From positions 640,001-704,000 of the forward strand of contig CAXXMV010000002.1 in NCBI GenBank assembly GCA_963662285.2: a DNA stretch of 64,000 bases, written 5' to 3'. Source of the stretch: a bacterium. Its GTDB lineage: Bacteria > Hinthialibacterota > Hinthialibacteria > Hinthialibacterales > Hinthialibacteraceae. This document shows positions 1 through 64,000 of the stretch, piece after piece. The position numbers were made by a program, and so were the translations under genes. The notes beneath the pieces are model-generated. The model was not told where the DNA came from and ran no database searches. It saw only the letters and a list, made by a program, of their open reading frames with translations. Each line of letters opens with the position of its first letter. The stretch's first letter is position 1.

Positions 1-888
1 TAATTTTTTTCCATTATTTAAATTCCAGCAATTTACATTACTTACTGAACTTGCCAGTAATAAATGATCATCTGGAGATGAATCAATTGAGGTTAGGGGA
101 TTCTCATCATCTTTTTCAAAGAATTCTTCTAATTCCGAAGTCTCAAGATTCCATTTACCAACATCACCTTGAGTAGTTGTACCAAATAAACTATTTCCTT
201 CAGATGAAAAGTCAACATTGTTAAAAGTAGTATCAAATAACACTTCCAATTCATTTAACTTAAATAATTCTTTATAATTAAATAAATCCCAGATCACTGA
301 ACCAATAATGAACTTTTTGTTATCATGTGAAAATCTAACTTTTCGATTCCAAGTGACTCCTGTTTTTATTGTTTGTACATTTTCCCCGGATTCGTAATCC
401 CATATTTTTACGATATTATCTGAACCATTTGAGATTATCCATTTTTTGTCAGATGATATATCTAATGAGTGAACAATATCTGAATGACCAATATCACCAT
501 AAGGATTTCCATAGTGTGCGAATATGCTTTTTGTTATTACTCCATCATTAACATCCCAGTAATTTATATTTCCCCCAATATTACCTGTAATGATCGTGTT
601 ATTATCAATAAATTTTAATTTATTGATCTGATATTCTATACCTAATTTCTTTACTAGACTCCCAGATTGTATATCCCAAATCGATATTCCTTTCTCACCA
701 CCAATTGCAAGGTATTCTCCATTTCGAGAAAAATCAGCATCAAATATATATCTATGAGGATAATTATCCTGGAAATGATCGAATATATAAATCGGTTCAG
801 GTATCTTATTGCTGGCAAAAGCATTGTCGATAGAAAATCCAGCAAACGAGATGAATACTAATAAGAAATTTGATATATGATTTTTCAT
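1..888 (-). CDS. Secreted WD40/beta-propeller protein, runs off the window start (3' end missing); paralog of 898..1926
   Basis: Absent from the ORF track because there is no stop in the window. ATG at 888 follows AGGAG. Translates MKNHISNFLLVFISFAGFSIDNAFASNKIPEPI..., with WD-type ends GISIWDIQSG, INYWDVNDG, IVKIW, VIWDL and VNCWNLNNG. Spot checks show the frame open down to base 1. Confidence 0.85.
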   Translation of the reverse strand, partial: MKNHISNFLLVFISFAGFSIDNAFASNKIPEPIYIFDHFQDNYPHRYIFDADFSRNGEYLAIGGEKGISIWDIQSGSLVKKLGIEYQINKLKFIDNNTIITGNIGGNINYWDVNDGVITKSIFAHYGNPYGDIGHSDIVHSLDISSDKKWIISNGSDNIVKIWDYESGENVQTIKTGVTWNRKVRFSHDNKKFIIGSVIWDLFNYKELFKLNELEVLFDTTFNNVDFSSEGNSLFGTTTQGDVGKWNLETSELEEFFEKDDENPLTSIDSSPDDHLLLASSVSNVNCWNLNNGKKL

Positions 889-902
889 TCTATTCTCCTA
901 TT
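794..902. repeat. Direct repeat copy 1 (RBS plus signal-peptide coding region), paired with 1832..1940
   Basis: Ungapped manual alignment gives 93/109 identical bases. Confidence 0.85.
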
Positions 903-1926
903 TATAATCCTGGTAATTATTGGTTTTAGATTGGCTGGTAAGCAGGTCGTTCAAATCCCACAGATACACTGTCGCATCAGGGCCGCCAGTAATGAATTTG
1001 GTTCCGTCGGGGGAGAAGCGTACGGGATTGGCTGATAGATAAGTATCTGTGTACAATTTAAATAGCCGTGTATCTGATATTATATCGTAACAAATTGTAC
1101 TATTATTAGAACCTATGATTACTTTTGAATTATCTTCAGATAAATCTATGCTAAAGTAATAATCATTCTCTAAAACAGGTATAACACGATCAATTTTCGA
1201 AGAATTTATATTCCATTCAAAAATTCCTATACTTGTATTAAAACTGTAAAGAGATTTCATATCTGTTGTAATATCGGTTTCATACCCAAAGTTATCAAAT
1301 GTTAATGTATTTTCTTTGTCATTAAGGTTCCAAATTTTGGTTCCAACTAAAACGTTATTATTATCCAGAAAAATAGATTTTACATTACCTCCTTTAGAAA
1401 TATTTTCAATTTCGTTTTGTAACTTATATGTCTGTGTATCCCAAATTTTTCCTATGTTGTCTACACCATATGAGAATAAAGACATACCATCTGGTGAGAT
1501 ATCCATTGACCAAACATGACTTCCCCAATCATCTGAACCAAATTGTACATCATCATGTGCTTTGAAAGAATTAATCGTTTTCCCATTTACAATATCTAAT
1601 ATATATACAGTTCCTCCTTCAGTGCCAGCAAATAACACCTTTTCATTGCATGAAAAAACGATGCATTCAGTATAATATATGTTAAATATGTGTATCAATT
1701 TCCCTGTATTAACATTCCATAGTTTAACTCCTCCAGAACCACATGTCGCCAACAAATCTCCATTAGTACTAAATTCAGCAGATACAACAATTGAGTACGA
1801 ATGAACTGGATCATGATGAAAAATATGGATTGGTTCAGGTATCTTATTGCTAGCAAGAGTATAGTCGATAGAAAATCCTGTGAACGAGATGAAAATCAAT
1901 AAGAAATATACGATATAATTCTTCAT
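898..1926 (-). CDS. Secreted WD40-repeat beta-propeller protein
   Basis: Signal peptide; repeats FSTNGDLLA..VKLWN, ISPDG..GKIWD and FSPDGTKFITGGPDATVYLWD. Confidence 0.9.
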   Translation of the reverse strand: MKNYIVYFLLIFISFTGFSIDYTLASNKIPEPIHIFHHDPVHSYSIVVSAEFSTNGDLLATCGSGGVKLWNVNTGKLIHIFNIYYTECIVFSCNEKVLFAGTEGGTVYILDIVNGKTINSFKAHDDVQFGSDDWGSHVWSMDISPDGMSLFSYGVDNIGKIWDTQTYKLQNEIENISKGGNVKSIFLDNNNVLVGTKIWNLNDKENTLTFDNFGYETDITTDMKSLYSFNTSIGIFEWNINSSKIDRVIPVLENDYYFSIDLSEDNSKVIIGSNNSTICYDIISDTRLFKLYTDTYLSANPVRFSPDGTKFITGGPDATVYLWDLNDLLTSQSKTNNYQDYK

Positions 1927-1940
1927 TCTATTCTCCTATT
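1832..1940. repeat. Direct repeat copy 2, paired with 794..902
   Basis: Same manual alignment as copy 1. Confidence 0.85.
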
Positions 1941-2032
1941 AATACACTTCTTAATTACTAATGTATACCCAAAACGCCCTTGCCGTATGACCTGCTAATC
2001 CCACGCTAAATTGATTACTAACGGGACCAGGC

Positions 2033-2061
2033 GTAGGGTGGGTTGGCCTTATCGACCCACC
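2033..2061 (+). repeat. REP-like palindrome with GTAG foot
   Basis: GTAG-GGTGGGTTG...CGACCCACC hairpin in intergenic space. Confidence 0.6.
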
Positions 2062-2090
2062 AAAAGACCACCCCCGATGCGCTATTGTCT

Positions 2091-3182
2091 CTAATGCTTT
2101 TGCCAGGAATTTACTTCTGATTCAAGGTTGGTTATGCGGAATGAGACGTAATCTTGTTTTTCTATTAGATATGAGTCATCCCCCACCTTATGGGTGAAAT
2201 GGTATGGAGACTCATCAAAATCTACTTGTTCCAATGTTTCAGGATCATAGGCGCGGAATTTGTAAGAAATATTGTGGTCTGCGTCCGATACCATATCTCT
2301 GCACCAAATTTTGTTTCTCCAATAGCCGAATATGTTTTCTAGATAAACAGGGTAAGTCGCTATTTTCTCGAATGGTTCAACTGTATAGATGCATGTGTAT
2401 TCTTCATTGGTTTTATTATCACGTTTAGTACTGTATATCAATCCATCAGGTGTTACTATGCTATAGTATAAGAATGTATAATCATACTTTTCGATAACTT
2501 CTCCAGAATTTAAATCGATCTGCCAAGTCAATGGATTCTCTTTCATAGTGGGATCGAAATTATCATTCAATTTCATTGTTTCACACAATACTAATCGATC
2601 ATGTTTTTCATCAACTCCGATACTCATAAGTCGAAATGCATCATATCCGTATGATCCAATTATTTTACCGGATTTATCATATATGAACAGATGCGGTTTT
2701 TCATCATTCTCATCATGCCGGTAATTGATAAAAACAACTATATTATCCGTCCATTTGTAAACGCCCATTATTCTGCACCAATACCGCTCTACATATTTAA
2801 TGCTGCTTGGAGATAAATAAGGTTGAAAAATTTCAACCGAATAGTCCAATTCACCTGTAGCAATTGATAGAGATGTCAATATATTATCGTATCTCGTATT
2901 GAAAGAATGTGGATTATTTAAGGGTATATACCGATATACAGTTTCGAAACATGTCAAAGAATCATCTATGATGAGCGGGAAAGAAATATCATGATTATTT
3001 AGTTGATATCCGTCTTCACCTATATCTCCATGAAATGTGTATAGACGTGAGTTATCATCCCTGGTCATTTTCATAATCGATTTTGGATGAAATAAACGGG
3101 TTAAATCCGCCTGATGCAACTCTCCATTACATAAAACAGGCGTCAAAAAAATCAAGCACATAACTAAACATTTGATTTTCAT
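2091..3182 (-). CDS. Secreted hypothetical protein, probably beta-rich/propeller-like, with C-terminal SEVNSWQKH tail
   Basis: 363-aa ORF with N-terminal signal peptide, RBS AAAGGAAAG and short beta-strand periodicity. Confidence 0.75.
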   Translation of the reverse strand: MKIKCLVMCLIFLTPVLCNGELHQADLTRLFHPKSIMKMTRDDNSRLYTFHGDIGEDGYQLNNHDISFPLIIDDSLTCFETVYRYIPLNNPHSFNTRYDNILTSLSIATGELDYSVEIFQPYLSPSSIKYVERYWCRIMGVYKWTDNIVVFINYRHDENDEKPHLFIYDKSGKIIGSYGYDAFRLMSIGVDEKHDRLVLCETMKLNDNFDPTMKENPLTWQIDLNSGEVIEKYDYTFLYYSIVTPDGLIYSTKRDNKTNEEYTCIYTVEPFEKIATYPVYLENIFGYWRNKIWCRDMVSDADHNISYKFRAYDPETLEQVDFDESPYHFTHKVGDDSYLIEKQDYVSFRITNLESEVNSWQKH

Positions 3183-3325
3183 TATTTCGTCTTTCCTTTA
3201 TCGTAGCAGTTCAGTCATATTGAATAATAATATAGACGAATAACCATGCAGAATTAATCACTCTGTGCGGATTTATGCTAAATTATAATCATATTTCGAT
3301 TGGGACTAACGAGATTGAATACTGA

Positions 3326-4087
3326 TCAACCCTTGAGATTGAGTCTGGGCCGGGGAGTTTGCGGGGGCTGCTGGTCTTTGCTGGTCTGCGTCGCTGGTGG
3401 GATATTGGCTGGAATGGCCGCGTTAGGAAATGGCGAATTGAATCCCGCAGCATTCGGCGCAGAGGCGCCAGGCATCGGGTTTTGCATGGCTGGAGAATTA
3501 GGCATAGTCATAATAGGACGTTGATAAGCTGCCTGCTGCATAGGCGAAACCGGATTGAGTGGTAGTTGTGATCCGGAAGATGTCCTCTGCATTCCCGCTG
3601 ATGGGAAATTTGATATTTTGGAATTCGAGGAATCATAGGAAGCGCGCTGATGGTTATTATTATTTGCCGGCTTCATCATTGCGATTGATTCTTCGCTGCC
3701 TTCTTCAATAAATTTCTCAACCGCTTTGCGCCACCCATCTTGAAGATCTTCAACAATGGGAATAACTTCATCAACCAACGATGCATCCTGCTTGATATTG
3801 GCTTTAACGAGATGGTGATAGACAAAGTCGTATACGCGCAGAAGGTTTTCAGCAAGTTCCCCACCCTTTTTAAGATCTAAAGCAACCATCAATTCAGTGA
3901 AAATGCGTTGTAACTTGGTAAGTTCAATATGCGCTTTTTCTATTTCCTTCTTCTCGATGGCTTTTTTTGACATATGCAATTTCTTGACCGCAGCATCGAA
4001 AATCATCAGCAACAGTTTTGGCTGACTGGCAGTTTCGATTTGCGTTTTCAAGTAATGCTGGTGCGGATTTGCTAATGGCGTCGCCAC
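3326..4087 (-). CDS. fliS: Flagellar export chaperone FliS with long low-complexity C-terminal extension
   Basis: YLKTQIETASQPKLLLMIFDAA...ELMVALD..GGELAENL.RVYDF...AN...L.DGW motif set; lies directly downstream of fliD. Confidence 0.93.
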   Translation of the reverse strand: MATPLANPHQHYLKTQIETASQPKLLLMIFDAAVKKLHMSKKAIEKKEIEKAHIELTKLQRIFTELMVALDLKKGGELAENLLRVYDFVYHHLVKANIKQDASLVDEVIPIVEDLQDGWRKAVEKFIEEGSEESIAMMKPANNNNHQRASYDSSNSKISNFPSAGMQRTSSGSQLPLNPVSPMQQAAYQRPIMTMPNSPAMQNPMPGASAPNAAGFNSPFPNAAIPANIPPATQTSKDQQPPQTPRPRLNLKG

Positions 4088-4187
4088 GTATTGTCTCCTT
4101 CTCTAATAATTAATTAATCTTGTACAATATTCTAATCGATTTTCTTTTGGGTATTAAGAAAAATAATAATTAATCTAATTAATCTAA

Positions 4188-6524
4188 TTAATTATTACTT
4201 TCTAATTTCGATGATAATAATTGACTAACCTGCTGTGATTGAGAAAGCGTAACTTCCAAAGCCGTGTATTTTTTCCGCAGAGTCGCTTCCATTGCTTCAG
4301 ATCGTTGTTCATAACGGGTGATCTGACTGTTGAATAGTTCAATTTTTTCCTGAATCGCTTGAGACGCGGTGTTTATTCTGCCAACATCGTAAGCAGTAAA
4401 GTCTTTAAGAATATTACTGAAATATTCTCCAAAGCCGACGTTATCAGCCTGAATCAGGTTTTTTATTTTGCCGGGATCAGAATTCAACAGAGATTGTAGA
4501 TCACCGGAATTAAAAGAAAGCGTCCCTGCTGTTGTCAGAGAAATGCCAATAGCATCCAAACTTTGAGCTTGACTGGCGTAAATGGATGATCCCGCAATGT
4601 GGTCGCTAAACATATTCTTTTTGATGCCCAGGTCTTCTGCGGTGGTTCCACCGTTAACTTCTTCGATCTTGAATACTCCGGCGCCGCCGGATAAGTCGTT
4701 GATATTTATAGAGGTTCCACTTGTGCTAATTTCAGCCTTCACTTTAATATCATCGTTATAATTAATGGCATCAATTATATCTTGAACAGTACTCACTGTA
4801 TTCAAATCAATCGTAGCTGAAGCGCCTGTGCGGTCAGTAATTAGGATACTGCCTAGGTCGATGCCCGTTCCGTCGTTCAGTTCAGATACTTTTACGCCCG
4901 GAAGGTTTGGAATACTGCGACTGATGCCATTAGCTAGGGCTGATTCCAGTTCACGCATTGTAGAATCACCAAATAAAATACCATGCTTGCCGGAATCAGA
5001 ATCATAATAGGTTTGTTCACTGATGAAATTCGCAAGGGTGTTATAGGCATCGACAAATCCCTGAACAACCTCAGAAACATTAGTGAAATCTTCGCGAACA
5101 TTAATATTTACAATTTCAGAACCTTCATTTATGAGAGCAAGTGATACGCCTTCAACAAGGTCGGTGACTACATTGTTGAATCGATTAACAGTAATTCCAT
5201 TGTAAGTAAGTTGAGCGTTTTCACCAACCTGGTCGATATTATTAAATGTTCTATCAGCAATGCCTAAGGTTTGCAAAGCGCCTTGAGAATCAGCCAACAC
5301 GCCGACGCTTCCGGTAGAACTGTTTAGTTCAATTCGGTATACGCCATCAGCAGAGATTAATTGAGCGCTTATATCCGCTCCAGCAGCTGTGGATTCTGTA
5401 TTGATGCGGTCCACAATATCTTGAAGAGAATCAGTATCAAGATCGATATCCACATTAAATGAGTCAGATCCGTCACCGTCTTCTAGCGTTATGGTTGAAG
5501 TGGAGGTTGCATCAAGATTCATCAAATCACCGACGACAGTTGATGAGGACGAGAAAGCTGCGCTTTGGATTCCGCCCAGAACTCCCAGATCAAAGAGTAC
5601 ATTATCGGGATCACTAAATGTTTGTGGAATTCCTGTGCTGCTTTCAATCCGCAATCGTTCATCGCCATCTTCCATAATTACTGAAGCGGAGATGTTCGCG
5701 CCCGCTCCAGTTGAAGCGAGATTGATTTCGTCTGCTATATCCTGGAGGGTCATGCTAGCGGCATTTAGCGTTACAGAGAGTGAGTACTGCCCCCCGGCAT
5801 CGTTGACAGTGAAGGTTTCACCAGTATAGGTTTGATTCCAACCGACTGCAAATTTATCACCCAAAGCGCCCATGTTGTCAGCATTGACGGTGCGATCATA
5901 ACTAAGATCTGTAGGACTGGATGTCAGAAAGCCTAAATCTGTGAGGATGTTATCGCTGCCAACTTCGCGCAGTTCAATTTTATCGACGCCAGTAGTGCTT
6001 GCGCCGAAAACCAGTTTGTTCTGGTTGGGAGCAAGTTGCACAACAGATGCTTTAACGCCCGCATTGCTGGCATTGATCTGTGTGGCTATGGTCTGAAGCG
6101 AATCATCCGCTGCGACGGAGATGGTTCTTCCATTAATAATAAATTTACCGTCATAGTTTAGTTCATCATGACTGTTTACAAAAATATTAGATGAAATTTG
6201 ATCAGATTTTGCCAGATTATCTACCCGTACGCCAAAGTTGCCAATTGATGCCGAACTGGATACCGAAGCGGCGACAATGCTCTCATTGGAACTGGCAATA
6301 ACTTTGTTGTTGAACAGACTTGCCGAATTAAGCGCCGAGTTGGCTATTTCCAGATTGAGCAGATTAGCGTTAACTGCTTGCAGCGAAGTAAGTTTTTCGG
6401 TCTCTTCAGAAATGCGGTTTTCTGCTTGCTTTATTGGACCGCCAAACTGAACGTCGATAGTCGCCTCTATCAACTCGGTCGTGTTGAAGCCTGATATTAA
6501 TCCTTCTATAGCAAAGTTACTCAT
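4188..6524 (-). CDS. fliD: Flagellar filament cap protein FliD with extra internal repeats
   Basis: N-terminus GLISGFNTTELI; FliD_C-type G.NAQLTYNGITVNR..N.VTDLVEGV, FVDAYN and G.LFGDS; C-terminal LRKKYTALE; repeated SLQ.I...IN motifs. Confidence 0.95.
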   Translation of the reverse strand: MSNFAIEGLISGFNTTELIEATIDVQFGGPIKQAENRISEETEKLTSLQAVNANLLNLEIANSALNSASLFNNKVIASSNESIVAASVSSSASIGNFGVRVDNLAKSDQISSNIFVNSHDELNYDGKFIINGRTISVAADDSLQTIATQINASNAGVKASVVQLAPNQNKLVFGASTTGVDKIELREVGSDNILTDLGFLTSSPTDLSYDRTVNADNMGALGDKFAVGWNQTYTGETFTVNDAGGQYSLSVTLNAASMTLQDIADEINLASTGAGANISASVIMEDGDERLRIESSTGIPQTFSDPDNVLFDLGVLGGIQSAAFSSSSTVVGDLMNLDATSTSTITLEDGDGSDSFNVDIDLDTDSLQDIVDRINTESTAAGADISAQLISADGVYRIELNSSTGSVGVLADSQGALQTLGIADRTFNNIDQVGENAQLTYNGITVNRFNNVVTDLVEGVSLALINEGSEIVNINVREDFTNVSEVVQGFVDAYNTLANFISEQTYYDSDSGKHGILFGDSTMRELESALANGISRSIPNLPGVKVSELNDGTGIDLGSILITDRTGASATIDLNTVSTVQDIIDAINYNDDIKVKAEISTSGTSININDLSGGAGVFKIEEVNGGTTAEDLGIKKNMFSDHIAGSSIYASQAQSLDAIGISLTTAGTLSFNSGDLQSLLNSDPGKIKNLIQADNVGFGEYFSNILKDFTAYDVGRINTASQAIQEKIELFNSQITRYEQRSEAMEATLRKKYTALEVTLSQSQQVSQLLSSKLESNN

Positions 6525-6614
6525 CGTCCTATGTCCTTTTACCCATTTGGATTACAGACATCTAATAAATTGTAAAGTATTATTGCAACATAAATCAACT
6601 TATCCCTTGATCTA

Positions 6615-6642
6615 TTATCGACCGCGACAGTCTTAAGGTTAA
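6615..6642 (-). promoter_or_regulatory. Putative sigma28 (FliA) promoter for fliD-fliS
   Basis: TTAA-N16-GTCGATAA on the minus strand, about 90 bp upstream of fliD and downstream of the flaG terminator. Confidence 0.5.
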
Positions 6643-6892
6643 GCGTTATTTCCTTGTACAAAGGGCATGATTTTCTTGAATATTGCACATCAAACAGGCA
6701 AATCTTGCCTGTAAATGAACCGGAAAGATCAAAGCGATTAACCTGTATGTTCCAGGAATATATTGTTTGAAATTTAGTGTGCTTATTTTTCAATACTTAC
6801 GTTATGGAATCCTTTCACATTATCTTACGGTAACCTTTGGCATTAAATTGATTACGCAAAATAAGTTCCAATAATTAATAAAATAATTTATC

Positions 6893-6935
6893 AAAACAAA
6901 GGCTTCTCTCCAAAAATTAAAAATGGAGAGAAGCC
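6893..6935 (-). terminator. Intrinsic terminator after flaG
   Basis: 12-bp stem GGCTTCTCTCCA/TGGAGAGAAGCC followed by a T-rich run on the minus strand. Confidence 0.75.
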
Positions 6936-6968
6936 ATAGTTTTGATAAAATAGAGAACGTAATATTTT

Positions 6969-7385
6969 TTATAAATTTCTATCAAATAATACGCCAATAT
7001 TCTCTTTCAAGTTCTGGGAAATTTTTACCATTTCCTCACTAGGTATTTCACGTATAACCTCATCTGTTTCAGCATCAACCACTGATATTGCCACTCTTCC
7101 AGTATCTTGATTCGATGTAAAACGAATTTTCAGATTTTGATTAAACCGATTATTTTCAGATAATTGTTCTTTAGTCGAATCAGATACCTTGGATTCCTGA
7201 TAAAAACCAGAAAATCCTAGAGCGGCGACGAGAAAGTTTTGGCCGCTTTTGTTTTCAACCGGCTTCAAATCACCGGCTTCTTTCGGGTCGCCGACCGGAG
7301 CAGAATTTTTACTAAAACGCTCTGGCTGGCTAATAGATTCAGTGATGGGCAAAACAGGCTTGTATGCAGCAGCTTCGACCATCAT
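6969..7385 (-). CDS. flaG: Flagellar protein FlaG
   Basis: C-terminal LKIRF...TGRVAISVVDAETDEVIREIPSEE...G.LFD signature; located between fliC and fliD. Confidence 0.92.
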   Translation of the reverse strand: MMVEAAAYKPVLPITESISQPERFSKNSAPVGDPKEAGDLKPVENKSGQNFLVAALGFSGFYQESKVSDSTKEQLSENNRFNQNLKIRFTSNQDTGRVAISVVDAETDEVIREIPSEEMVKISQNLKENIGVLFDRNL

Positions 7386-7463
7386 GATCCACCATCCTTT
7401 CCAAAGGGATGCCTGTCGGGTGAATTTATCTTATGTAATAGCAAGCAAGCATCTAGGGAATAT

Positions 7464-7492
7464 CGGGAAGCGGGCAAAAGCCACGCTTCCCG
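7464..7492 (-). terminator. Stem-loop after fliC (partial terminator or mRNA stabiliser)
   Basis: CGGGAAGCG(T)GGC-TTTT-GCCCGCTTCCCG hairpin with a weak U-tail. Confidence 0.6.
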
Positions 7493-7520
7493 GAATCTAA
7501 TTTACTGATTATCAAACGAA

Positions 7521-10073
7521 TTATCCAAGCAGCGATAAGAATCCCTGACTCTGGAAGTTCGCTTGCGCCAAAACAGATATACCTGCCTGCTGGAGAACCT
7601 GGCCCTTTGTGAACTGCGAAGTCTCGCGGGCGAAATCAGCGTCTCGAATTCTTGATTCGGATGCCGTCAGGTTTTCCGCCGAAACGCTTAAGTTATTGAT
7701 AGCCGATTCCATACGGTTCGTCGCCGCACCAAGAATGGAGCGCGTCTTGTTAACCTGCGAAAGCGCTTCATCAATGATTAGTATGGCTTCATTAGCGCCG
7801 TCAATGGAAGTGATATCAATATCAGAGATGGTTCTGCCGCTGCCTTCTCCGAAGCCCAGGTTAGTTGAAGTCAAGTCACCTATACTAGCCCTGAATGACT
7901 GAAATGCCTGGGCGCCGATGTGGAAGTTAAGAGAACTATTATTGGTCGAGACTAGAATAGTTGTTCCAGCATCAGGTAAACCATCAGTACGAGCAGTGAC
8001 GTCAATAATGTTATCGAAATCTACTGTAACGAATCGTGCAACTCCACGGTTTCCACCACTGTTACCATCGATAAAGACAACATCCTGATTACCATTTCCG
8101 AAGGTGACTTTCTCACCACCATTCAGCGTTCCGGTGAATTCTGCAGGGGTCGTCTCCAGTTTATCAGTTCCAGCAGATAAACCGCTACCGATGCGAAGAG
8201 TAACCATTGATTGGGGAACGCCTTCTTTAGTAGAATTTTGACCTTTGAGAGTAATGATATCGCCAGCTTCAGCGCGGACATCTTCGCCGCCTTCAATACG
8301 GAAAGTCGCCTGTTCTGCAAAACCTTCCTGCTTGAGCACGGCATCATCCTGGAAGGTGAAATTATCACGCGTAGTCGCGCTAGGCGCCCTTTGGAATGTC
8401 AGGGTGAAACTGGTTTGTGAATTTGATTTACCTACATCATCAATTACTTGAAGCGTCCCGCTTGAGGTAAATGTGAACATGGCGTCTTCAAATCTAGTTT
8501 GAACTCCATTTTCTGTTCCAACAAGACCCAAACTTTGATCATATCCACGCGATCTTGTGTTCAATTCTGCAATAAGGCCGGATACGCTGCCGAAACGGAA
8601 ATCGTTCAGGAGAGTGTCAGCCTGTGCATTCGTGACGCTATAATCAAACGTAAACGAACCTTCAAAAGTTGTCCCATCTGAGTTTGTTCCATGCAAAACC
8701 ATCATGTCGCCGTCTTGAATTGTGGTTCCACCGGTATAAACTCCACCAACGAACGTTCCATTCATGATCAACGCACTGGTACCTACTGCTGAGCCGCCAG
8801 ATTGAATTGATGTAGACCGGTTAATAACCGCGCCGGTGGCGTCACTGAAGACGATGCCGCTTTCTACAATACGTTGCTGAGCGGCCTGGACGTCTTTGAC
8901 CGTGATTTCAAATTGTCCAGTGCCAAAAGTTGATCCAGTGATTGCAGTGATAGAATTTCCAACCTGACCGATTCCTGACAAGTAGGATTGAACTCCGATT
9001 TCGCCAGAGCGGCTTACTCCTTTTGCTTGGGTAACAACATAATCACCCCGGACTAAGGTTATCGAGAGATCAGAATCATTGTGTAATTCAGCTTGAGATG
9101 TTAGCACTAAACGACCTAAATTATCTACAGTGCCTGCGCTAACTGTTGTTCTAAATGTGGTAGGAATGCTGGCGGTAGTTAGAGCACCGAATAAGGCTTT
9201 TTCAGCATTATCAATAGCGCCTTGTACAGCAGATGCCATATTGGCTACAGTTGTTGCCGCATCAACGCTTAAAGTGCCAGTAAACTTGGTGACGCCATCA
9301 GCCAGGACGCCTTCAAATACAAATGTATCGGCTGCAGCAACACTGACGCCATTGAAAAATTGAGCATCTATAGTGGCGGCGCCAGCAAGAGCACCAGCGA
9401 AATGCGAGTCACCAGAGAACATAGCCATGCTGACAGCGATATCGGTCTGATTACCGATGCCGGTGTTGATAACTTGGGGTTTTCCTGTGCCTTCTTCACC
9501 AGAGATAATCTGGCTTTGAGCATCCTTGGTTTTGATGATGTTGATGAAGGACTTTCCCGTAGCCAAGGTACTGGCAACTGGAGATGCATCAATCGACATG
9601 CCGATATTTTGCTGACCGTCAATTAATCCGGTAGAAATTGAAAAGTCGCCGTTCAAAAGAAAGTTGCTTCCGAATTGGGTTGTATTAGCGATTCGAGTGA
9701 CTTCGTCAATACTTTGGAAGACTTCATCCTGAAGGGCGCGTCGGGCTGGCATATCGTTGACGCCGGTGTTCGCTGCCTGGATGGCTAACTGACGAACACG
9801 ATTCAAACGAACTGTGGTTTCCTCGAGTGCTCCTTCAGCAACATTAATCAAGTTGATGCCATCAGAAGCATTGGTTATAGCCTGGTTTAAACCTTGAACC
9901 TGAGTACGCAGGTTGTTGGCGACGCTCAAACCGGCCGCGTCATCGCCTGCGCGGTTGATCCGGAGTCCTGAAGACAAACGCTCGATTGATTTCTGAATAG
10001 ATCGACCGGTTTTGTCTAAGTTACGGGTTGCATTAACTGCTGCGACATTATTTACAATTCTGGAAAGACTCAT
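7521..10073 (-). CDS. fliC: Flagellin with a large hypervariable region (850 aa)
   Basis: N-terminal IERLSSGLRINRAGDDAAGL; C-terminal RSILGA..NR...ENLTASESRIRDADFARE...QQAG.SVLAQAN. Confidence 0.98.
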   Translation of the reverse strand: MSLSRIVNNVAAVNATRNLDKTGRSIQKSIERLSSGLRINRAGDDAAGLSVANNLRTQVQGLNQAITNASDGINLINVAEGALEETTVRLNRVRQLAIQAANTGVNDMPARRALQDEVFQSIDEVTRIANTTQFGSNFLLNGDFSISTGLIDGQQNIGMSIDASPVASTLATGKSFINIIKTKDAQSQIISGEEGTGKPQVINTGIGNQTDIAVSMAMFSGDSHFAGALAGAATIDAQFFNGVSVAAADTFVFEGVLADGVTKFTGTLSVDAATTVANMASAVQGAIDNAEKALFGALTTASIPTTFRTTVSAGTVDNLGRLVLTSQAELHNDSDLSITLVRGDYVVTQAKGVSRSGEIGVQSYLSGIGQVGNSITAITGSTFGTGQFEITVKDVQAAQQRIVESGIVFSDATGAVINRSTSIQSGGSAVGTSALIMNGTFVGGVYTGGTTIQDGDMMVLHGTNSDGTTFEGSFTFDYSVTNAQADTLLNDFRFGSVSGLIAELNTRSRGYDQSLGLVGTENGVQTRFEDAMFTFTSSGTLQVIDDVGKSNSQTSFTLTFQRAPSATTRDNFTFQDDAVLKQEGFAEQATFRIEGGEDVRAEAGDIITLKGQNSTKEGVPQSMVTLRIGSGLSAGTDKLETTPAEFTGTLNGGEKVTFGNGNQDVVFIDGNSGGNRGVARFVTVDFDNIIDVTARTDGLPDAGTTILVSTNNSSLNFHIGAQAFQSFRASIGDLTSTNLGFGEGSGRTISDIDITSIDGANEAILIIDEALSQVNKTRSILGAATNRMESAINNLSVSAENLTASESRIRDADFARETSQFTKGQVLQQAGISVLAQANFQSQGFLSLLG

Positions 10074-10077
10074 TCTT

Positions 10078-10118
10078 CTTCCTCCTTGAAATCAGAATCC
10101 GGCATCCTTGCCGGACTC
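10078..10118 (-). promoter_or_regulatory. Putative CsrA-binding sites in the flagellin leader (GGA hairpin plus SD)
   Basis: mRNA GAGUCCGGC-AAGGAU-GCCGGAUUC lies just upstream of the AAGGAGGA SD, the same layout as CsrA sites on other flagellin mRNAs. Confidence 0.7.
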
Positions 10119-10450
10119 AGCAGCCTTGGGTGCGATTTGGCCGCTAATTTGGGTGCTTTTTATTTTTATATCTTTGAAAATCAGAGGTTTGCCGCCTTGG
10201 AATCAGTGGTGCGAGCACTGTTTCCCGGCTTAGTTCTGATAATCGAGGGGATATTTACCCTCTTGATCATTTCCAGTTAATTAATTTGAGTCATTCTTAC
10301 CAGGGAGGTAACCTGGACGCATTATGAGGTGCGGATGACAGTTATGTTTAATTGATAACCTAGATGATCCTCCTTCCCTAACTATATTCTTGATATTCGA
10401 AATTAATCTTTTTGATTACACTCTTTGAGACTACGACTTGATCGTATTTA

Positions 10451-10478
10451 GTATCGTCAGTAGCACGAAAAATCTTGA
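10451..10478 (-). promoter_or_regulatory. Putative sigma28 promoter of fliC
   Basis: TCAA-N16-GACGATAC on the minus strand; it is the best FliA-like match seen upstream of fliC. Confidence 0.55.
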
Positions 10479-10612
10479 GCCTTTTTAGATTTTGTTGCAA
10501 GAATTATGAATCATGCTGATTTTTATTGATTTGTGTTGTGGTTAGAGTGGTACTCAAAATCATATTCACTCAAAATCGCTTTTGGTTTTCGGAAAAGATT
10601 GAAAAAAATAAT

Positions 10613-10649
10613 AAAAAAACCTCTCGTCTTAGGGAAAAGGAGAGGTTTT
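10613..10649 (-). terminator. Intrinsic terminator after the MCP gene
   Basis: AAAACCTCTC...GAGAGGTTTT inverted repeat with a T-run. Confidence 0.6.
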
Positions 10650-10711
10650 AGGGAAAAGGAGAGATTTAATAATGGATATGGGAATACTATATTGTTTTTA
10701 AGCAAAACTCT

Positions 10712-12910
10712 CTAGAATTCCTCGAATTCCTGATCCTGTGCGTTATCGATGCGTTCATGCGTTTGGTTTCTCATAGTTGAGGGAGCAGGCAGTGATTTAC
10801 CCATTGATTCATATTGATTTGCAGAGGATTTCGAAACGCCGCTAGAGGCGTATATATTGTTTTGATATGTTTTGACGCGGAAACGACCAACTGTTTCCTG
10901 GAGGAATTGAGCCTGAGAGGCCAATTCTTCACTAGCGGCAGCCGATTGTTCACTGGCGGCGGAATTTTGTTGCGTAACTTCATCCAATTGTGTTATAGCT
11001 TCTTTGATTTGGCTGGCGCCGTTAGCTTGTTCGCCGCATGATTGATTGATGCCTTTAACGCGCTCAGAAGCATTTTGAATTGCGGGAACGACATTTTGAA
11101 TTAGTTTACCGGCTCTTTCCGCCTGAACAACGCTCTCTTTCGCTACTGTACTAATTTCCTTGGCAGCGGCCTGGCTGCGTTCGGCGAGTTTTCGCACTTC
11201 GACCGCGACAACAGCAAATCCCTTACCCATCTCTCCAGCGCGAGCCGCTTCGATAGCGGCGTTAAGCGCTAAGAGGTTGGTTTGATCAGCGATATCGTCG
11301 ATGATGCCGATTTGTTCGGCGATCTTCTTCATGGCCGAGACGGTGTCTATGACGGCGGAACCGCCTTCTTCTGCTTCTTTAGAAGCTTTGATGGTAATGT
11401 TATCGGCATCATTGGCATTGGATGCGTTATTATCAATAGAATTAACCAGTTGTTGAATGGCCGAAGATGTTTCTTCCAGGTTGGCAGCTTGTTCGGTGGC
11501 GCCGCTAGCTAAACTTTGGGATGATGCGGAAAGTTGTTCAGCGCTGGCGGCGACCTGCTCAGCGCCGGCTTGAATATTAGTGACAGTCTCCGCAGTACTT
11601 TCTACCATTTGATTTAGCGCATCACATAGGATGCCGACCTCATCCTTCTGCTTAACGGTAATACTTTGGGTTAAGTCTCCATTGGCTACCTTTTTGGCAA
11701 AATCAACTGCGCGCTGGATTGGATTGGCGATTTTTGAGGCGACGATCATGGCGAGAAATCCAAAGACGCAGCAGAGAATTATGGCGCCGGTTAAAATAAT
11801 ATATTGCATAGCGTTAAGTGAACTATCCACCCGCTTTTGCGCTTCCTGGAAATCGTCTTCATAGGCGCCTGCACCTATGATCCAATCCCATGGTTCAAAG
11901 TAGGTTATCCCTGAAAGTTTATAACGGGCGTTGGTTTCGCCTTGGTTTTTCCAGGGATATCTCTGGTAATCGGCTGATCCATTAGAGGTTGCAAGACCTT
12001 TTCTTACAATTTCCTGAATAAACAGGTTTCCATCGGAATCCTTGGCGTCATAGATATTTTCTCCATCGCGCTGGCCTTTGGCAGAGATAATATAATGACC
12101 CTTTTGCTCACCTGAACCTCCTACAATAAATACATAACCTGTTTTACCGACTACTATATCCATGATTCCTTTGCGTAGACTTTCCACGCTTTCTTCTTTT
12201 ACCGCAACTCCCAACATACCTACAATATTGTTGTTATTGTCTTTGATCGGTTCATAAGCAGTTAGGCACCAATCACCGAGCACTTGCGCTCTCCCCATAT
12301 AGGATTTTCCACTGATTACAGTCGAGATAACCGCATTGGAATTTCCGTTAGCCTGTTTTGCTGGAATATATGTTCCTACTTGACGTGTTCCATCAGAAGA
12401 TTCCGCAGTTGTGCTTATCCGAAGCATATCTCCCGCTTCATTTATTCTTTGGAATATAGTGCAAATAGATCCGATAAGTTGATTGGCTTTATCAACAATG
12501 GGGTATTGTTTTGTCCTTATATCGAATTCACCAAGCCATTGATTTTGCGCCATTAATTTTGGCATCGAGATTTGTTTTGCCTGATTATTGTTTTGATTGA
12601 CAGCATTGATGTTGATGGTTTGTTTGGAAAGAGAGATCGTTCCGGCGGCGTTTAATAAATAACGGGCTACATTGAGGTCTTGCGATACTTTCTGCTGGAC
12701 GCTTTCATTAGTAATCCGGCACATAAGATATACGTCTTTAGCGATCTTGCTCACTTCATTTTTAGCAAGAGCATCTAATTCGACAGATACGGTGGTTTGG
12801 AGTTCTCCTCTTTGCCATACAATCACTAATACCAGAACCAATGAAGTCAATAATACTGCTCCCGAACATAAAATCATTATTTTGGATTTGATAGAATTCA
12901 TTTTGATCAT
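10712..12910 (-). CDS. Methyl-accepting chemotaxis protein (periplasmic Cache domains, HAMP, MA)
   Basis: TM1; Cache motifs TIFQR...MLRISTT and [13 protein letters not shown]...YPWKN...[12 protein letters not shown]; TM2; HAMP; [30 protein letters not shown]. Start moved to ATG 12910 because of the AAGGAGG RBS and the upstream sigma54 box. Confidence 0.95.
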
Positions 12911-12950
12911 GATAAGCGCCTCCTTAAACATAACTTTAAACAAAAGTTTA

Positions 12951-12967
12951 AGCAATACAGGCGCCAA
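12951..12967 (-). promoter_or_regulatory. sigma54 -24/-12 promoter of the MCP gene
   Basis: TTGGCGC-CTGTA-TTGCT about 40 bp upstream of the start; long AT-rich region further upstream. Confidence 0.75.
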
Positions 12968-13522
12968 TATCGCAAATGCAATCGATAGATCGAAAATATA
13001 TTATTTAATGATATAGTAATAAAATTGTTAAGGATTACAAAAAATATTTCTAGAGGAATGAATTATTACTTTTATATAACAAATTATTGCTTTTTTGGAA
13101 TGTAATATTGTCCTTTTTTTATTTTATGATATTTGTCAATTAAATAGTTTAGATTAATGTTAATTGTTATGCGATGTTTAATGAACCCGATTGTGATATC
13201 GATATTTTTATAATTATTAATTTCGATTACAAATTACATAAATTTTGTAATATCTTGAATTACAACAATAAAGTGGAATGATATGGAGTCGGATTGATCG
13301 AAAATTCAGTAGGAATTTCAATCTTCTATTAAATAATGAGAGTAGATATATTAATACGTATAATTATTATTGATTTATTTAAAAAGTATAGCTTAAAATA
13401 CAATATACTTTTGAGCACATTTTTCACTACAATGATTTATCATTATCGCCTAAGGTTTAAATTATTCCATAATTTTTGTATATTATCCATGAATTATAAT
13501 AAAAATACTGCAGGATAAAAAA

Positions 13523-13834
13523 ATGCAAATTAACGTTTCAACAGATGAAAGCGGTTCTGTGATTTCCATCAAAGGCCGATTGGATGCTCTTTCGGTGGTA
13601 GAATTCGAACAAACCATTAAATCCTATGTAGAAGAAGGATCATCTTCCCTGACTCTCGATTTTGCTGAAGTAGTATATATATCGAGCAGCGGCTTACGGG
13701 TTATAATGAATGCAGTGAAGTTGCTTGAAAAGCAAAAACGCTGCTTGATAATTCGCAATGCGCAACCCAATGTTTATAGCATCTTTGTGCTTACTGGTTT
13801 TGATAAATTTATTGAAATCTCTCAGTTGACATAA
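13523..13834 (+). CDS. STAS-domain anti-sigma-factor antagonist
   Basis: GRLDA...LDFAEVVYISSSGLRV..., F.LTGF. Confidence 0.92.
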   Translation: MQINVSTDESGSVISIKGRLDALSVVEFEQTIKSYVEEGSSSLTLDFAEVVYISSSGLRVIMNAVKLLEKQKRCLIIRNAQPNVYSIFVLTGFDKFIEISQLT

Positions 13835-13938
13835 TTAGAGAGGTTTACTAAAAACATTTTCTTCGTTTTCAAAAAATACGCCTAATCATTTAGCGACCGC
13901 TATATCCAATCCGATTCTATTTTTACGCGGAGACCATA

Positions 13939-15675
13939 ATGCTTGAAAATCATACCTGGCAAAGTATCCCTGGAACCAGCTCCTGCGAAATATATCCGCT
14001 AGAAAGAAAACCAGATATCAAAAGCAGCAACTCTTATATCATTCAATCCGAGACGGAAATTATCGTTATCGATCCTGGGGCGGATAAGAAACAAATTGAG
14101 CAAATCGCGGATGTCTTGATTCACGCAACCGGTTCAAAGAAAAAAATAGTATTCATTATCCTGACCCATTGTCATTTCGATCATTTCAAAGGAGCGCAGA
14201 AACTTATTCTATTGCTTGGGTATCCTTGTTATCTCTGCGTTCAAGAAAACGGAGCGCAGGCTCTTGAATCAGGAGATGAAAAACTGACATTGTCATATCT
14301 CTATAATCATAAGTTGCCAAAGCATTCGGTAGATATAAGATTATTGATGGATAGTGATTGGGAAACGGCAAGAAACCGTGCGGTTCACTTAGCCAAGAAT
14401 GCCCAGATTATTTTACATAATGAAATACAGACAATCTCTGATAGTAAACAACTCCTATGTCAATCAATGTCTCTTGGAAAATCTGATTCGCTATTTTTTT
14501 ATCATACTCCTGGTCATAGCCCGGATAGTATCTGCATCCGTATCGGAAAAATTTTATTTTCCGGAGATCTGTTATTGGCTTCCAATCCCGGTATTGCTGG
14601 AATTCCAGGTTGGGACAAAGAAGGTTTAATCAATTCTCTGGATAATATCCAATGGTTGGTTAATCAAGCAGATATCGAAATCTGTACTTTAGGGCATGGT
14701 AGAGCTTTATCGGGCGCAAAATTACCTTTAATTCTGCAACGAACGATTCCTTTTACCAAACGCTTGGATAATATCGTCGAATTGGACATGCAAAGGGCGC
14801 ATTTTCTGGATGATTACGCCAAGCATTTACTGGATGAAGTTTCCGAATTGTTCTCTGTTATATCCGGTAAGTTATTATCTCTTTCGTACCACTTGGAGAG
14901 TTTGTCTGAGGAAGAGGAAGCCCGAAAAATTTTGGACAAATTGGATATCGACGCTATTGATGGCTTTTTGTCGGATTTTAACCAATATGCCAATGAGTAT
15001 GGCGCCGGTAACCGGTTGAAGATGGAGATTCCCCTGAAAGCCATTCAAGTCATCATCAGCATCAAGAAAATCTTTGATGATGAAAAGTTGCAAAGCGTGA
15101 TTGATGTCTCCCTGCTGCGTAGGGTAAGATGGTTGATCTTGGATTTTCTCAATATAATGCAGGGTTTCCGCGAGGAAGTGCTGGGCAAAAGTGAAAATAT
15201 CAGCCATCTTTTCATTGCGTATTTAACTGAACTGCAAAAGCCGGTTATCCAGGATAAGGATTTTATGGATTCGTCGGGTGATGAAAATGCCTTTGTCCAG
15301 GAAATGATCCGGCGCATCGCCTTACGCAATATTTATGAGGATGTGAAAATTACCTTCACTGCGATGATTGGCGTCCCGGATGTTTATATCGAAAAAGAGC
15401 GCTTCTGCGATATGATGACTGCCATTTTTGAATCCATCGTAACTGCTGGCGCCAAACATATTCAGGTTGTAGTTTCACAAAACAACAACAAAATTCTTAT
15501 CGAATTAAAATCAACTCCAGAGATGGACTTTGAACATGTATTGAGTAGAAAAGCCCGGTTTATAGAGCGTATCTTCATGATGTTCGGAGCAAAGTTTTTA
15601 TGTAAAGAAGGCGACCACAATGGCCGCTTGATAATCGAATTGCTGCCAGCCGCTGATTGTTTCATGGTTAATTAA
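13939..15675 (+). CDS. MBL-fold metallohydrolase fused to a helical region and a degenerate GHKL/HATPase-like C-terminal domain
   Basis: IDPG, THCHFDH, TPGHSPDS, FSGD and GHG metal motifs. The C-terminal alpha/beta pattern resembles HATPase_c but has no N/G boxes (inferred by eye). Confidence 0.8.
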   Translation: MLENHTWQSIPGTSSCEIYPLERKPDIKSSNSYIIQSETEIIVIDPGADKKQIEQIADVLIHATGSKKKIVFIILTHCHFDHFKGAQKLILLLGYPCYLCVQENGAQALESGDEKLTLSYLYNHKLPKHSVDIRLLMDSDWETARNRAVHLAKNAQIILHNEIQTISDSKQLLCQSMSLGKSDSLFFYHTPGHSPDSICIRIGKILFSGDLLLASNPGIAGIPGWDKEGLINSLDNIQWLVNQADIEICTLGHGRALSGAKLPLILQRTIPFTKRLDNIVELDMQRAHFLDDYAKHLLDEVSELFSVISGKLLSLSYHLESLSEEEEARKILDKLDIDAIDGFLSDFNQYANEYGAGNRLKMEIPLKAIQVIISIKKIFDDEKLQSVIDVSLLRRVRWLILDFLNIMQGFREEVLGKSENISHLFIAYLTELQKPVIQDKDFMDSSGDENAFVQEMIRRIALRNIYEDVKITFTAMIGVPDVYIEKERFCDMMTAIFESIVTAGAKHIQVVVSQNNNKILIELKSTPEMDFEHVLSRKARFIERIFMMFGAKFLCKEGDHNGRLIIELLPAADCFMVN

Positions 15676-16370
15676 GAATTGAGTGCAGTGATGAATTTTT
15701 TCAAGGATTCAATAATTTTTTCTTTTTTAATTTGGTTGCTAAAGAAAAAATCTCGTCTTATTTCCAATTGAAGCCAGGGGAGTTCAGGATAATGACTTTG
15801 GATAAGATTCCCACCCTTAAAGGGATGGTTGATTGCAGCTTCGAAGCCAAAGCATTCCGTGAAGCATTTAGCCAGTAAATCCATCCATCCTGGAGGAAGT
15901 GTTTTTCCCTCTCTATCACTCAAACAAATTTCGGGTCGCTTGATTCCCTCCCCAGGTCCAATGGGAGGGCCTTCAGTGGCCATGGTATGGCAATCAATCC
16001 CCAAAATTATATTTGTATTTTTACTTTTTCTTGTCAATTCATGATGATAGGGATAATAGTATTTTTCCAGTAACTGGTTGATTACAATTTCTGGTAATTT
16101 CTGGTTATATACAGGAACATTCCAACAGGTATGCGTTTTTACTACTCCATCAGCGCGACGATCATCAATTTCTCTGTTTAAATCTACAATAGCGCGGGCT
16201 ATATTGGTCGTGACATATTCATTAACCTGTTCTTTGATTGAATAAATATCTGCGGCATATTCATCGCCGTCTTTGACAATATCGTCTCGCGTAAGGCTGC
16301 AAAATGGTTGAACCTCAAGAGGAACATCCAAACCGGCATGAGGCGATGAAATTATAATGGGTAATGTCAT
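15672..16370 (-). CDS. N-formylglutamate amidohydrolase-family protein
   Basis: PHAG, RAIVDLNR, YYYPYH, DCHTM, NHPFKGG and LQLEI motifs. Confidence 0.9.
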   Translation of the reverse strand: MTLPIIISSPHAGLDVPLEVQPFCSLTRDDIVKDGDEYAADIYSIKEQVNEYVTTNIARAIVDLNREIDDRRADGVVKTHTCWNVPVYNQKLPEIVINQLLEKYYYPYHHELTRKSKNTNIILGIDCHTMATEGPPIGPGEGIKRPEICLSDREGKTLPPGWMDLLAKCFTECFGFEAAINHPFKGGNLIQSHYPELPWLQLEIRRDFFFSNQIKKEKIIESLKKFITALNS

Positions 16371-17974
16371 TTTACCGGCCCCTTGGCGGAGCCGTCGCGG
16401 CGTTGATCGGCTACGCCGATAAATTCTTTGCGATCATGCATTACGAGGTTGATACTGCCTAAATAAAATGAAAAAGGTTCCCGAACTTTAATCTGATAAC
16501 CATGTTTTATTAACACGTCAGGGATATCGTTTCTCATTCGAGAGCCTTCAAGATGAACCAATCCCTGTAAAGTACAGTGTATGCGGGGCGCTGTTACCGC
16601 TTCTAAGGGAGACTGTTTATTTAATCTCATCAAAACTTGCAGGATCGATGGCGTAATCCGGTCGCTGCCTGGCGATCCGATAGCCAACCACGGCCTTCGA
16701 CCCTGAAAAACTATAGTAGGCGCAACGCTGGCCCAAGGAACCGCATTAGGTCTTAGATAATATGGGTGTGATATATCTTTAAATTCAAAAGCGCTCATAT
16801 AGTTGTTATATAGAAATCCCAACTCAGGCGATGCTTCGCATGAACCGTAGACTTTTTCTATAGATTGAGTCAATGCAACAACATTTCCATTTCGATCTAT
16901 AATTGATAAATGAGTGGTCTCTCCATGAGTCTTGATTCTTCTCCGGATTTGTTTGGCGACAAGTTTGGTATAATCTTCACTCAACATTTTTCTATCTTCC
17001 ACTTGGGGATAGAAACTGGGATCAAAAGGCCGGTCGCGCCGGTCTAGAAAAGCCCGGCGGATCAATTCTGCTAAAATAAGTACTCCACGGGGCGTGTCAA
17101 AATCCCGTTCTTTTTCTGGAATAGACATCAGCAGATTGATCATTTCAATAAGAGTGCGTCCCGCTCCGGGAGGTGGAAAAGTGATCAATCGTTTTCCTTC
17201 ATACCTGACGCTGATCGGTCGCCTTTCTATAGGCCACGGTATTTGAGCTAAATCATCCAATTGAATTAAGCCGTTATTTGCCGCCATATCAGCATGTATT
17301 TTTTGTGCAATATCCCCATTGTAAAAATCTTCAACTCCCTTTTCCATTAACTGAGTCAAGGTCTCTGCTAATACCGGCTGCTTAAATAAATCGCCTGGAT
17401 TATAAGCAACTTGTCCATCTTTAAGAAATAAACTACCCGCGGTTCGGGATTTCAGATGCGCTGATTCTCGTTGCAGCAGCCGACTTTGTAAATCTGTAAT
17501 GTGATAACCTGATTTAGCCAATTCAATAACCGGTTCAAGAATTTTGTTTATTGAATATGTGCCATATGTTTTTCTGGCGTATTCCAGAACTGCGGGCGTG
17601 CTTGGAACCGTGGTGGAGCGGCGCCCCCGGTTTCGTTCCCTTCTAGGGATAAGGCCTGGTGTTGCGCGATTAGGCGCACGGGATGAGCCATCCAAAGCGA
17701 AAGTTCGTCTTGGCTCTATGGTGTGAATCAGCATCATCGTCTGTCCGCCAAGACCTGATGCTTGCGGTTCGCAAACTCCTAAGGCGAAAGCGGCGGCGAC
17801 AGCCGCATCAATAGCGTTTCCTCCTTGTTCAAGAACGGCGCATCCTATATCTGTTGCGCAGGGATGAGCCGTTGAAACCATTCCATAATGGGAAACAGCC
17901 AGTTTCTGAGGATAACTTTCTTCTATGCATGAATCAATTTGTTCCTCTGATATTTCTAATTGATTCGTAGACAT
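16367..17974 (-). CDS. ggt: Cytoplasmic gamma-glutamyltransferase-family Ntn hydrolase
   Basis: GGNAIDAAVAAAFALGVCEPQASGLGG, TVP, FYNGDIA, PPPGAG, autocleavage site E/TTHLSIID, GSPG, APRIH, D.RRDG; no signal peptide. Confidence 0.92.
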   Translation of the reverse strand: MSTNQLEISEEQIDSCIEESYPQKLAVSHYGMVSTAHPCATDIGCAVLEQGGNAIDAAVAAAFALGVCEPQASGLGGQTMMLIHTIEPRRTFALDGSSRAPNRATPGLIPRRERNRGRRSTTVPSTPAVLEYARKTYGTYSINKILEPVIELAKSGYHITDLQSRLLQRESAHLKSRTAGSLFLKDGQVAYNPGDLFKQPVLAETLTQLMEKGVEDFYNGDIAQKIHADMAANNGLIQLDDLAQIPWPIERRPISVRYEGKRLITFPPPGAGRTLIEMINLLMSIPEKERDFDTPRGVLILAELIRRAFLDRRDRPFDPSFYPQVEDRKMLSEDYTKLVAKQIRRRIKTHGETTHLSIIDRNGNVVALTQSIEKVYGSCEASPELGFLYNNYMSAFEFKDISHPYYLRPNAVPWASVAPTIVFQGRRPWLAIGSPGSDRITPSILQVLMRLNKQSPLEAVTAPRIHCTLQGLVHLEGSRMRNDIPDVLIKHGYQIKVREPFSFYLGSINLVMHDRKEFIGVADQRRDGSAKGPVK

Positions 17975-17981
17975 GTTTGTC

Positions 17982-20126
17982 CTATTCTTTCGTGGCGAGA
18001 TATTGAGCCAATAATAATGTGCGTTGTAGAAGACTTATTCTACTGATAGATTCATCTGGCGCATGTAAATTGTGAGTCACCGGACCCATTCCGCAAATAA
18101 CGGGAACCGAAGAAGGCGCCATGCCTGCAACTGAAGGAACCGCCGAGGACTGTTCAGTTAATTTGATATCCCATGTTTCGGCTAAGTTAATGATTTCTTT
18201 CGCCATTTTGGATCCTGCGCGGCTTTTAATCATAGGAGGCCGATCAGATACAAGTTCAAATTCAGCATTAAATTCTTTTTGCATCAAACTATTTCTCATC
18301 TTCTTTTCGGCTTCATCGGCGTTTTGTTGTTTTATATAGTTCATGATAACAGAGGCTTCGACCCGGTGAGGCAACTGCATGGGAAAAGATTCTGTATGAA
18401 AATCCACCGCAGCGATAGACAACCGTTTTTCACTAATACTAAGATCGGAAAATTCGGTTAACTTCGCACTGGCCCATCGAAAAGGGCCATGTTTTTTGAC
18501 GTTTTTATCAATGCGACGCCCTTTTCCTTCAACAACCAAATGATAGAGCCGTTGACCTCTACGTTCTACGATGAGGGATTCATCATGGATGCTTGGGCAT
18601 ACAACAATTACCCGATCTGCCCTTTCAATCGCAAGATCAATTAGATCGGAACTATAACGGCACTCCATCCCCTCGTCGCAATATAAAAGAACTCCTATGC
18701 GGCGTTTAGCCAGAGAACGGGATAATTGTAAAGCCCGAAGCGCAAATTCAATCTCTACCAAAGGACCACGCGATGAACCAATTCCTTCGCCATATAAAGC
18801 TTCCGGTTCACGGCGGAAACGTTGAAAAGGTTCTGAAGATTTTAGCGGAACATCCAAATGAGCAATTATGAGCGTCCCATTTTGAAGACCCGCATTGGTT
18901 TCCCAAGTCCACACGATTGGATCATCGGATAAATCATCGACCAGTTTCATTTTTACATCATTAAAAACCGATTGCATTTCCCGGTATGCATGTCGTATTC
19001 CAACCAGGTTATCGGTTCTGCTATGCAACCGAGTCCAACTATCTAAGCGGTCTTCGATGCGGTCGCGACGCTGCGTTACAAAAGAAAAAATGGATGAATC
19101 AAGACTTTGTTTGCGGCGTTGGAGCGGCGGTGGTTCTGGCGTTCCGAAATATCTAGCGTTGGCAACTTCAACCAGACGATTAACAACCGCCTTAAAATCA
19201 AGACCGGCAAATGCTGCTCCGACAAGATACGAGCCATGTTCTCCCAGACTTGGAAGACTGTTGATCTCCAATATATATAAATTCCCCTCTGCATCCAAAC
19301 GCATATCGATACGGGCGCAGTCGTAACACCCCAATACTTTAAATGCTTGTAGGGAAATCTCTTGCGCTTTGGCCGCAACGTCTTTGTTGATGGGAGCCGG
19401 GCATTGATATAATACTTCTCTACCGGATTTCCGTTGCTTGTCCTCCATCGTGTAAATATTGGGGCCGCCTTCTCCAAATATCAGCTCGACGGGAGAAAAT
19501 ATTTCAGGATTATCATTACCCAGAATCCCCACATTAATTTCACGTCCATCAATATATCTTTCAACCAAAACCGGTTGTTGGTATTTTTCGAAGATAACCA
19601 GCGCTGCGTCGTGCAGTTCCTCGTCATTATTCACAATACGAATACCAAACGAAACCGCTTCGTTTTTAGGCTTGACGATTAGAGGATATGCAAGATTCGG
19701 GATGGTGAAATCAGGCCTGTCTAAAACCGCAAAATCAGGCGTAGGCAGACCATGTTGCTGGAACAACATTTTGGCTACAACCTTGTCCAGCGCCAGAGAA
19801 TGCGCCAACGGTCCGGAACCAACGTAGGGGATCCCAACCATTTCGAGTATGGAGGGTACATGAGTATACCTGGCCTGTCCCTGTATACCGTATGAAATGT
19901 TAAACACCATCCCCGGCAATTCGCCTTTGATTACACGAGGCATAAAATGTTCAAGATTGTCGACCAGGTCTTTATCTCCCTCAAAAGATTTGACTTGATG
20001 TCCGCCCTTCTTGAGCGCATCAGTAATGCGCTTGATCGAGTTCATTCCATACTTTTCCCTGTTTGGAACGCCAAACAGGTTGATTACCCGATTACTGTCC
20101 CGGTTATAAACAATCGCTACTTTCAT
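17982..20126 (-). CDS. Ddl-like ATP-grasp ligase fused to a degenerate M20/M25/M40 peptidase domain
   Basis: Ligase part: GIPYVGS, DKVVAK, IVKP.NE..SFGI, ERYIDGRE, RIDMR, LEINSLP. C-terminal part: AHLDV, LYG.GI, ERRG, DRPP, CGMGP and HAPDE. Confidence 0.88.
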   Translation of the reverse strand: MKVAIVYNRDSNRVINLFGVPNREKYGMNSIKRITDALKKGGHQVKSFEGDKDLVDNLEHFMPRVIKGELPGMVFNISYGIQGQARYTHVPSILEMVGIPYVGSGPLAHSLALDKVVAKMLFQQHGLPTPDFAVLDRPDFTIPNLAYPLIVKPKNEAVSFGIRIVNNDEELHDAALVIFEKYQQPVLVERYIDGREINVGILGNDNPEIFSPVELIFGEGGPNIYTMEDKQRKSGREVLYQCPAPINKDVAAKAQEISLQAFKVLGCYDCARIDMRLDAEGNLYILEINSLPSLGEHGSYLVGAAFAGLDFKAVVNRLVEVANARYFGTPEPPPLQRRKQSLDSSIFSFVTQRRDRIEDRLDSWTRLHSRTDNLVGIRHAYREMQSVFNDVKMKLVDDLSDDPIVWTWETNAGLQNGTLIIAHLDVPLKSSEPFQRFRREPEALYGEGIGSSRGPLVEIEFALRALQLSRSLAKRRIGVLLYCDEGMECRYSSDLIDLAIERADRVIVVCPSIHDESLIVERRGQRLYHLVVEGKGRRIDKNVKKHGPFRWASAKLTEFSDLSISEKRLSIAAVDFHTESFPMQLPHRVEASVIMNYIKQQNADEAEKKMRNSLMQKEFNAEFELVSDRPPMIKSRAGSKMAKEIINLAETWDIKLTEQSSAVPSVAGMAPSSVPVICGMGPVTHNLHAPDESISRISLLQRTLLLAQYLATKE

Positions 20127-20279
20127 TACTTGTTCCTCGATTTAAAAATAATGTGCTCAGTATTATAGGTTTATTAAATATGCTTAAATAGGCAGAGTGG
20201 AAAAATAATCTTTGCTTTTTGATCTATTTTGTTTTGTTGGGTGGGGATAAAAGAAAATCGTAACTTACTCAAAAAAAAC

Positions 20280-21761
20280 TCACCTGATTAACTTGAATGG
20301 CTTGATGGTTTTGCGCTTTTCGATGTATTTAAGCACCGAGTCTCTTAAAGTTATTCCGGTGTCTTGCCACACAAGAGATATATGTTGAGATTGTTTTTCC
20401 ATTTGATCTTTTATAAAACTATTGGTGACGATTTTATAGGTTTTATTTGGATCGACTGGGTTGTGACCATAAAAACCAAACTTACTATCCAGAATTTCCG
20501 AGCCTTTGCATTGCGCCACTACCAGGGTGTTTTCAAAGGGGAAAATATTCCATATTTCGCGATAATCGAATGCACCCTTTTTCAGCAGACCGCGGGTTCC
20601 GCCGCTGTTATGGTGGGCGTAATCGGCGCCGGTTGACTGCATAAAAGATTCCTCGGCCAGGCAAAGCATGGCTGTTTTGTCGAATTCAGATTGTGCTACG
20701 CCCAAAGGTCTATCCAGCATCTCCTCCACTTGCTCTTCCCATTTTCGGACTTCTCTCAGAGTTTGCGGATCCGGGGCGGCCAAATCTTTATTAACTGGAA
20801 TTAATTTGTAGGAAAAATCCTGTATTTGATCTTTTTCGGTATCAAAAGTAAGATCGATTCGTCCGATAAACTTACCATATTCTCCCGCTTGGGTAATAGG
20901 AATCGGGCTAATGTATTTGGCGGAAAAAATAGTAGTATCGTTATATTCCCCTAATTCTAATCCTACATTCTTTAGATATTTCCGGTTTCCTGTAGTGTTA
21001 TCCCGAGGATTAAATTGGAGAATGCCGATGAATTTATCTTTATTTTTGGTTATCCGGGAAATTCGCGTATGAGAATGTCCGCCCACAATAAGATCACAAC
21101 CAATGGTTTTCTTGGCGATTCTCAAATCATTGTATTTTCCTACATGGGTTAAGGCGATCAACATATCGCATTGTTCTGAGACTATTGGGATAAGGTGGTT
21201 TAAGGTTTCTATCTCGCCGGGAAAATTAACTCCGTCAGTTGCGAATTTGGTAGTATCGAAAGGCGTATCTTCTGATACGATCCCGATAACGCCAATTTTC
21301 AATGCGCCTTTTTCAATAATTACATATTCCGCATCACCCAGTATTTCATGCTGTCTCTGTGCGTTCTTGACGAAGGCATTAGCGCAGAGCAACGGGAAAT
21401 TAGCAATGTCGCGGAAGCGTTCAATGCGCTGCCAGCCATAATCGAACTCATGGTTTCCTAGACATGCGGCATCAAGGCCCCAATGATTTGTGACATGAAA
21501 GATCGGGTCTCCGCTGAACACGGATGAAACCGCCGTCCCGCTGATCATATCTCCCGCATTGAGAATTAAAACATGCTTTTCTTCTAAGCGGACTTTCTTG
21601 AAATAAGCGGCGATCCGGGCCGCCCCGCCCCGGTCTGCTTTATCAGGAATTAAATGACCATGTAAATCGTTGGTGGAAAGAATCGTCAACGGAATGATTT
21701 CTGCCCATAGCAAAGGTATGGATAAACAAATAAAAAATACAAAAATTGCAGCGCGTTTCAT
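20280..21761 (-). CDS. Secreted 5'-nucleotidase / UDP-sugar hydrolase
   Basis: TNDLHG, AGD, GNHEFD, LTH.G, GGHSH, NSGG.R and PFEN; signal peptide. Confidence 0.92.
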   Translation of the reverse strand: MKRAAIFVFFICLSIPLLWAEIIPLTILSTNDLHGHLIPDKADRGGAARIAAYFKKVRLEEKHVLILNAGDMISGTAVSSVFSGDPIFHVTNHWGLDAACLGNHEFDYGWQRIERFRDIANFPLLCANAFVKNAQRQHEILGDAEYVIIEKGALKIGVIGIVSEDTPFDTTKFATDGVNFPGEIETLNHLIPIVSEQCDMLIALTHVGKYNDLRIAKKTIGCDLIVGGHSHTRISRITKNKDKFIGILQFNPRDNTTGNRKYLKNVGLELGEYNDTTIFSAKYISPIPITQAGEYGKFIGRIDLTFDTEKDQIQDFSYKLIPVNKDLAAPDPQTLREVRKWEEQVEEMLDRPLGVAQSEFDKTAMLCLAEESFMQSTGADYAHHNSGGTRGLLKKGAFDYREIWNIFPFENTLVVAQCKGSEILDSKFGFYGHNPVDPNKTYKIVTNSFIKDQMEKQSQHISLVWQDTGITLRDSVLKYIEKRKTIKPFKLIR

Positions 21762-21781
21762 GACAAGATTCCTGTAATACG

Positions 21782-21873
21782 AAATGTAGGGGGTAATCCC
21801 TTGTGGTTACCCGATTTTAAATCCACTATGCATTTTAATATAACGGGCGCCCATGAAAGACTCCCCTACATTT
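21782..21873. repeat. Inverted pair of GTAG REP-like units (REPIN-like)
   Basis: AAATGTAGGGGGTAATCCCTTGTGGTTACCC ... GGGCGCCCATGAAAGACTCCCCTACATTT. Confidence 0.65.
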
Positions 21874-21877
21874 ACAA

Positions 21878-24499
21878 TCAAGCCTTAAGTTCGATATGAA
21901 TGGATTCATTGGCGCCCAGGTTGATTGCCTCTGGAAGAGAAACGATAGCCCGGTCATTGGCTCGTTGCGCCGCGACGGAATATGTGTCGTCTCCCGATGT
22001 GACTTCCGCCTCGAAATAACCCTTTCTGCTTTTTGGCGCTGGGAGGGAAAATTTTTGCAGTGAAGCGCGTCCATACATAATGTTGATATCAGCTTGTAAT
22101 TTTCGTGAACTCAATTCTTGGTTGTATGAACCCCATCCGGCGTCGTTTGACCAGAATCCGGTGAACTCTTTTTGGTTGATCCTGGGGAAGAATGAAATCA
22201 TCTTTTCCGGCGCCGAGTATTTATAACCGGAAAGCGCAAGAAGAACCGACCAACTTGCCAGAGCCCTTGCGTAATGATGGCCGCACTCGACCTCGTTCCA
22301 CGGATTGCGCCGCTCACCGTCATAGCGGTTGCGGATTGCTTTGACTATATCAATGCCTTCATCTACGAAGCCTTCATATATCAAGTGGGAGGCTACCTGA
22401 TATTCGATGCCAGTCCAAACCTCGTCTGAATAGACGAAGGGAAGGGCGGGGCGCTTTCCTTTAGGCCAGGAGCATAGCAACAATCCCGCTTCATCGCCCA
22501 GGGCGTAAATACGTTGGGGATTGTAATGTTCTGACAGCGTCTCGCGGAAGTTGTATTTGTATATAGAGTTAACTGCTTTTTTGACTTTCTCTTCAGGCAG
22601 AACATGCCCCAGGTCAACAACATGCGCCATCCATTGACCCAGCAACTGGTCGGATAGACAACCGTTTCCCAGTTGGTACTTGGTATGTTTTTCTGGATTA
22701 TACACCTGGACATAATAGTCGCCTTTCCAGGTTTGCCGGTCAAGCATCGATGATCCATTCTCGTGCATACGCTTATATTCAGCGGCGGCGGCGTGGTCTC
22801 CCAAAGCCAGCGCCATTTTTTCGGCGGCGCGTAGTGCGGTCAGATAGATTGCGCCCATCATGGGATTAGGCCCATAAAACTCGATGTCGTAAGTGTTATG
22901 CTGCTGTCCTTCCATGACGCCGTTTTTATCGGGGTCCCAATCCTTCCAGGCGAATTCCAGGGCTTGTTTGGCTTTGGGCCACATTTTTTTGAGGAATACC
23001 ATATCGCCTGACAAGAGCCATTCACGATATAGTTTTATGATGCAGCCCATCTGACCGTCGGCGGCGGCGTGAAATTCCCAGCGTTTCTTGCCCAGTGGAA
23101 TCAGCGTACGGAAAGACATCTTTCCGTCATCATGGGTATTGAACAGAAAATCGGTGTCGCGCATAGTCCGTTCCATAGCGGGGAACAGATAAGCCAGGGT
23201 TTGTTCATAGTTCCATACATGGGTGCAGTTGAGCGGGCAGCATCCGCCTTGGTCGGAACAGCCTTCAAAGGCGAAAAATTTTCCGTACTGGTCGCGGAAG
23301 CAGGTGTTGGTTCTGATGATGGATGATTGGCTGGATACTGCGTCGAGCACCTCATCCGGCACGGTGCAATCGTAGAGCGCTTTGTGGAACAGGCGGGTTT
23401 CCTGTTCGAGCCGGTAGAGATTTCCTACTACGTATTTCGCCGCGTCCCAGGCGCTGGAGTATTGCGTGGCGTAATAGTTGCCGACCAATTGTCCTTTGAC
23501 TTCTTTGTCGCCGTTCCAATAATTTTTCCGGTTGGGGAAATGCCAGGTGATGATGAAGGGAACCGTAGCCTTCTCTCCTGGAGCGAGTTTCAAAACTGCG
23601 CCAAGCGAAGCGGTATCGGTTTTGTTAGCAGGGCTGGGATCGGAAGGATCAATGGCATTGAGTTTTCCGTCATCGGAGAAATCGTTCCAGAAAAGGCTTT
23701 GGGCGTCAAACCATCCGCCGCGATCCCAACGGCAGGTGTAGGTGACCTTTTTATGTTGTGTGAGAAGCGCCATACTGCCGAACTTTTCATCATCTTTATC
23801 AAATTTATGGCTGCGCATGTAGATGCCCCTGAAGGCGTCATCATCTATGTATTCATTAATATTCTTACCGTGATCTTTGTCGCCGACGATATTTTCCATT
23901 GAGGCCATTAATGTTAGTTCTATAGGGAGTTTGCTGGTGTTTTTTAATTGCCAGTAAAATACTCCAGCCGGGATGCCGGAATCTTTCTCGTTGAGAGGAA
24001 TAAAAGGATTGAAAGCCTCCAGTGAAATATCCAGCGGCACGCGGTCGTCGGAAAATTCGATGCGGGCGAAGGGATACGAACCCATGAAACGCGCATTCCT
24101 CAAACGCGGCATACCGGGCAGTTCTCCGCGATTCAGGCCGAAGCCTCCACGGAAGGGCGGTTTGATCTCGGATTCGAGCACGAATGCGCGGCTGGATTTT
24201 CCTTCTTCTTTATACCAAAGGCCAAAAAAGGTATTGTTGAGATTACGGTTCTTGTCGGGGCGGTTGTAGAGTTCCCAATCACGCAGATTGCCCCGGCCGC
24301 CAATAGAGAAGGTCCCTGTTCCGATTCCACCTAGAGGGAAAGCGATTTCAGAAAGAAAAGGTTCTTCAAATACGCGCCATGCATGATCTATGTTTTTGTT
24401 ACGAGAAGAGGCGGCTTCAACTTTTTTAGTAGTACCAAATAATCCGGCGAATGGAGCTGCTGATAAAACCTTTAGAACGTCGCGTCGCTTAAATTCCAT
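21878..24499 (-). CDS. GH116 beta-glucosidase/glucosylceramidase with Tat signal
   Basis: KRRDVLK Tat motif; FPLGGIGTG, FEGC...CTHVWNY, AADGQ, QHNTYD, SDQL.GQW, EVWTG.EY and NPWNE.ECG.HY.R. Confidence 0.93.
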   Translation of the reverse strand: MEFKRRDVLKVLSAAPFAGLFGTTKKVEAASSRNKNIDHAWRVFEEPFLSEIAFPLGGIGTGTFSIGGRGNLRDWELYNRPDKNRNLNNTFFGLWYKEEGKSSRAFVLESEIKPPFRGGFGLNRGELPGMPRLRNARFMGSYPFARIEFSDDRVPLDISLEAFNPFIPLNEKDSGIPAGVFYWQLKNTSKLPIELTLMASMENIVGDKDHGKNINEYIDDDAFRGIYMRSHKFDKDDEKFGSMALLTQHKKVTYTCRWDRGGWFDAQSLFWNDFSDDGKLNAIDPSDPSPANKTDTASLGAVLKLAPGEKATVPFIITWHFPNRKNYWNGDKEVKGQLVGNYYATQYSSAWDAAKYVVGNLYRLEQETRLFHKALYDCTVPDEVLDAVSSQSSIIRTNTCFRDQYGKFFAFEGCSDQGGCCPLNCTHVWNYEQTLAYLFPAMERTMRDTDFLFNTHDDGKMSFRTLIPLGKKRWEFHAAADGQMGCIIKLYREWLLSGDMVFLKKMWPKAKQALEFAWKDWDPDKNGVMEGQQHNTYDIEFYGPNPMMGAIYLTALRAAEKMALALGDHAAAAEYKRMHENGSSMLDRQTWKGDYYVQVYNPEKHTKYQLGNGCLSDQLLGQWMAHVVDLGHVLPEEKVKKAVNSIYKYNFRETLSEHYNPQRIYALGDEAGLLLCSWPKGKRPALPFVYSDEVWTGIEYQVASHLIYEGFVDEGIDIVKAIRNRYDGERRNPWNEVECGHHYARALASWSVLLALSGYKYSAPEKMISFFPRINQKEFTGFWSNDAGWGSYNQELSSRKLQADINIMYGRASLQKFSLPAPKSRKGYFEAEVTSGDDTYSVAAQRANDRAIVSLPEAINLGANESIHIELKA

Positions 24500-24778
24500 G
24501 ATTTTTTTCTCCCCAATCTATTAATAGTCATTTGTGATATCTAAACATATTGATAGCGAATATTCAATCAAGAATGCTAAAAAAATGTGAGAATATGTAA
24601 CATCGGATGATTATATAGAAATAGTTAAGGTGGATTTGAGGCGCATTAGGCTTGAAGATTGAAAAGAAATTGGTTAATTTGAAGTGGAACAATACAGTGG
24701 GACCGTGAAATATTCTCAACCAGCGGTCTGTATACTAAAATAAATAAATATTTTTTATTGATGAAAGGGGCATTTATT

Positions 24779-25819
24779 ATGGCTCAAGCAGTTTTTCATT
24801 CCAGTATTGAAGGCGCCCAGCACGGTCCCAAAGGCCTGGATGGTTTCTTGGATTTCGCTAAAGGCGCAGGCGCAGCAGGCGCACAGCCATCTCATTTTAT
24901 GTTGGAAAACGGTCAAGGCGGTTTCAAAAGCGCCAGTGATATCAAAAACGCCTTTGATTCACGCGGCCTGAAATTTGATGGCGTTTCAATTCATTGCGCA
25001 ACCTGGGTGCATACTACTGCATGGACCCAGAGTCCTACGATCAAGCCTTTTATTCCTGCCGACGTCGCCGCTAAATCTCCAGCCGAAATTGAACAATGGG
25101 CCGAAGATTACACATTGAGATTTTTTGATCTGGCTGCTGAAATGGGCATCAAAATCCTTCCTATGTTCTGGGGCGTTGCCTATGGATGGGAAGTTGCAAC
25201 CGGATATCCCTGGGGATTCTTCGCCGGTCCGGATTATGACCTGATCAAAGAAGGCGACGAACGTTTTGTTACAAAAACAGCCAAAATTCGCGCCAAAGCC
25301 AATTCTCTCGGCATCATTCTGGCTCACGAAATTCATCCTGGCACCGCCGCCATGTGCGCTGATGATTTCAACCATCTGGTTGACATCTGCGACGGCGATG
25401 CCTGCCTGGGCGTTAATGTTGATCCATCACACTGCTGGGAAGGCGAAACCTGGGAAACCCGTTTCCTTAAAGTCGCAGACCGCTGCTATGGCTGCCACAT
25501 CAAGAATCACGTTATCCGTCCTGGATTCCCGTTACGCTCCATGGAAGGCGATTGGACTAAACGCGCCATGCAATTCAGCGATCTGCCTACCGGCGACATC
25601 AACATGACCCGTTTCACCGAGTTGATGCTCGCTATCGGCTACCCGCAGAAATACCTGAGCAAAATGGGTTCCGGCACTGCTCCTCTGGTAGTCGAAGCCG
25701 AAAGCGCTCACCGTCATCCAGATGACACCAGCATCAATGGCATTCAGTACGTGCGCGACGAACTATGCTTCAATGTTGCCGAAGGCAGCTTCGAAGACAA
25801 CATGGGCGCAGACAAATAA
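24779..25819 (+). CDS. Xylose-isomerase-like TIM-barrel sugar isomerase/epimerase (IolE/IolH-like)
   Basis: HEIHP, N.DPSH, HIK and E.E metal motifs; ATG 24779 follows AAAGGGG. Confidence 0.85.
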   Translation: MAQAVFHSSIEGAQHGPKGLDGFLDFAKGAGAAGAQPSHFMLENGQGGFKSASDIKNAFDSRGLKFDGVSIHCATWVHTTAWTQSPTIKPFIPADVAAKSPAEIEQWAEDYTLRFFDLAAEMGIKILPMFWGVAYGWEVATGYPWGFFAGPDYDLIKEGDERFVTKTAKIRAKANSLGIILAHEIHPGTAAMCADDFNHLVDICDGDACLGVNVDPSHCWEGETWETRFLKVADRCYGCHIKNHVIRPGFPLRSMEGDWTKRAMQFSDLPTGDINMTRFTELMLAIGYPQKYLSKMGSGTAPLVVEAESAHRHPDDTSINGIQYVRDELCFNVAEGSFEDNMGADK

Positions 25820-25843
25820 TCTGTATTAATACATAACACTTAT

Positions 25844-25883
25844 CAAGGCGTTTTCCTGTGAGGAAAACGCCTTGTTTTTGTTT
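25844..25883 (+). terminator. Intrinsic terminator
   Basis: CAAGGCGTTTTCCT-GTG-AGGAAAACGCCTTG followed by a T-run. Confidence 0.85.
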
Positions 25884-26221
25884 GAGCGATGGTGTTTTTG
25901 AGATAATACTGATATAAAAAGAATGCGGATGATGAAAAATCCTGTATATTCTGCTAATCCAGAGTATCATGACTCAGACAAGAAATAGACCAAAATTATA
26001 TAAAGGTACTCAAATTCATCTTGAATCCTCTCCACGATGAAGATTATTAATATTTTACAAAGATGTTTTTTGAAAATTTGTATAAAATTAATATCAAGAA
26101 TATTGCGTTTCACTCTGCTTTGGCGCACTACATATAGTGTTTTTGGTGGATAATTCATAAATAAGTTAAATGACGGATTCTGAATAGATCAGGGAATAAT
26201 TGTTCTAGTATCAATCGCACA

Positions 26222-26249
26222 TTGACGAAGGCATCCAATTTCTTATACT
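26222..26249 (+). promoter_or_regulatory. Putative sigma70 promoter of pilC
   Basis: TTGACG-N16-TATACT. Confidence 0.45.
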
Positions 26250-26351
26250 ATTATGTTTACAGGAACGCATCTTCCTGGTACAACCCGCAGCCGCATAATA
26301 TGATATTTATATTGTCCAAAAATTTGCATCGGCGCGGTGAGGAGTATTAGT

Positions 26352-27599
26352 ATGCCGAGTTACAGCTATAAAGCGCTGGATAAAGGCGGCAAAGAGATAA
26401 AAGGCTCAATCGAAGCCACCGGTGAAGAAGCGGTCGTCGAGCGCTTGCGCAGCATGGGTTATTACGTAACCCAGATCAATCGCCAGAAATCAAGCGTTGG
26501 TCAGGTTGACCTTGCCGATCTTCCCATTTTCCGTTTCATCGGAAAGATTATCTCTCGCGGCAAAGTGTCGTTAAGGCACATTTCAGCTTTTTCACGTCAG
26601 TTGGCAACGCTGATTGGGGCAGGTTTGCCTCTTTTAAGAAGCCTTCAGATTTTGCAGGAACAGGTTGAAGATAAAAACCTGCAAGAAGCCTTAGACGGAA
26701 TCGTCGAAGGCGTAGAGGGTGGCGATACCCTTTCGGAAGCTATGGCCAAATACCCCCGGATATTCAACCGCCTCTACGTTAACATGGTTAAAGCGGGTGA
26801 AATCGGCGGCGCGTTAGAACAGGTTCTTGACCGATTGGCTATGTTCCAGGAAAAAGCCCAGGCGGTTCGATCCAAGGTTAAGGGCGCCATGTGGTATCCT
26901 ATGGTGGTTATTACCATCGCTCTCTCTGTTGTGGCGGTTATTTTGATCTTCGTTGTACCTAAATTCGCCAGCATGTTTGAGGGATTGGGTGGAGAATTAC
27001 CTTGGTTGACCCAGAAACTGGTTGACTTCAGTGATGGTCTGGTTCTTTACTGGTATATTCCCCTACTTGGGATTATCGGGACTATTGTCTTTTTTAATAT
27101 GATCAACAAGACAGGTCAGGGACGTTATATCATAGATAAAGCGATGTTGCGGTTGCCCGTCTTTGGTGTAATTGCGCAGAAATCGGCTATCGCCCGGTTT
27201 GCGCGGACCTTCGGTACATTGCTGGATACAGGCGTCCCCATCCTTCAGACTCTTCTGATCGTTAAGGATACATCGGGCAGCGAGGTTATCTCGCGCGCTA
27301 TGATTGATATTCACTCTTCGATCCGCGATGGCGACACGGTCTCTGAACCTATGAAAGCATTCCCTATCTTCCCGCCGCTGGTTGTTCACATGATTGCGGT
27401 TGGTGAAGAAACCGGCGCTTTGGATCAAATGCTTATTAAAGTGGCCGAAGCGTATGAACGCGAGGTTGACGATGCGGTTGATGGTTTGGCGAAACTGATC
27501 GAACCATTATTGATCGTTATGCTTGGAGGCATCATCGGAACTGTTGTTGTTGCGCTTTACCTTCCGATCTTTACTATTACCCAGCAGATCAAGGGATGA
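26352..27599 (+). CDS. pilC: Type IV pilus/T2SS inner-membrane platform protein (PilC/GspF family)
   Basis: MPSYSYKALD; FSRQLATLIGAGLPL; AGEIGGAL; VVPKF; two T2SSF repeats ending LIEP...LYLPIF. ATG 26352 follows GAGGAG. Confidence 0.93.
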   Translation: MPSYSYKALDKGGKEIKGSIEATGEEAVVERLRSMGYYVTQINRQKSSVGQVDLADLPIFRFIGKIISRGKVSLRHISAFSRQLATLIGAGLPLLRSLQILQEQVEDKNLQEALDGIVEGVEGGDTLSEAMAKYPRIFNRLYVNMVKAGEIGGALEQVLDRLAMFQEKAQAVRSKVKGAMWYPMVVITIALSVVAVILIFVVPKFASMFEGLGGELPWLTQKLVDFSDGLVLYWYIPLLGIIGTIVFFNMINKTGQGRYIIDKAMLRLPVFGVIAQKSAIARFARTFGTLLDTGVPILQTLLIVKDTSGSEVISRAMIDIHSSIRDGDTVSEPMKAFPIFPPLVVHMIAVGEETGALDQMLIKVAEAYEREVDDAVDGLAKLIEPLLIVMLGGIIGTVVVALYLPIFTITQQIKG

Positions 27600-27629
27600 T
27601 ATGGCTTGATTATCAAGATTAATTTTCAT

Positions 27630-27666
27630 GACCCCCGTTCAAGAATTGTTGAATGGGGGTTTTTCG
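27630..27666 (+). terminator. Intrinsic terminator after pilC
   Basis: ACCCCCGTTCAA...TTGAATGGGGGT followed by TTTT. Confidence 0.8.
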
Positions 27667-27840
27667 TTCGATAGAATTAGAAGATCAATGCTTTGCTCTC
27701 TTCGTTAAAACCTTCTAAAGCAGTATAATCACAGGTTCTCCTTTTTCTCGAGTCATAAAAGCAATAGAGAAATTAAAGTAGTTTCAATGGCTCTGCATTC
27801 CCGAATATGTTCTTGGCGAGCGCTACAGAATAGGATTAAT

Positions 27841-29559
27841 ATGTCATCAACCAAACCGGTTATAGTTCAAAGTGATAAAACAGTTTTTCTTGAAGTTGAC
27901 TCTCCTGTATTTGAAGAAGCGAGAGATACGTTATGCAGTTTCGCGGAATTAACCAAATGCCCGGAGCATATTCATACCTATGTCATTTCTCCGCTATCGC
28001 TTTGGAATGCAGCCAGTTCCGGCTTAACCACAGAAGAAGTGATTAATGGACTTAAAAAGTATTCCCGCTATCCCATTCCAGCCAATGTAGAGGTTGATAT
28101 CCGTGAATATATGAATCGCTACGGGCGCCTGGTATTAGAGAAACGGGATGACTATCTAGTGCTGCGCAGCGAAGATCCCATGCTGCTTGACCAGATCAGC
28201 AATCATAAAAAAACTCATTCATTCGTCGAAGCGCGAATTGATCAAAACACTATTCGAGTCGGAGGAGAATACCGGGGCCGCTTAAAACAAACATTGATTA
28301 AGATCGGATTCCCGGTCAAGGATCAAGCGGGGTATGTCGAAGGCGATTCGCTTGCCATGGAATTGCGCGACTCCATGGTATCCGGCGACCAATTCATAAT
28401 GCGTGATTATCAACGTTCCGCCATTTCTTCATTTTACCGGGGAGGAAGCACCGTCGGCGGAAGCGGAGTAGTAGTGCTTCCCTGTGGTTCGGGCAAGACC
28501 ATTATCGGCATCGGGGCCATGGTTGAATTGGGTAAAAAAACCTTGATCCTGGCCACCAATATAGTTGCGCTGAGACAATGGAAGCGAGAAATCATTGATA
28601 AAACTTCATTAGAAGACGACGATGTCGGTGAATACAGCGGCGAGACGAAAGCAATCAAGCCGGTCACTATAGCGACTTATCAGATTCTTACCTACCGCAC
28701 CAAGAATACCAATATATTTCCGCACTTAAAACTTTTTGAATCTCAAGACTGGGGTTTGATTATTTATGATGAAGTGCATCTGCTGCCAGCTCCTATATTC
28801 CGCATAACTGCTGATATCCAGGCCCGTAGGCGCCTGGGTCTTACGGCGACTCTTATTCGTGAAGATGGTTTGGAAAGCGACGTATTCAGTTTGATTGGGC
28901 CGAAATGTTATGATGTTCCCTGGAAGGTATTAGAGAAGCAAGGTTGGATCGCACAGGCTGAATGTTATGAAATCCGCACTCCGCTTCCGATGGAGCATCG
29001 GCGTGAGTATGTCATGTCTCCTCCTCGTCAGCAATATCGCATAGCATCGGAGAATCCTGTAAAACTGGAAGTATTAGAGAGCCTGTTAAAACAGCATGTT
29101 AACGACCGTGTAATGATAATTGGACAATACCTTCGACAATTAAGGATTGTGGCCAGCGCCTTCAAGATACCGTTATTGACTGGTCAGACTCCTAATGTGG
29201 AGCGGGAGAAACTCTATCAACAATTTCGCACCGGAGAGATTAGCAAACTGGTTGTTTCTAAAGTGGCGAATTTCGCCGTTGATCTGCCGGATGCCAATGT
29301 AGCCATACAGATTTCCGGTTCTTTCGGTTCACGTCAGGAAGAGGCGCAAAGATTAGGCCGGATTCTCCGGCCTAAGAGCGACGGACAAATTGCTCATTTC
29401 TATTCGATAATCACGCGCGACAGTAGTGAAGGTGAATTCGCCCAAAAAAGACAACGTTTTTTAACTGAACAAGGTTACTATTATTCAATACGCAATATGG
29501 AAAATGGAACAGATAAACCCGATTCGGCTCATGGTGTGAAGATTGGAATTACTGAATGA
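27841..29559 (+). CDS. xpb: XPB/Ssl2/Rad25-family SF2 DNA helicase
   Basis: IVQSD.T..LE, PEHIHTY.I.PLSLWNA, LPCGSGKT, DEVH, GLTAT, RED, SKVA...DLP.A and QEEAQRLGRILR; start chosen at MSSTKP. Confidence 0.95.
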   Translation: MSSTKPVIVQSDKTVFLEVDSPVFEEARDTLCSFAELTKCPEHIHTYVISPLSLWNAASSGLTTEEVINGLKKYSRYPIPANVEVDIREYMNRYGRLVLEKRDDYLVLRSEDPMLLDQISNHKKTHSFVEARIDQNTIRVGGEYRGRLKQTLIKIGFPVKDQAGYVEGDSLAMELRDSMVSGDQFIMRDYQRSAISSFYRGGSTVGGSGVVVLPCGSGKTIIGIGAMVELGKKTLILATNIVALRQWKREIIDKTSLEDDDVGEYSGETKAIKPVTIATYQILTYRTKNTNIFPHLKLFESQDWGLIIYDEVHLLPAPIFRITADIQARRRLGLTATLIREDGLESDVFSLIGPKCYDVPWKVLEKQGWIAQAECYEIRTPLPMEHRREYVMSPPRQQYRIASENPVKLEVLESLLKQHVNDRVMIIGQYLRQLRIVASAFKIPLLTGQTPNVEREKLYQQFRTGEISKLVVSKVANFAVDLPDANVAIQISGSFGSRQEEAQRLGRILRPKSDGQIAHFYSIITRDSSEGEFAQKRQRFLTEQGYYYSIRNMENGTDKPDSAHGVKIGITE

Positions 29560-31076
29560 GTTTATTTAATATATTAGTGAACGCGCCTCATGAACGATTG
29601 CGACGATTAGCCAATGAATTTGGCATATCATCTGCATCTCCATCCAAGAGAACTATCTTGCATGAGTTGATGCACTGTTATAAGGATGAAGGCTTTATCT
29701 CTGCATTGGTTAAAGGTCTGCCTGAACAATCGAAACGTATGATCTATGGTCTCGTTTTTTTTACTCCTGATATTGAGACCATTATTATTCCCCGGTCCTT
29801 GAAGAAATTATGCACAAAAACTTGCATCATGGACGACTGTCTTATCCATCTATTTGATGTGGGGCTGCTTTTCCGTGATTCAGATAGCGCAGAAGATTGC
29901 GTGTTGCTGCCGGAGGAGATACGTCGAACCCTGCAAAATCATTACACTTCAGATTTCAGTAAACTGACCCCGCAGAGTGAATACGAATTAGAAGGCATTT
30001 CTGTTCGCCATCCCGGATTGGAAGCAGTTTTTCATCTGGCCTCTGTGGTTTTACATCATCGTCCGGTTCAAACCCAGAAAGGCATGGTTCATCGGAAATC
30101 AATTGATCGATGGGCGGAGCGTTTGAGCAATTCAGATTTACCGGATCAGTTTTTCGAATTCGTATTTGAGTTTTGCATAGAACGTGATTTTTTTACTATT
30201 CATAAAAACCGCATCCGGATAACCCCGGCTGCCAGTGAATGGTTTAACCGGGACGAAATCTCCATAAAAAACGATATCTGGTCTTATTATCTGGAAACGC
30301 GAATAATGCCCAATCCCGCCCTCCAGGCTTTATTGGTGGTTTTGCGCTCGATGGAAAAATTTGTGCAGGATAACAATAAATCTCCGGTTTATTCCATATC
30401 TGATTTCCATTCCGCCTGGAGTGTAGCGATTCAAGAAGATGACTCAATATCCCTATGTCTGGATGCTCTTAAGTGGTTATCATTTCTTGGTCTTATCCAA
30501 TTTAATACGCCGAAAAAGCCAACAACGTTTTTTCTAACTCGCGTCGGAATCGAAAATCTGCTCTATATCAAATTTCCTCCAGAAACTCATCCTCCTGACC
30601 GCTGCGTCTTACAACCGAATTTTGACATGTTAGTCCCGCCTTCTTTTAGATATCCTGACTTATGGGAATTAGAACATCTAGCCGAATTCAAAAAGCGGGA
30701 TATATTTACCGAATATCATATTTCTCAGCGCAGCATATTATTCGGAATGCGACGCGGCAGAAAAACAGATAAGACGCTAAATTTCCTTAATAGCCTGACT
30801 GGCGACAGAATTCCTGAAAATATCAAATATAGCGTCGAGGAATGGTGTGGGAAATACGGACAGATCACACTAAAAAAGACAGTGCTCGTGGAGTGCGCCT
30901 CAGTCGATTTAGCGGAAGAGATGTCGCATATTCCTGAAATCAGCAATATGCTGGAACAGCGCATCGCTGATCGATATTTCATAATCGCCGAATTGAATGC
31001 ACACCAGGTAATGTATATATTAAGAGATAAAGGATATGAACCTGCCGCCGTTAAACGTTTTGCCGGTGAGGAATAG
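29556..31076 (+). CDS. XPB-binding helicase-associated (Helicase_C_3, Tfb2/p52-like) protein
   Basis: ATGA overlap with xpb; VLQPNFDMLVP...YHIS..SI..G....IPENI.YS.EEW...YG pattern mirrors the XPB N-terminal domain. Confidence 0.82.
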   Translation: MSLFNILVNAPHERLRRLANEFGISSASPSKRTILHELMHCYKDEGFISALVKGLPEQSKRMIYGLVFFTPDIETIIIPRSLKKLCTKTCIMDDCLIHLFDVGLLFRDSDSAEDCVLLPEEIRRTLQNHYTSDFSKLTPQSEYELEGISVRHPGLEAVFHLASVVLHHRPVQTQKGMVHRKSIDRWAERLSNSDLPDQFFEFVFEFCIERDFFTIHKNRIRITPAASEWFNRDEISIKNDIWSYYLETRIMPNPALQALLVVLRSMEKFVQDNNKSPVYSISDFHSAWSVAIQEDDSISLCLDALKWLSFLGLIQFNTPKKPTTFFLTRVGIENLLYIKFPPETHPPDRCVLQPNFDMLVPPSFRYPDLWELEHLAEFKKRDIFTEYHISQRSILFGMRRGRKTDKTLNFLNSLTGDRIPENIKYSVEEWCGKYGQITLKKTVLVECASVDLAEEMSHIPEISNMLEQRIADRYFIIAELNAHQVMYILRDKGYEPAAVKRFAGEE

Positions 31077-31116
31077 ATATAGCAGTTAAGTTTTACTGAA
31101 AAATGAGAGGATCAAA

Positions 31117-32844
31117 ATGCACCAACCGACATCTAATATCATTTTACTAATAATTACGCTACTTATGGCCAGCTGTGGGGGATCTGAACATTCGGGTATT
31201 TCTTCGCGTCCCGATATCCCCTCCCGGCGCGGCGAAACAACTCCATCCGGCATCAAACTGGGCGGCATTTTCCGTATGAACGAATCGGGCACTCCACGCA
31301 GTTTTGATCCGGTGCGAATCGATGAGAGCGCCGGTCATCACATCGCCGACCAGATGTATGATGGGCTGTTCAAGTTTGATGATAAACTTGATTTAATACC
31401 AGGCGTTGCAAAGAGTCATGAAGTTTCAGAAGATGGTAAAACCTATACTCTATTTCTACAAAAAGGCATCCGGTTCCATGACGATGCCTGTTTTCCTAAT
31501 GGCAAAGGTCGCGAAGTCAAAGCCTCCGATGTAGAGTATTGTCTGACCCGCGTTTTGACTCCCACCAGTAAATCAACCGGCGCTTGGATTTTTGAGGATA
31601 TCGTAGTCGGCGCCAAAGATTTTATGAGTGGTAAAGCCGATAAAGTTGCCGGATTCAAAATAGTTGACGATGATACATTTCAAGTAGAATTAAACAAACC
31701 ATTTCTGAGATTCCCGTTCCGCCTGGCTATGGCTTTCTGTTATATCCATCCTCATGAAGCGCTGGAATACTACAAAGATGATTTCTTCCAAAATCCGGTT
31801 GGTACGGGACCATTTCAATTCGTGCATTGGAAGCCTAATCAGGAAATCCTGATGAAGCGCAACCCCCATTACTGGATGAAGGATAAAGACGGCGTTCAAT
31901 TGCCCTATCTGGATGGCGTAAGTTGCAACCGAATCAACGACTTTAAAATTTCCTTCCTTGAATTTGATCTCGGCAACCTTGAACTGGTGCAGCAGATTCA
32001 CGAGGATTTATGGACTAATGTTTTTGATGCAAATAACCATGTTCGACCTGATTTCGCTAAATATAAGATTCAACACATGCCGCTCTGGGTAACGCAATAT
32101 TTCGGCTTCAACCTCACCAAACCGCCTTTTAAGGATAATAAAAACCTGCGCCAGGCGTTTAATTACTCTATCGACCGTGAGGCGATTATCAAATATGTCA
32201 TTAATGGACGCGGCATCCCGGCTACAGGCGTGGTTCCTTCCGGCATTCCCGGATACGAGAGTGATGTTAAGGGGTATAGTTACGATCCTCAAAAAGCCAA
32301 GCAACTTCTAGCCGATGCGGGGTATCCCAATGGCGAAGGTCTCGAAGAGATCACTTTGCAACTCAATAGCGGCGGAACGGTCAACGAGACAATCGCTGAA
32401 GCCATCCAGGAGCAATTGCGTAAAATTGGCGTGACCATCAACTTACAAATAGTTGATTGGGCGCAGCATCTGGAAAGCATCGATAATAATCAGCCCCTAT
32501 TCTACCGTTTAGGTTGGGTGGCCGATTATCCTGATCCGGAGAATTTTATTCAGCTGCTGTCGAGCAAGAATTTCCCGCCTAACGGCGCCAATTATTCACG
32601 CTACTCCAATCCTGAATACGATAAGTTGTTTGATGAAGCCATGATGTCATCCGATGCAAAAAAGCAGGTCGAACTGTTCAAGCAAGCGGAAAAGATTGCC
32701 GTTGAAGATGCTCCTTGGCTGTTTCTGTTCTATACGGTGCGTTATCGCATGATGCAGCCCTATGTTAATGATTTAGTCTATAATCCGCAGGAACTGATTT
32801 TTCTGACTAAAGTATGGCTGGATGATATACCGGGGGAAAAATAA
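31117..32844 (+). CDS. ABC peptide/nickel substrate-binding lipoprotein (SBP family 5)
   Basis: Lipobox LMASC; SFDP, Y.F.L..G..FHD, PVGTGPF, RQA...IDR, GW.ADYPDP and N...Y.NP. Confidence 0.93.
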   Translation: MHQPTSNIILLIITLLMASCGGSEHSGISSRPDIPSRRGETTPSGIKLGGIFRMNESGTPRSFDPVRIDESAGHHIADQMYDGLFKFDDKLDLIPGVAKSHEVSEDGKTYTLFLQKGIRFHDDACFPNGKGREVKASDVEYCLTRVLTPTSKSTGAWIFEDIVVGAKDFMSGKADKVAGFKIVDDDTFQVELNKPFLRFPFRLAMAFCYIHPHEALEYYKDDFFQNPVGTGPFQFVHWKPNQEILMKRNPHYWMKDKDGVQLPYLDGVSCNRINDFKISFLEFDLGNLELVQQIHEDLWTNVFDANNHVRPDFAKYKIQHMPLWVTQYFGFNLTKPPFKDNKNLRQAFNYSIDREAIIKYVINGRGIPATGVVPSGIPGYESDVKGYSYDPQKAKQLLADAGYPNGEGLEEITLQLNSGGTVNETIAEAIQEQLRKIGVTINLQIVDWAQHLESIDNNQPLFYRLGWVADYPDPENFIQLLSSKNFPPNGANYSRYSNPEYDKLFDEAMMSSDAKKQVELFKQAEKIAVEDAPWLFLFYTVRYRMMQPYVNDLVYNPQELIFLTKVWLDDIPGEK

Positions 32845-32855
32845 TTACAGAATCG

Positions 32856-33602
32856 ATGAACGAACCGTTTAATTCATGGAAATCATTTTATCGCAAAACG
32901 TACGGCGGCCAGTGGCGGGCATTTGCTCAGTCATTGGCTAAGCAGCCGTATCATGTCCGTTATCAAAATACTTGCCTGGCGCCTTTGCAGAATGTCTCTG
33001 GCCGCATACTTGAGGTTGGCGTGGGGCGCGGCGACCTTTTATCGCAAATGCCCCATCAGTCTTGCGGACTGTATGGCTGCGACCTGTCTGAAGGTAATAT
33101 TGAAGGATGCGCTGAGCGATTCCATCAACTGCAACGCGAAGTGCATCTGTGTCATGCCGATGCGGAACAAATTCCCTATGGATCGAATAGTTTTGATGCG
33201 GTATACTCACTTAGCGTTATGTGGTATGTACCGGATTACCAAACGGCCATAAGTGAAATGTTTCGCGTGGTGAAACCGGGTGGACTGGTGTTATTCGATA
33301 TGCTCAACGTCTGGCACATAACATCAATATCCAATCATGTATGGCGCATGGCCTGCCGCCTATTCGGGCGGGAATTAGGTCATACCAGCCTGGCAAGCCC
33401 TTCATCTTTGCTGAATGCTATAAGACCTTATGCTTCTGAGTATAACCTATACGGCAACTACCTGCTTCTTCCCGCAGGGTTGCCTATGCTTAAAGAAGCA
33501 GGCAACCTGTGTCGTTTTGTTCCATCTCTGGCCTATGCCATGACGGAGAGTCCGTTTCGTGGATTGTCGCATAAATTATTGGTCGTGGCCCATAAGAAAT
33601 AG
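32856..33602 (+). CDS. Class I SAM-dependent methyltransferase
   Basis: ILEVGVGRG, DAEQIPY..NSFD and EMFRVVKPGG. Confidence 0.9.
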   Translation: MNEPFNSWKSFYRKTYGGQWRAFAQSLAKQPYHVRYQNTCLAPLQNVSGRILEVGVGRGDLLSQMPHQSCGLYGCDLSEGNIEGCAERFHQLQREVHLCHADAEQIPYGSNSFDAVYSLSVMWYVPDYQTAISEMFRVVKPGGLVLFDMLNVWHITSISNHVWRMACRLFGRELGHTSLASPSSLLNAIRPYASEYNLYGNYLLLPAGLPMLKEAGNLCRFVPSLAYAMTESPFRGLSHKLLVVAHKK

Positions 33603-33628
33603 GATACAGAAATTTCCGTTATTCTGGA

Positions 33629-34753
33629 TTGACCAATATGACATGTCGGATACTGTTCGTTACAACTGATTCTAAAATCTGCGGTACTGAGGGGATGATC
33701 CTGACCCTGCTGCGGAATTTGGACCGCAGCCGTTTTTCACCCGCTCTGGTGACGCTGAAGGGTCCGGGTGACCTGGTTGAAGCGGCGCGTGATATTGGCG
33801 TTGAAAGTTATAACCTTGGTCTATCCCGGCGCCGGTTATTATCAGGATTCAATTCCTTCCGGGCAATTGTTAAACAAATTCAACCAGATGTAATTCACTC
33901 CTTTCTTTTTCATTCCAATCTGCTTGCTCGATCTTCAAAACTATTCAATAGAAAAATATCAGTAATTTCCGGCATTCGCACCGTTTATACTGTGAAAGAT
34001 TATGGACGCCTTTACGCTATTCTGGAGCGATTGACTCATCCGCTGGACAAGTTTTATGTTGCCAACTCTCAGCATGGATTACAAAGCGTACTTGATAACA
34101 TGAAACTTCCTGAAAAAAAATTGCAAATGATTCATAATGGATTGGAACTCAATGAACCAGAGGTAACTGCTGTATCCATCAGAAAAGAGTTGGAGTTCGA
34201 GTTCGGTTTAGATGAGAAGGCCATAATCATCGGCATTGTAGCGCAGTTGAGACCTCCTAAACGGCATGATCTGTTAATCAGAGCCGTAGCCCGTTTGAAA
34301 GATCGCTATCCCCATGTCCGTTTGTTGATCATCGGTCAGGGAGATATTGAAATTGACCTTAAATCGCTGGCTATGGAAAAAGGTATAGAAGATCGCGTGA
34401 TTTTCACCGGATACCGCAGCGATGTGAGCCGTTTATTGTATGGGATGGATATCTTCGCCTTACCCTCTGAGGTGGAAGGTCAACCAGTATCGATTCTAGA
34501 AGCCATGAACGCCGGATTACCGGTTGCCGCTGCACGGGCTGGAGGTATACCTGAAGTTGTATCAGCAGGCAAAACCGGGCTGCTCTGTGAACCGGGATCA
34601 ATTGATGATCTATGCCAGATTTTAATACGGCTGTTGGAATCGTCCGATTTACGCCAACGTATGGGACATGCCGGTCAGGAGAGAGTAAAGCGTCTTTTTT
34701 CGGTCGAACGCATGACTAAAAAGTTCGAAGGACTTTATCAGCGCTGCATCTAG
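33629..34753 (+). CDS. GT4 family glycosyltransferase
   Basis: GTE, IHNG, K.H..L..A, G.G, LPS..EG.P..ILEAM.AG.PV and GG.PE; start may be ATG 33638. Confidence 0.92.
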   Translation: MTNMTCRILFVTTDSKICGTEGMILTLLRNLDRSRFSPALVTLKGPGDLVEAARDIGVESYNLGLSRRRLLSGFNSFRAIVKQIQPDVIHSFLFHSNLLARSSKLFNRKISVISGIRTVYTVKDYGRLYAILERLTHPLDKFYVANSQHGLQSVLDNMKLPEKKLQMIHNGLELNEPEVTAVSIRKELEFEFGLDEKAIIIGIVAQLRPPKRHDLLIRAVARLKDRYPHVRLLIIGQGDIEIDLKSLAMEKGIEDRVIFTGYRSDVSRLLYGMDIFALPSEVEGQPVSILEAMNAGLPVAAARAGGIPEVVSAGKTGLLCEPGSIDDLCQILIRLLESSDLRQRMGHAGQERVKRLFSVERMTKKFEGLYQRCI

Positions 34754-34826
34754 CGCAGTTGTCAAAATCATGTTCGTTTCTTATCATCCCTTAGGAGTAA
34801 TTACATTGTTGTCACCAGGTGATAAT

Positions 34827-36290
34827 CTATATCCTTTTACGCTTGCTGGTAGGCAGGATTGACATTTTCTCGCGGTATTTGGCGACTGTTCGCCTTGCAA
34901 TATTAAGGTTGTAGTCACGGTGCAGCATTTCCGTTATTTTCTGATCAGACAGCGGTTTATGGATATCTTCTTCTTCAATCATATTGCGAATAATTTCCAT
35001 AACGCTTTTAGCCGCCATATCGTCACGACCAGTTGCATCCAATCCGGTTGAGAAGAAATACTTGAGTTCGAAAAGTCCACGCGAGGTTTGGACGTATTTC
35101 TTGTTTACCACGCGGCAGACGGTTGCTTCATGGATGCCCAGTTCGTCAGCGATATCGCGTAATTTCATTGGTTTCAGTGCAGTTATTCCTTCTTCCAGGA
35201 AATCTCTCTGCTTATCAACTATAGCCTTGGTTACACGATACAAGGTTCTGCGGCGTTGTTCGATATTCCTGATCAGCCAGATAGCGGATTGGAATTTCTT
35301 CTTTATAAATTCGAACTCATCTTCACTTATGCCGTTTTTATCATGCAGCATATCGCGATATTTGCGGCTGATTTTTAGAGGCGGAGAACCCTCATCATTG
35401 ACGCGCACCTGCCATTGCCCCTCGACTTTTTCAATAAATACATCAGGCGTGATGTATTCGACTGTCGCGGGTTTATATTGTCGCGCAGGGTGTGGGTCCA
35501 GGGTTCCGATAAAGTCGGCGATTTCCTGGACATGCATCTCCGAGACGCCTAACGCGCGGGCTATCTCTTTGAAACGTCTCCTCTCCAGCAGTTTTAGATG
35601 ATTACGAATAACCAGGATAATATCATCATCATCAATTTCATAATGCTGGCATTGGATTTCAAGGCATTCGGAAAGATTTCTGGCGCCCACTCCGGGTGGA
35701 TCGAATCCTTGGATAATTTTAAGTACCTTCTCTATTACTTCCGGTTCGACGCTGAAGGTGACCGCTGTATCCTCAATCTTCAAAGGGTAAAAGCCGTCTT
35801 CATCTAATTGGTCAAGAATATATTCGCCAATCTCATATTCTAATTCTCCATTAGTCGAGACGCCCAGTTGCCAGACCAGATGGTCTTTCAGTGACTCTTC
35901 TTTGACCATCTGGACGCCGTTTTCATCTTCATCTTCGGTCGAATATGATGATCCGCTGCCCACGAATCCCAAATCGCTGCTGTCTGAGAAATAATCAGCC
36001 CAATCGTTATCCAGTTCGATTTTGCCGACTTCCAGCATTTCTGGAGCATCTGCGGCAGGCTCAGGAGAAGATTCCTGTTCTTCCATGTTACGATCAGGTC
36101 GTTCAATAAACTCTTCTTCTTCCAACATGGGATTTTCGGCCAGCTCTTCCTGGAGCATTTCCGAGAGTTCCAACGTGGAAAGTTGCAACAGCTGGATAGA
36201 CTGCTGCATTTGCGGCGTCATTATAAGCCGCTGAGACATCTTCTGTTGGAGTTGGAGCCTTTGATCCATTAGGAAATTCGCCTTTATCAC
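34827..36290 (-). CDS. rpoN: RNA polymerase sigma-54 factor
   Basis: QQSIQLLQL, ENP.LE, FDPPGVGAR.L.ECL, HEATV.R, ELKYFF, PLSD and the RpoN box ARRTVAKYRE; true start may be 36269. Confidence 0.97.
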   Translation of the reverse strand: MIKANFLMDQRLQLQQKMSQRLIMTPQMQQSIQLLQLSTLELSEMLQEELAENPMLEEEEFIERPDRNMEEQESSPEPAADAPEMLEVGKIELDNDWADYFSDSSDLGFVGSGSSYSTEDEDENGVQMVKEESLKDHLVWQLGVSTNGELEYEIGEYILDQLDEDGFYPLKIEDTAVTFSVEPEVIEKVLKIIQGFDPPGVGARNLSECLEIQCQHYEIDDDDIILVIRNHLKLLERRRFKEIARALGVSEMHVQEIADFIGTLDPHPARQYKPATVEYITPDVFIEKVEGQWQVRVNDEGSPPLKISRKYRDMLHDKNGISEDEFEFIKKKFQSAIWLIRNIEQRRRTLYRVTKAIVDKQRDFLEEGITALKPMKLRDIADELGIHEATVCRVVNKKYVQTSRGLFELKYFFSTGLDATGRDDMAAKSVMEIIRNMIEEEDIHKPLSDQKITEMLHRDYNLNIARRTVAKYREKMSILPTSKRKRI

Positions 36291-36771
36291 AACCCTATAA
36301 TAGATAATAACAAAGCAATTAACATCTATAATTCAGACATAATTGCTAGTAATAACCGATCTGGAATTCTAGTTTCTCTTAATTATACATGAAAAAAAAA
36401 TTCCATGCCAAAAATAACATTACCCGGATCATATGTCAACGCGAATACATATACTAAACCCAGTTAGTTGCAGAGTAACCTATTAATAATCAGTTACCTA
36501 AGTCAATAAATACTATTTTGGATAAAAAGACGTTTTTTTTCAATATTGCAGCATTTTTCTCACTTTTTCTACCTGATAGGATTTTGGATAGAATTGTCTT
36601 CATTTTTACATTGATTTATTCGTTTCAAAAAAGGGCAAAAACTCAACCATTTATAAATGTCAAACGCGATTTAAATACGAAAGCATTTCGATAATATCTC
36701 TGGAATAATAAAAATATATTAATGCAGATATTTCACATTGCTAAGACATTGTAAAATATAGATATAGGTCT

Positions 36772-36809
36772 TTTTGTTGGAAATAAGATATTTTGTTGGA
36801 AATAAGATA
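36772..36809. repeat. 19-bp perfect tandem duplication
   Basis: TTTTGTTGGAAATAAGATA x2. Confidence 0.85.
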
Positions 36810-36839
36810 TATAGCGCAATCGTGATTCAGGCAGTCGGC

Positions 36840-38762
36840 CTAATCCAATTGCTCCATCTTATCTTCCATCAGGGTGATCAAGAGGGCTGATTGGCGCACA
36901 AAGGCGTCGAGGATTCTGGCGTGGTTATGTAATTTCTCAGAGATTATTTTCTTCTGATCTTTTTGGATTTGCGTTCTCCAGCGGCTGTCTTCGAATTCAA
37001 AATGAGTCTCTTGCAGCAACTCATTGAGCAACTCAATGGCTTGTTGGTGGTCTTTGGTGCAGCTGGATACGGCTTCTTCCAGTTTTTTAAGCAATGATTT
37101 TTGCTGTTCGTTAGTCAGCGATAGTTCCGGATCAGGTGGAATGTAATCCAGCGCTCTCCTGGCCTGTTCAGAGAATAGTTGCAATTGTTCTATAACTTTC
37201 ACCATAGATCTACGCAGGTCTATAACATCTGCTTGAGGGTGGAAGGATTGATGTATGACATTCAAATGACCGGAAATATTGATTTCATCCTCGGGCAATT
37301 CATCCATAATCGATTCAATCCGGGAGGTGATCGTTCCATTGATCATGGCGCCGGCGCTGATATTAAATACCGTGATATTCTTGAATCGGGTGATTTCATG
37401 CTCCAGCAGTTTTCTGTATAAATGAAGCGTTTCGCTTGTACTCACTGAACCTCCATTAACTGAAGGTATTTCATGGGTTGCTTGATCATCGCGGTGCAGT
37501 TTTTTATCATCGAAGATGGTTCCATTAGCATAGGTTTTTTGATCTGTAAAAGCCAAATCCTGCCCGGCGAGGATGATCGGTTTGCATCCCAGGCGCGCCA
37601 AAATATGAAATCCGGCGACTGCCACGCTTCCCGGCCCGAATATATCTCCTTTGTTGCCAGCCAGTTTTTGCAGCCACTGATAAACCGCGTTGCCGCTCAT
37701 CTTGGGTACTGGGATTTGATCAAGCGGCGCAGGCTCCCCTGTTTTCTCGGTAGTTGATAACCAGGAAGCCAGGAAGACTCTGGGCTTAAAGTGGTTGATG
37801 ATTCCTGCATTAATCCGTGGATCTGCGATGAGGAATGTCTCCGGTGATGGTGATTCTTTATCGAACGAACGCAGATTGCGTTCATTATGATCCATGGCGA
37901 AGACTATATGTGGACGAATACCATACTTACGTAGAATTGGATAAGCAGTGTTAACGCAAGTGATGAGGACCTTGTTCTGGATGGCTTTCATCGAATTAAT
38001 CGACTTTTCCAGCGACGGCCCGGCCGCGGCCAGAATAGCAGGAACATTTTCCAGATGATGAAACAAGGTCGAAACGCCGGGGTAATCCAGAATCGGCTCA
38101 ACATTGGATAGGGTATTGATAACCACAGTCTCTCCATGCGATATTCGTGAGCGTCGATACATCAACTCACGTTGCAGGGCGTCACGCCAGGCCGTAGAAA
38201 ACTGTTGAGGAAAAGCAGGGTGCATGCGACGAATAAAGCCGGTGGATATTATTTTATTAGATAGATTAAGAAAACGCGGCCATTGCAATTCTGAACCGAT
38301 GCTCTCCACCGATTTTTCCACGCTCTGACCGACATAAAAATGAATCTGTTTGTTTTTTAATAAGTCTGAAATATCGACATATTGGATTGCGGTAAAAAAC
38401 TGAAAAGGATCAGGTTCAATAATTGCGATAACCGTATCTGGAGGCATTACTGATATTAAGCGCTTGGCTTCGTAACCTAAACCAAAACCCAGCAACAGCA
38501 CTGCATGAGGCGACTGCTTCTTTAATTCGGTATTATCAAGCCATTTTTCCAGTTCTTCTTCAGGATTGCCGGTCACAAAAAGCGAAGCTAACCCTCCGTT
38601 AGAGGATTTCAGCGAAATATTTGCGAACCCCGGCTTCAATTCGTTGGCGCAATATAGCCGATTCGAAATTTTAGGCATTAAACCTTCGATGGCTTTTGCC
38701 TGTTCCGGGTTCAGGATTCTTAAAGATTCTAAATTTTTATTATAAAACGGGCCGCAAACCAT
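36840..38762 (-). CDS. maf: Motility-associated factor (Maf/DUF115) flagellin glycosyltransferase family protein
   Basis: GFGLGY, AAGPSL.K, L...GI.PH....D, SV......A..LGC.PIIL.GQDLAF and C-terminal helices. Confidence 0.85.
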   Translation of the reverse strand: MVCGPFYNKNLESLRILNPEQAKAIEGLMPKISNRLYCANELKPGFANISLKSSNGGLASLFVTGNPEEELEKWLDNTELKKQSPHAVLLLGFGLGYEAKRLISVMPPDTVIAIIEPDPFQFFTAIQYVDISDLLKNKQIHFYVGQSVEKSVESIGSELQWPRFLNLSNKIISTGFIRRMHPAFPQQFSTAWRDALQRELMYRRSRISHGETVVINTLSNVEPILDYPGVSTLFHHLENVPAILAAAGPSLEKSINSMKAIQNKVLITCVNTAYPILRKYGIRPHIVFAMDHNERNLRSFDKESPSPETFLIADPRINAGIINHFKPRVFLASWLSTTEKTGEPAPLDQIPVPKMSGNAVYQWLQKLAGNKGDIFGPGSVAVAGFHILARLGCKPIILAGQDLAFTDQKTYANGTIFDDKKLHRDDQATHEIPSVNGGSVSTSETLHLYRKLLEHEITRFKNITVFNISAGAMINGTITSRIESIMDELPEDEINISGHLNVIHQSFHPQADVIDLRRSMVKVIEQLQLFSEQARRALDYIPPDPELSLTNEQQKSLLKKLEEAVSSCTKDHQQAIELLNELLQETHFEFEDSRWRTQIQKDQKKIISEKLHNHARILDAFVRQSALLITLMEDKMEQLD

Positions 38763-38926
38763 AGCGCCGTCCCTTTATCTGGATCAAGAGTATATACGAT
38801 TAAACAAATCAAATGCTTTTATATATATATAAATATCCGCAAACCACTATAATCATCCAAATTATAGAAACTGAAAGCCTTTTTGTCGATTATCCCGTCA
38901 ATTAAGATTCACAAAAGAATCATGAA

Positions 38927-40201
38927 TTATTGCTTTACAGGAAGATAAGCCAAATTCCTTGGTTCTTTTATTTTGAATAAAGCAATCAATAAAACGATTA
39001 TGCCAAAGAATGCCGAACAGAGAAAGATGCCTGAATAGTCTATATATAAAATCAGCCAACCAGCTAACATGCCGGATAGGTACAATGGGGCTAGAAAAGA
39101 AAAACTTATAGCGTAATAAGTCGGTCTATTTCTGGCGGCGCCGTATTCCAGCGCCATGCTGATGAAGGTAATGGTATGCATGGTTCGGTTGGCGCCAAGT
39201 AATAAAAATATCATACCAAACACAACGGGATTGGGCGCTAATATTGCCAGCAGCGATTGCAGGATCACTACTATACCAAAAAGGATGACATTCAGGCGCT
39301 GACCCCATTTATCCACTAAATAACCTATGAAATAAGATGAAATAAACTGACCGCACATATAGGTGCTGGTAAATGCTCCCGCCGCCGATGATGAGAGATT
39401 AAACTTCTTTACGCCATAGACTGCGAAGAATCCGAATGACATAAGCGATATCAGCATAAGCGCTTTAAGGATCAGAAACCAACGGAAATTACTATCGCGT
39501 ACGATGATCCGGGGTATTTTTCTGAAATAATAATTCTTCAAATTAGGCTTGGGCAGCCGGGGGCGTTTTGGCTCGCGTATTAAAGCCAGGCAGACTAAAG
39601 AAAATTGCATGAAAATAAATGCAATAAAAAAAAGGATTGAAAAATTAACGGGAAAACTGAAGGTTTTAAGGATGTAAGCAACCACAAAACCGGCCCCGAT
39701 ACCGACTATACCGGTAAAACCCTGCCGTAAGGCGAATAAACGGCCCATCAGGCGCCGGGGTATGGTAGTGGCGACATAATCACCCCATCCCGGACCAATG
39801 GCGCCAGCCGCCAGAAAAAACGCTGAAATTAATCCTAAAACAATATATACATATTTCCCATCATCCTTGATATCCGTAAAAAATAATAATAACGCAATCA
39901 TCAACCAGAAGAGGCGCATTATGAATCCGATTGATACCACCATTGGTTTAAGGCGACGCAGGGGTTGAATGAATGGCGCTGTGAAAATTTGGGGAATAGC
40001 GGCTCCCAATTCGGTTAAAGCAAAGACGCAGCCTATGGCGATTTCACTGCCCCCCAATTTATATATCAACACCGAAAGAACGATTTCAACAGAGGTAAAC
40101 GCAATGCCGCCCATAATAAAAACGCCGTCTAACAGGTGAAATGTAAAATTTCTGGCGGTATGATTATTGGCTGCGTCTTGAGTGATTGGAGTGCTCGACA
40201 T
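38927..40201 (-). CDS. MFS transporter
   Basis: About 12 hydrophobic segments; G.LVDKWG motif. Confidence 0.85.
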   Translation of the reverse strand: MSSTPITQDAANNHTARNFTFHLLDGVFIMGGIAFTSVEIVLSVLIYKLGGSEIAIGCVFALTELGAAIPQIFTAPFIQPLRRLKPMVVSIGFIMRLFWLMIALLLFFTDIKDDGKYVYIVLGLISAFFLAAGAIGPGWGDYVATTIPRRLMGRLFALRQGFTGIVGIGAGFVVAYILKTFSFPVNFSILFFIAFIFMQFSLVCLALIREPKRPRLPKPNLKNYYFRKIPRIIVRDSNFRWFLILKALMLISLMSFGFFAVYGVKKFNLSSSAAGAFTSTYMCGQFISSYFIGYLVDKWGQRLNVILFGIVVILQSLLAILAPNPVVFGMIFLLLGANRTMHTITFISMALEYGAARNRPTYYAISFSFLAPLYLSGMLAGWLILYIDYSGIFLCSAFFGIIVLLIALFKIKEPRNLAYLPVKQ

Positions 40202-40389
40202 AATTCCTTGAGTATTACATTAACTAGAGCGATTATCAAAATTATGTTAGTTTATTATCACATACAGTCTTCGAAAAAGAAAATCTTTTTGGCTTTTTCG
40301 AATCGCCAATCAGAACATTATTATGAAAACTACTCTAAAGCAGGCGTTGATAATGATTCCGCTGATTATTACCGTATCTCTATAACAAA

Positions 40390-40417
40390 CAAAGGGCGAC
40401 CATGCAGCCGCCCTTTG
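40390..40417. repeat. REP-like hairpin / possible terminator
   Basis: CAAAGGGCG...CGCCCTTTG, resembling the GGGCG..TGGTCGCCC core of the other units. Confidence 0.5.
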
Positions 40418-40441
40418 ATAATTTGTTTTGTCATTAATACC

Positions 40442-41320
40442 TTACGCCTGGAAGCGTTTGAGTAATTTAACGCAGGCTTTTATGCCGTCAAACTCGCTTA
40501 AACGCGATCCCTCATATTCCACGCCGACGTATCCGTGATATCCGGCGTCCAAGACTATTTTCATCATCCGGGCGAAATCAATTTTAGTTTCATTGCCATC
40601 TTCACCGAAATCATAGCATTTGGCGCTGACCGCTTTTGCGTATTTCATCAACGCTTCGACGGCGTCATACTTGTTGATTTCTTCAGGGAAATTGCCAAAA
40701 TCGGGTAATGTCCCGAAATTATCCACGCCAACTTTATCCATTAGACCACAGAGCCACTTGGGGTCGGATGAATATCCACCGTGGTTTTCGATGATGACGT
40801 TCATGCCGTATTGACGCCCATAAGTCGATAATTCATTGAAACTATCGGCGGCGTATTTCATCGCTTCACTGGGATCATCCTGATGGCCTGAGTTGCATCG
40901 GATGGAATGACAGCCCAGGACCGCGCCGATATCAAGCCATTTTTTATGATTAATCACGGCTTGAGTGCGCTCCTTGTGATTATCGGAACTCATATTGCCT
41001 TCATCATCACACATGATCAGCAAAATCTTGATGCCTTCATTTTCGGCGGTTTTTATCAGATTATTGAGATAACTATACTGCGGCGAGGGGAAGAAAGCGT
41101 TAACCAGTTCCAATCCAGTTGCGCCCGCTTCACGCGCCAGGCGAGGTTGATCAATCTGTTTTACTTCTCCAGCGAACAGCATTTTATGCCAAGACCATGC
41201 CGCGATGGATATATCAAATTTACCTTTTACCATCGTTTCACTCCCTCTCGCGATATTAGTTAGAGCGCCCACTGCCAGCAGGGCGCTTCCGGTTGTTTTT
41301 ATAAACTCTCTTCTTTGCAT
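40442..41320 (-). CDS. Tat-exported xylose-isomerase-like TIM-barrel protein
   Basis: QRREFIK; ENHGG, LPDFGNF, SAK and VEYEG. Confidence 0.88.
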   Translation of the reverse strand: MQRREFIKTTGSALLAVGALTNIARGSETMVKGKFDISIAAWSWHKMLFAGEVKQIDQPRLAREAGATGLELVNAFFPSPQYSYLNNLIKTAENEGIKILLIMCDDEGNMSSDNHKERTQAVINHKKWLDIGAVLGCHSIRCNSGHQDDPSEAMKYAADSFNELSTYGRQYGMNVIIENHGGYSSDPKWLCGLMDKVGVDNFGTLPDFGNFPEEINKYDAVEALMKYAKAVSAKCYDFGEDGNETKIDFARMMKIVLDAGYHGYVGVEYEGSRLSEFDGIKACVKLLKRFQA

Positions 41321-41389
41321 GATTTTCCTCTTTTGAAACGTAGCATTCTATGCATTGTACAAACATTATCTCTAAATAAGTAGTAATGC

Positions 41390-42847
41390 TTAATCAGTGT
41401 AAACCAGTTCAGGCTTCCTGGCTGCCGTCACTTCATCCAACCGGCGCACAGGAGTCTGATGGGGAGCATGAAGGACATGATCCGGATTGGTTTTATATTC
41501 TTCCAGGATTTCTTTTATTGCATCCACGAATTCATCCAGGGTGCGCTTCGATTCCGTTTCAGTAGGCTCAATCATCATGGCTTCCTTAACAATCAGCGGG
41601 AAATAGACCGTCGGCGCATGGAAGCCCCGGTCAAGCAGATTCTTGGCAATAGCCATTGTGTTTAAATCCCCGAAACGATCATGATCTTTAAGCGTCAGTA
41701 CAAACTCATGCATACAATCGCCATCCAACTCAGGGGGAATATAATCTTTCAATTGTTCCAGCATATAGCGTGCATTCAATACAGCGTTATAACTGTTGCT
41801 GCGGATGCCTTCCAAGCCCAGCATTCGCATGTAGACATAAGCGCGAAGCACAACGCCTACATTACCGAAAAAGGTTGATAGTTGTCCGATGCTTTTCTCT
41901 GATTGGCGCGTAATGGTATAGGTTCCATCTTCCTTGCTGATGATTGGAACGGGAAGATATGGCAGCAATTTCTGACAAACGCCTACCGGCCCGCTTCCCG
42001 GACCGCCGCCGCCGTGAGGCGTGGCGAATGTTTTATGCAGATTGAAATGCACTACGTTGAATCCCATATCTCCGGGACGCGCTATGCCCGCGATGGCGTT
42101 GAGGTTGGCGCCATCATAATAGAGTAAGGCCCCTGCTTCATGCGCCAGCCTTTGAATTTCCAGGATATTCTTTTCAAACAGACCGAGCGTATTTGGATTG
42201 GTTAACATCACTGCGGCTACATCTTTATTCAGATGATTCTTAAGTTGCTCAATATCGACGCAGCCATCCGGTCCGGATTTCAACTCTACTGTCTGGTATC
42301 CCACCATTGAGGCCGAAGCCGGATTGGTGCCATGAGATGAATCCGGCGCCAGTACAATAGAGCGCTTGTCGCCCCGGTCGTCATGATAAGCCTTAATCAG
42401 CATCATGCCGCACATCTCGCCATGAGCTCCGGCGCAGGGATTGAGCGTTACTCCAGCCATACCGGTCAAGTCAGCCAGATACTGCTGGATTTCCACCATA
42501 ATGCGCAATGTTCCCTGAGAGACATCTTGCCCGGATTCGGGGTGAAGACCTGTGAATCCCGACAGCTGGGAAAGCGCATCGTTTATCTTTGGATTGTACT
42601 TCATAGTACACGAGCCAAGTGGGTAGAAGCCGCTGTCGATACTGAAATTCTTACGCGACAAACGGGTGAAATGACGCACCACTTCCGGCTCGCTGACTAC
42701 GGGGAAATCAAGTGGAGCGCTGCGCAGCGCCTCATCGGGCAAGAGTTCATCAATTGGTGACGTCCCTTCTGGTTCAGAAAACCAGATGCGCCCCTCGCCT
42801 TTATGATCCAATTCAAATACTGTCGGTTCGTATGCATCCAGTGGCAT
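41390..42847 (-). CDS. gcvPB: Glycine dehydrogenase (decarboxylating) subunit 2
   Basis: YPLGSCTMKYNP, HGTNPAS, YYDGAN and NLHKTF.TPHGGGGPG. Confidence 0.97.
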   Translation of the reverse strand: MPLDAYEPTVFELDHKGEGRIWFSEPEGTSPIDELLPDEALRSAPLDFPVVSEPEVVRHFTRLSRKNFSIDSGFYPLGSCTMKYNPKINDALSQLSGFTGLHPESGQDVSQGTLRIMVEIQQYLADLTGMAGVTLNPCAGAHGEMCGMMLIKAYHDDRGDKRSIVLAPDSSHGTNPASASMVGYQTVELKSGPDGCVDIEQLKNHLNKDVAAVMLTNPNTLGLFEKNILEIQRLAHEAGALLYYDGANLNAIAGIARPGDMGFNVVHFNLHKTFATPHGGGGPGSGPVGVCQKLLPYLPVPIISKEDGTYTITRQSEKSIGQLSTFFGNVGVVLRAYVYMRMLGLEGIRSNSYNAVLNARYMLEQLKDYIPPELDGDCMHEFVLTLKDHDRFGDLNTMAIAKNLLDRGFHAPTVYFPLIVKEAMMIEPTETESKRTLDEFVDAIKEILEEYKTNPDHVLHAPHQTPVRRLDEVTAARKPELVYTD

Positions 42848-42859
42848 GGCGTTAATCCT

Positions 42860-44197
42860 CTATTCCAAAATTCGGGTTAATACGTCGATATAAAAATCAA
42901 TATCTACTGCTTTAGTTTTTTCTGTGGCGCAGACCAATAGTCCGTCTTTTTCAGGAGACTCCGCTGATTCAATCCGAATACCTGAAAGCAAACCAAGTTC
43001 TCGAGCTGTATCAACGAATGATTCAACCGGCATGGGCAGATTAATGACGAACTCATTAAAGAATGGTTTGTCGAAAGCAAGATTAACGCCATCAATTCCA
43101 CACAAGCGTTTTTGTAATAAATGGGCGTTCCGAACGCTCATTTCAGCCGCCTGGCGCAATCCATTCGGCCCCATCAGCGACATATAAATAGTCGCCATCA
43201 AGGCGCATAAGCCCTGGTTGGTGCAGATATTGGAGGTCGCTTTTGATCTACGGATATGTTGTTCGCGGGTTTGCAGGGTCAAGACGTATCCTGTTTTGCC
43301 ATCCGCATCTTTGGTGCGTCCCACCAATCGACCCGGTAGTTGGCGTACATGCTTCTGTTTGCAAGAGACGAATCCGGCGAACGGGCCGCCAAATTGAACT
43401 GGCATGCCAAGTGATTGTAAATCGCCCACTACTATTTCAGCGCCCCATTCGCCTGGAGGTTTTAGCAGCCCCAAAGAATGAGGATATACCACCGCTCCCA
43501 GCAGGCATTTTGGTGCGCTTATAGCTGAACGGAACTGATCGACTGGTTCCAGGTTTCCGAAATAGTTGGGATTCTGAACGAAGCAGGCGGCGAACTCATC
43601 ATTTACCATTGATGTCAATTGCTCGATATCGGTAACGCCGTCGCTGCATGGAATTTCCACCCACTCAATACCCGGCGCGTCAAGGTAGGTCTTCATTACC
43701 CGAAGGTAGTGTGGATTTATGCTTGAAGATACAGCAATTTTTTCTTTACGGGTGATCCGGCAGGCCATCAAGGCCGCTTCAGCTAAGGCTGATGCGCCGT
43801 CATAGACCGAAGCGTTGGCTGTATCCATACCGGTCAACCGGCTCATGAAGGTTTGAAATTCAAAGATGGCTTGCAGCGTACCCTGGCTTACTTCCGGCTG
43901 ATAGGGGGTGTAAGCCGTAATAAATTCGCTGCGCGATGCAAGAGATGGAATGGCCTGAGGCGTATAGTGATCATAAGCGCCGCCTCCAAGAAACGAGGGC
44001 ATCTTGGCGCCCCGGTTCGCTTCAGCGGCAGCATTCATTAAGTCGCCGATTTCCAGTTCAGTCATTGGCTCAGGAAAGGGAATATCGGGATTATGCAACT
44101 GCTCTGGAATAGTGCGGAACAGGTCGTTCGGGTTTTCCAGTCCGACTGTTTGCAGCATCTCCCGGAATTCTTCCTGAGTATGGGGAATAAAGTCCAT
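42860..44197 (-). CDS. gcvPA: Glycine dehydrogenase (decarboxylating) subunit 1
   Basis: TAYTPYQPEVSQG.LQ, NAS.YDG and TLQTREQHIRR.KATSNICTNQ. Confidence 0.97.
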   Translation of the reverse strand: MDFIPHTQEEFREMLQTVGLENPNDLFRTIPEQLHNPDIPFPEPMTELEIGDLMNAAAEANRGAKMPSFLGGGAYDHYTPQAIPSLASRSEFITAYTPYQPEVSQGTLQAIFEFQTFMSRLTGMDTANASVYDGASALAEAALMACRITRKEKIAVSSSINPHYLRVMKTYLDAPGIEWVEIPCSDGVTDIEQLTSMVNDEFAACFVQNPNYFGNLEPVDQFRSAISAPKCLLGAVVYPHSLGLLKPPGEWGAEIVVGDLQSLGMPVQFGGPFAGFVSCKQKHVRQLPGRLVGRTKDADGKTGYVLTLQTREQHIRRSKATSNICTNQGLCALMATIYMSLMGPNGLRQAAEMSVRNAHLLQKRLCGIDGVNLAFDKPFFNEFVINLPMPVESFVDTARELGLLSGIRIESAESPEKDGLLVCATEKTKAVDIDFYIDVLTRILE

Positions 44198-44278
44198 GCG
44201 AAACTCCTAAATCATATTAATATGCAAATTACTCTTGTTCTTTAACCAGTAATAAAAGTTGAATGTCCTATACGAAAA

Positions 44279-44304
44279 GTAGAGCGCGCCCCTTGTGGGC
44301 GCCC
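44279..44304 (+). repeat. GTAG REP-like unit
   Basis: GTAGAGCGCGCCCCTTGTGGGCGCCC shares the CCCTTGTGG core with 21786..21812. Confidence 0.6.
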
Positions 44305-44366
44305 GAATTAATCAAAACCTATTGTTAATCCCGATGATTCACCACAAAAAAACCGAATAATCAAGT

Positions 44367-44399
44367 CCCCTCTCCCCCCTGGGAAAGGGCTATGGTGAG
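44367..44399. repeat. C/G-run palindromic repeat (CCCCTCTCCC..GGGAAAGGG family)
   Basis: Resembles the arms of the 51866..51954 element. Confidence 0.45.
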
Positions 44400-44426
44400 T
44401 ACGAAACGATAGAAAGACACAGAGTT

Positions 44427-44810
44427 TTATGCGCTTTGAGCAATATGATTCGTATAATCTTCAGCATCCATCAGGCTATCAAGTTGTGATGCATCGCTCA
44501 ATTCCAATTTGAATATCCAGCCGTCACCGTACGGATCACGGTTAACCAGCGCGGGATCATCCTCCAACGCTTCATTAATTGCGGTTACCTTACCCGCTAC
44601 GGGAGCATACATCTCTGCGGCGATCTTGCACGATTCAATAACAGCGCATTCATCTCCCTGGTTCATTTCCTGATCAATTTCGGGGACTTCGACAAAAACA
44701 ACATCTGACAATTGATCCTGCGCGTAATGGGTAATGCCAACCGTTGCAACATTTCCGTCTATCCGCACCCATTCATGTGATTCAGCATATTTTAAGTCTT
44801 GCGGTATCAT
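44427..44810 (-). CDS. gcvH: Glycine cleavage system H protein
   Basis: YAESHEW, GIT.YAQ..L, lipoyl-Lys motif ESCKIA and N.DPYG.GW. Confidence 0.97.
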   Translation of the reverse strand: MIPQDLKYAESHEWVRIDGNVATVGITHYAQDQLSDVVFVEVPEIDQEMNQGDECAVIESCKIAAEMYAPVAGKVTAINEALEDDPALVNRDPYGDGWIFKLELSDASQLDSLMDAEDYTNHIAQSA

Positions 44811-44856
44811 TATTAATTCCTTTGTAATGTGGTTATTATATTGAATATATCAGATA

Positions 44857-45927
44857 TTACCCTATCGTATGATTTGGAACGAAGGGTGGTTTTTTCACTT
44901 TAGCGGGGACTTTTTTACCCCGGATTTCGACGCTTAATGCCCCGGATTGTTTCCAGTTCTTCTCGACCAGGGCCATACCGATTCCTTGTTGTAATTGGGG
45001 AGAAAAGCCGCCGCTGGTGGTTTTGCCGATTTCTTTATCGCCATCAAACAATAAACAACCCTCGCGTGGAATTCCACGGCTAGTCAGTTGATACCCGATG
45101 CGCCGCCGGACGCTTCCTGTTTCGAATTCTTCTTGCAGAGCCTTTTTTCCGATGAAATCGTCTTTATCCAGATTAACCACCCATTTCAAGCCAGCTTCCA
45201 ATGGAGAGATATTCTCGTCTAATTCATGACCGTATAGCGGGTAGCCCATTTCAAGCCGCAGAATATCCCGTGATCCCAACCCGCAAGGAGTTGCTCCGCA
45301 TTCAACGGCTCTGTTCCATAAAGAATTTATTTTGCCAAATGGAGTAGTGATTTCGAAACCGTTTTCTCCGGTGTATCCTGTCCGCGAAACATAAACGCCG
45401 CCACTTAGTTCCAGCGCCTTGAAATATTTCAAGTCGCTTAGATCCGTGTTAAACAGTTCACTTACGATTGGAGTAGATTCTGGTCCCTGCAAGGCGATCA
45501 TTGCCGTTTCCTGAGTCCGGTCCACCAAAACATCTTTGCCCCTAAGATGCTCCATAAACCAGAGTTTCAGTTTATCCCGGTTGGAAGCATTCACTACGAC
45601 TAGAAATGAATCTTCTTCCAGACAGGTTATCAAAATATCGTCTTTAACGCCCCCATCAAGATTGCAAACTACGCTGTAGCGTACTGCTCCAGGTTTAAGA
45701 TCAGAAATATGAGACGGAACCAGACGACTCAAGCCATGAGCCGCTCCAGCGCCAGAAAGGAAAAAGCGTCCCATATGGCTGACATCGAATATCCCGGAGG
45801 ATTCTCGCACTGCCTTATACTCCGCAGTGATTGATTCATATTGCACAGGCATTTCCCACCCGGCGTAATCAACCATTCGGGCATTCAAAGTTATGTGTTC
45901 ATTATGTAATGGAGTTTTGCAAACCAT
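44857..45927 (-). CDS. gcvT: Glycine cleavage system aminomethyltransferase T
   Basis: KTPL, GW.MPVQY, FDVSHMG, RTGYTGE.GFE and RD.LRLE.GYPLYG. Confidence 0.97.
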   Translation of the reverse strand: MVCKTPLHNEHITLNARMVDYAGWEMPVQYESITAEYKAVRESSGIFDVSHMGRFFLSGAGAAHGLSRLVPSHISDLKPGAVRYSVVCNLDGGVKDDILITCLEEDSFLVVVNASNRDKLKLWFMEHLRGKDVLVDRTQETAMIALQGPESTPIVSELFNTDLSDLKYFKALELSGGVYVSRTGYTGENGFEITTPFGKINSLWNRAVECGATPCGLGSRDILRLEMGYPLYGHELDENISPLEAGLKWVVNLDKDDFIGKKALQEEFETGSVRRRIGYQLTSRGIPREGCLLFDGDKEIGKTTSGGFSPQLQQGIGMALVEKNWKQSGALSVEIRGKKVPAKVKKPPFVPNHTIG

Positions 45928-46179
45928 GAGCCGATCCTGTAATTCTGAATTTACGCATAAGATTTTATTGTATCACTAAAATTACTCTGAAACACTGAAC
46001 AATTTGTTTATTAAATTAAACCAGCGCTTTATATTGATTCTTTTGAATTGCTAATGAGCATGAGAGAGACAGTCAAATTGACCTATCCCTCATTTTGACC
46101 GAATCTATGGTCCATCTATTAACTCGTATAACATACTCAATATACAATATTTACATTTATTTCTGATAATTATTAATAT

Positions 46180-46196
46180 TTGGCGCAAGACTTGCT
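46180..46196 (+). promoter_or_regulatory. sigma54 -24/-12 promoter
   Basis: TTGGCGC-AAGAC-TTGCT about 70 bp upstream of 46268; palindrome GTCAAATTGAC near 46072 is a candidate enhancer site. Confidence 0.75.
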
Positions 46197-46267
46197 TTAA
46201 TACATCCTGAAACAAAGTCACTAAGATTGATCGGGATTACCCAACTAGACAAACAATCAGAAAGAAG

Positions 46268-47044
46268 GTGATCAAAGTGCCCGATCTTAAAGGTTTTTTC
46301 CATCCTACGCAAAGTATAGAAAGCCTATTGCCAACAATCCTGGTATTGTTGATATTGATGCTTATTGCTCTCGCTTTATGGGCCATATATTCAATATATC
46401 AGGACTTCATTTCCAAATCCAATGCCTGGAGAAGATTTAGAAGTCTATCTAAACGATATAATATCTCCCGGAATGAAGTTTATTTATTGCGTACCTTGGC
46501 CGAAAAAGCCAATATAACGCATCCTAGCCATATACTTACTGATTCTAATTTGTTTGGTAAAATCGTTCAATCGGTAGAGAGAAAGGGCAGCCGGAAAGAT
46601 CAGCGCCTGATTCTATCTCTGCGAAAGAAACTGTTTAATCAGACTTTGACGCCCGATCAATCCATCAGTTCCACTCATTCTCTGACTGGCGGAATTCGCT
46701 TGTTTATCAAAAGCCCCACTGATTCCAGCAAAGCAATCTGGGGACATCTGGTTGATAACGAAGAGAGAGGTTTGATCGTTGCCATTCCATACAATCGCGA
46801 TTTCCATTTCCCTATGCGTATTGAACCGCATCTGGAAATAACCGCCTACATCCCGAACCACAATCCGGCCACCTTTATAACCTGGGTAAAGTCTATCATT
46901 CCAGGCCCTGAAAAGATGATTATTCTTGAACATTCTAACTTTGTTATCGAGAAAAAGACAGCACAACAAAGTGGGCAATCGGATTTTTACAGTAGAGTAA
47001 AACGCGGGACGCGAACTCCTACCTCTTTCCCCGCTCATGCCTAA
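46268..47044 (+). CDS. Membrane-anchored YcgR/PilZN-like protein lacking a C-terminal PilZ domain
   Basis: Single N-terminal TM and helical linker, then ISST..L..G..L....G.LV.N....L...P...F.T.V......ILEHS beta-barrel pattern; the family assignment is by eye. Confidence 0.55.
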   Translation: MIKVPDLKGFFHPTQSIESLLPTILVLLILMLIALALWAIYSIYQDFISKSNAWRRFRSLSKRYNISRNEVYLLRTLAEKANITHPSHILTDSNLFGKIVQSVERKGSRKDQRLILSLRKKLFNQTLTPDQSISSTHSLTGGIRLFIKSPTDSSKAIWGHLVDNEERGLIVAIPYNRDFHFPMRIEPHLEITAYIPNHNPATFITWVKSIIPGPEKMIILEHSNFVIEKKTAQQSGQSDFYSRVKRGTRTPTSFPAHA

Positions 47045-47078
47045 CACTCTTGCTAACCATAAATGTTGAGCAGATAAG

Positions 47079-47115
47079 TCCCCCTCCCACCTGAAGAGCA
47101 TCAAGGTGAGGGGGA
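47079..47115 (+). terminator. GC-rich stem-loop after 46268..47044
   Basis: TCCCCCTC(CC)ACCT...AGGTGAGGGGGA; no clear U-tail. Confidence 0.4.
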
Positions 47116-47362
47116 AACAAGTATAATTCAGGCGCGCCATCACTATAAATCCATAAAAAAATGAGATATAGCGAGACCTTTTGCAGGGGGGCTTCGTTTT
47201 TCTTAATGAAATCGATATCCTAGATTGATTCTTATAACAAAATGGTTTTAAGCGGCTGTTTGATATTTCTGAAGTTTTTACTATATATGGAACCTTAAAC
47301 AGTCTAAGTTTGAATCCGTACTTGTTTTTGGCAGCCGCTATATCCATAATCAATCAAAATTT

Positions 47363-48169
47363 ATGTTTCGGGAAGAATTCATGAGCGATGTTCGTAGAAG
47401 AAAAAGCCGATCCCCCAAGACTATTCAACCAGTAAATGATGCCAAGCCGGTCGAGAAAGAAATAGTACAGGAAGTGCATGTCAATGCCTGGTCGCTATTT
47501 GCACGGGCAGCATTCGTTGCTGCTCTGGTGTTATTGGTTGGATTTATCCTGACTTTGACCGCGACTCTGGTTTATGATTTTAAGGATTTACCCAATTTGG
47601 GCCGAGTCCAGTATGACAACACCTTGAATAAGCAAACTTATTATTTTTATTACCCATCGTTGCAAAAATTTTCGATTTTTGAAAATGCTCTTAACCCGAC
47701 TACCGAGACTGAATTTACCAAAATTGGCAATATCGGAACCGGATTTTTCGTATTTTCTGTAATCAACACCTTTCATTGGGTGATGGAGATCGGATTTGGC
47801 AGCCTGGGTGGAATGATTCTGATCCCGATTTTTGTCTTGATTATAGGATCATCAATTTTCTTCTTCAATCTATTGCCTTATTCAATGCAAAAGCCCGAGA
47901 ACGCCCTTCCTGTTGGCATTGGGATATCCATGCTTCACTCGTTTATGCTGCTTATCTTGTTCTTTATCGTTCTACAATTATTCCCTGAATATGGTACCTT
48001 ATTTTCAAAACAATATTTCTATTCGGGCGACGTTATCATGACCACCACCCGTGCAGGAGCGCCTATTATGCTGCTTACCGGATTCACCTATGGCGCCATT
48101 GCCGGTGGAATATTATATTGCATGGTTTATGCTAAGGCGCTTATATTCAATGGAGAGGTTATTAAGTAA
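47363..48169 (+). CDS. Hypothetical multi-pass membrane protein
   Basis: Basic N-terminus followed by about 4-5 hydrophobic segments; start may be 47381. Confidence 0.7.
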   Translation: MFREEFMSDVRRRKSRSPKTIQPVNDAKPVEKEIVQEVHVNAWSLFARAAFVAALVLLVGFILTLTATLVYDFKDLPNLGRVQYDNTLNKQTYYFYYPSLQKFSIFENALNPTTETEFTKIGNIGTGFFVFSVINTFHWVMEIGFGSLGGMILIPIFVLIIGSSIFFFNLLPYSMQKPENALPVGIGISMLHSFMLLILFFIVLQLFPEYGTLFSKQYFYSGDVIMTTTRAGAPIMLLTGFTYGAIAGGILYCMVYAKALIFNGEVIK

Positions 48170-48213
48170 ATATAGCCCGCTCTGTTTTTTAAAGTATTGC
48201 ATTCTGAGCGCCC

Positions 48214-49053
48214 TCAGTTATATTCAATACGCAAACCTACGCCTACTTCTTTGAGGTTGGTGACGTGGGCCAACGCGATTTTTGATTGGATATCCGTGCA
48301 ATGACAGGCGTGAACCTCTCCAGGGCGTAATTGCCGGAAATAATCCAGGGTTCCCTGTAATTGTTCCTTGGATGGATCAAGTAGATGCAATCCTCCAATG
48401 ATATCAATTACCCTATCCATCCCGCAGACTTTCTTGGCGTACTCTACGATATTGCATATCCCCGCATGTGAACAGCCAGTAATTACTACCAGGCCTTTGG
48501 CTGATTTATAAGCCAGCGCGGTATCATCGAATATTAAATCAGGTTTGTTTTCTTTATCGATAATAACATCTCCAATGGGCTGCTTGGCTTCAAAATTATT
48601 TTTTCGCTCAATTTCACCCAGATAAACCAGTTTATCCGAAATCCATACCGGATTTTCTGATAACTGGATATCAAAATGTCTGGACGCTTTCTCTTCAGAC
48701 AACGCCATACCGATTTCTCCCAAACCGCCAATCGTTTTTGTATCGAAAACTCTTGGATGGGCTAACAATTCAGGCTGCTTGTATGGAACGCTCTCGATTT
48801 TTGATTCAAGATTCAGTCGTATAAGAGCATCCAGCCCCCAGGTGTGATCCAAATGACCGTGAGATAGGATGACGCTATCAATATCTGTCAGAGGGATATT
48901 CATTTTCTGAGCATTAATCAGAAATGCATTGGAATATCCCACATCAAAGAGTATTTTCTTGTTGTTTTCTTCGATATAAAACGATAGTCCCGGTTCACCC
49001 AGAAAATAGCGGTCAATTAATGTGTTGTTATCAATCAGAACGGTGAGTTTCAT
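48214..49053 (-). CDS. MBL-fold metallohydrolase (COG1237-like)
   Basis: GLSFYIE, LFD.G, SHGH.DH, GCSHAG..N, GG.H and CHCT. Confidence 0.9.
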   Translation of the reverse strand: MKLTVLIDNNTLIDRYFLGEPGLSFYIEENNKKILFDVGYSNAFLINAQKMNIPLTDIDSVILSHGHLDHTWGLDALIRLNLESKIESVPYKQPELLAHPRVFDTKTIGGLGEIGMALSEEKASRHFDIQLSENPVWISDKLVYLGEIERKNNFEAKQPIGDVIIDKENKPDLIFDDTALAYKSAKGLVVITGCSHAGICNIVEYAKKVCGMDRVIDIIGGLHLLDPSKEQLQGTLDYFRQLRPGEVHACHCTDIQSKIALAHVTNLKEVGVGLRIEYN

Positions 49054-49061
49054 TTTTCCCC

Positions 49062-50168
49062 TTATTTCGTAAGATAGGCTTTACGCATGATCTCAATGTT
49101 TTTGGCATTCCCTGAAAGTCTTTCATCCCTGGTTTCAGAAATCAATGGCGGTAAAGATGTAATTTCATCCGGCTTGGCGAAGCCGTAGAAGCCGATGTCG
49201 GCGTATCTCGGATCATCAACTACTTTAGAGGCGTCATGTTCTGCGCCCCAGCCGCAAAGGCATTGGATGATCTTGCCATGAGGACCAATTGACTGTTTGG
49301 CGGTTTGCAGTTTTTTCGGATCGGGATGTTCATTCATCAGCCAATCCACTTCGCGCAGCACCTTGGAATCCTTCAATTGGGGATGGCTTAGATCGTGGCA
49401 ACTTAACCAGATGATGCAGTCTGGCTTTACTGATTTTGCTGTGGAATGAACCCGTTCCCAACAGCGTTCGACCGCACGGCGTTTGAATGCAAGTTCCCGC
49501 TCCGGTGTTATCTGATCCACGCCTGGAAACGGATCATCCATCAGTTCTTTCCACATCTGACGTTCGCATGGAAGCCATTTCAACTTAAAATCAACTGGTT
49601 GGTATGGTCCATTAAAAAACCAATCAAGCATGAATCCATCAACATTAGTGAGTTGCAAAGATTCCTTGATGGACATGCAAAGGTATTCGATATATTTCTT
49701 AGTGAACGGAATATGGGAATTACTTGGGACGCCGTAACTTTCATCTGGATGCTCTTGCCCCCAGAGAGTATTGGCGCCAACGCAGAAATAGCCCAGTACC
49801 AACATGCCCTCTTCATGGCCTAACCGGACCGTCTCGGTCAGAAAGTCGGTTTTCAACCCTGGCTGTTCGAGAACCACTCCGCCTTTATACCAGGCATAAC
49901 CGTTGCAGGATACGCAGAAAGTTTGCAGTACATTGGCGCCTAAGTCTTTGTACCATTTAACATGTTCCTCTGGAGATGCGTCGGCCCACAAGCCGGGTTT
50001 GGCGAATCCATTGGGGCCGCCCGAACCCCAATTGAAATCTACGCAAAACGCCTTGATCCTATCTGGCAGCTTAATCGGCTCTTCAGCGTATGATAGAAGC
50101 GAGGCAAAACAGGCAATGAGCAACGGAGCTAAGATTAATAAGCCGGGGAATGGAGATTTGCATTTCAT
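49062..50168 (-). CDS. Secreted glycoside-hydrolase-like TIM-barrel protein (GH29/GHL-like)
   Basis: Signal peptide; G.AWY, D.L.E.V...H..GM.V.GY and Y..Y....I.E.L....VDGF.LDW pattern; start moved to ATG 50168. Confidence 0.6.
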   Translation of the reverse strand: MKCKSPFPGLLILAPLLIACFASLLSYAEEPIKLPDRIKAFCVDFNWGSGGPNGFAKPGLWADASPEEHVKWYKDLGANVLQTFCVSCNGYAWYKGGVVLEQPGLKTDFLTETVRLGHEEGMLVLGYFCVGANTLWGQEHPDESYGVPSNSHIPFTKKYIEYLCMSIKESLQLTNVDGFMLDWFFNGPYQPVDFKLKWLPCERQMWKELMDDPFPGVDQITPERELAFKRRAVERCWERVHSTAKSVKPDCIIWLSCHDLSHPQLKDSKVLREVDWLMNEHPDPKKLQTAKQSIGPHGKIIQCLCGWGAEHDASKVVDDPRYADIGFYGFAKPDEITSLPPLISETRDERLSGNAKNIEIMRKAYLTK

Positions 50169-50314
50169 GGGTTTATTTTTCCTTGCCAATCAATAGATTT
50201 TTCGACAACAAGAATTGATCAATTAAGTATTACTATGAAATCATTCTATTTCAATGACTTTTAAGGTAAAATAAATTATTCCCTATTCTTGAAATTGCGT
50301 GAGGAGAAACAACA

Positions 50315-51274
50315 ATGAAAGAACAAGATAAACTATCATTATCAAGACGTGGATTCATCGGCGCTACCGCAGCCGTGGCGGCCTCAACCGTTTTACCTCA
50401 AATTGCTATCGGGGCGGCCAAACCCGACTCGAAGTTCAACGGCGTACAAATTGGAACCATTACTTACAGCTATCGTGGATTGCCCGGTACGGCTGAAGAT
50501 ATTCTCGGATACATTTTGAAATCTGGAATCAGTTCGGTCGAACTAATGGGTGAGCCGGTAGAACAATTCGCCGGGATTCCCGCTGGTGGTGGACGCGGGG
50601 GGCGCGATATGACCGAAGAACAGAAAAAAGCCCAGCAAAAAGCTCAAGAAGAACAACTCAAATGGCGCTTATCTGTTTCAATGGATAAATTCAAAGCACT
50701 GCGCAAGATGTTCAACGACGCAGGCGTCAATATCCATATCGTCAAGTTTGGCGACATAGGCAACAAGAATATGCCGGAAGGTCAGATAGACTACTATTTC
50801 AACGTAGCCAAGGCTCTGGGCGCCAGAGGCATCACCCGTGAACTTTCAGAAGATGCAGCTAAAATACTTGGACCAATCGCCGACAAGCACAAAATAATGA
50901 TTGGATTTCACAATCATACCCAGATCAAGCCGGATACTTATGATGGCTCGATTCTATCCTATGGGAAATACTTGGGGATCAATCTCGATATAGGTCATTA
51001 TGTTGCTGGAACCAATGAGTCCCCGATTCCCATGATCAAGAAATTCAAGGATAGAATTCTCAGCATCCATATCAAAGACCGCAAAATCAACAACGGTCCC
51101 AACATGCCTTTAGGCCAGGGAGACACACCGTTATCTTTGATCCTACAACTTATGAAAAAAGAGCAATACACTTTCCCGGCTGATATCGAACTGGAATACA
51201 AAGTTCCTGAAAATTCCGACCCGGTTACTGAAGTAGCCAAATGTGTTGAATTCTGCAAGAACGCTCTGGCGTAA
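50315..51274 (+). CDS. Tat-exported xylose-isomerase-like TIM-barrel protein
   Basis: SRRGFIG; G.ITYSYR, HNH, LDIGH, HIKDR and IELEY. Confidence 0.88.
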   Translation: MKEQDKLSLSRRGFIGATAAVAASTVLPQIAIGAAKPDSKFNGVQIGTITYSYRGLPGTAEDILGYILKSGISSVELMGEPVEQFAGIPAGGGRGGRDMTEEQKKAQQKAQEEQLKWRLSVSMDKFKALRKMFNDAGVNIHIVKFGDIGNKNMPEGQIDYYFNVAKALGARGITRELSEDAAKILGPIADKHKIMIGFHNHTQIKPDTYDGSILSYGKYLGINLDIGHYVAGTNESPIPMIKKFKDRILSIHIKDRKINNGPNMPLGQGDTPLSLILQLMKKEQYTFPADIELEYKVPENSDPVTEVAKCVEFCKNALA

Positions 51275-51309
51275 TACTGCTTGATGATCAACTGCTTTCA
51301 TTGGCTTAA

Positions 51310-51350
51310 GTGGGCGCCAAGGGCAAGACCGCAAAGCGGTCAGCCCTTGA
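51310..51350. repeat. 41-bp hairpin repeat, copy 1
   Basis: GTGGGCGCCAAGGGCAAGACCGCAAAGCGGTCAGCCCTTGA; 38/41 identical to 59627..59667. Confidence 0.85.
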
Positions 51351-51382
51351 GGCAGATGCAAAAACTTATGATGTTAAACAAA

Positions 51383-51429
51383 CATCGCCCAGGCATAATC
51401 AGCCTGGGCGATGCATTATTCTTTATTTT
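51383..51429 (+). terminator. Probable bidirectional terminator between convergent genes
   Basis: CATCGCCCAGGC...GCCTGGGCGATG with A/T-rich flanks. Confidence 0.75.
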
Positions 51430-51483
51430 GAAAAAACCACCCGCCCAATAATGATAACCTAACTGCTGCTTTTTTATCTTGCC

Positions 51484-51807
51484 TCAATCAAATCCCAATT
51501 CCAGTTTGGCCGCTTCGGTCATCATATCGAAAGTCCAGGGCGGTTCCCATAGAATTTCTACATCCACGCCGGTTACCCATGAGAGGCTGTCAACTCTTGC
51601 TTTAACGTCATTCGGCATCGATTCAGCGACTGGACACGCGGGTGATGTCAGGGTCATTGAAATTGAAACGGTATTATCCTTGTGAACTGCCACGCCATAG
51701 ACCAATCCCAAGTCGTAAATATTGACCGGGATTTCGGGATCATATACTTCTCTAAGTTTTTGAATTACCTGCTCTTTTTGATCTACATCATTCACAGTAG
51801 TTTCCAT
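51484..51807 (-). CDS. sufT: SUF system Fe-S assembly protein SufT (DUF59)
   Basis: V.DPEIPVNIYDLGLVY, MTLTSPACP and WEPPW. Confidence 0.93.
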   Translation of the reverse strand: METTVNDVDQKEQVIQKLREVYDPEIPVNIYDLGLVYGVAVHKDNTVSISMTLTSPACPVAESMPNDVKARVDSLSWVTGVDVEILWEPPWTFDMMTEAAKLELGFD

Positions 51808-51865
51808 GCTATTTTTCCTGAGTTGGATTGATTTTTTCGTAATAGTAAAGCCTATTAGAATCGTA

Positions 51866-51954
51866 TCCCTCCCCCAAGCCTGGGAGGAGGTTAGGAGGGG
51901 GTTGATTTGTCGAAACGCAACTCCCCTCTAACTCCCCCCAGGCTTGGGGGGAGA
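51866..51954. mobile_element. Short inverted-repeat element (MITE/REP-like) between sufU and sufT
   Basis: About 35-bp imperfect arms CTCCCCCAAGCCTGGGAGGAGGTTAGGAGGGG / CCCCTCTAACTCCCCCCAGGCTTGGGGGGAG, each self-palindromic. Confidence 0.6.
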
Positions 51955-51968
51955 ATTTAATTATCAAA

Positions 51969-52421
51969 CTATTCGGTTGAAACGATATCCTCTTTAGCTT
52001 CAATCGCCGCGTTGAGCGTATGCCAGCACAGCGTGGCGCATTTAACCCGCATGGGATACTCTCGTACGCCGCCCAGGGATTTCAGTTTTCCCACGCATAC
52101 TTCGCATGTTTCAGAATTTTTTTGACCTGTAACCAGATCGTGAAAACTATTAAAAATGGTCTTGACTTCCTCAATAGTTTTTCCTTTGACGCTTTCGGTC
52201 ATCATCGAAGCGGACGCAGTTGATATCGCGCATCCTTTGCCTTCGAAACTCACATCTGTAATGATATCTCCGTCGAGATGAAGATACACTTTGATCTTGT
52301 CGCCGCAAAGTGGGTTGTATCCATCCGCTTCATGGTTGGCGTCTTCCATTTTGCGAAAATTACGCGGTTTTTTGTTATGATCCAGAATAATTTCTTGATA
52401 TAAATCTTGTAATTCCGACAT
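51969..52421 (-). CDS. sufU: SUF system NifU-family scaffold/sulfur transfer protein
   Basis: LYQEIILDH, NPLCGD, GCAIS.AS.S and RVKCATL.W. Confidence 0.96.
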   Translation of the reverse strand: MSELQDLYQEIILDHNKKPRNFRKMEDANHEADGYNPLCGDKIKVYLHLDGDIITDVSFEGKGCAISTASASMMTESVKGKTIEEVKTIFNSFHDLVTGQKNSETCEVCVGKLKSLGGVREYPMRVKCATLCWHTLNAAIEAKEDIVSTE

Positions 52422-53704
52422 TAGCTGAATACCTCAATAACTTTCTTAATCCCATGTCCCAGCGCGTCAATCTCTTCTTTAGTGTTATAAAAAGCCAGTG
52501 AAGCGCGGGCTGTGGCCGGGATGCCCAAACGGTCCATTACCGGCTGCGCGCAATGATGACCCGTGCGAACTGCAATGCCATATTTATCCAGGATGGTTCC
52601 TATGTCGTGAGGGTGAATATCCTCTATCAAAAACGAGATCACTGATGCTTTATCCTGGGCGGTTCCAATAATCTGCACTTCCGGTATATCGCTCAAAACC
52701 TGCGTGGCATAGTCCAACAGATCATGTTCGTACTGCGCAATGGCCTCTAAACCAATGGAGTTGAGATAATCAATCGCGGCGGCCATTCCGATACTGCCAG
52801 CGATATTGGGCGTCCCAGCTTCAAATTTATAAGGCAAATCGTTGTAAAGCGTCTTTTCAAATGAGACGTAACTGATCATGTCTCCACCGCCCTGATATGG
52901 CGGCATTGAGTTGAGATACTCGGACTTGCCGTACAATACGCCGGTCCCGGTGGGTCCGTAAATCTTATGCCCGGAAAAGACGAAGAAATCGCAATCAAGC
53001 GCCTGTACGTCAATCTTCTGGTGGGGAGCGCTTTGCGCTCCATCGATCAATACCGGAACCCCCCGGCTATGCGCCAGCCGGATAATATCTTCAATAGGAT
53101 TTATAGTTCCCAAAGCGTTTGAAACATGCACTACGGCCACCAAAGCCGTTTTGTCATTCAACAGTTTCTGGTATTTATCAAAAACCAGTTCGCCTTCATC
53201 GGTCATGGGGATTACCCGCAGAACCGCTCCGGTCTGTTCGCATAGCATCTGCCAGGGTACGATGTTGGCGTGATGCTCCATAGCTGAGATGATTATTTCA
53301 TCACCCTTATTTATCTTGGATCGCCCGTAACTGGAAGCTACTAGATTAATTCCCTCAGTGGCGTTGCGTACAAAAATAATCTCTTTGCTATCCGCCGCAT
53401 TGATAAATTTCTGCGCCGTCTGGCGGGCTTCTTCGTAAGCAGTAGTGCATTCCTGGCTTAGCAGATGAACCCCGCGGTGAATGTTGGAGTAATAATCCGA
53501 ATAAACGCTGGTTATAGCATCAATAACTGCGCGGGGCTTCTGGTTCGATGCAGCATTATCCAGATAAACCAACGGCTTGCCATGAACCGTCCGGCTAAGG
53601 ATAGGAAAATCCTGCCGGATTTTCGATATATCAAATGGTGGATTCTTCACAATTGTATTCTCTGATAAACCTTCTGATGTCAATGTGGTTTCTGTCGCCG
53701 CCAT
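52421..53704 (-). CDS. sufS: Cysteine desulfurase SufS
   Basis: YLDNAA, HRG.H, EHHAN, DGAQ, SGHK, FEAGTP and RTGHHCAQP. Confidence 0.97.
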   Translation of the reverse strand: MAATETTLTSEGLSENTIVKNPPFDISKIRQDFPILSRTVHGKPLVYLDNAASNQKPRAVIDAITSVYSDYYSNIHRGVHLLSQECTTAYEEARQTAQKFINAADSKEIIFVRNATEGINLVASSYGRSKINKGDEIIISAMEHHANIVPWQMLCEQTGAVLRVIPMTDEGELVFDKYQKLLNDKTALVAVVHVSNALGTINPIEDIIRLAHSRGVPVLIDGAQSAPHQKIDVQALDCDFFVFSGHKIYGPTGTGVLYGKSEYLNSMPPYQGGGDMISYVSFEKTLYNDLPYKFEAGTPNIAGSIGMAAAIDYLNSIGLEAIAQYEHDLLDYATQVLSDIPEVQIIGTAQDKASVISFLIEDIHPHDIGTILDKYGIAVRTGHHCAQPVMDRLGIPATARASLAFYNTKEEIDALGHGIKKVIEVFS

Positions 53705-53723
53705 GGTTCCAACTCCCTCTGCT

Positions 53724-55046
53724 TTATTGCACCGGCAATATATTGCGCAATATATGATCTAATTTTTCACGAAGAGATTCTATGCTGATCCGGCTTATCA
53801 CTTCACGCGCGAAAGCGTATGTCAAAAGCGCCTGGGCCGCTTTTTTATTGATGCCTCTGGCCTGAAGATAAAAGATGCTCTCCTTATCTAAATGACCGGT
53901 GGTGGCGCCATGTGAGCATTTAACGTCATCAGCATATATCTCTAATTGGGGCAGAGAATTGACCTGCGCGTCTTCTGATAAAAGTAAGGTATCGTTGTTT
54001 TGTTGGGCGTCAGTCTTCTGGGCGTCAGGGAACACATGAACCAGGCCTTTGAAAACTCCTGAACTTTTATCGGTCAGAATGCCTTTATATACTTCTTTGC
54101 TGGAGCAATTTGGCTTGGTATGATCTATCCATGTATGATTATCTATATGACGCTCGCCATCAGCCAGATACAGGCCGTTCAAGCCGCAGTGAATTCCTTC
54201 GCTGTCCAATACCGCCCTGATATCGTTCCTAACCAATACGCCGCCAAAAGCCATAGAGTGATTATTGTACTGGCTGTCTCTATCTTGATGGATATGCGAT
54301 ACTCCAACGTGAAACGCGTTATTCGATTCGTTTTGTAATTTACAATGCTCAATTGAGGCGTTGGCGCCGACTGTAATTTCCGTGACGGCATTGGTGAAAT
54401 ATTTCTCACCATCTTTTCCGGCATAACTCTCAATAATTTTGGCTTGAGAAGATCGCCCCGCCGCAATCACATTTCTTGGATGAGAGACGGTACTCTTTCC
54501 TATTGCAGAAGAGTAATAAAGAAAATGCACCGGGCGTTCCACTATCGTTCCGTTCGGGATATGGATATAAACGCCATCCTGCAGAAAAGCAGTATTGAGC
54601 GCTGCAAACGGGTTGTCATCAAAACTGCCTTTTCGCGCCAGATATGGCTCCAGGCGATCCGGTTCAGTCGCCAGCGTGACCGCCAAACTTTGTACGCATA
54701 CGCCATCTGGCAGATTATCCAGTTGCGATAAATTCGCATCGAAACGTCCATTCACGAAAACCAGCCGGTAGGCATTCAGTTGATCTATGAAATGATCATC
54801 CAGATCGCTTTGGACTACATTATGCTCTTTAACTTCATCTAATACGAAATCCTGCTCAATCAATGATGAGAGATTGGTGTGCCGCCACTCTTCATCTTTG
54901 ATAGTGGGGAATCCTAATTCACGAAAACGCGCGAAAGCCTCTTGGCGTATGCGGGGCAGCCAGTCCGGCTCTTTGTCCGCTATTTGGCTGACAAAGGCTT
55001 CGAAAGCGCTGTTATATTTATCTATCTGTTCCAAGACTTGGGTCAT
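53724..55046 (-). CDS. sufD: Fe-S cluster assembly protein SufD
   Basis: EEWRHT, AQKTDA.Q, P.LEIYADDVKCSHGAT and YL.ARGI. Confidence 0.96.
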   Translation of the reverse strand: MTQVLEQIDKYNSAFEAFVSQIADKEPDWLPRIRQEAFARFRELGFPTIKDEEWRHTNLSSLIEQDFVLDEVKEHNVVQSDLDDHFIDQLNAYRLVFVNGRFDANLSQLDNLPDGVCVQSLAVTLATEPDRLEPYLARKGSFDDNPFAALNTAFLQDGVYIHIPNGTIVERPVHFLYYSSAIGKSTVSHPRNVIAAGRSSQAKIIESYAGKDGEKYFTNAVTEITVGANASIEHCKLQNESNNAFHVGVSHIHQDRDSQYNNHSMAFGGVLVRNDIRAVLDSEGIHCGLNGLYLADGERHIDNHTWIDHTKPNCSSKEVYKGILTDKSSGVFKGLVHVFPDAQKTDAQQNNDTLLLSEDAQVNSLPQLEIYADDVKCSHGATTGHLDKESIFYLQARGINKKAAQALLTYAFAREVISRISIESLREKLDHILRNILPVQ

Positions 55047-55082
55047 GGCGTTCGACTTCCTTTCACATTCAGGCTGGCAGGT

Positions 55083-55868
55083 TTACGCTCCAACAGTCGT
55101 CGCTGCGCCATGCTCTTCCTTCAACCAGTCGTAACCTTCTTGTTCAACCTTTTTAGCCAGATCAAAACTGCCTGATTTGACAATTTTTCCATCAGACAGA
55201 ATATGTACGTGTTCGGGCGTTAGATAATTCAGGATTCTCTCGTAATGGGTAATCACGATGATGGCGCGGTTTTCGTTGCGCAATTTTTGAACACCTTCCG
55301 CAACAATGCGTAATGCATCAACATCCAAGCCTGAATCGGTCTCATCCAGTATGGCCAGTTTTGGTTCGAGAACCGCCATGTGGAAAATTTCGTTGCGCTT
55401 CTTTTCACCACCGGAAAATCCTTCGTTAACCGAACGCTTTAATAGTTCCCGTGGAAGATCGACCAGACGGATTTTCTTGTCTATCAATTCAAGAAATTCA
55501 ATCGCATCCAGTTCTTCCTGGCCGCGATATTTCCTCACCGAGTTCAGCGCGGCTTTGAGGAAATAGGAATTTGATATTCCCGGAATCTCCACCGGATACT
55601 GAAATGCCATATATATGCCCTCACAGGCTCGCACATCAGCCGACATCTCCAACAGGTCCTTGCCTTCATAGGTAATAGAACCTTCAGTTATTTGGTACGC
55701 TTCATGACCGGCAATAGTCTGAGATAGAGTGCTTTTGCCCGAACCATTGGGTCCCATGATGGCGTGAACCTCACCGGCTTTAACTTCAAGATTGATCCCT
55801 TTCAGGATTTCTGTGTTTTCGACGTTTACATGCAAATTTTCTATTTTCAACATTTCATTGATCTCCAT
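55083..55868 (-). CDS. sufC: Fe-S cluster assembly ATPase SufC
   Basis: GPNGSGKST, FQYPVEIPG, FSGGEKKRNE and LDETDSGLD. Confidence 0.98.
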   Translation of the reverse strand: MEINEMLKIENLHVNVENTEILKGINLEVKAGEVHAIMGPNGSGKSTLSQTIAGHEAYQITEGSITYEGKDLLEMSADVRACEGIYMAFQYPVEIPGISNSYFLKAALNSVRKYRGQEELDAIEFLELIDKKIRLVDLPRELLKRSVNEGFSGGEKKRNEIFHMAVLEPKLAILDETDSGLDVDALRIVAEGVQKLRNENRAIIVITHYERILNYLTPEHVHILSDGKIVKSGSFDLAKKVEQEGYDWLKEEHGAATTVGA

Positions 55869-55883
55869 TTCTGATTACTGCAA

Positions 55884-57329
55884 TTACCCGACGCTTCCTT
55901 CAAGACTGATGCTCAGAAGTTTCTGCGCTTCGACGGCGAATTCCATTGGCAAGACGCGAAATACATCTTTGCAAAATCCGTTCACTATCATACTAACCGC
56001 ATCTTCAACGCTCATGCCCCGCTGTTGGCAATAAAAAATCTGGTCTTCGCTGATCTTCGAGGTAGTCGCTTCGTGTTCGACCTGCGCTGTACTATTTTTG
56101 ACGTCTATATATGGAAAAGTGTGAGCGCCGCATTTGTCGCCCATCAGCATTGAATCGCATTGGGTGTAGTTTCTGGCATTCGAGGCGCCTTTTTGGATTT
56201 TCACCAGACCCCGGTAAGTATTCTGCGCAAATCCGGCTGAGATGCCTTTGGAGATGATAGTGCTCTTGGTGTTCTTGCCGATATGAATCATCTTGGTTCC
56301 GGTATCGGCCTGTTGATAATTATTGGTTAAGGCCACTGAATAAAACTCGCCCACTGAATCGTCGCCCAACAGAATGCAACTGGGGTATTTCCAGGTTACT
56401 GCTGAACCGGTTTCAACCTGAGTCCACGAGATTTTCGATCTGGCGCCCGCGCATTTACCGCGTTTGGTCACGAAATTAAATATTCCGCCTTTGCCCTCTT
56501 TATCGCCGGGATACCAGTTTTGTACGGTGGAATATTTAATCTCGGCGTCTTTCAAGGCGACCAGTTCTACCACCGCAGCATGCAATTGGTTTTCGTCGCG
56601 CATTGGCGCCGTGCAGCCTTCGAGATAACTGACGTAGGCGCCTTCATCGGCTATGATCAACGTACGCTCAAACTGTCCGGTATTAGCGGCGTTGATGCGG
56701 AAATAAGTCGATAACTCCATCGGGCAGCGCACGCCTTTGGGTACGTAGACGAAAGATCCGTCGCTGAATACAGCTGTATTCAGCGCCGCATAATAATTGT
56801 CTGTATGAGGAACCACTGATCCCAGGTATTGCTTAATCAGATCGGGATGATTTTTAACCGCTTCTGAAAATGAGCAGAAGATTATCCCGCTCTCAGCCAA
56901 TTTACCCTTAAATGTGGTCGCCACCGAAACGCTGTCGAATACCGCATCAACCGCAACCCCGGCCAGCATCATCTGCTCTTCAATAGGGATGCCCAGCTTG
57001 TTGTAGGTCGCCAATATCTCCGGATCAATCTCGTCCAGGCTATTAGGCCTGTCTTTATCGGTCTTTGGCGCCGCATAATAACTTATGGCCTGATAATCCA
57101 CTGATGGATATTTGAGATGGGGCCAGGTCGGCTCTTTCAACTCAAGCCAGTGGCGATACGCCTTAAGGCGCCATTCCAGCAGAAATTCCGGTTCTTCCTT
57201 AATTTTTGATATTTGCCGGATAACGTCTTCGCTTAGACCTATTGGAATCACATCCTGTTCAATGTCAGTTGTGAATCCATACTTATAATCCTGTAGTGCA
57301 TCTTGTACCGTCGTATCAGATGATATCAT
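55884..57329 (-). CDS. sufB: Fe-S cluster assembly protein SufB
   Basis: [37 protein letters not shown] and EHEA. Confidence 0.98.
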
Positions 57330-57417
57330 AGTGATTCCCTTGATTTGCCAAGTGTTAAATATTACTGAAGTCGCCTTCAGCCGCCATATCAGTATTAAAA
57401 AGCTTAAAATCGTTATA

Positions 57418-57470
57418 ATTTACTTGACATTGTCAAGCTTATCCCATTCACTTGACGATGTCAAGTAAAT
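57418..57470. promoter_or_regulatory. Twin palindromic operator (CTTGAC-N3-GTCAAG x2) overlapping the putative suf sigma70 promoter
   Basis: Boxes at 57423..57437 and 57451..57465; minus-strand TTGACA-N17-TAAGCT runs through them. Confidence 0.65.
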
Positions 57471-57652
57471 TTTCGCGATTATTTCATAATATTCAGAATA
57501 ATCCAAACAAAATGATATACGCCCCGATTTGGAACAGTATTTTGGATTTAATATAATTATCTATTGACAAAGTAAACTCATATATGCCAACATTTAGATT
57601 CGATAGATCCAATGTATTAAGTAATGATTTATAACCAGAAAGGATTGAGTGA

Positions 57653-59542
57653 ATGAACATTATCCGTAGAAATATATTACTATCATTAGCCATCATCATG
57701 CTGGCGAGTTCAGCATGGGCAGCGACAGATAATACCAGTAACTCTCCAACATTTCTGTGGTTGGATATCTGCACCAATGCCAATGGAACCGAAGGCGCTA
57801 ACGAAGAAGTAATACCTGGCATGTCGCCGGATGGGATTGATATTGGAGTGGATATCGGCGCTGATGGCACGATTGACCGCTGGTTATCTCAAGAAAAATC
57901 AGAGTATAACGGCGGTGGTAGTTACTCTGATGATGTTTTGCGGGTAGAAGGATGGCGCCGATACTTATTCCGTCTTGATGCAGATGCCGGCAAACAAGCT
58001 AAAATACGTATTGTCGATAAAAGCACATCCGAATACATCGCGGTTAATTCCATCCGCCTTAATTGCGCCGATGGCGTAGTCGTTCCCAACCTGGTTCCCA
58101 ACGGTGATTTTGAAGATTCCCCGGCGCTCAGCGGCTGGACTATCCTGGAAGGCAGCGTCACCGATCCCGCCAGTTTGATTGATGATAGCGGAAAGAACGT
58201 TTTTGGAACTCAGTTTTTCCACTGCGATAACTCAAGCACAGTAGTAATTGAATCTGATGCTTTCACGTTAGAACCTCCTACCAGTTTTATCATGGGAATA
58301 GCTGTCGGCGGCTGCTCGGAGAAATGGAACCGTATTAGCGGCGATAGTTACGTCTATATCGATGTGGGTTCCGAAACTGAAGATCCCAACGGGCAATATG
58401 ATGCGGGAACTGATGTTCCGCTGATTGGCCATAACCCTCTGGCCCAAAATGGAGACGCTGTACATTTTGCATTTGCGACATTCCTTAATACTTCTGGTTT
58501 AGAAGGCAAACGCGCCCAGGTCGTGGCGGTAGATAATAATCCTGATTACGCCGTAGCCCTCGACGCTATTCGCATGAACTGGGATAACAGCATAATCCGT
58601 AACGGGGATTTTGAAGAAGGTCTCGATGTTGCTGCTCTCGAAGAAGTCTGGGTCAGCGGTGAAGGCGGAGCGGCGCCACACTTACCGGAATCACATCCAT
58701 CCGGCGGTATACCCGGCTGGTCGGTTATAAAAACGCCTGACGGCGATGCATCATTTTCCTATTTCTCTGGAATAGTCGATGGCGACCATTGTTCCACTTG
58801 GGCTTGGGTTGGATCAGGCACCTATTTCGACGAAGATGGTTTCGCTTCCGGTGATGACACGGTCGCAACAGGCGCTGAATTACGCTCTGATGTCTTTGTC
58901 ATCCAACCGATCCCCGATCCCGCACAGAGTGTCTTTCTCCAGTTTGCCATAGCCCAGGGCATTCCCCGCTTCCGTGGCCCGGAAGAACTTGGCTTTGTCG
59001 GATTGAAGGTTGACGTCAATGGAAACAATCAATTCGAAGATGCAGAAGATTATACCTATAAAGTGGAATCTGACGGTAAAGGCTGGAATATGATGGTCTG
59101 CAAAATGGACCGCTGGCATTATCCCGAATACCGCTTCTATATAAAACCGGAACATCAAGGCAAACAAGCGGTTATCTATGTTGAAGACTCCACCGGAGGG
59201 AGCTATGGCTGGTTGAACGTGGACGACTTCTTCCTATGGGACGGCGAGCAAGCCTACCTTCCCTTCGAGAATGCCGATTTCGAAATGGGAGACGTTGATG
59301 GAACCATTCCCAATTGGACGGATGAATATTTCAACACAACCCTCGAAAGCTGGCTGGGCGTAACTCCTGAAACGTACAACGATGGAATTGGCATCAATGT
59401 AATGCTGAATGGACGCACAGCCACTGTTGATGGTAATTATTGCGGAGATTCGGCTGGCGGCGATGGCGGCCAGGGATCATTAACGTCAATCGCATTCACC
59501 CTGCCTGGAGTTACCAGCATCAACCAATGGTCATTATATTAA
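57653..59542 (+). CDS. Secreted acidic protein with three CBM-like jelly-roll repeats and C-terminal TSINQWSLY tail
   Basis: Signal peptide; three N.DFE..(G)W..S..F segments and three GK.A....D segments. Confidence 0.8.
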   Translation: MNIIRRNILLSLAIIMLASSAWAATDNTSNSPTFLWLDICTNANGTEGANEEVIPGMSPDGIDIGVDIGADGTIDRWLSQEKSEYNGGGSYSDDVLRVEGWRRYLFRLDADAGKQAKIRIVDKSTSEYIAVNSIRLNCADGVVVPNLVPNGDFEDSPALSGWTILEGSVTDPASLIDDSGKNVFGTQFFHCDNSSTVVIESDAFTLEPPTSFIMGIAVGGCSEKWNRISGDSYVYIDVGSETEDPNGQYDAGTDVPLIGHNPLAQNGDAVHFAFATFLNTSGLEGKRAQVVAVDNNPDYAVALDAIRMNWDNSIIRNGDFEEGLDVAALEEVWVSGEGGAAPHLPESHPSGGIPGWSVIKTPDGDASFSYFSGIVDGDHCSTWAWVGSGTYFDEDGFASGDDTVATGAELRSDVFVIQPIPDPAQSVFLQFAIAQGIPRFRGPEELGFVGLKVDVNGNNQFEDAEDYTYKVESDGKGWNMMVCKMDRWHYPEYRFYIKPEHQGKQAVIYVEDSTGGSYGWLNVDDFFLWDGEQAYLPFENADFEMGDVDGTIPNWTDEYFNTTLESWLGVTPETYNDGIGINVMLNGRTATVDGNYCGDSAGGDGGQGSLTSIAFTLPGVTSINQWSLY

Positions 59543-59554
59543 TTCCTAACAAAA

Positions 59555-59593
59555 ATATCCCCAAAGTCCGAAAAATGGGCTTTGGGGATATAT
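59555..59593 (+). terminator. Stem-loop terminator
   Basis: ATATCCCCAAAGTCC...GGGCTTTGGGGATAT. Confidence 0.75.
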
Positions 59594-59626
59594 ATAATAC
59601 TTATTATATATAACTTATAATCGAGC

Positions 59627-59667
59627 GTGGGTGCTAAGGGCAAGACCGCAATGCGGTCAGCCCTTGA
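59627..59667. repeat. 41-bp hairpin repeat, copy 2
   Basis: GTGGGTGCTAAGGGCAAGACCGCAATGCGGTCAGCCCTTGA. Confidence 0.85.
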
Positions 59668-59712
59668 TTCGACCGCTTACGATTTAGCCTATTACTTATT
59701 CAATACCACCTA

Positions 59713-61791
59713 TCATCGCACAGCTGAATTAAATACCCGTTTCCGTTCAGCTTTCGTAGAGATTGAACGGCGGTTGTTTTCGATGCTCATAACTGATACT
59801 CCTTGTGGCGCCAGGCTGCCGTTTTTAATCTGAGTCTTGGTCGGTATCGAAGCAATCCCGTTATCAAATTCAGCATACAAAGAGGCGCCGAAAATATCGT
59901 TGTATCCCCGCGTGACGCCATCCCATGATACGAAACCTAAATTATCATCATTCATAGCCACGCTGGTTCGCTGTGATGACGCAACGTTATCGATTAGTGG
60001 TGCAGCATCACCGATGAATAGATGATATTCAGCGTCATAGACTCTTCCGAAAACCTGGCTGGTTGTTTCATCATACCAGGTAATCATCAGTTGTCCGTCT
60101 TTCCAAGGCGCAATTGACGGCGCGATAAGTTGGTGAGATCCTTCTCCGGATGCAATAATGAATTCTTCTTCCAGAATATCTCCCTGATTGTTAATAACCG
60201 CAGCGTAAATTGAGGAATCGCCTGCTCCAGGATCATTATTACGCCAGACGATTACAAATTTTCCATCAATATATGCAATTCGAGGTTCACGGGCGTGATC
60301 GAAGAAATTATCGCTTCCACTGACTTGAATTTCTCTGACTTGGTCTGGTAATTGGCGTTCTTCATTATATTGAGTGGTTTTCGTTAAAATTCGGGCGTAT
60401 ACGTCATTCCTTTTGCGGCCATCATGTAAAACCCGGTCATCAGACCATACCGCAACAATGTCGCCGTTCGTATTAGCCGTAATATCAGGATGAGATGCAT
60501 TGGTGTTCTCGAAGGGGATGTTGATCTGGAAATCTGCTTCATCAATGGTCTGTGTTAAACTGCCAGTCCAATGAAGCCTTTTGGCAAAGATATCCATAAA
60601 TAGGTTTCTATCATCACGCCAGCAAATCACTATATCATTGTCGCTTAAAACCGAAATAGCTGGTTCAGCAGTGTTAGTGTTCTCAAAAAGGCTGTTAATT
60701 TCAACATCCTCAGTTACGCGGCGCACTCCAAAAGAATCAACCTGAGTCAGGTATATGCTGAATAATTTCTCAATGCTGCGGTTATCAGACCATACGATAT
60801 GCCGCAGTCCACCGAAATCAATATCCATATCCGGCGCCTGGGCTATGGTATCTTCAAAACCCTCATTTACCGTAAATGGCCCGTCAATTTTCATGCTATC
60901 AGCATTTATATTCCGTATAGCGATATCCTGAAAACCGCCGGTCAGATCGACGGCGACCACAGAGAAATTGTCATTCCTGTCAAATGCGGTTCTAGGGCTG
61001 AAAACATCCTGCTGATCTGACGTATTACTCAGTTCTACGATAGAACCAACCGTTATTCCATCTACCATAATTTCAGGAGTAGGCGTCGGAGTCGCAGTAA
61101 TTACAGGAGTTATGGTAGGCGTCGGATTAGCATTGGGATTTATATCGATGCCCAAGGCCTGTCTCATGACTGGATCAGAAACGGTATCTTTATTAAGTAG
61201 AAAGACTTCAAAATTATCAAACATGGCGGTAACCGCTGGCTGGTTAGATGATGGCGCCACGGCCAACTGGAATATCGGGATTATCGCTTGACCTTCGGGG
61301 CGGTATAACACATGGATATATTTATAATCTCCCATAAAACGCTCGCTATCAGTTTCGTAAGCGTAAGTCACGCTGCCGTTTATGTTTACAATTGATCCTC
61401 CGGGGGCTGCGTTTAATGCTCCGACGGCGATGGCGCCGCCTTTGGCCACTGATAATACTGATAAGCGTAATAGAACAAGGTCATTACCTACCGGAACCAC
61501 TGGGCCATAAACAAATGACCCCTGACCGGGCGCAGCGGTGATGCTGGCGCCTCGTCCATCAGAAAAACTTGAAGAAACCGGGCTGATAGGAATTACGCCT
61601 ATAGAAACGGAAGCCGCATCATAGTCCGGTCCGCTTTTGAAAAAATCCCAACCGTTTCCTTGAAGCGTATTGTTATCAAACGCCGCTTTATAAACAGGTT
61701 GCAAAACCTGGCCATTAACCGGGACGCTAAAAAAACATACACATAATATAGATGTAAAAACAATGAGATATTCACTTATATTCCTACGCAT
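59713..61791 (-). CDS. Secreted protein: beta-sandwich domain, Pro/Thr linker, repeat (propeller-like) domain
   Basis: Signal peptide; PTPTITPVITATPTPTP linker; repeats P.I......VW.D.R....I(Y/F)A. Confidence 0.8.
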   Translation of the reverse strand: MRRNISEYLIVFTSILCVCFFSVPVNGQVLQPVYKAAFDNNTLQGNGWDFFKSGPDYDAASVSIGVIPISPVSSSFSDGRGASITAAPGQGSFVYGPVVPVGNDLVLLRLSVLSVAKGGAIAVGALNAAPGGSIVNINGSVTYAYETDSERFMGDYKYIHVLYRPEGQAIIPIFQLAVAPSSNQPAVTAMFDNFEVFLLNKDTVSDPVMRQALGIDINPNANPTPTITPVITATPTPTPEIMVDGITVGSIVELSNTSDQQDVFSPRTAFDRNDNFSVVAVDLTGGFQDIAIRNINADSMKIDGPFTVNEGFEDTIAQAPDMDIDFGGLRHIVWSDNRSIEKLFSIYLTQVDSFGVRRVTEDVEINSLFENTNTAEPAISVLSDNDIVICWRDDRNLFMDIFAKRLHWTGSLTQTIDEADFQINIPFENTNASHPDITANTNGDIVAVWSDDRVLHDGRKRNDVYARILTKTTQYNEERQLPDQVREIQVSGSDNFFDHAREPRIAYIDGKFVIVWRNNDPGAGDSSIYAAVINNQGDILEEEFIIASGEGSHQLIAPSIAPWKDGQLMITWYDETTSQVFGRVYDAEYHLFIGDAAPLIDNVASSQRTSVAMNDDNLGFVSWDGVTRGYNDIFGASLYAEFDNGIASIPTKTQIKNGSLAPQGVSVMSIENNRRSISTKAERKRVFNSAVR

Positions 61792-61979
61792 AGTAAGCCT
61801 CGCTCTCTAAAACGCTTTGGTTCACAAGATTCCTGAATTCATGACTTGTGATAATTATATCGTGAGAGAAATAAAATCAGCTATTTTTACAGTTTAACAT
61901 ACAGGGAATAAATAGCGGAATGAATAATAACATAGATATTTTGTTTAGAGAAATAGGGAAAGAAAGAGATACTTTGTGT

Positions 61980-62351
61980 TCAGCTTGCTTTTAGTTGGTA
62001 AGATTGGATTAGAATATCGGTTGGTATTCGTAAAGATTTATGAATGCGCCGGATCATGGCAATTGTAAGAGGTCGTTTTCTGGCCAGTATCTCGGATACG
62101 CGGGCGCGGGTTCCCAAAAGTGGCTCCAAGTCTTTACGAGTCATATCAAGGTCTTTCATACGGTGTAAAATAGCTTCAATTGGGTCTGGTTCTTCTATCG
62201 GGTGATTTTTGGCTTCATAGGCTTCGGCTAAAGTTGTTAAAACATCAAGCCGGTCGCCATCAGGAGTATCCATTTCTGCATCCATCAGCTGGTCAATCTC
62301 TATCAAAACAGCCTTATAATCGGTTTCGCTCTTAATTGGTTTGATGTCCAT
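61980..62351 (-). CDS. higA: HigA-type antitoxin (HTH-XRE)
   Basis: IKPIK...DY..., G..L.VL..L.EAYE....PI..PDP, RVSEIL..KRPLT; start moved to ATG 62351. Confidence 0.9.
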   Translation of the reverse strand: MDIKPIKSETDYKAVLIEIDQLMDAEMDTPDGDRLDVLTTLAEAYEAKNHPIEEPDPIEAILHRMKDLDMTRKDLEPLLGTRARVSEILARKRPLTIAMIRRIHKSLRIPTDILIQSYQLKAS

Positions 62352-62367
62352 ATCGTTTTTCTCGCTC

Positions 62368-62661
62368 TTAAATGGTGTTTGCGTCAATTACAGAATATTT
62401 TTTATGGATTCCAATGAACCGGATATATACAATTCGGTAAGGGTAATTGATTCGCACGACAAGGCGGAATTTATTCCCGCCAATGTTAAAACAAACCCTG
62501 TTTCCTTCCAGAAAACTAGCTTTTCGATAATCCGATTTTACCTCATCCGAATTTGACCAGTCAGCAGCGAATACGATCTTAAACCATGCTTTCAAAGGCT
62601 GTTCCGCTTGTGGATGATGTTTCCAAAATTCCCGTAATGTACTCCGCGAGATTATCCTCAT
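62368..62661 (-). CDS. higB: HigB-type mRNA interferase toxin
   Basis: MRIIS..TL..FW..HP, W, FNIGGNK.RL and IRFIG.H..Y. Confidence 0.92.
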   Translation of the reverse strand: MRIISRSTLREFWKHHPQAEQPLKAWFKIVFAADWSNSDEVKSDYRKASFLEGNRVCFNIGGNKFRLVVRINYPYRIVYIRFIGIHKKYSVIDANTI

Positions 62662-62695
62662 TACCTATAATAACATGTTCCCGAAATGGGAGCAA
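62662..62695 (-). promoter_or_regulatory. higBA promoter/operator, probably leaderless
   Basis: TTGCTC-N17-TATTAT ends 5 nt before the ATG; no SD; the spacer contains the TCCC-N5-GGGA palindrome. Confidence 0.6.
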
Positions 62696-62906
62696 GTGTT
62701 TTTTTGAAATAGCGATGTGTGACAAGATGGATCGGTACATAGTTTTTTTGCATAGAGTCTTGCGGATAAGTTCCTTGTCTGCGCCATAATTACCCGTAGT
62801 CATTTGCGCTAGTATCCAATTATACTTCTGCTAATTTGCATTCTTGCAAAGCCGAGGAGAGATAATATTTTTCTTGCTTTTTTATAAAAGGTATACTGGA
62901 ATCAAG

Positions 62907-62972
62907 GCAACTATTGTCTATTTTTATCAAAAGAAATACAAAGAGAATCCAGAAAAATATACCTTAAGTTAA
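62907..62972 (+). pseudogene. Possible remnant of a RelE/Gp49-type toxin 3' end
   Basis: Reads ...KKYKENPEKYTLS* just before the antitoxin RBS; no intact upstream ORF. Confidence 0.3.
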
Positions 62973-62982
62973 GAGGTGGATT

Positions 62983-63291
62983 ATGAAGCAGGTTAAAGGA
63001 ACGGATGCCCTGGAAATACTCAGGGATAGGTACGGTATCGAACCGGATGACGATGACGTTATAGCAACCCATGAGCAAATGATGGTTGCTCAGATGATCT
63101 ATGATGCCCGTACAGAAGCGGGTTTAACTCAAAAAGAACTGGCCGACCTGATTGGAACAAGACAATCTGTGATTTCCAGATTGGAAGACGCAGACTATGA
63201 AGGACATTCATTGCCCATGCTGAACCGGATCGCATTAGCCTTGCAAAAGAAATTACAAATCAGGTTTATTCCTGCGTCGGTATCCGAATAA
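62983..63291 (+). CDS. XRE-family HTH antitoxin-like regulator (orphan)
   Basis: AR..AGLTQKELA..IGT.QS.ISRLE..DY.GHSL.ML.RIA.AL; RBS GAGGTG. Confidence 0.9.
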   Translation: MKQVKGTDALEILRDRYGIEPDDDDVIATHEQMMVAQMIYDARTEAGLTQKELADLIGTRQSVISRLEDADYEGHSLPMLNRIALALQKKLQIRFIPASVSE

Positions 63292-63345
63292 ATCCCTCTA
63301 CTCAAAAAACTCTATAGGCTAATAATAATATAGTGATAAATAAGA

Positions 63346-63380
63346 TTGACAAAAACTAGAATTTATTCCATTATAGTGGA
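63346..63380 (+). promoter_or_regulatory. sigma70 promoter predicting a leaderless toxin mRNA
   Basis: TTGACA-N17-CATTAT ends 6 nt before the ATG at 63381. Confidence 0.55.
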
Positions 63381-63713
63381 ATGGATAAGTATGCATCGCA
63401 ATGGGAAATTGAGGTTTATACTGATGAGAAGGGAAAAATACCCTTCAATGAATGGCTATCCAATCTCGATTTTCCCATAAAAGCACGTATTTTGGAGCGC
63501 CTTAACCGCATTCGTGATGAAAACTTTGGAGATAGCAAGTTGTTGCAAGATGGAGTTTTTGAATTACGTTTCCATTTTGGGTCAGGATATCGTGTATATT
63601 ATGGTAAAAGTGGGCAACGAATAGTTCTTTTACTGACCGGAGGCGATAAAAGCAACCAAAAACGGGATATCAAAAAAGCTCTTGAATACTGGAAAGAATA
63701 TAAGGACGCATAA
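63381..63713 (+). CDS. RelE/ParE-family addiction-module toxin (HI1419-like)
   Basis: G..PF..WL..L....ARI..RL.R....NFGD.K....GV.ELR..FG.GYRVYY and LL.GGDKS.Q..DI..A. Confidence 0.93.
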   Translation: MDKYASQWEIEVYTDEKGKIPFNEWLSNLDFPIKARILERLNRIRDENFGDSKLLQDGVFELRFHFGSGYRVYYGKSGQRIVLLLTGGDKSNQKRDIKKALEYWKEYKDA

Positions 63714-63714
63714 C

Positions 63715-64000
63715 ATGAAACGAACTATACCGTTTAGAGAAATAGAATTGGCGCAACTTCAAGAACCTGAGTGCGCCAGAGAATATTTGAAAATTTCTTT
63801 AGAAGAAACTCGAAAAGATGGGAACCGGGTGGCTTTTTTGCGTGCGTTACGTAATGTTGTAGATGCTCGAGGTGGGGTTGTTGAACTGTCTAAACGTATG
63901 CATAAACCGACGAGTACGTTGTACAAGGCTATTTCGATGGATGGGAATCCTCGTTTAGATACCTTGGATTTGATCCTTGGTGATATCGGGCTTCAGTTGT
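63715..64000 (+). CDS. Addiction-module antidote protein (HI1420-like HTH), truncated by the window end
   Basis: Absent from the ORF track. ATG lies 1 nt after the toxin stop; translates MKRTIPF...AREYL...AFLRALRNVVDARGG...LYKAIS.DGNPRLDTL..IL..IG. Confidence 0.88.
   Translation, partial: MKRTIPFREIELAQLQEPECAREYLKISLEETRKDGNRVAFLRALRNVVDARGGVVELSKRMHKPTSTLYKAISMDGNPRLDTLDLILGDIGLQL

Follow-up and report, generated by a model that had tools for sequence, protein, structure and literature searches.

A conserved cassette of a Ddl-like ATP-grasp ligase and two hydrolases as a candidate make-and-break module for a glutamate-type amide

A Ddl-like ATP-grasp ligase fused to an M20-like domain, a GGT-family Ntn hydrolase and an FGase-family amidohydrolase are encoded together as a conserved cassette, which we analysed in a window of 64,000 nucleotides from a Hinthialibacterota genome. 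Our preferred reading, tentative and at slightly less than even chance, is that of a cytoplasmic make-and-break module for a glutamate-type amide (a solute or a short gamma-linked oligomer) that is N-blocked or carries no alpha-amine and serves cation and osmotic balance. A make-and-recycle role of the trio, as put forward in the original prediction, can reasonably be inferred, and the polymer or protein tag named there as a product is possible.

Organisation and distribution of the trio

The original prediction described three coupled genes on the minus strand. The ORF listing and the sequence confirmed their exact coordinates together with the 7-nt gap and the ATGA overlap. The features of the locus are as follows:

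20127..20279, minus strand: AT-rich intergenic region 5' of the ligase gene, containing TATAAT and, as ribosome-binding site, AGGA (sequence)
17982..20126, minus strand: ligase gene, P0001, 714 aa; Ddl-like ATP-grasp::M20-like fusion (ORF listing, translation, Pfam)
19137..20126, minus strand: ATP-grasp (Ddl-like) half, residues 1-330 (Pfam, PDB Ddl matches, invariant columns, Foldseek)
17985..19109, minus strand: CPG2-type M20-like half (residues 340-714) whose di-zinc site is degenerate, putative pseudo-peptidase (alignment to CPG2 1cg2, family alignment, Foldseek)
17975..17981, minus strand: 7-nt spacer from ligase stop to GGT start; an RBS-like AGGA overlaps the ligase stop (sequence)
16367..17974, minus strand: apparently leaderless GGT-family Ntn hydrolase, P0002, 535 aa (Pfam, TIGR00066 score, PDB GGT matches)
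16916..16918, minus strand: codon of Thr353, which corresponds to residue 399 of BlGGT 4y23 and is the predicted nucleophile for autoprocessing and catalysis (PDB alignment)
16790..16801, minus strand: codons Y392-A395, altered alpha-amine pocket (PDB alignment and column counts; roles from the review PMC8062742)
16367..16370, minus strand: ATGA overlap of GGT stop and FGase start (sequence)
15672..16370, minus strand: FGase-family amidohydrolase, P0003, 232 aa (Pfam, HutG model score, PDB relative 2q7s, alignment)

The ligase gene ends in TAG, followed after 7 nt by the ATG of the GGT gene with AGGA just 5' of it. By inspection, none of the three N-termini resembles a signal peptide, and that of P0002 (MSTNQLEISEEQ) has no hydrophobic leader. 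A search of the upstream intergenic region (20127..20279) retrieved no Rfam element, and no sigma-54 motif was seen there by eye. Scanning of the 43 window ORFs bore out that hut, mur and glutathione genes are absent from the vicinity of the trio.

Relatives of the ligase are numerous, with 2375 matches in the protein collection at E<=0.001, of which the best 120 are 713-765 aa long and 55-84% identical. Ligase loci were found 357 times among 185,579 species genomes and 365 times in metagenome contigs. Linkage was counted only for loci in which a full-length ligase is followed by 2.6 kb or more of sequence (58 from genomes and 39 from metagenomes, 97 together). Both hydrolase genes followed on the same strand, with the gene order kept, in 50/58 genome loci and 33/39 metagenome loci, and these 83 of 97 loci cover at least 11 phyla, so that the predicted neighbourhood is indeed conserved elsewhere. 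This linkage is far beyond chance, and the three genes form a real unit; beside the ligase, GGT and FGase are conserved to a degree that no further gene family reaches in the genome and metagenome loci. Among the carriers are sulfur oxidisers, sulfate reducers, planctomycetes and anammox bacteria, many of them from sediment or the sea. No account of the trio and no characterised member turned up in literature searches, in agreement with the earlier view that it is not a known pathway.

In 11 of the 97 loci the ligase occurs without either hydrolase, and searching three hydrolase-less ligase genomes with the cassette queries revealed no cassette-type GGT or FGase. Since the hydrolases are missing from some ligase genomes, the breaking part seems dispensable for the making part, which counts against our preferred reading.

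That three unrelated housekeeping genes (Ddl, GGT and HutG) merely lie side by side is hardly credible. All three genes do fall in the matching Pfam families, but none of the three proteins reaches its equivalog cut-off, a true Ddl is encoded separately in the genome, and the linkage across phyla refutes chance neighbours.

Folds and residues of the three proteins

The ATP-grasp half of the ligase matches Dala_Dala_lig_C in Pfam (144.6 bits, residues 121-320). Its best PDB matches are Ddl enzymes (E ~1e-32, 29-34% identity over ~240 residues), with TMt values of 0.58-0.68 in Foldseek. K152, E189, E196, R272, D274, E287 and N289, which we take to be the catalytic residues of this half, are invariant in 24/24 aligned ligase sequences. 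The fold and the ATP/Mg catalytic residues are thus common to the Ddl/VanA family and the cassette ligase. In Ddl, the N-terminal motif GGxSxE binds D-Ala1. The ligase starts with MKVAIVYNRDSNRV (family consensus MKVAIVYNRxSxxVINLFG), where YNRxS presumably takes the place of GGxSxE, and Ddl profiles match only from about residue 26 on. For residues 1-113, where conservation is highest, the AF2 model has a pLDDT <50 and cannot be relied on. Besides this N-terminus, the ligase differs from Ddl in a fused, apparently dead M20 domain and in scoring below every Ddl cut-off (NCBIfam: PRK01372, 183.1 vs 243 bits; TIGR01205, 164.6 vs 245.65), while a true Ddl of 396 aa is encoded elsewhere in the genome (G000:C3; 287.7 vs a cut-off of 262). 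As originally proposed, the protein is therefore probably not the housekeeping Ddl. Its relatives are currently annotated merely as 'ATP-grasp protein' or 'Ddl'.

The M20-like half is barely above the Pfam cut-off for Peptidase_M20 (25.8 vs 24.6 bits, residues 420-710), and among NCBIfam models the closest to it are PRK07338 and PRK06133 (a glutamate carboxypeptidase), both far below their cut-offs. Foldseek nevertheless aligned it to the CPG2-type structures 1cg2 and 6xj5 with TMt 0.70-0.72 over ~390 columns, and the CPG2 fold is complete with catalytic and lid domains. Carboxypeptidase G2 and the M20 glutamate carboxypeptidases, which are its nearest sequence family, hence resemble it in the whole two-lobed fold, but the di-zinc ligands of the cassette protein are degenerate. 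CPG2-type M20 enzymes hold their two zinc ions with five ligands, namely His, a bridging Asp, Glu, Glu and His. Only the first of these, H423, is invariant in the ligase family. None of the 24 aligned relatives retains the bridging Asp, the second Glu of DEE or the fourth ligand Glu; the corresponding positions are S451, which is variable, an invariant G486, and C509 in the window ligase (Arg in most relatives). The last His is kept in the window ligase (H688) and replaced by Tyr in most relatives. Because these ligand positions are lost, the domain is unlikely to be a working carboxypeptidase, in contrast to the amide-cleaving role first assigned to it. Judged from its residues, it is a pseudo-peptidase predicted to be unable to bind two zinc ions.

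P0002 matches G_glu_transpept (PF01019) with 381.6 bits, but stays below the cut-off of the GGT equivalog TIGR00066 (349.5 vs 357.85). The nucleophile T353 is present in 53/53 orthologues, and the carboxylate site is kept as well (R99 in 48/53, S416 in 52/53). According to a review, the alpha-amine of the donor is bound in BsGGT by E423, E442 and D445, and changes of D445/D433 abolish transpeptidation and admit glutaryl donors without an amine (PMC8062742). The first of these acids is retained in the cassette enzyme (E373, 51/53 orthologues), whereas Tyr occupies the Glu442 position (Y392, 52/53) and Ala the Asp445 position (A395, 44/53). With two of the three alpha-amine-binding acids lost, the acyl donor would not be an ordinary free gamma-glutamyl group, and the earlier assignment as an ordinary gamma-glutamyl enzyme probably does not hold. 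Loss of the alpha-amine-binding Asp is shared with GGTs using amine-less donors (class IV cephalosporin acylase, EcGGT D433N, BsGGT D445N); the cassette GGT differs from these in having Ala and Tyr instead of Asn and Gln and, as its sequence suggests, in being leaderless and operon-linked to a ligase. P0002 aligns to the lid-less BlGGT almost without gaps, which indicates that it has no lid loop. The same combination of a Thr nucleophile and no lid is described for the lid-less Bacillus GGT and CapD, which act on poly-gamma-glutamate.

The pocket geometry would also suit a beta-glutamate/beta-glutamine system, in which the acyl unit is 3-aminoglutaryl, the distal carboxylate site is kept and the amine points away from the lost pocket. 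Both compounds are listed as known osmolytes in a published survey (PMC1224877). However, glutamate 2,3-aminomutase (TIGR04368) was above the cut-off in 0/30 carrier genomes (5/30 score >400 bits vs a cut-off of 650), and all that the window genome offers is a generic gene of the KamA family (195 bits), lying ~107 kb away from the cassette, which makes this idea very unlikely.

P0003 matches Pfam FGase with 134.2 bits, and H11, D63, N65, R66, D126, H128 and others are invariant in its orthologues. It resembles HutG in this Pfam family, with 2q7s as its sole PDB relative, but reaches only 58.7 bits against the HutG cut-off of 278.75 (TIGR02017) and has no hut genes nearby or elsewhere in the window. 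As already assumed, it is thus probably not HutG.

In 9/160 loci, GGT and FGase are replaced by a stand-alone class-I GATase of ~195 aa, located 40-150 nt 3' of the ligase, which scores best with models of amidotransferase subunits (GMP synthase subunit A, 113 bits vs a cut-off of 198). This could point to a carboxamide synthetase instead of a make-and-break pair, in which the GGT-like enzyme, or the GATase in this one clade, frees ammonia or an amine from a donor amide and the ligase amidates its acyl-phosphate with it. The ligases of the GATase clade differ at 1/263 conserved positions, so their chemistry is probably the same. The clade is a single nested lineage, though, which indicates one replacement event; the alpha-amine pocket needed for glutamine is lost in the GGT, and the FGase would be left without a role. 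We therefore consider such a synthetase improbable.

Genomic neighbours and known ligase-hydrolase systems

Ion-homeostasis genes were present in the flanks of 46/160 loci: Mg2+ transporters in 30, mechanosensitive channels in 17, c-di-AMP cyclases in 11 and Na/Ca exchangers in 4. In 1.2 Mb of flank, MgtE occurred in 15 loci against ~0.27 expected, and CorA with 16 ORFs in 15 loci against ~0.23 expected; expectations follow from the 39 and 33 matches, respectively, in ~173.5 Mb of 31 carrier genomes. Mg2+ transporters, mechanosensitive channels and c-di-AMP cyclases are the only recurrent neighbours of the cassette. Two results count against our preferred reading: the scanned ORFs of the present window include no ion-homeostasis neighbour (CorA of this genome is ~660 kb from the cassette and MgtE on another contig), and no N-acyltransferase is conserved beside the cassette.

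The neighbours also bear on salvage or catabolism, in which the hydrolases would dismantle an N-blocked gamma-glutamyl compound (peptidoglycan stem peptide, folyl- or F420-polyglutamate, poly-gamma-glutamate) and the ligase would re-use a fragment. The GGT pocket suits N-acylated gamma-glutamyl donors, lid-less GGTs are said to take polymeric PGA (PMC8062742), and the M20 half descends from glutamate carboxypeptidases. In contrast, ion channels and ion transporters recur near the cassette while mur, transporter, folate and F420 genes do not, and all three proteins look cytoplasmic by inspection; we regard salvage as rather unlikely.

A true RimK (460 bits vs 331) with RimB-like and AstE/AspA-like genes adjoins the cassette in 4-6 loci, as a separate unit. 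RimK/RimB resembles the cassette in combining an ATP-dependent amide ligase with an enzyme undoing its bond, and the same pairing is known from glutathionylspermidine synthetase/amidase; the cassette differs from both in ligase subfamily and hydrolase folds. By comparison with RimK, TTL and LysX, the ligase could extend a conserved protein by residues attached to a C-terminal or side-chain glutamate, with the GGT-like and FGase-like enzymes as erasers. This idea is favoured by the TTL Pfam match of the ligase (E 1.3e-07), by its unusually high conservation (mean identity across phyla ~60%) and by a GGT whose alpha-carboxylate site is kept but whose alpha-amine site is not, as would fit a chain with Glu at its C-terminus. 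On the other hand, no conserved small carrier was found near the cassette among ORFs of at least 80-100 aa, and no longer ligase fusions among the relatives. Furthermore, the Ddl-type segment Y225, T226, D229 and K230, invariant in the family alignment and assumed by analogy with Ddl to be a closing loop, suggests an active site that closes over small substrates. Taken together, protein tagging appears quite improbable.

The NAGGN system consists of the GNAT::ATP-grasp protein Ngg, the amidotransferase AsnO and an M42 peptidase. The cassette resembles it in combining an ATP-grasp ligase with a peptidase-like protein of clan MH and an enzyme that handles amides, but has no GNAT domain and contains GGT and FGase instead of AsnO and M42. 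Ngg (TIGR03103) was above the cut-off in only 3/31 carrier genomes, all Chromatiaceae, and gave no match in the window's genome (92.5% complete). The product NAGGN is an N-blocked glutamine-type solute and, together with N-carbamoyl-glutamine amide, exemplifies such osmolytes (PMC1224877).

Proposed function

In our preferred reading, the acyl part of the target amide would have a distal carboxylate and no free alpha-amino group, for example as an N-acylated gamma-glutamyl unit. The ATP-grasp half would turn a carboxylate into an acyl-phosphate and couple it to an amine or ammonia, with the CPG2-type domain as a binding or assembly module, plausibly gripping an N-acyl-glutamate-like end. As its residues suggest, the GGT-like enzyme would cleave itself at Thr353 and hydrolyse the omega-amide of the product, and the FGase-like metal amidohydrolase might then split the remaining N-acyl-glutamate bond to free glutamate. 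The compound would most likely act in Mg2+/K+ and osmotic homeostasis, be it as a compatible solute, as a counter-ion or as a store of glutamate. A point against this scheme is that co-transcription of maker and breakers means a futile cycle unless regulated.

That the ligase works iteratively and produces a short oligo-gamma-glutamate in the cytoplasm, or another polyanionic isopeptide of this type, as Mg2+/K+ buffer and glutamate store is unlikely, though worth considering. Here, the dead CPG2-type domain would grip the growing chain at its C-terminal glutamate, internal N-acylated gamma-glutamyl residues would be cleaved by the lid-less GGT-like enzyme without an alpha-amine pocket, and the FGase-like enzyme would free the C-terminal glutamate. 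Such an oligomer would account for one ligase with two different amidases and for the MgtE, CorA, MscS/MscK and c-di-AMP cyclase genes beside the cassette.

Annotation of the cassette genes as Ddl, GGT or HutG should be avoided. If our preferred reading is true, the ligase would be a clear case of a recruited pseudo-peptidase domain, and a gap in our view of ion handling in many sediment and marine bacteria would be closed by a new solute or cation buffer that derives from glutamate and is linked to Mg2+ and to homeostasis under c-di-AMP control.

A conserved unit of three coupled genes

The ORF list, the translations and the sequence itself place three genes on the minus strand of the window:

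17982-20126, minus strand: P0001, Ddl-like ATP-grasp ligase fused to an M20-like half, 714 aa
16367-17974, minus strand: P0002, GGT-like enzyme, 535 aa
15672-16370, minus strand: P0003, FGase-like enzyme, 232 aa

Only 7 nt separate the ligase stop, which is overlapped by an AGGA, from the GGT start, and a single ATGA holds both the stop of the GGT gene and the start of the FGase gene, confirming the coupling of the three co-directional genes. Pfam recognized Dala_Dala_lig_C (144.6 bits, residues 121-320) and Peptidase_M20 (25.8 bits, cut-off 24.6, residues 420-710) in P0001, G_glu_transpept (381.6 bits) in P0002 and FGase (134.2 bits) in P0003. Each protein missed an NCBIfam equivalog cut-off, namely Ddl for P0001 (183.1 vs 243), GGT for P0002 (349.5 vs 357.85) and HutG for P0003 (58.7 vs 278.75). 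No signal peptide was seen in any of the three by inspection. The window contains flagellar, chemotaxis, pilus, glycine-cleavage and SUF genes, and a scan agreed with the original prediction in finding no hut, mur or glutathione genes within it. Run with gathering thresholds on the complete window, Rfam gave no match, and hence no riboswitch, and counts from a promoter and terminator scan were no better than those of shuffled sequences. Complex prediction of the GGT-like with the FGase-like protein did not support an assembly, nor did it speak against one.

Among 8000 scored candidates, 2375 relatives of the fusion were found at E<=0.001. The best 120 of these 2375 are 713-765 aa long, with 55-84% identity and 97-100% query coverage, and their database names are limited to 'ATP-grasp domain-containing protein', 'D-alanine-D-alanine ligase' and, in one case, 'M20 family metallo-hydrolase'. 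Pattern scans confirmed 357 ligase loci in one-genome-per-species contigs and 365 in metagenome contigs, and 80 loci from each set were kept for a comparison of 160 loci. When only loci whose ligase is full-length and followed by at least 2.6 kb of sequence were counted, GGT and FGase were both present in 50 of 58 genome loci (GGT only in 2, neither in 6) and in 33 of 39 metagenome loci (GGT only in 1, neither in 5). Wherever both genes are present, they follow the ligase on its own strand. Non-recurrence of the trio as a neighbourhood elsewhere would have refuted the original prediction, and these counts show that it recurs; the trio is real and cannot be put down to three housekeeping genes.

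When all ORFs of the flanks were clustered without bias, no further family was as conserved as GGT and FGase. The window's own neighbours, a 5'-nucleotidase with a signal-peptide-like N-terminus and MBL-fold, GH116 and STAS proteins, had no tblastn match at E<=1e-8 in the 160 loci and so fall outside the unit. A Rosetta-stone search, a kind of evidence rated weak by the tool, returned no longer fusions at E<=1e-20. In the literature searched, whose scope lacked the possibly relevant amidoligase study of Iyer et al. (2009), we found no paper joining ATP-grasp with formylglutamate and, by the titles and abstracts listed, no description of the trio.

Several individual arrangements deserve mention. 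Locus L065 is arranged differently, with a GGT-like gene of only 39% identity upstream of its ligase and an FGase gene downstream. One in-frame stop interrupts the GGT orthologue in the cassette of a Planctomycetaceae MAG (L027:9188-10777) and could reflect a sequencing error, a pseudogene or recoding. In the window, the MBL-fold protein (578 aa, 13939-15675, plus strand) converges on the operon, its stop overlapping the FGase stop region by 4 nt. In an 850-aa flagellin (7521-10073, minus strand) the helical regions at both termini are normal, and between them sits an insert of about 600 residues with a weak flagellinolysin-like match (NF033876, 41 bits, cut-off 205, residues 682-779). At 27787-31073 (plus strand) a 590-aa helicase of the XPB/ERCC3 type precedes a protein of 506 aa with a Helicase_C_3 domain only.

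Active-site residues of the three enzymes

The best solved relatives of the ligase are Ddl enzymes (E ~1e-32; Foldseek TMt 0.58-0.68), and its catalytic ATP-grasp residues do not vary across the 24 relatives aligned. The N-terminal 115 residues form the most conserved stretch of the protein and carry YNRxS...VINLFG where the Ddl substrate motif would stand. A Ddl-like ligase without the D-Ala motif had been predicted, and the replacement by YNRxS, together with the Ddl score below the cut-off, supports this assignment. A separate true Ddl is encoded elsewhere in the genome (287.7 bits, cut-off 262). The AF2 model of the fusion has a mean pLDDT of 72.9 and falls below 50 over residues 1-113, which makes it unfit for pocket analysis; the low values in this most conserved part are likely caused by an alignment that is shallow (24 rows) and low in diversity. 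Another locus of the same genome (L002, G000:C1:856921-860691, ORF 1474-3375, minus strand) encodes a 633-aa fusion of a UbiE-like methyltransferase domain with a second Ddl-like ATP-grasp domain, which stays under all Ddl cut-offs (108 bits vs 243).

The metal site of the M20 half was read from an alignment to carboxypeptidase G2 (CPG2) and a family alignment, with the zinc ligands of CPG2 as reference. What is kept is confined to the first His ligand (H423), the adjacent Asp and the general-base Glu (E485). In place of the bridging Asp stands S451, a variable position; the second Glu of DEE corresponds to an invariant Gly, the next ligand Glu to Cys in P0001 and Arg in most relatives, and the last His ligand to Tyr in most relatives. 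The fold is intact (CPG2, TMt 0.70-0.72 in Foldseek; the poly(aspartate) hydrolase PahZ2 also reaches 0.70), and the nearest sequence models, a PRK07338 hydrolase and a glutamate carboxypeptidase, are both far below cut-off. Judged by these residues, the M20 half is a predicted pseudo-peptidase, and its proposed role as an amide cleaver was not upheld. Newly invariant residues (R453, R522, R523, R526, H587, S661 and S665) suggest a putative binding site.

For P0002, residues were read from an alignment to B. licheniformis GGT 4y23 and counted over 53 orthologues.

Substrate-site residues of P0002 (BsGGT, reference numbering; orthologues with the P0002 residue)
T353: nucleophile, catalysis and autoprocessing; 53/53
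E373 (BsGGT E423): alpha-amine site, kept; 51/53
Y392 (replaces BsGGT E442): alpha-amine site; 52/53
A395 (replaces BsGGT D445): alpha-amine site; 44/53
A415 (replaces BsGGT S464): alpha-carboxylate site; 50/53
S416 (BsGGT S465): alpha-carboxylate site, kept; 52/53
R99 (BsGGT R113): alpha-carboxylate site, kept; 48/53

According to a published review (PMC8062742), the donor alpha-amine is bound by E423, E442 and D445 and the alpha-carboxylate by R113, S464 and S465; D445A abolishes transpeptidation, D433N and D445N bring in activity on the amine-less donor glutaryl-7-ACA, and the open cleft of lid-less GGTs suits polymeric PGA. The alignment of P0002 with the lid-less enzyme is almost gap-free. 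With the alpha-amine site altered and carboxylate-site residues kept, the donor would be expected to have a distal carboxylate and no free alpha-amine. It could be an N-acylated gamma-glutamyl, a glutaryl-like or a 3-aminoglutaryl compound.

In the alignment, P0003 keeps the invariant His/Asp/His-type residues of the FGase family (H11, D63, N65, R66, D126 and H128), and a PDB profile search found FGase 2q7s as its only solved relative by sequence. The FGase family hydrolyses N-acyl-glutamate, and its fold presumably resembles that of PghP. Together, the GGT-like and FGase-like enzymes fit a stepwise breakdown of an N-acyl-(omega-amide)-glutamate.

Distribution of the ligase and exchange of its partners

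A quick IQ-TREE phylogeny of 61 ligases largely tracks taxonomy, with 13 phylum-label changes (minimum 10, shuffled mean 31.8). Some placements cross phyla: Scalindua falls within Gammaproteobacteria, and Planctomycetota are spread over at least 5 groups. Around the window's genome the ligase was present in 3 of 60 relatives (family 2/19, order 1/6, class 0/9, beyond 0/26), which marks it as an accessory trait. Carriers available in culture include Thiohalocapsa halophila DSM 6210 and Imhoffiella purpurea AK35.

In 9 of the 160 loci, the place of GGT and FGase behind the ligase is taken by a stand-alone class-I GATase (about 195 aa). An agmatinase comes next in two of these nine, one of which, from a Thiodiazotropha MAG, also has an arginine decarboxylase. 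In this locus (L066:9152-13720) ligase, GATase, agmatinase and arginine decarboxylase are accompanied by an Orn/DAP/Arg decarboxylase-like gene on the opposite strand, which is a polyamine context. The GATase-type ligases form one clade, nested among Sedimenticolaceae with the normal trio, and K67V is their single difference among 263 conserved positions. Three genomes without both hydrolases at the cassette locus, one lacking an adjoining accessory gene and two of the GATase type, had no cassette-type GGT (best 34% identity) or FGase with the queries used. Taken together, these results indicate that the ligase chemistry is constant and that the accessory amide-handling enzymes are swappable or losable.

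Ion and osmotic genes around the cassette

The neighbours of the 160 loci were surveyed over 1.2 Mb of flank in total.

Gene families in the flanks of the 160 loci
CorA: 16 ORFs in 15 loci
MgtE: 15
CNNM/CorC: 6 ORFs in 5 loci
Small MscS: 12 ORFs in 11 loci
MscK-like: 6
Diadenylate cyclases: DacZ-like 6, CdaA 5
Na/Ca exchangers: 4
Sigma-54 activators: 14
Ser/Thr kinases: 7 + 7 loci
PP2C: 7
Agmatinase: 7 (above the TIGR01230 cut-off in both of two tested)
RimK: 4, with RimB-like 6 and AstE/AspA-like 4

At least one ion- or osmo-homeostasis gene occurred in 46 of 160 loci (33 of 102 among those with at least 5 kb of flank) and none within this window; several of these genes are on the same strand at a distance of no more than 300 nt. 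The background of 39 MgtE and 33 CorA matches in 31 carrier genomes (about 173.5 Mb, summed from listed sizes) predicts about 0.27 MgtE and 0.23 CorA in the flanks, compared with the 15 and 16 observed. On a Phycisphaerales chromosome (L051, genome G015) the only MgtE and the only CorA match of the genome flank the cassette, with an MscK-like gene adjoining.

Genes for DUF1611 and for MR_MLE proteins each occur in 5 loci, 0.5-8.6 kb upstream of the cassette, a lead that is weak because the spacing is identical in three of those loci. They fall below the DgcN and DgcA cut-offs (146 vs 480 and 142 vs 400); the literature searched contained no paper joining DUF1611 to D-glutamate, and its DgcN matches were unrelated.

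Two known routes were considered as well. Beta-glutamate formation via glutamate 2,3-aminomutase (Eam) was not supported, with 0 of 30 carriers above cut-off, nor was dependence on the NAGGN osmolyte pathway, whose Ngg enzyme passes the threshold in 3 of 31 carriers only. Osmolytes of the N-blocked glutamine type are documented as a class (PMC1224877). An iterative oligo-gamma-glutamate buffer, the bolder form of a make-and-break reading, seems improbable. In its plainer form, which we put forward tentatively, the trio may be a make-and-break module for a glutamate-type amide lacking the alpha-amine, which would serve cation and osmotic balance.
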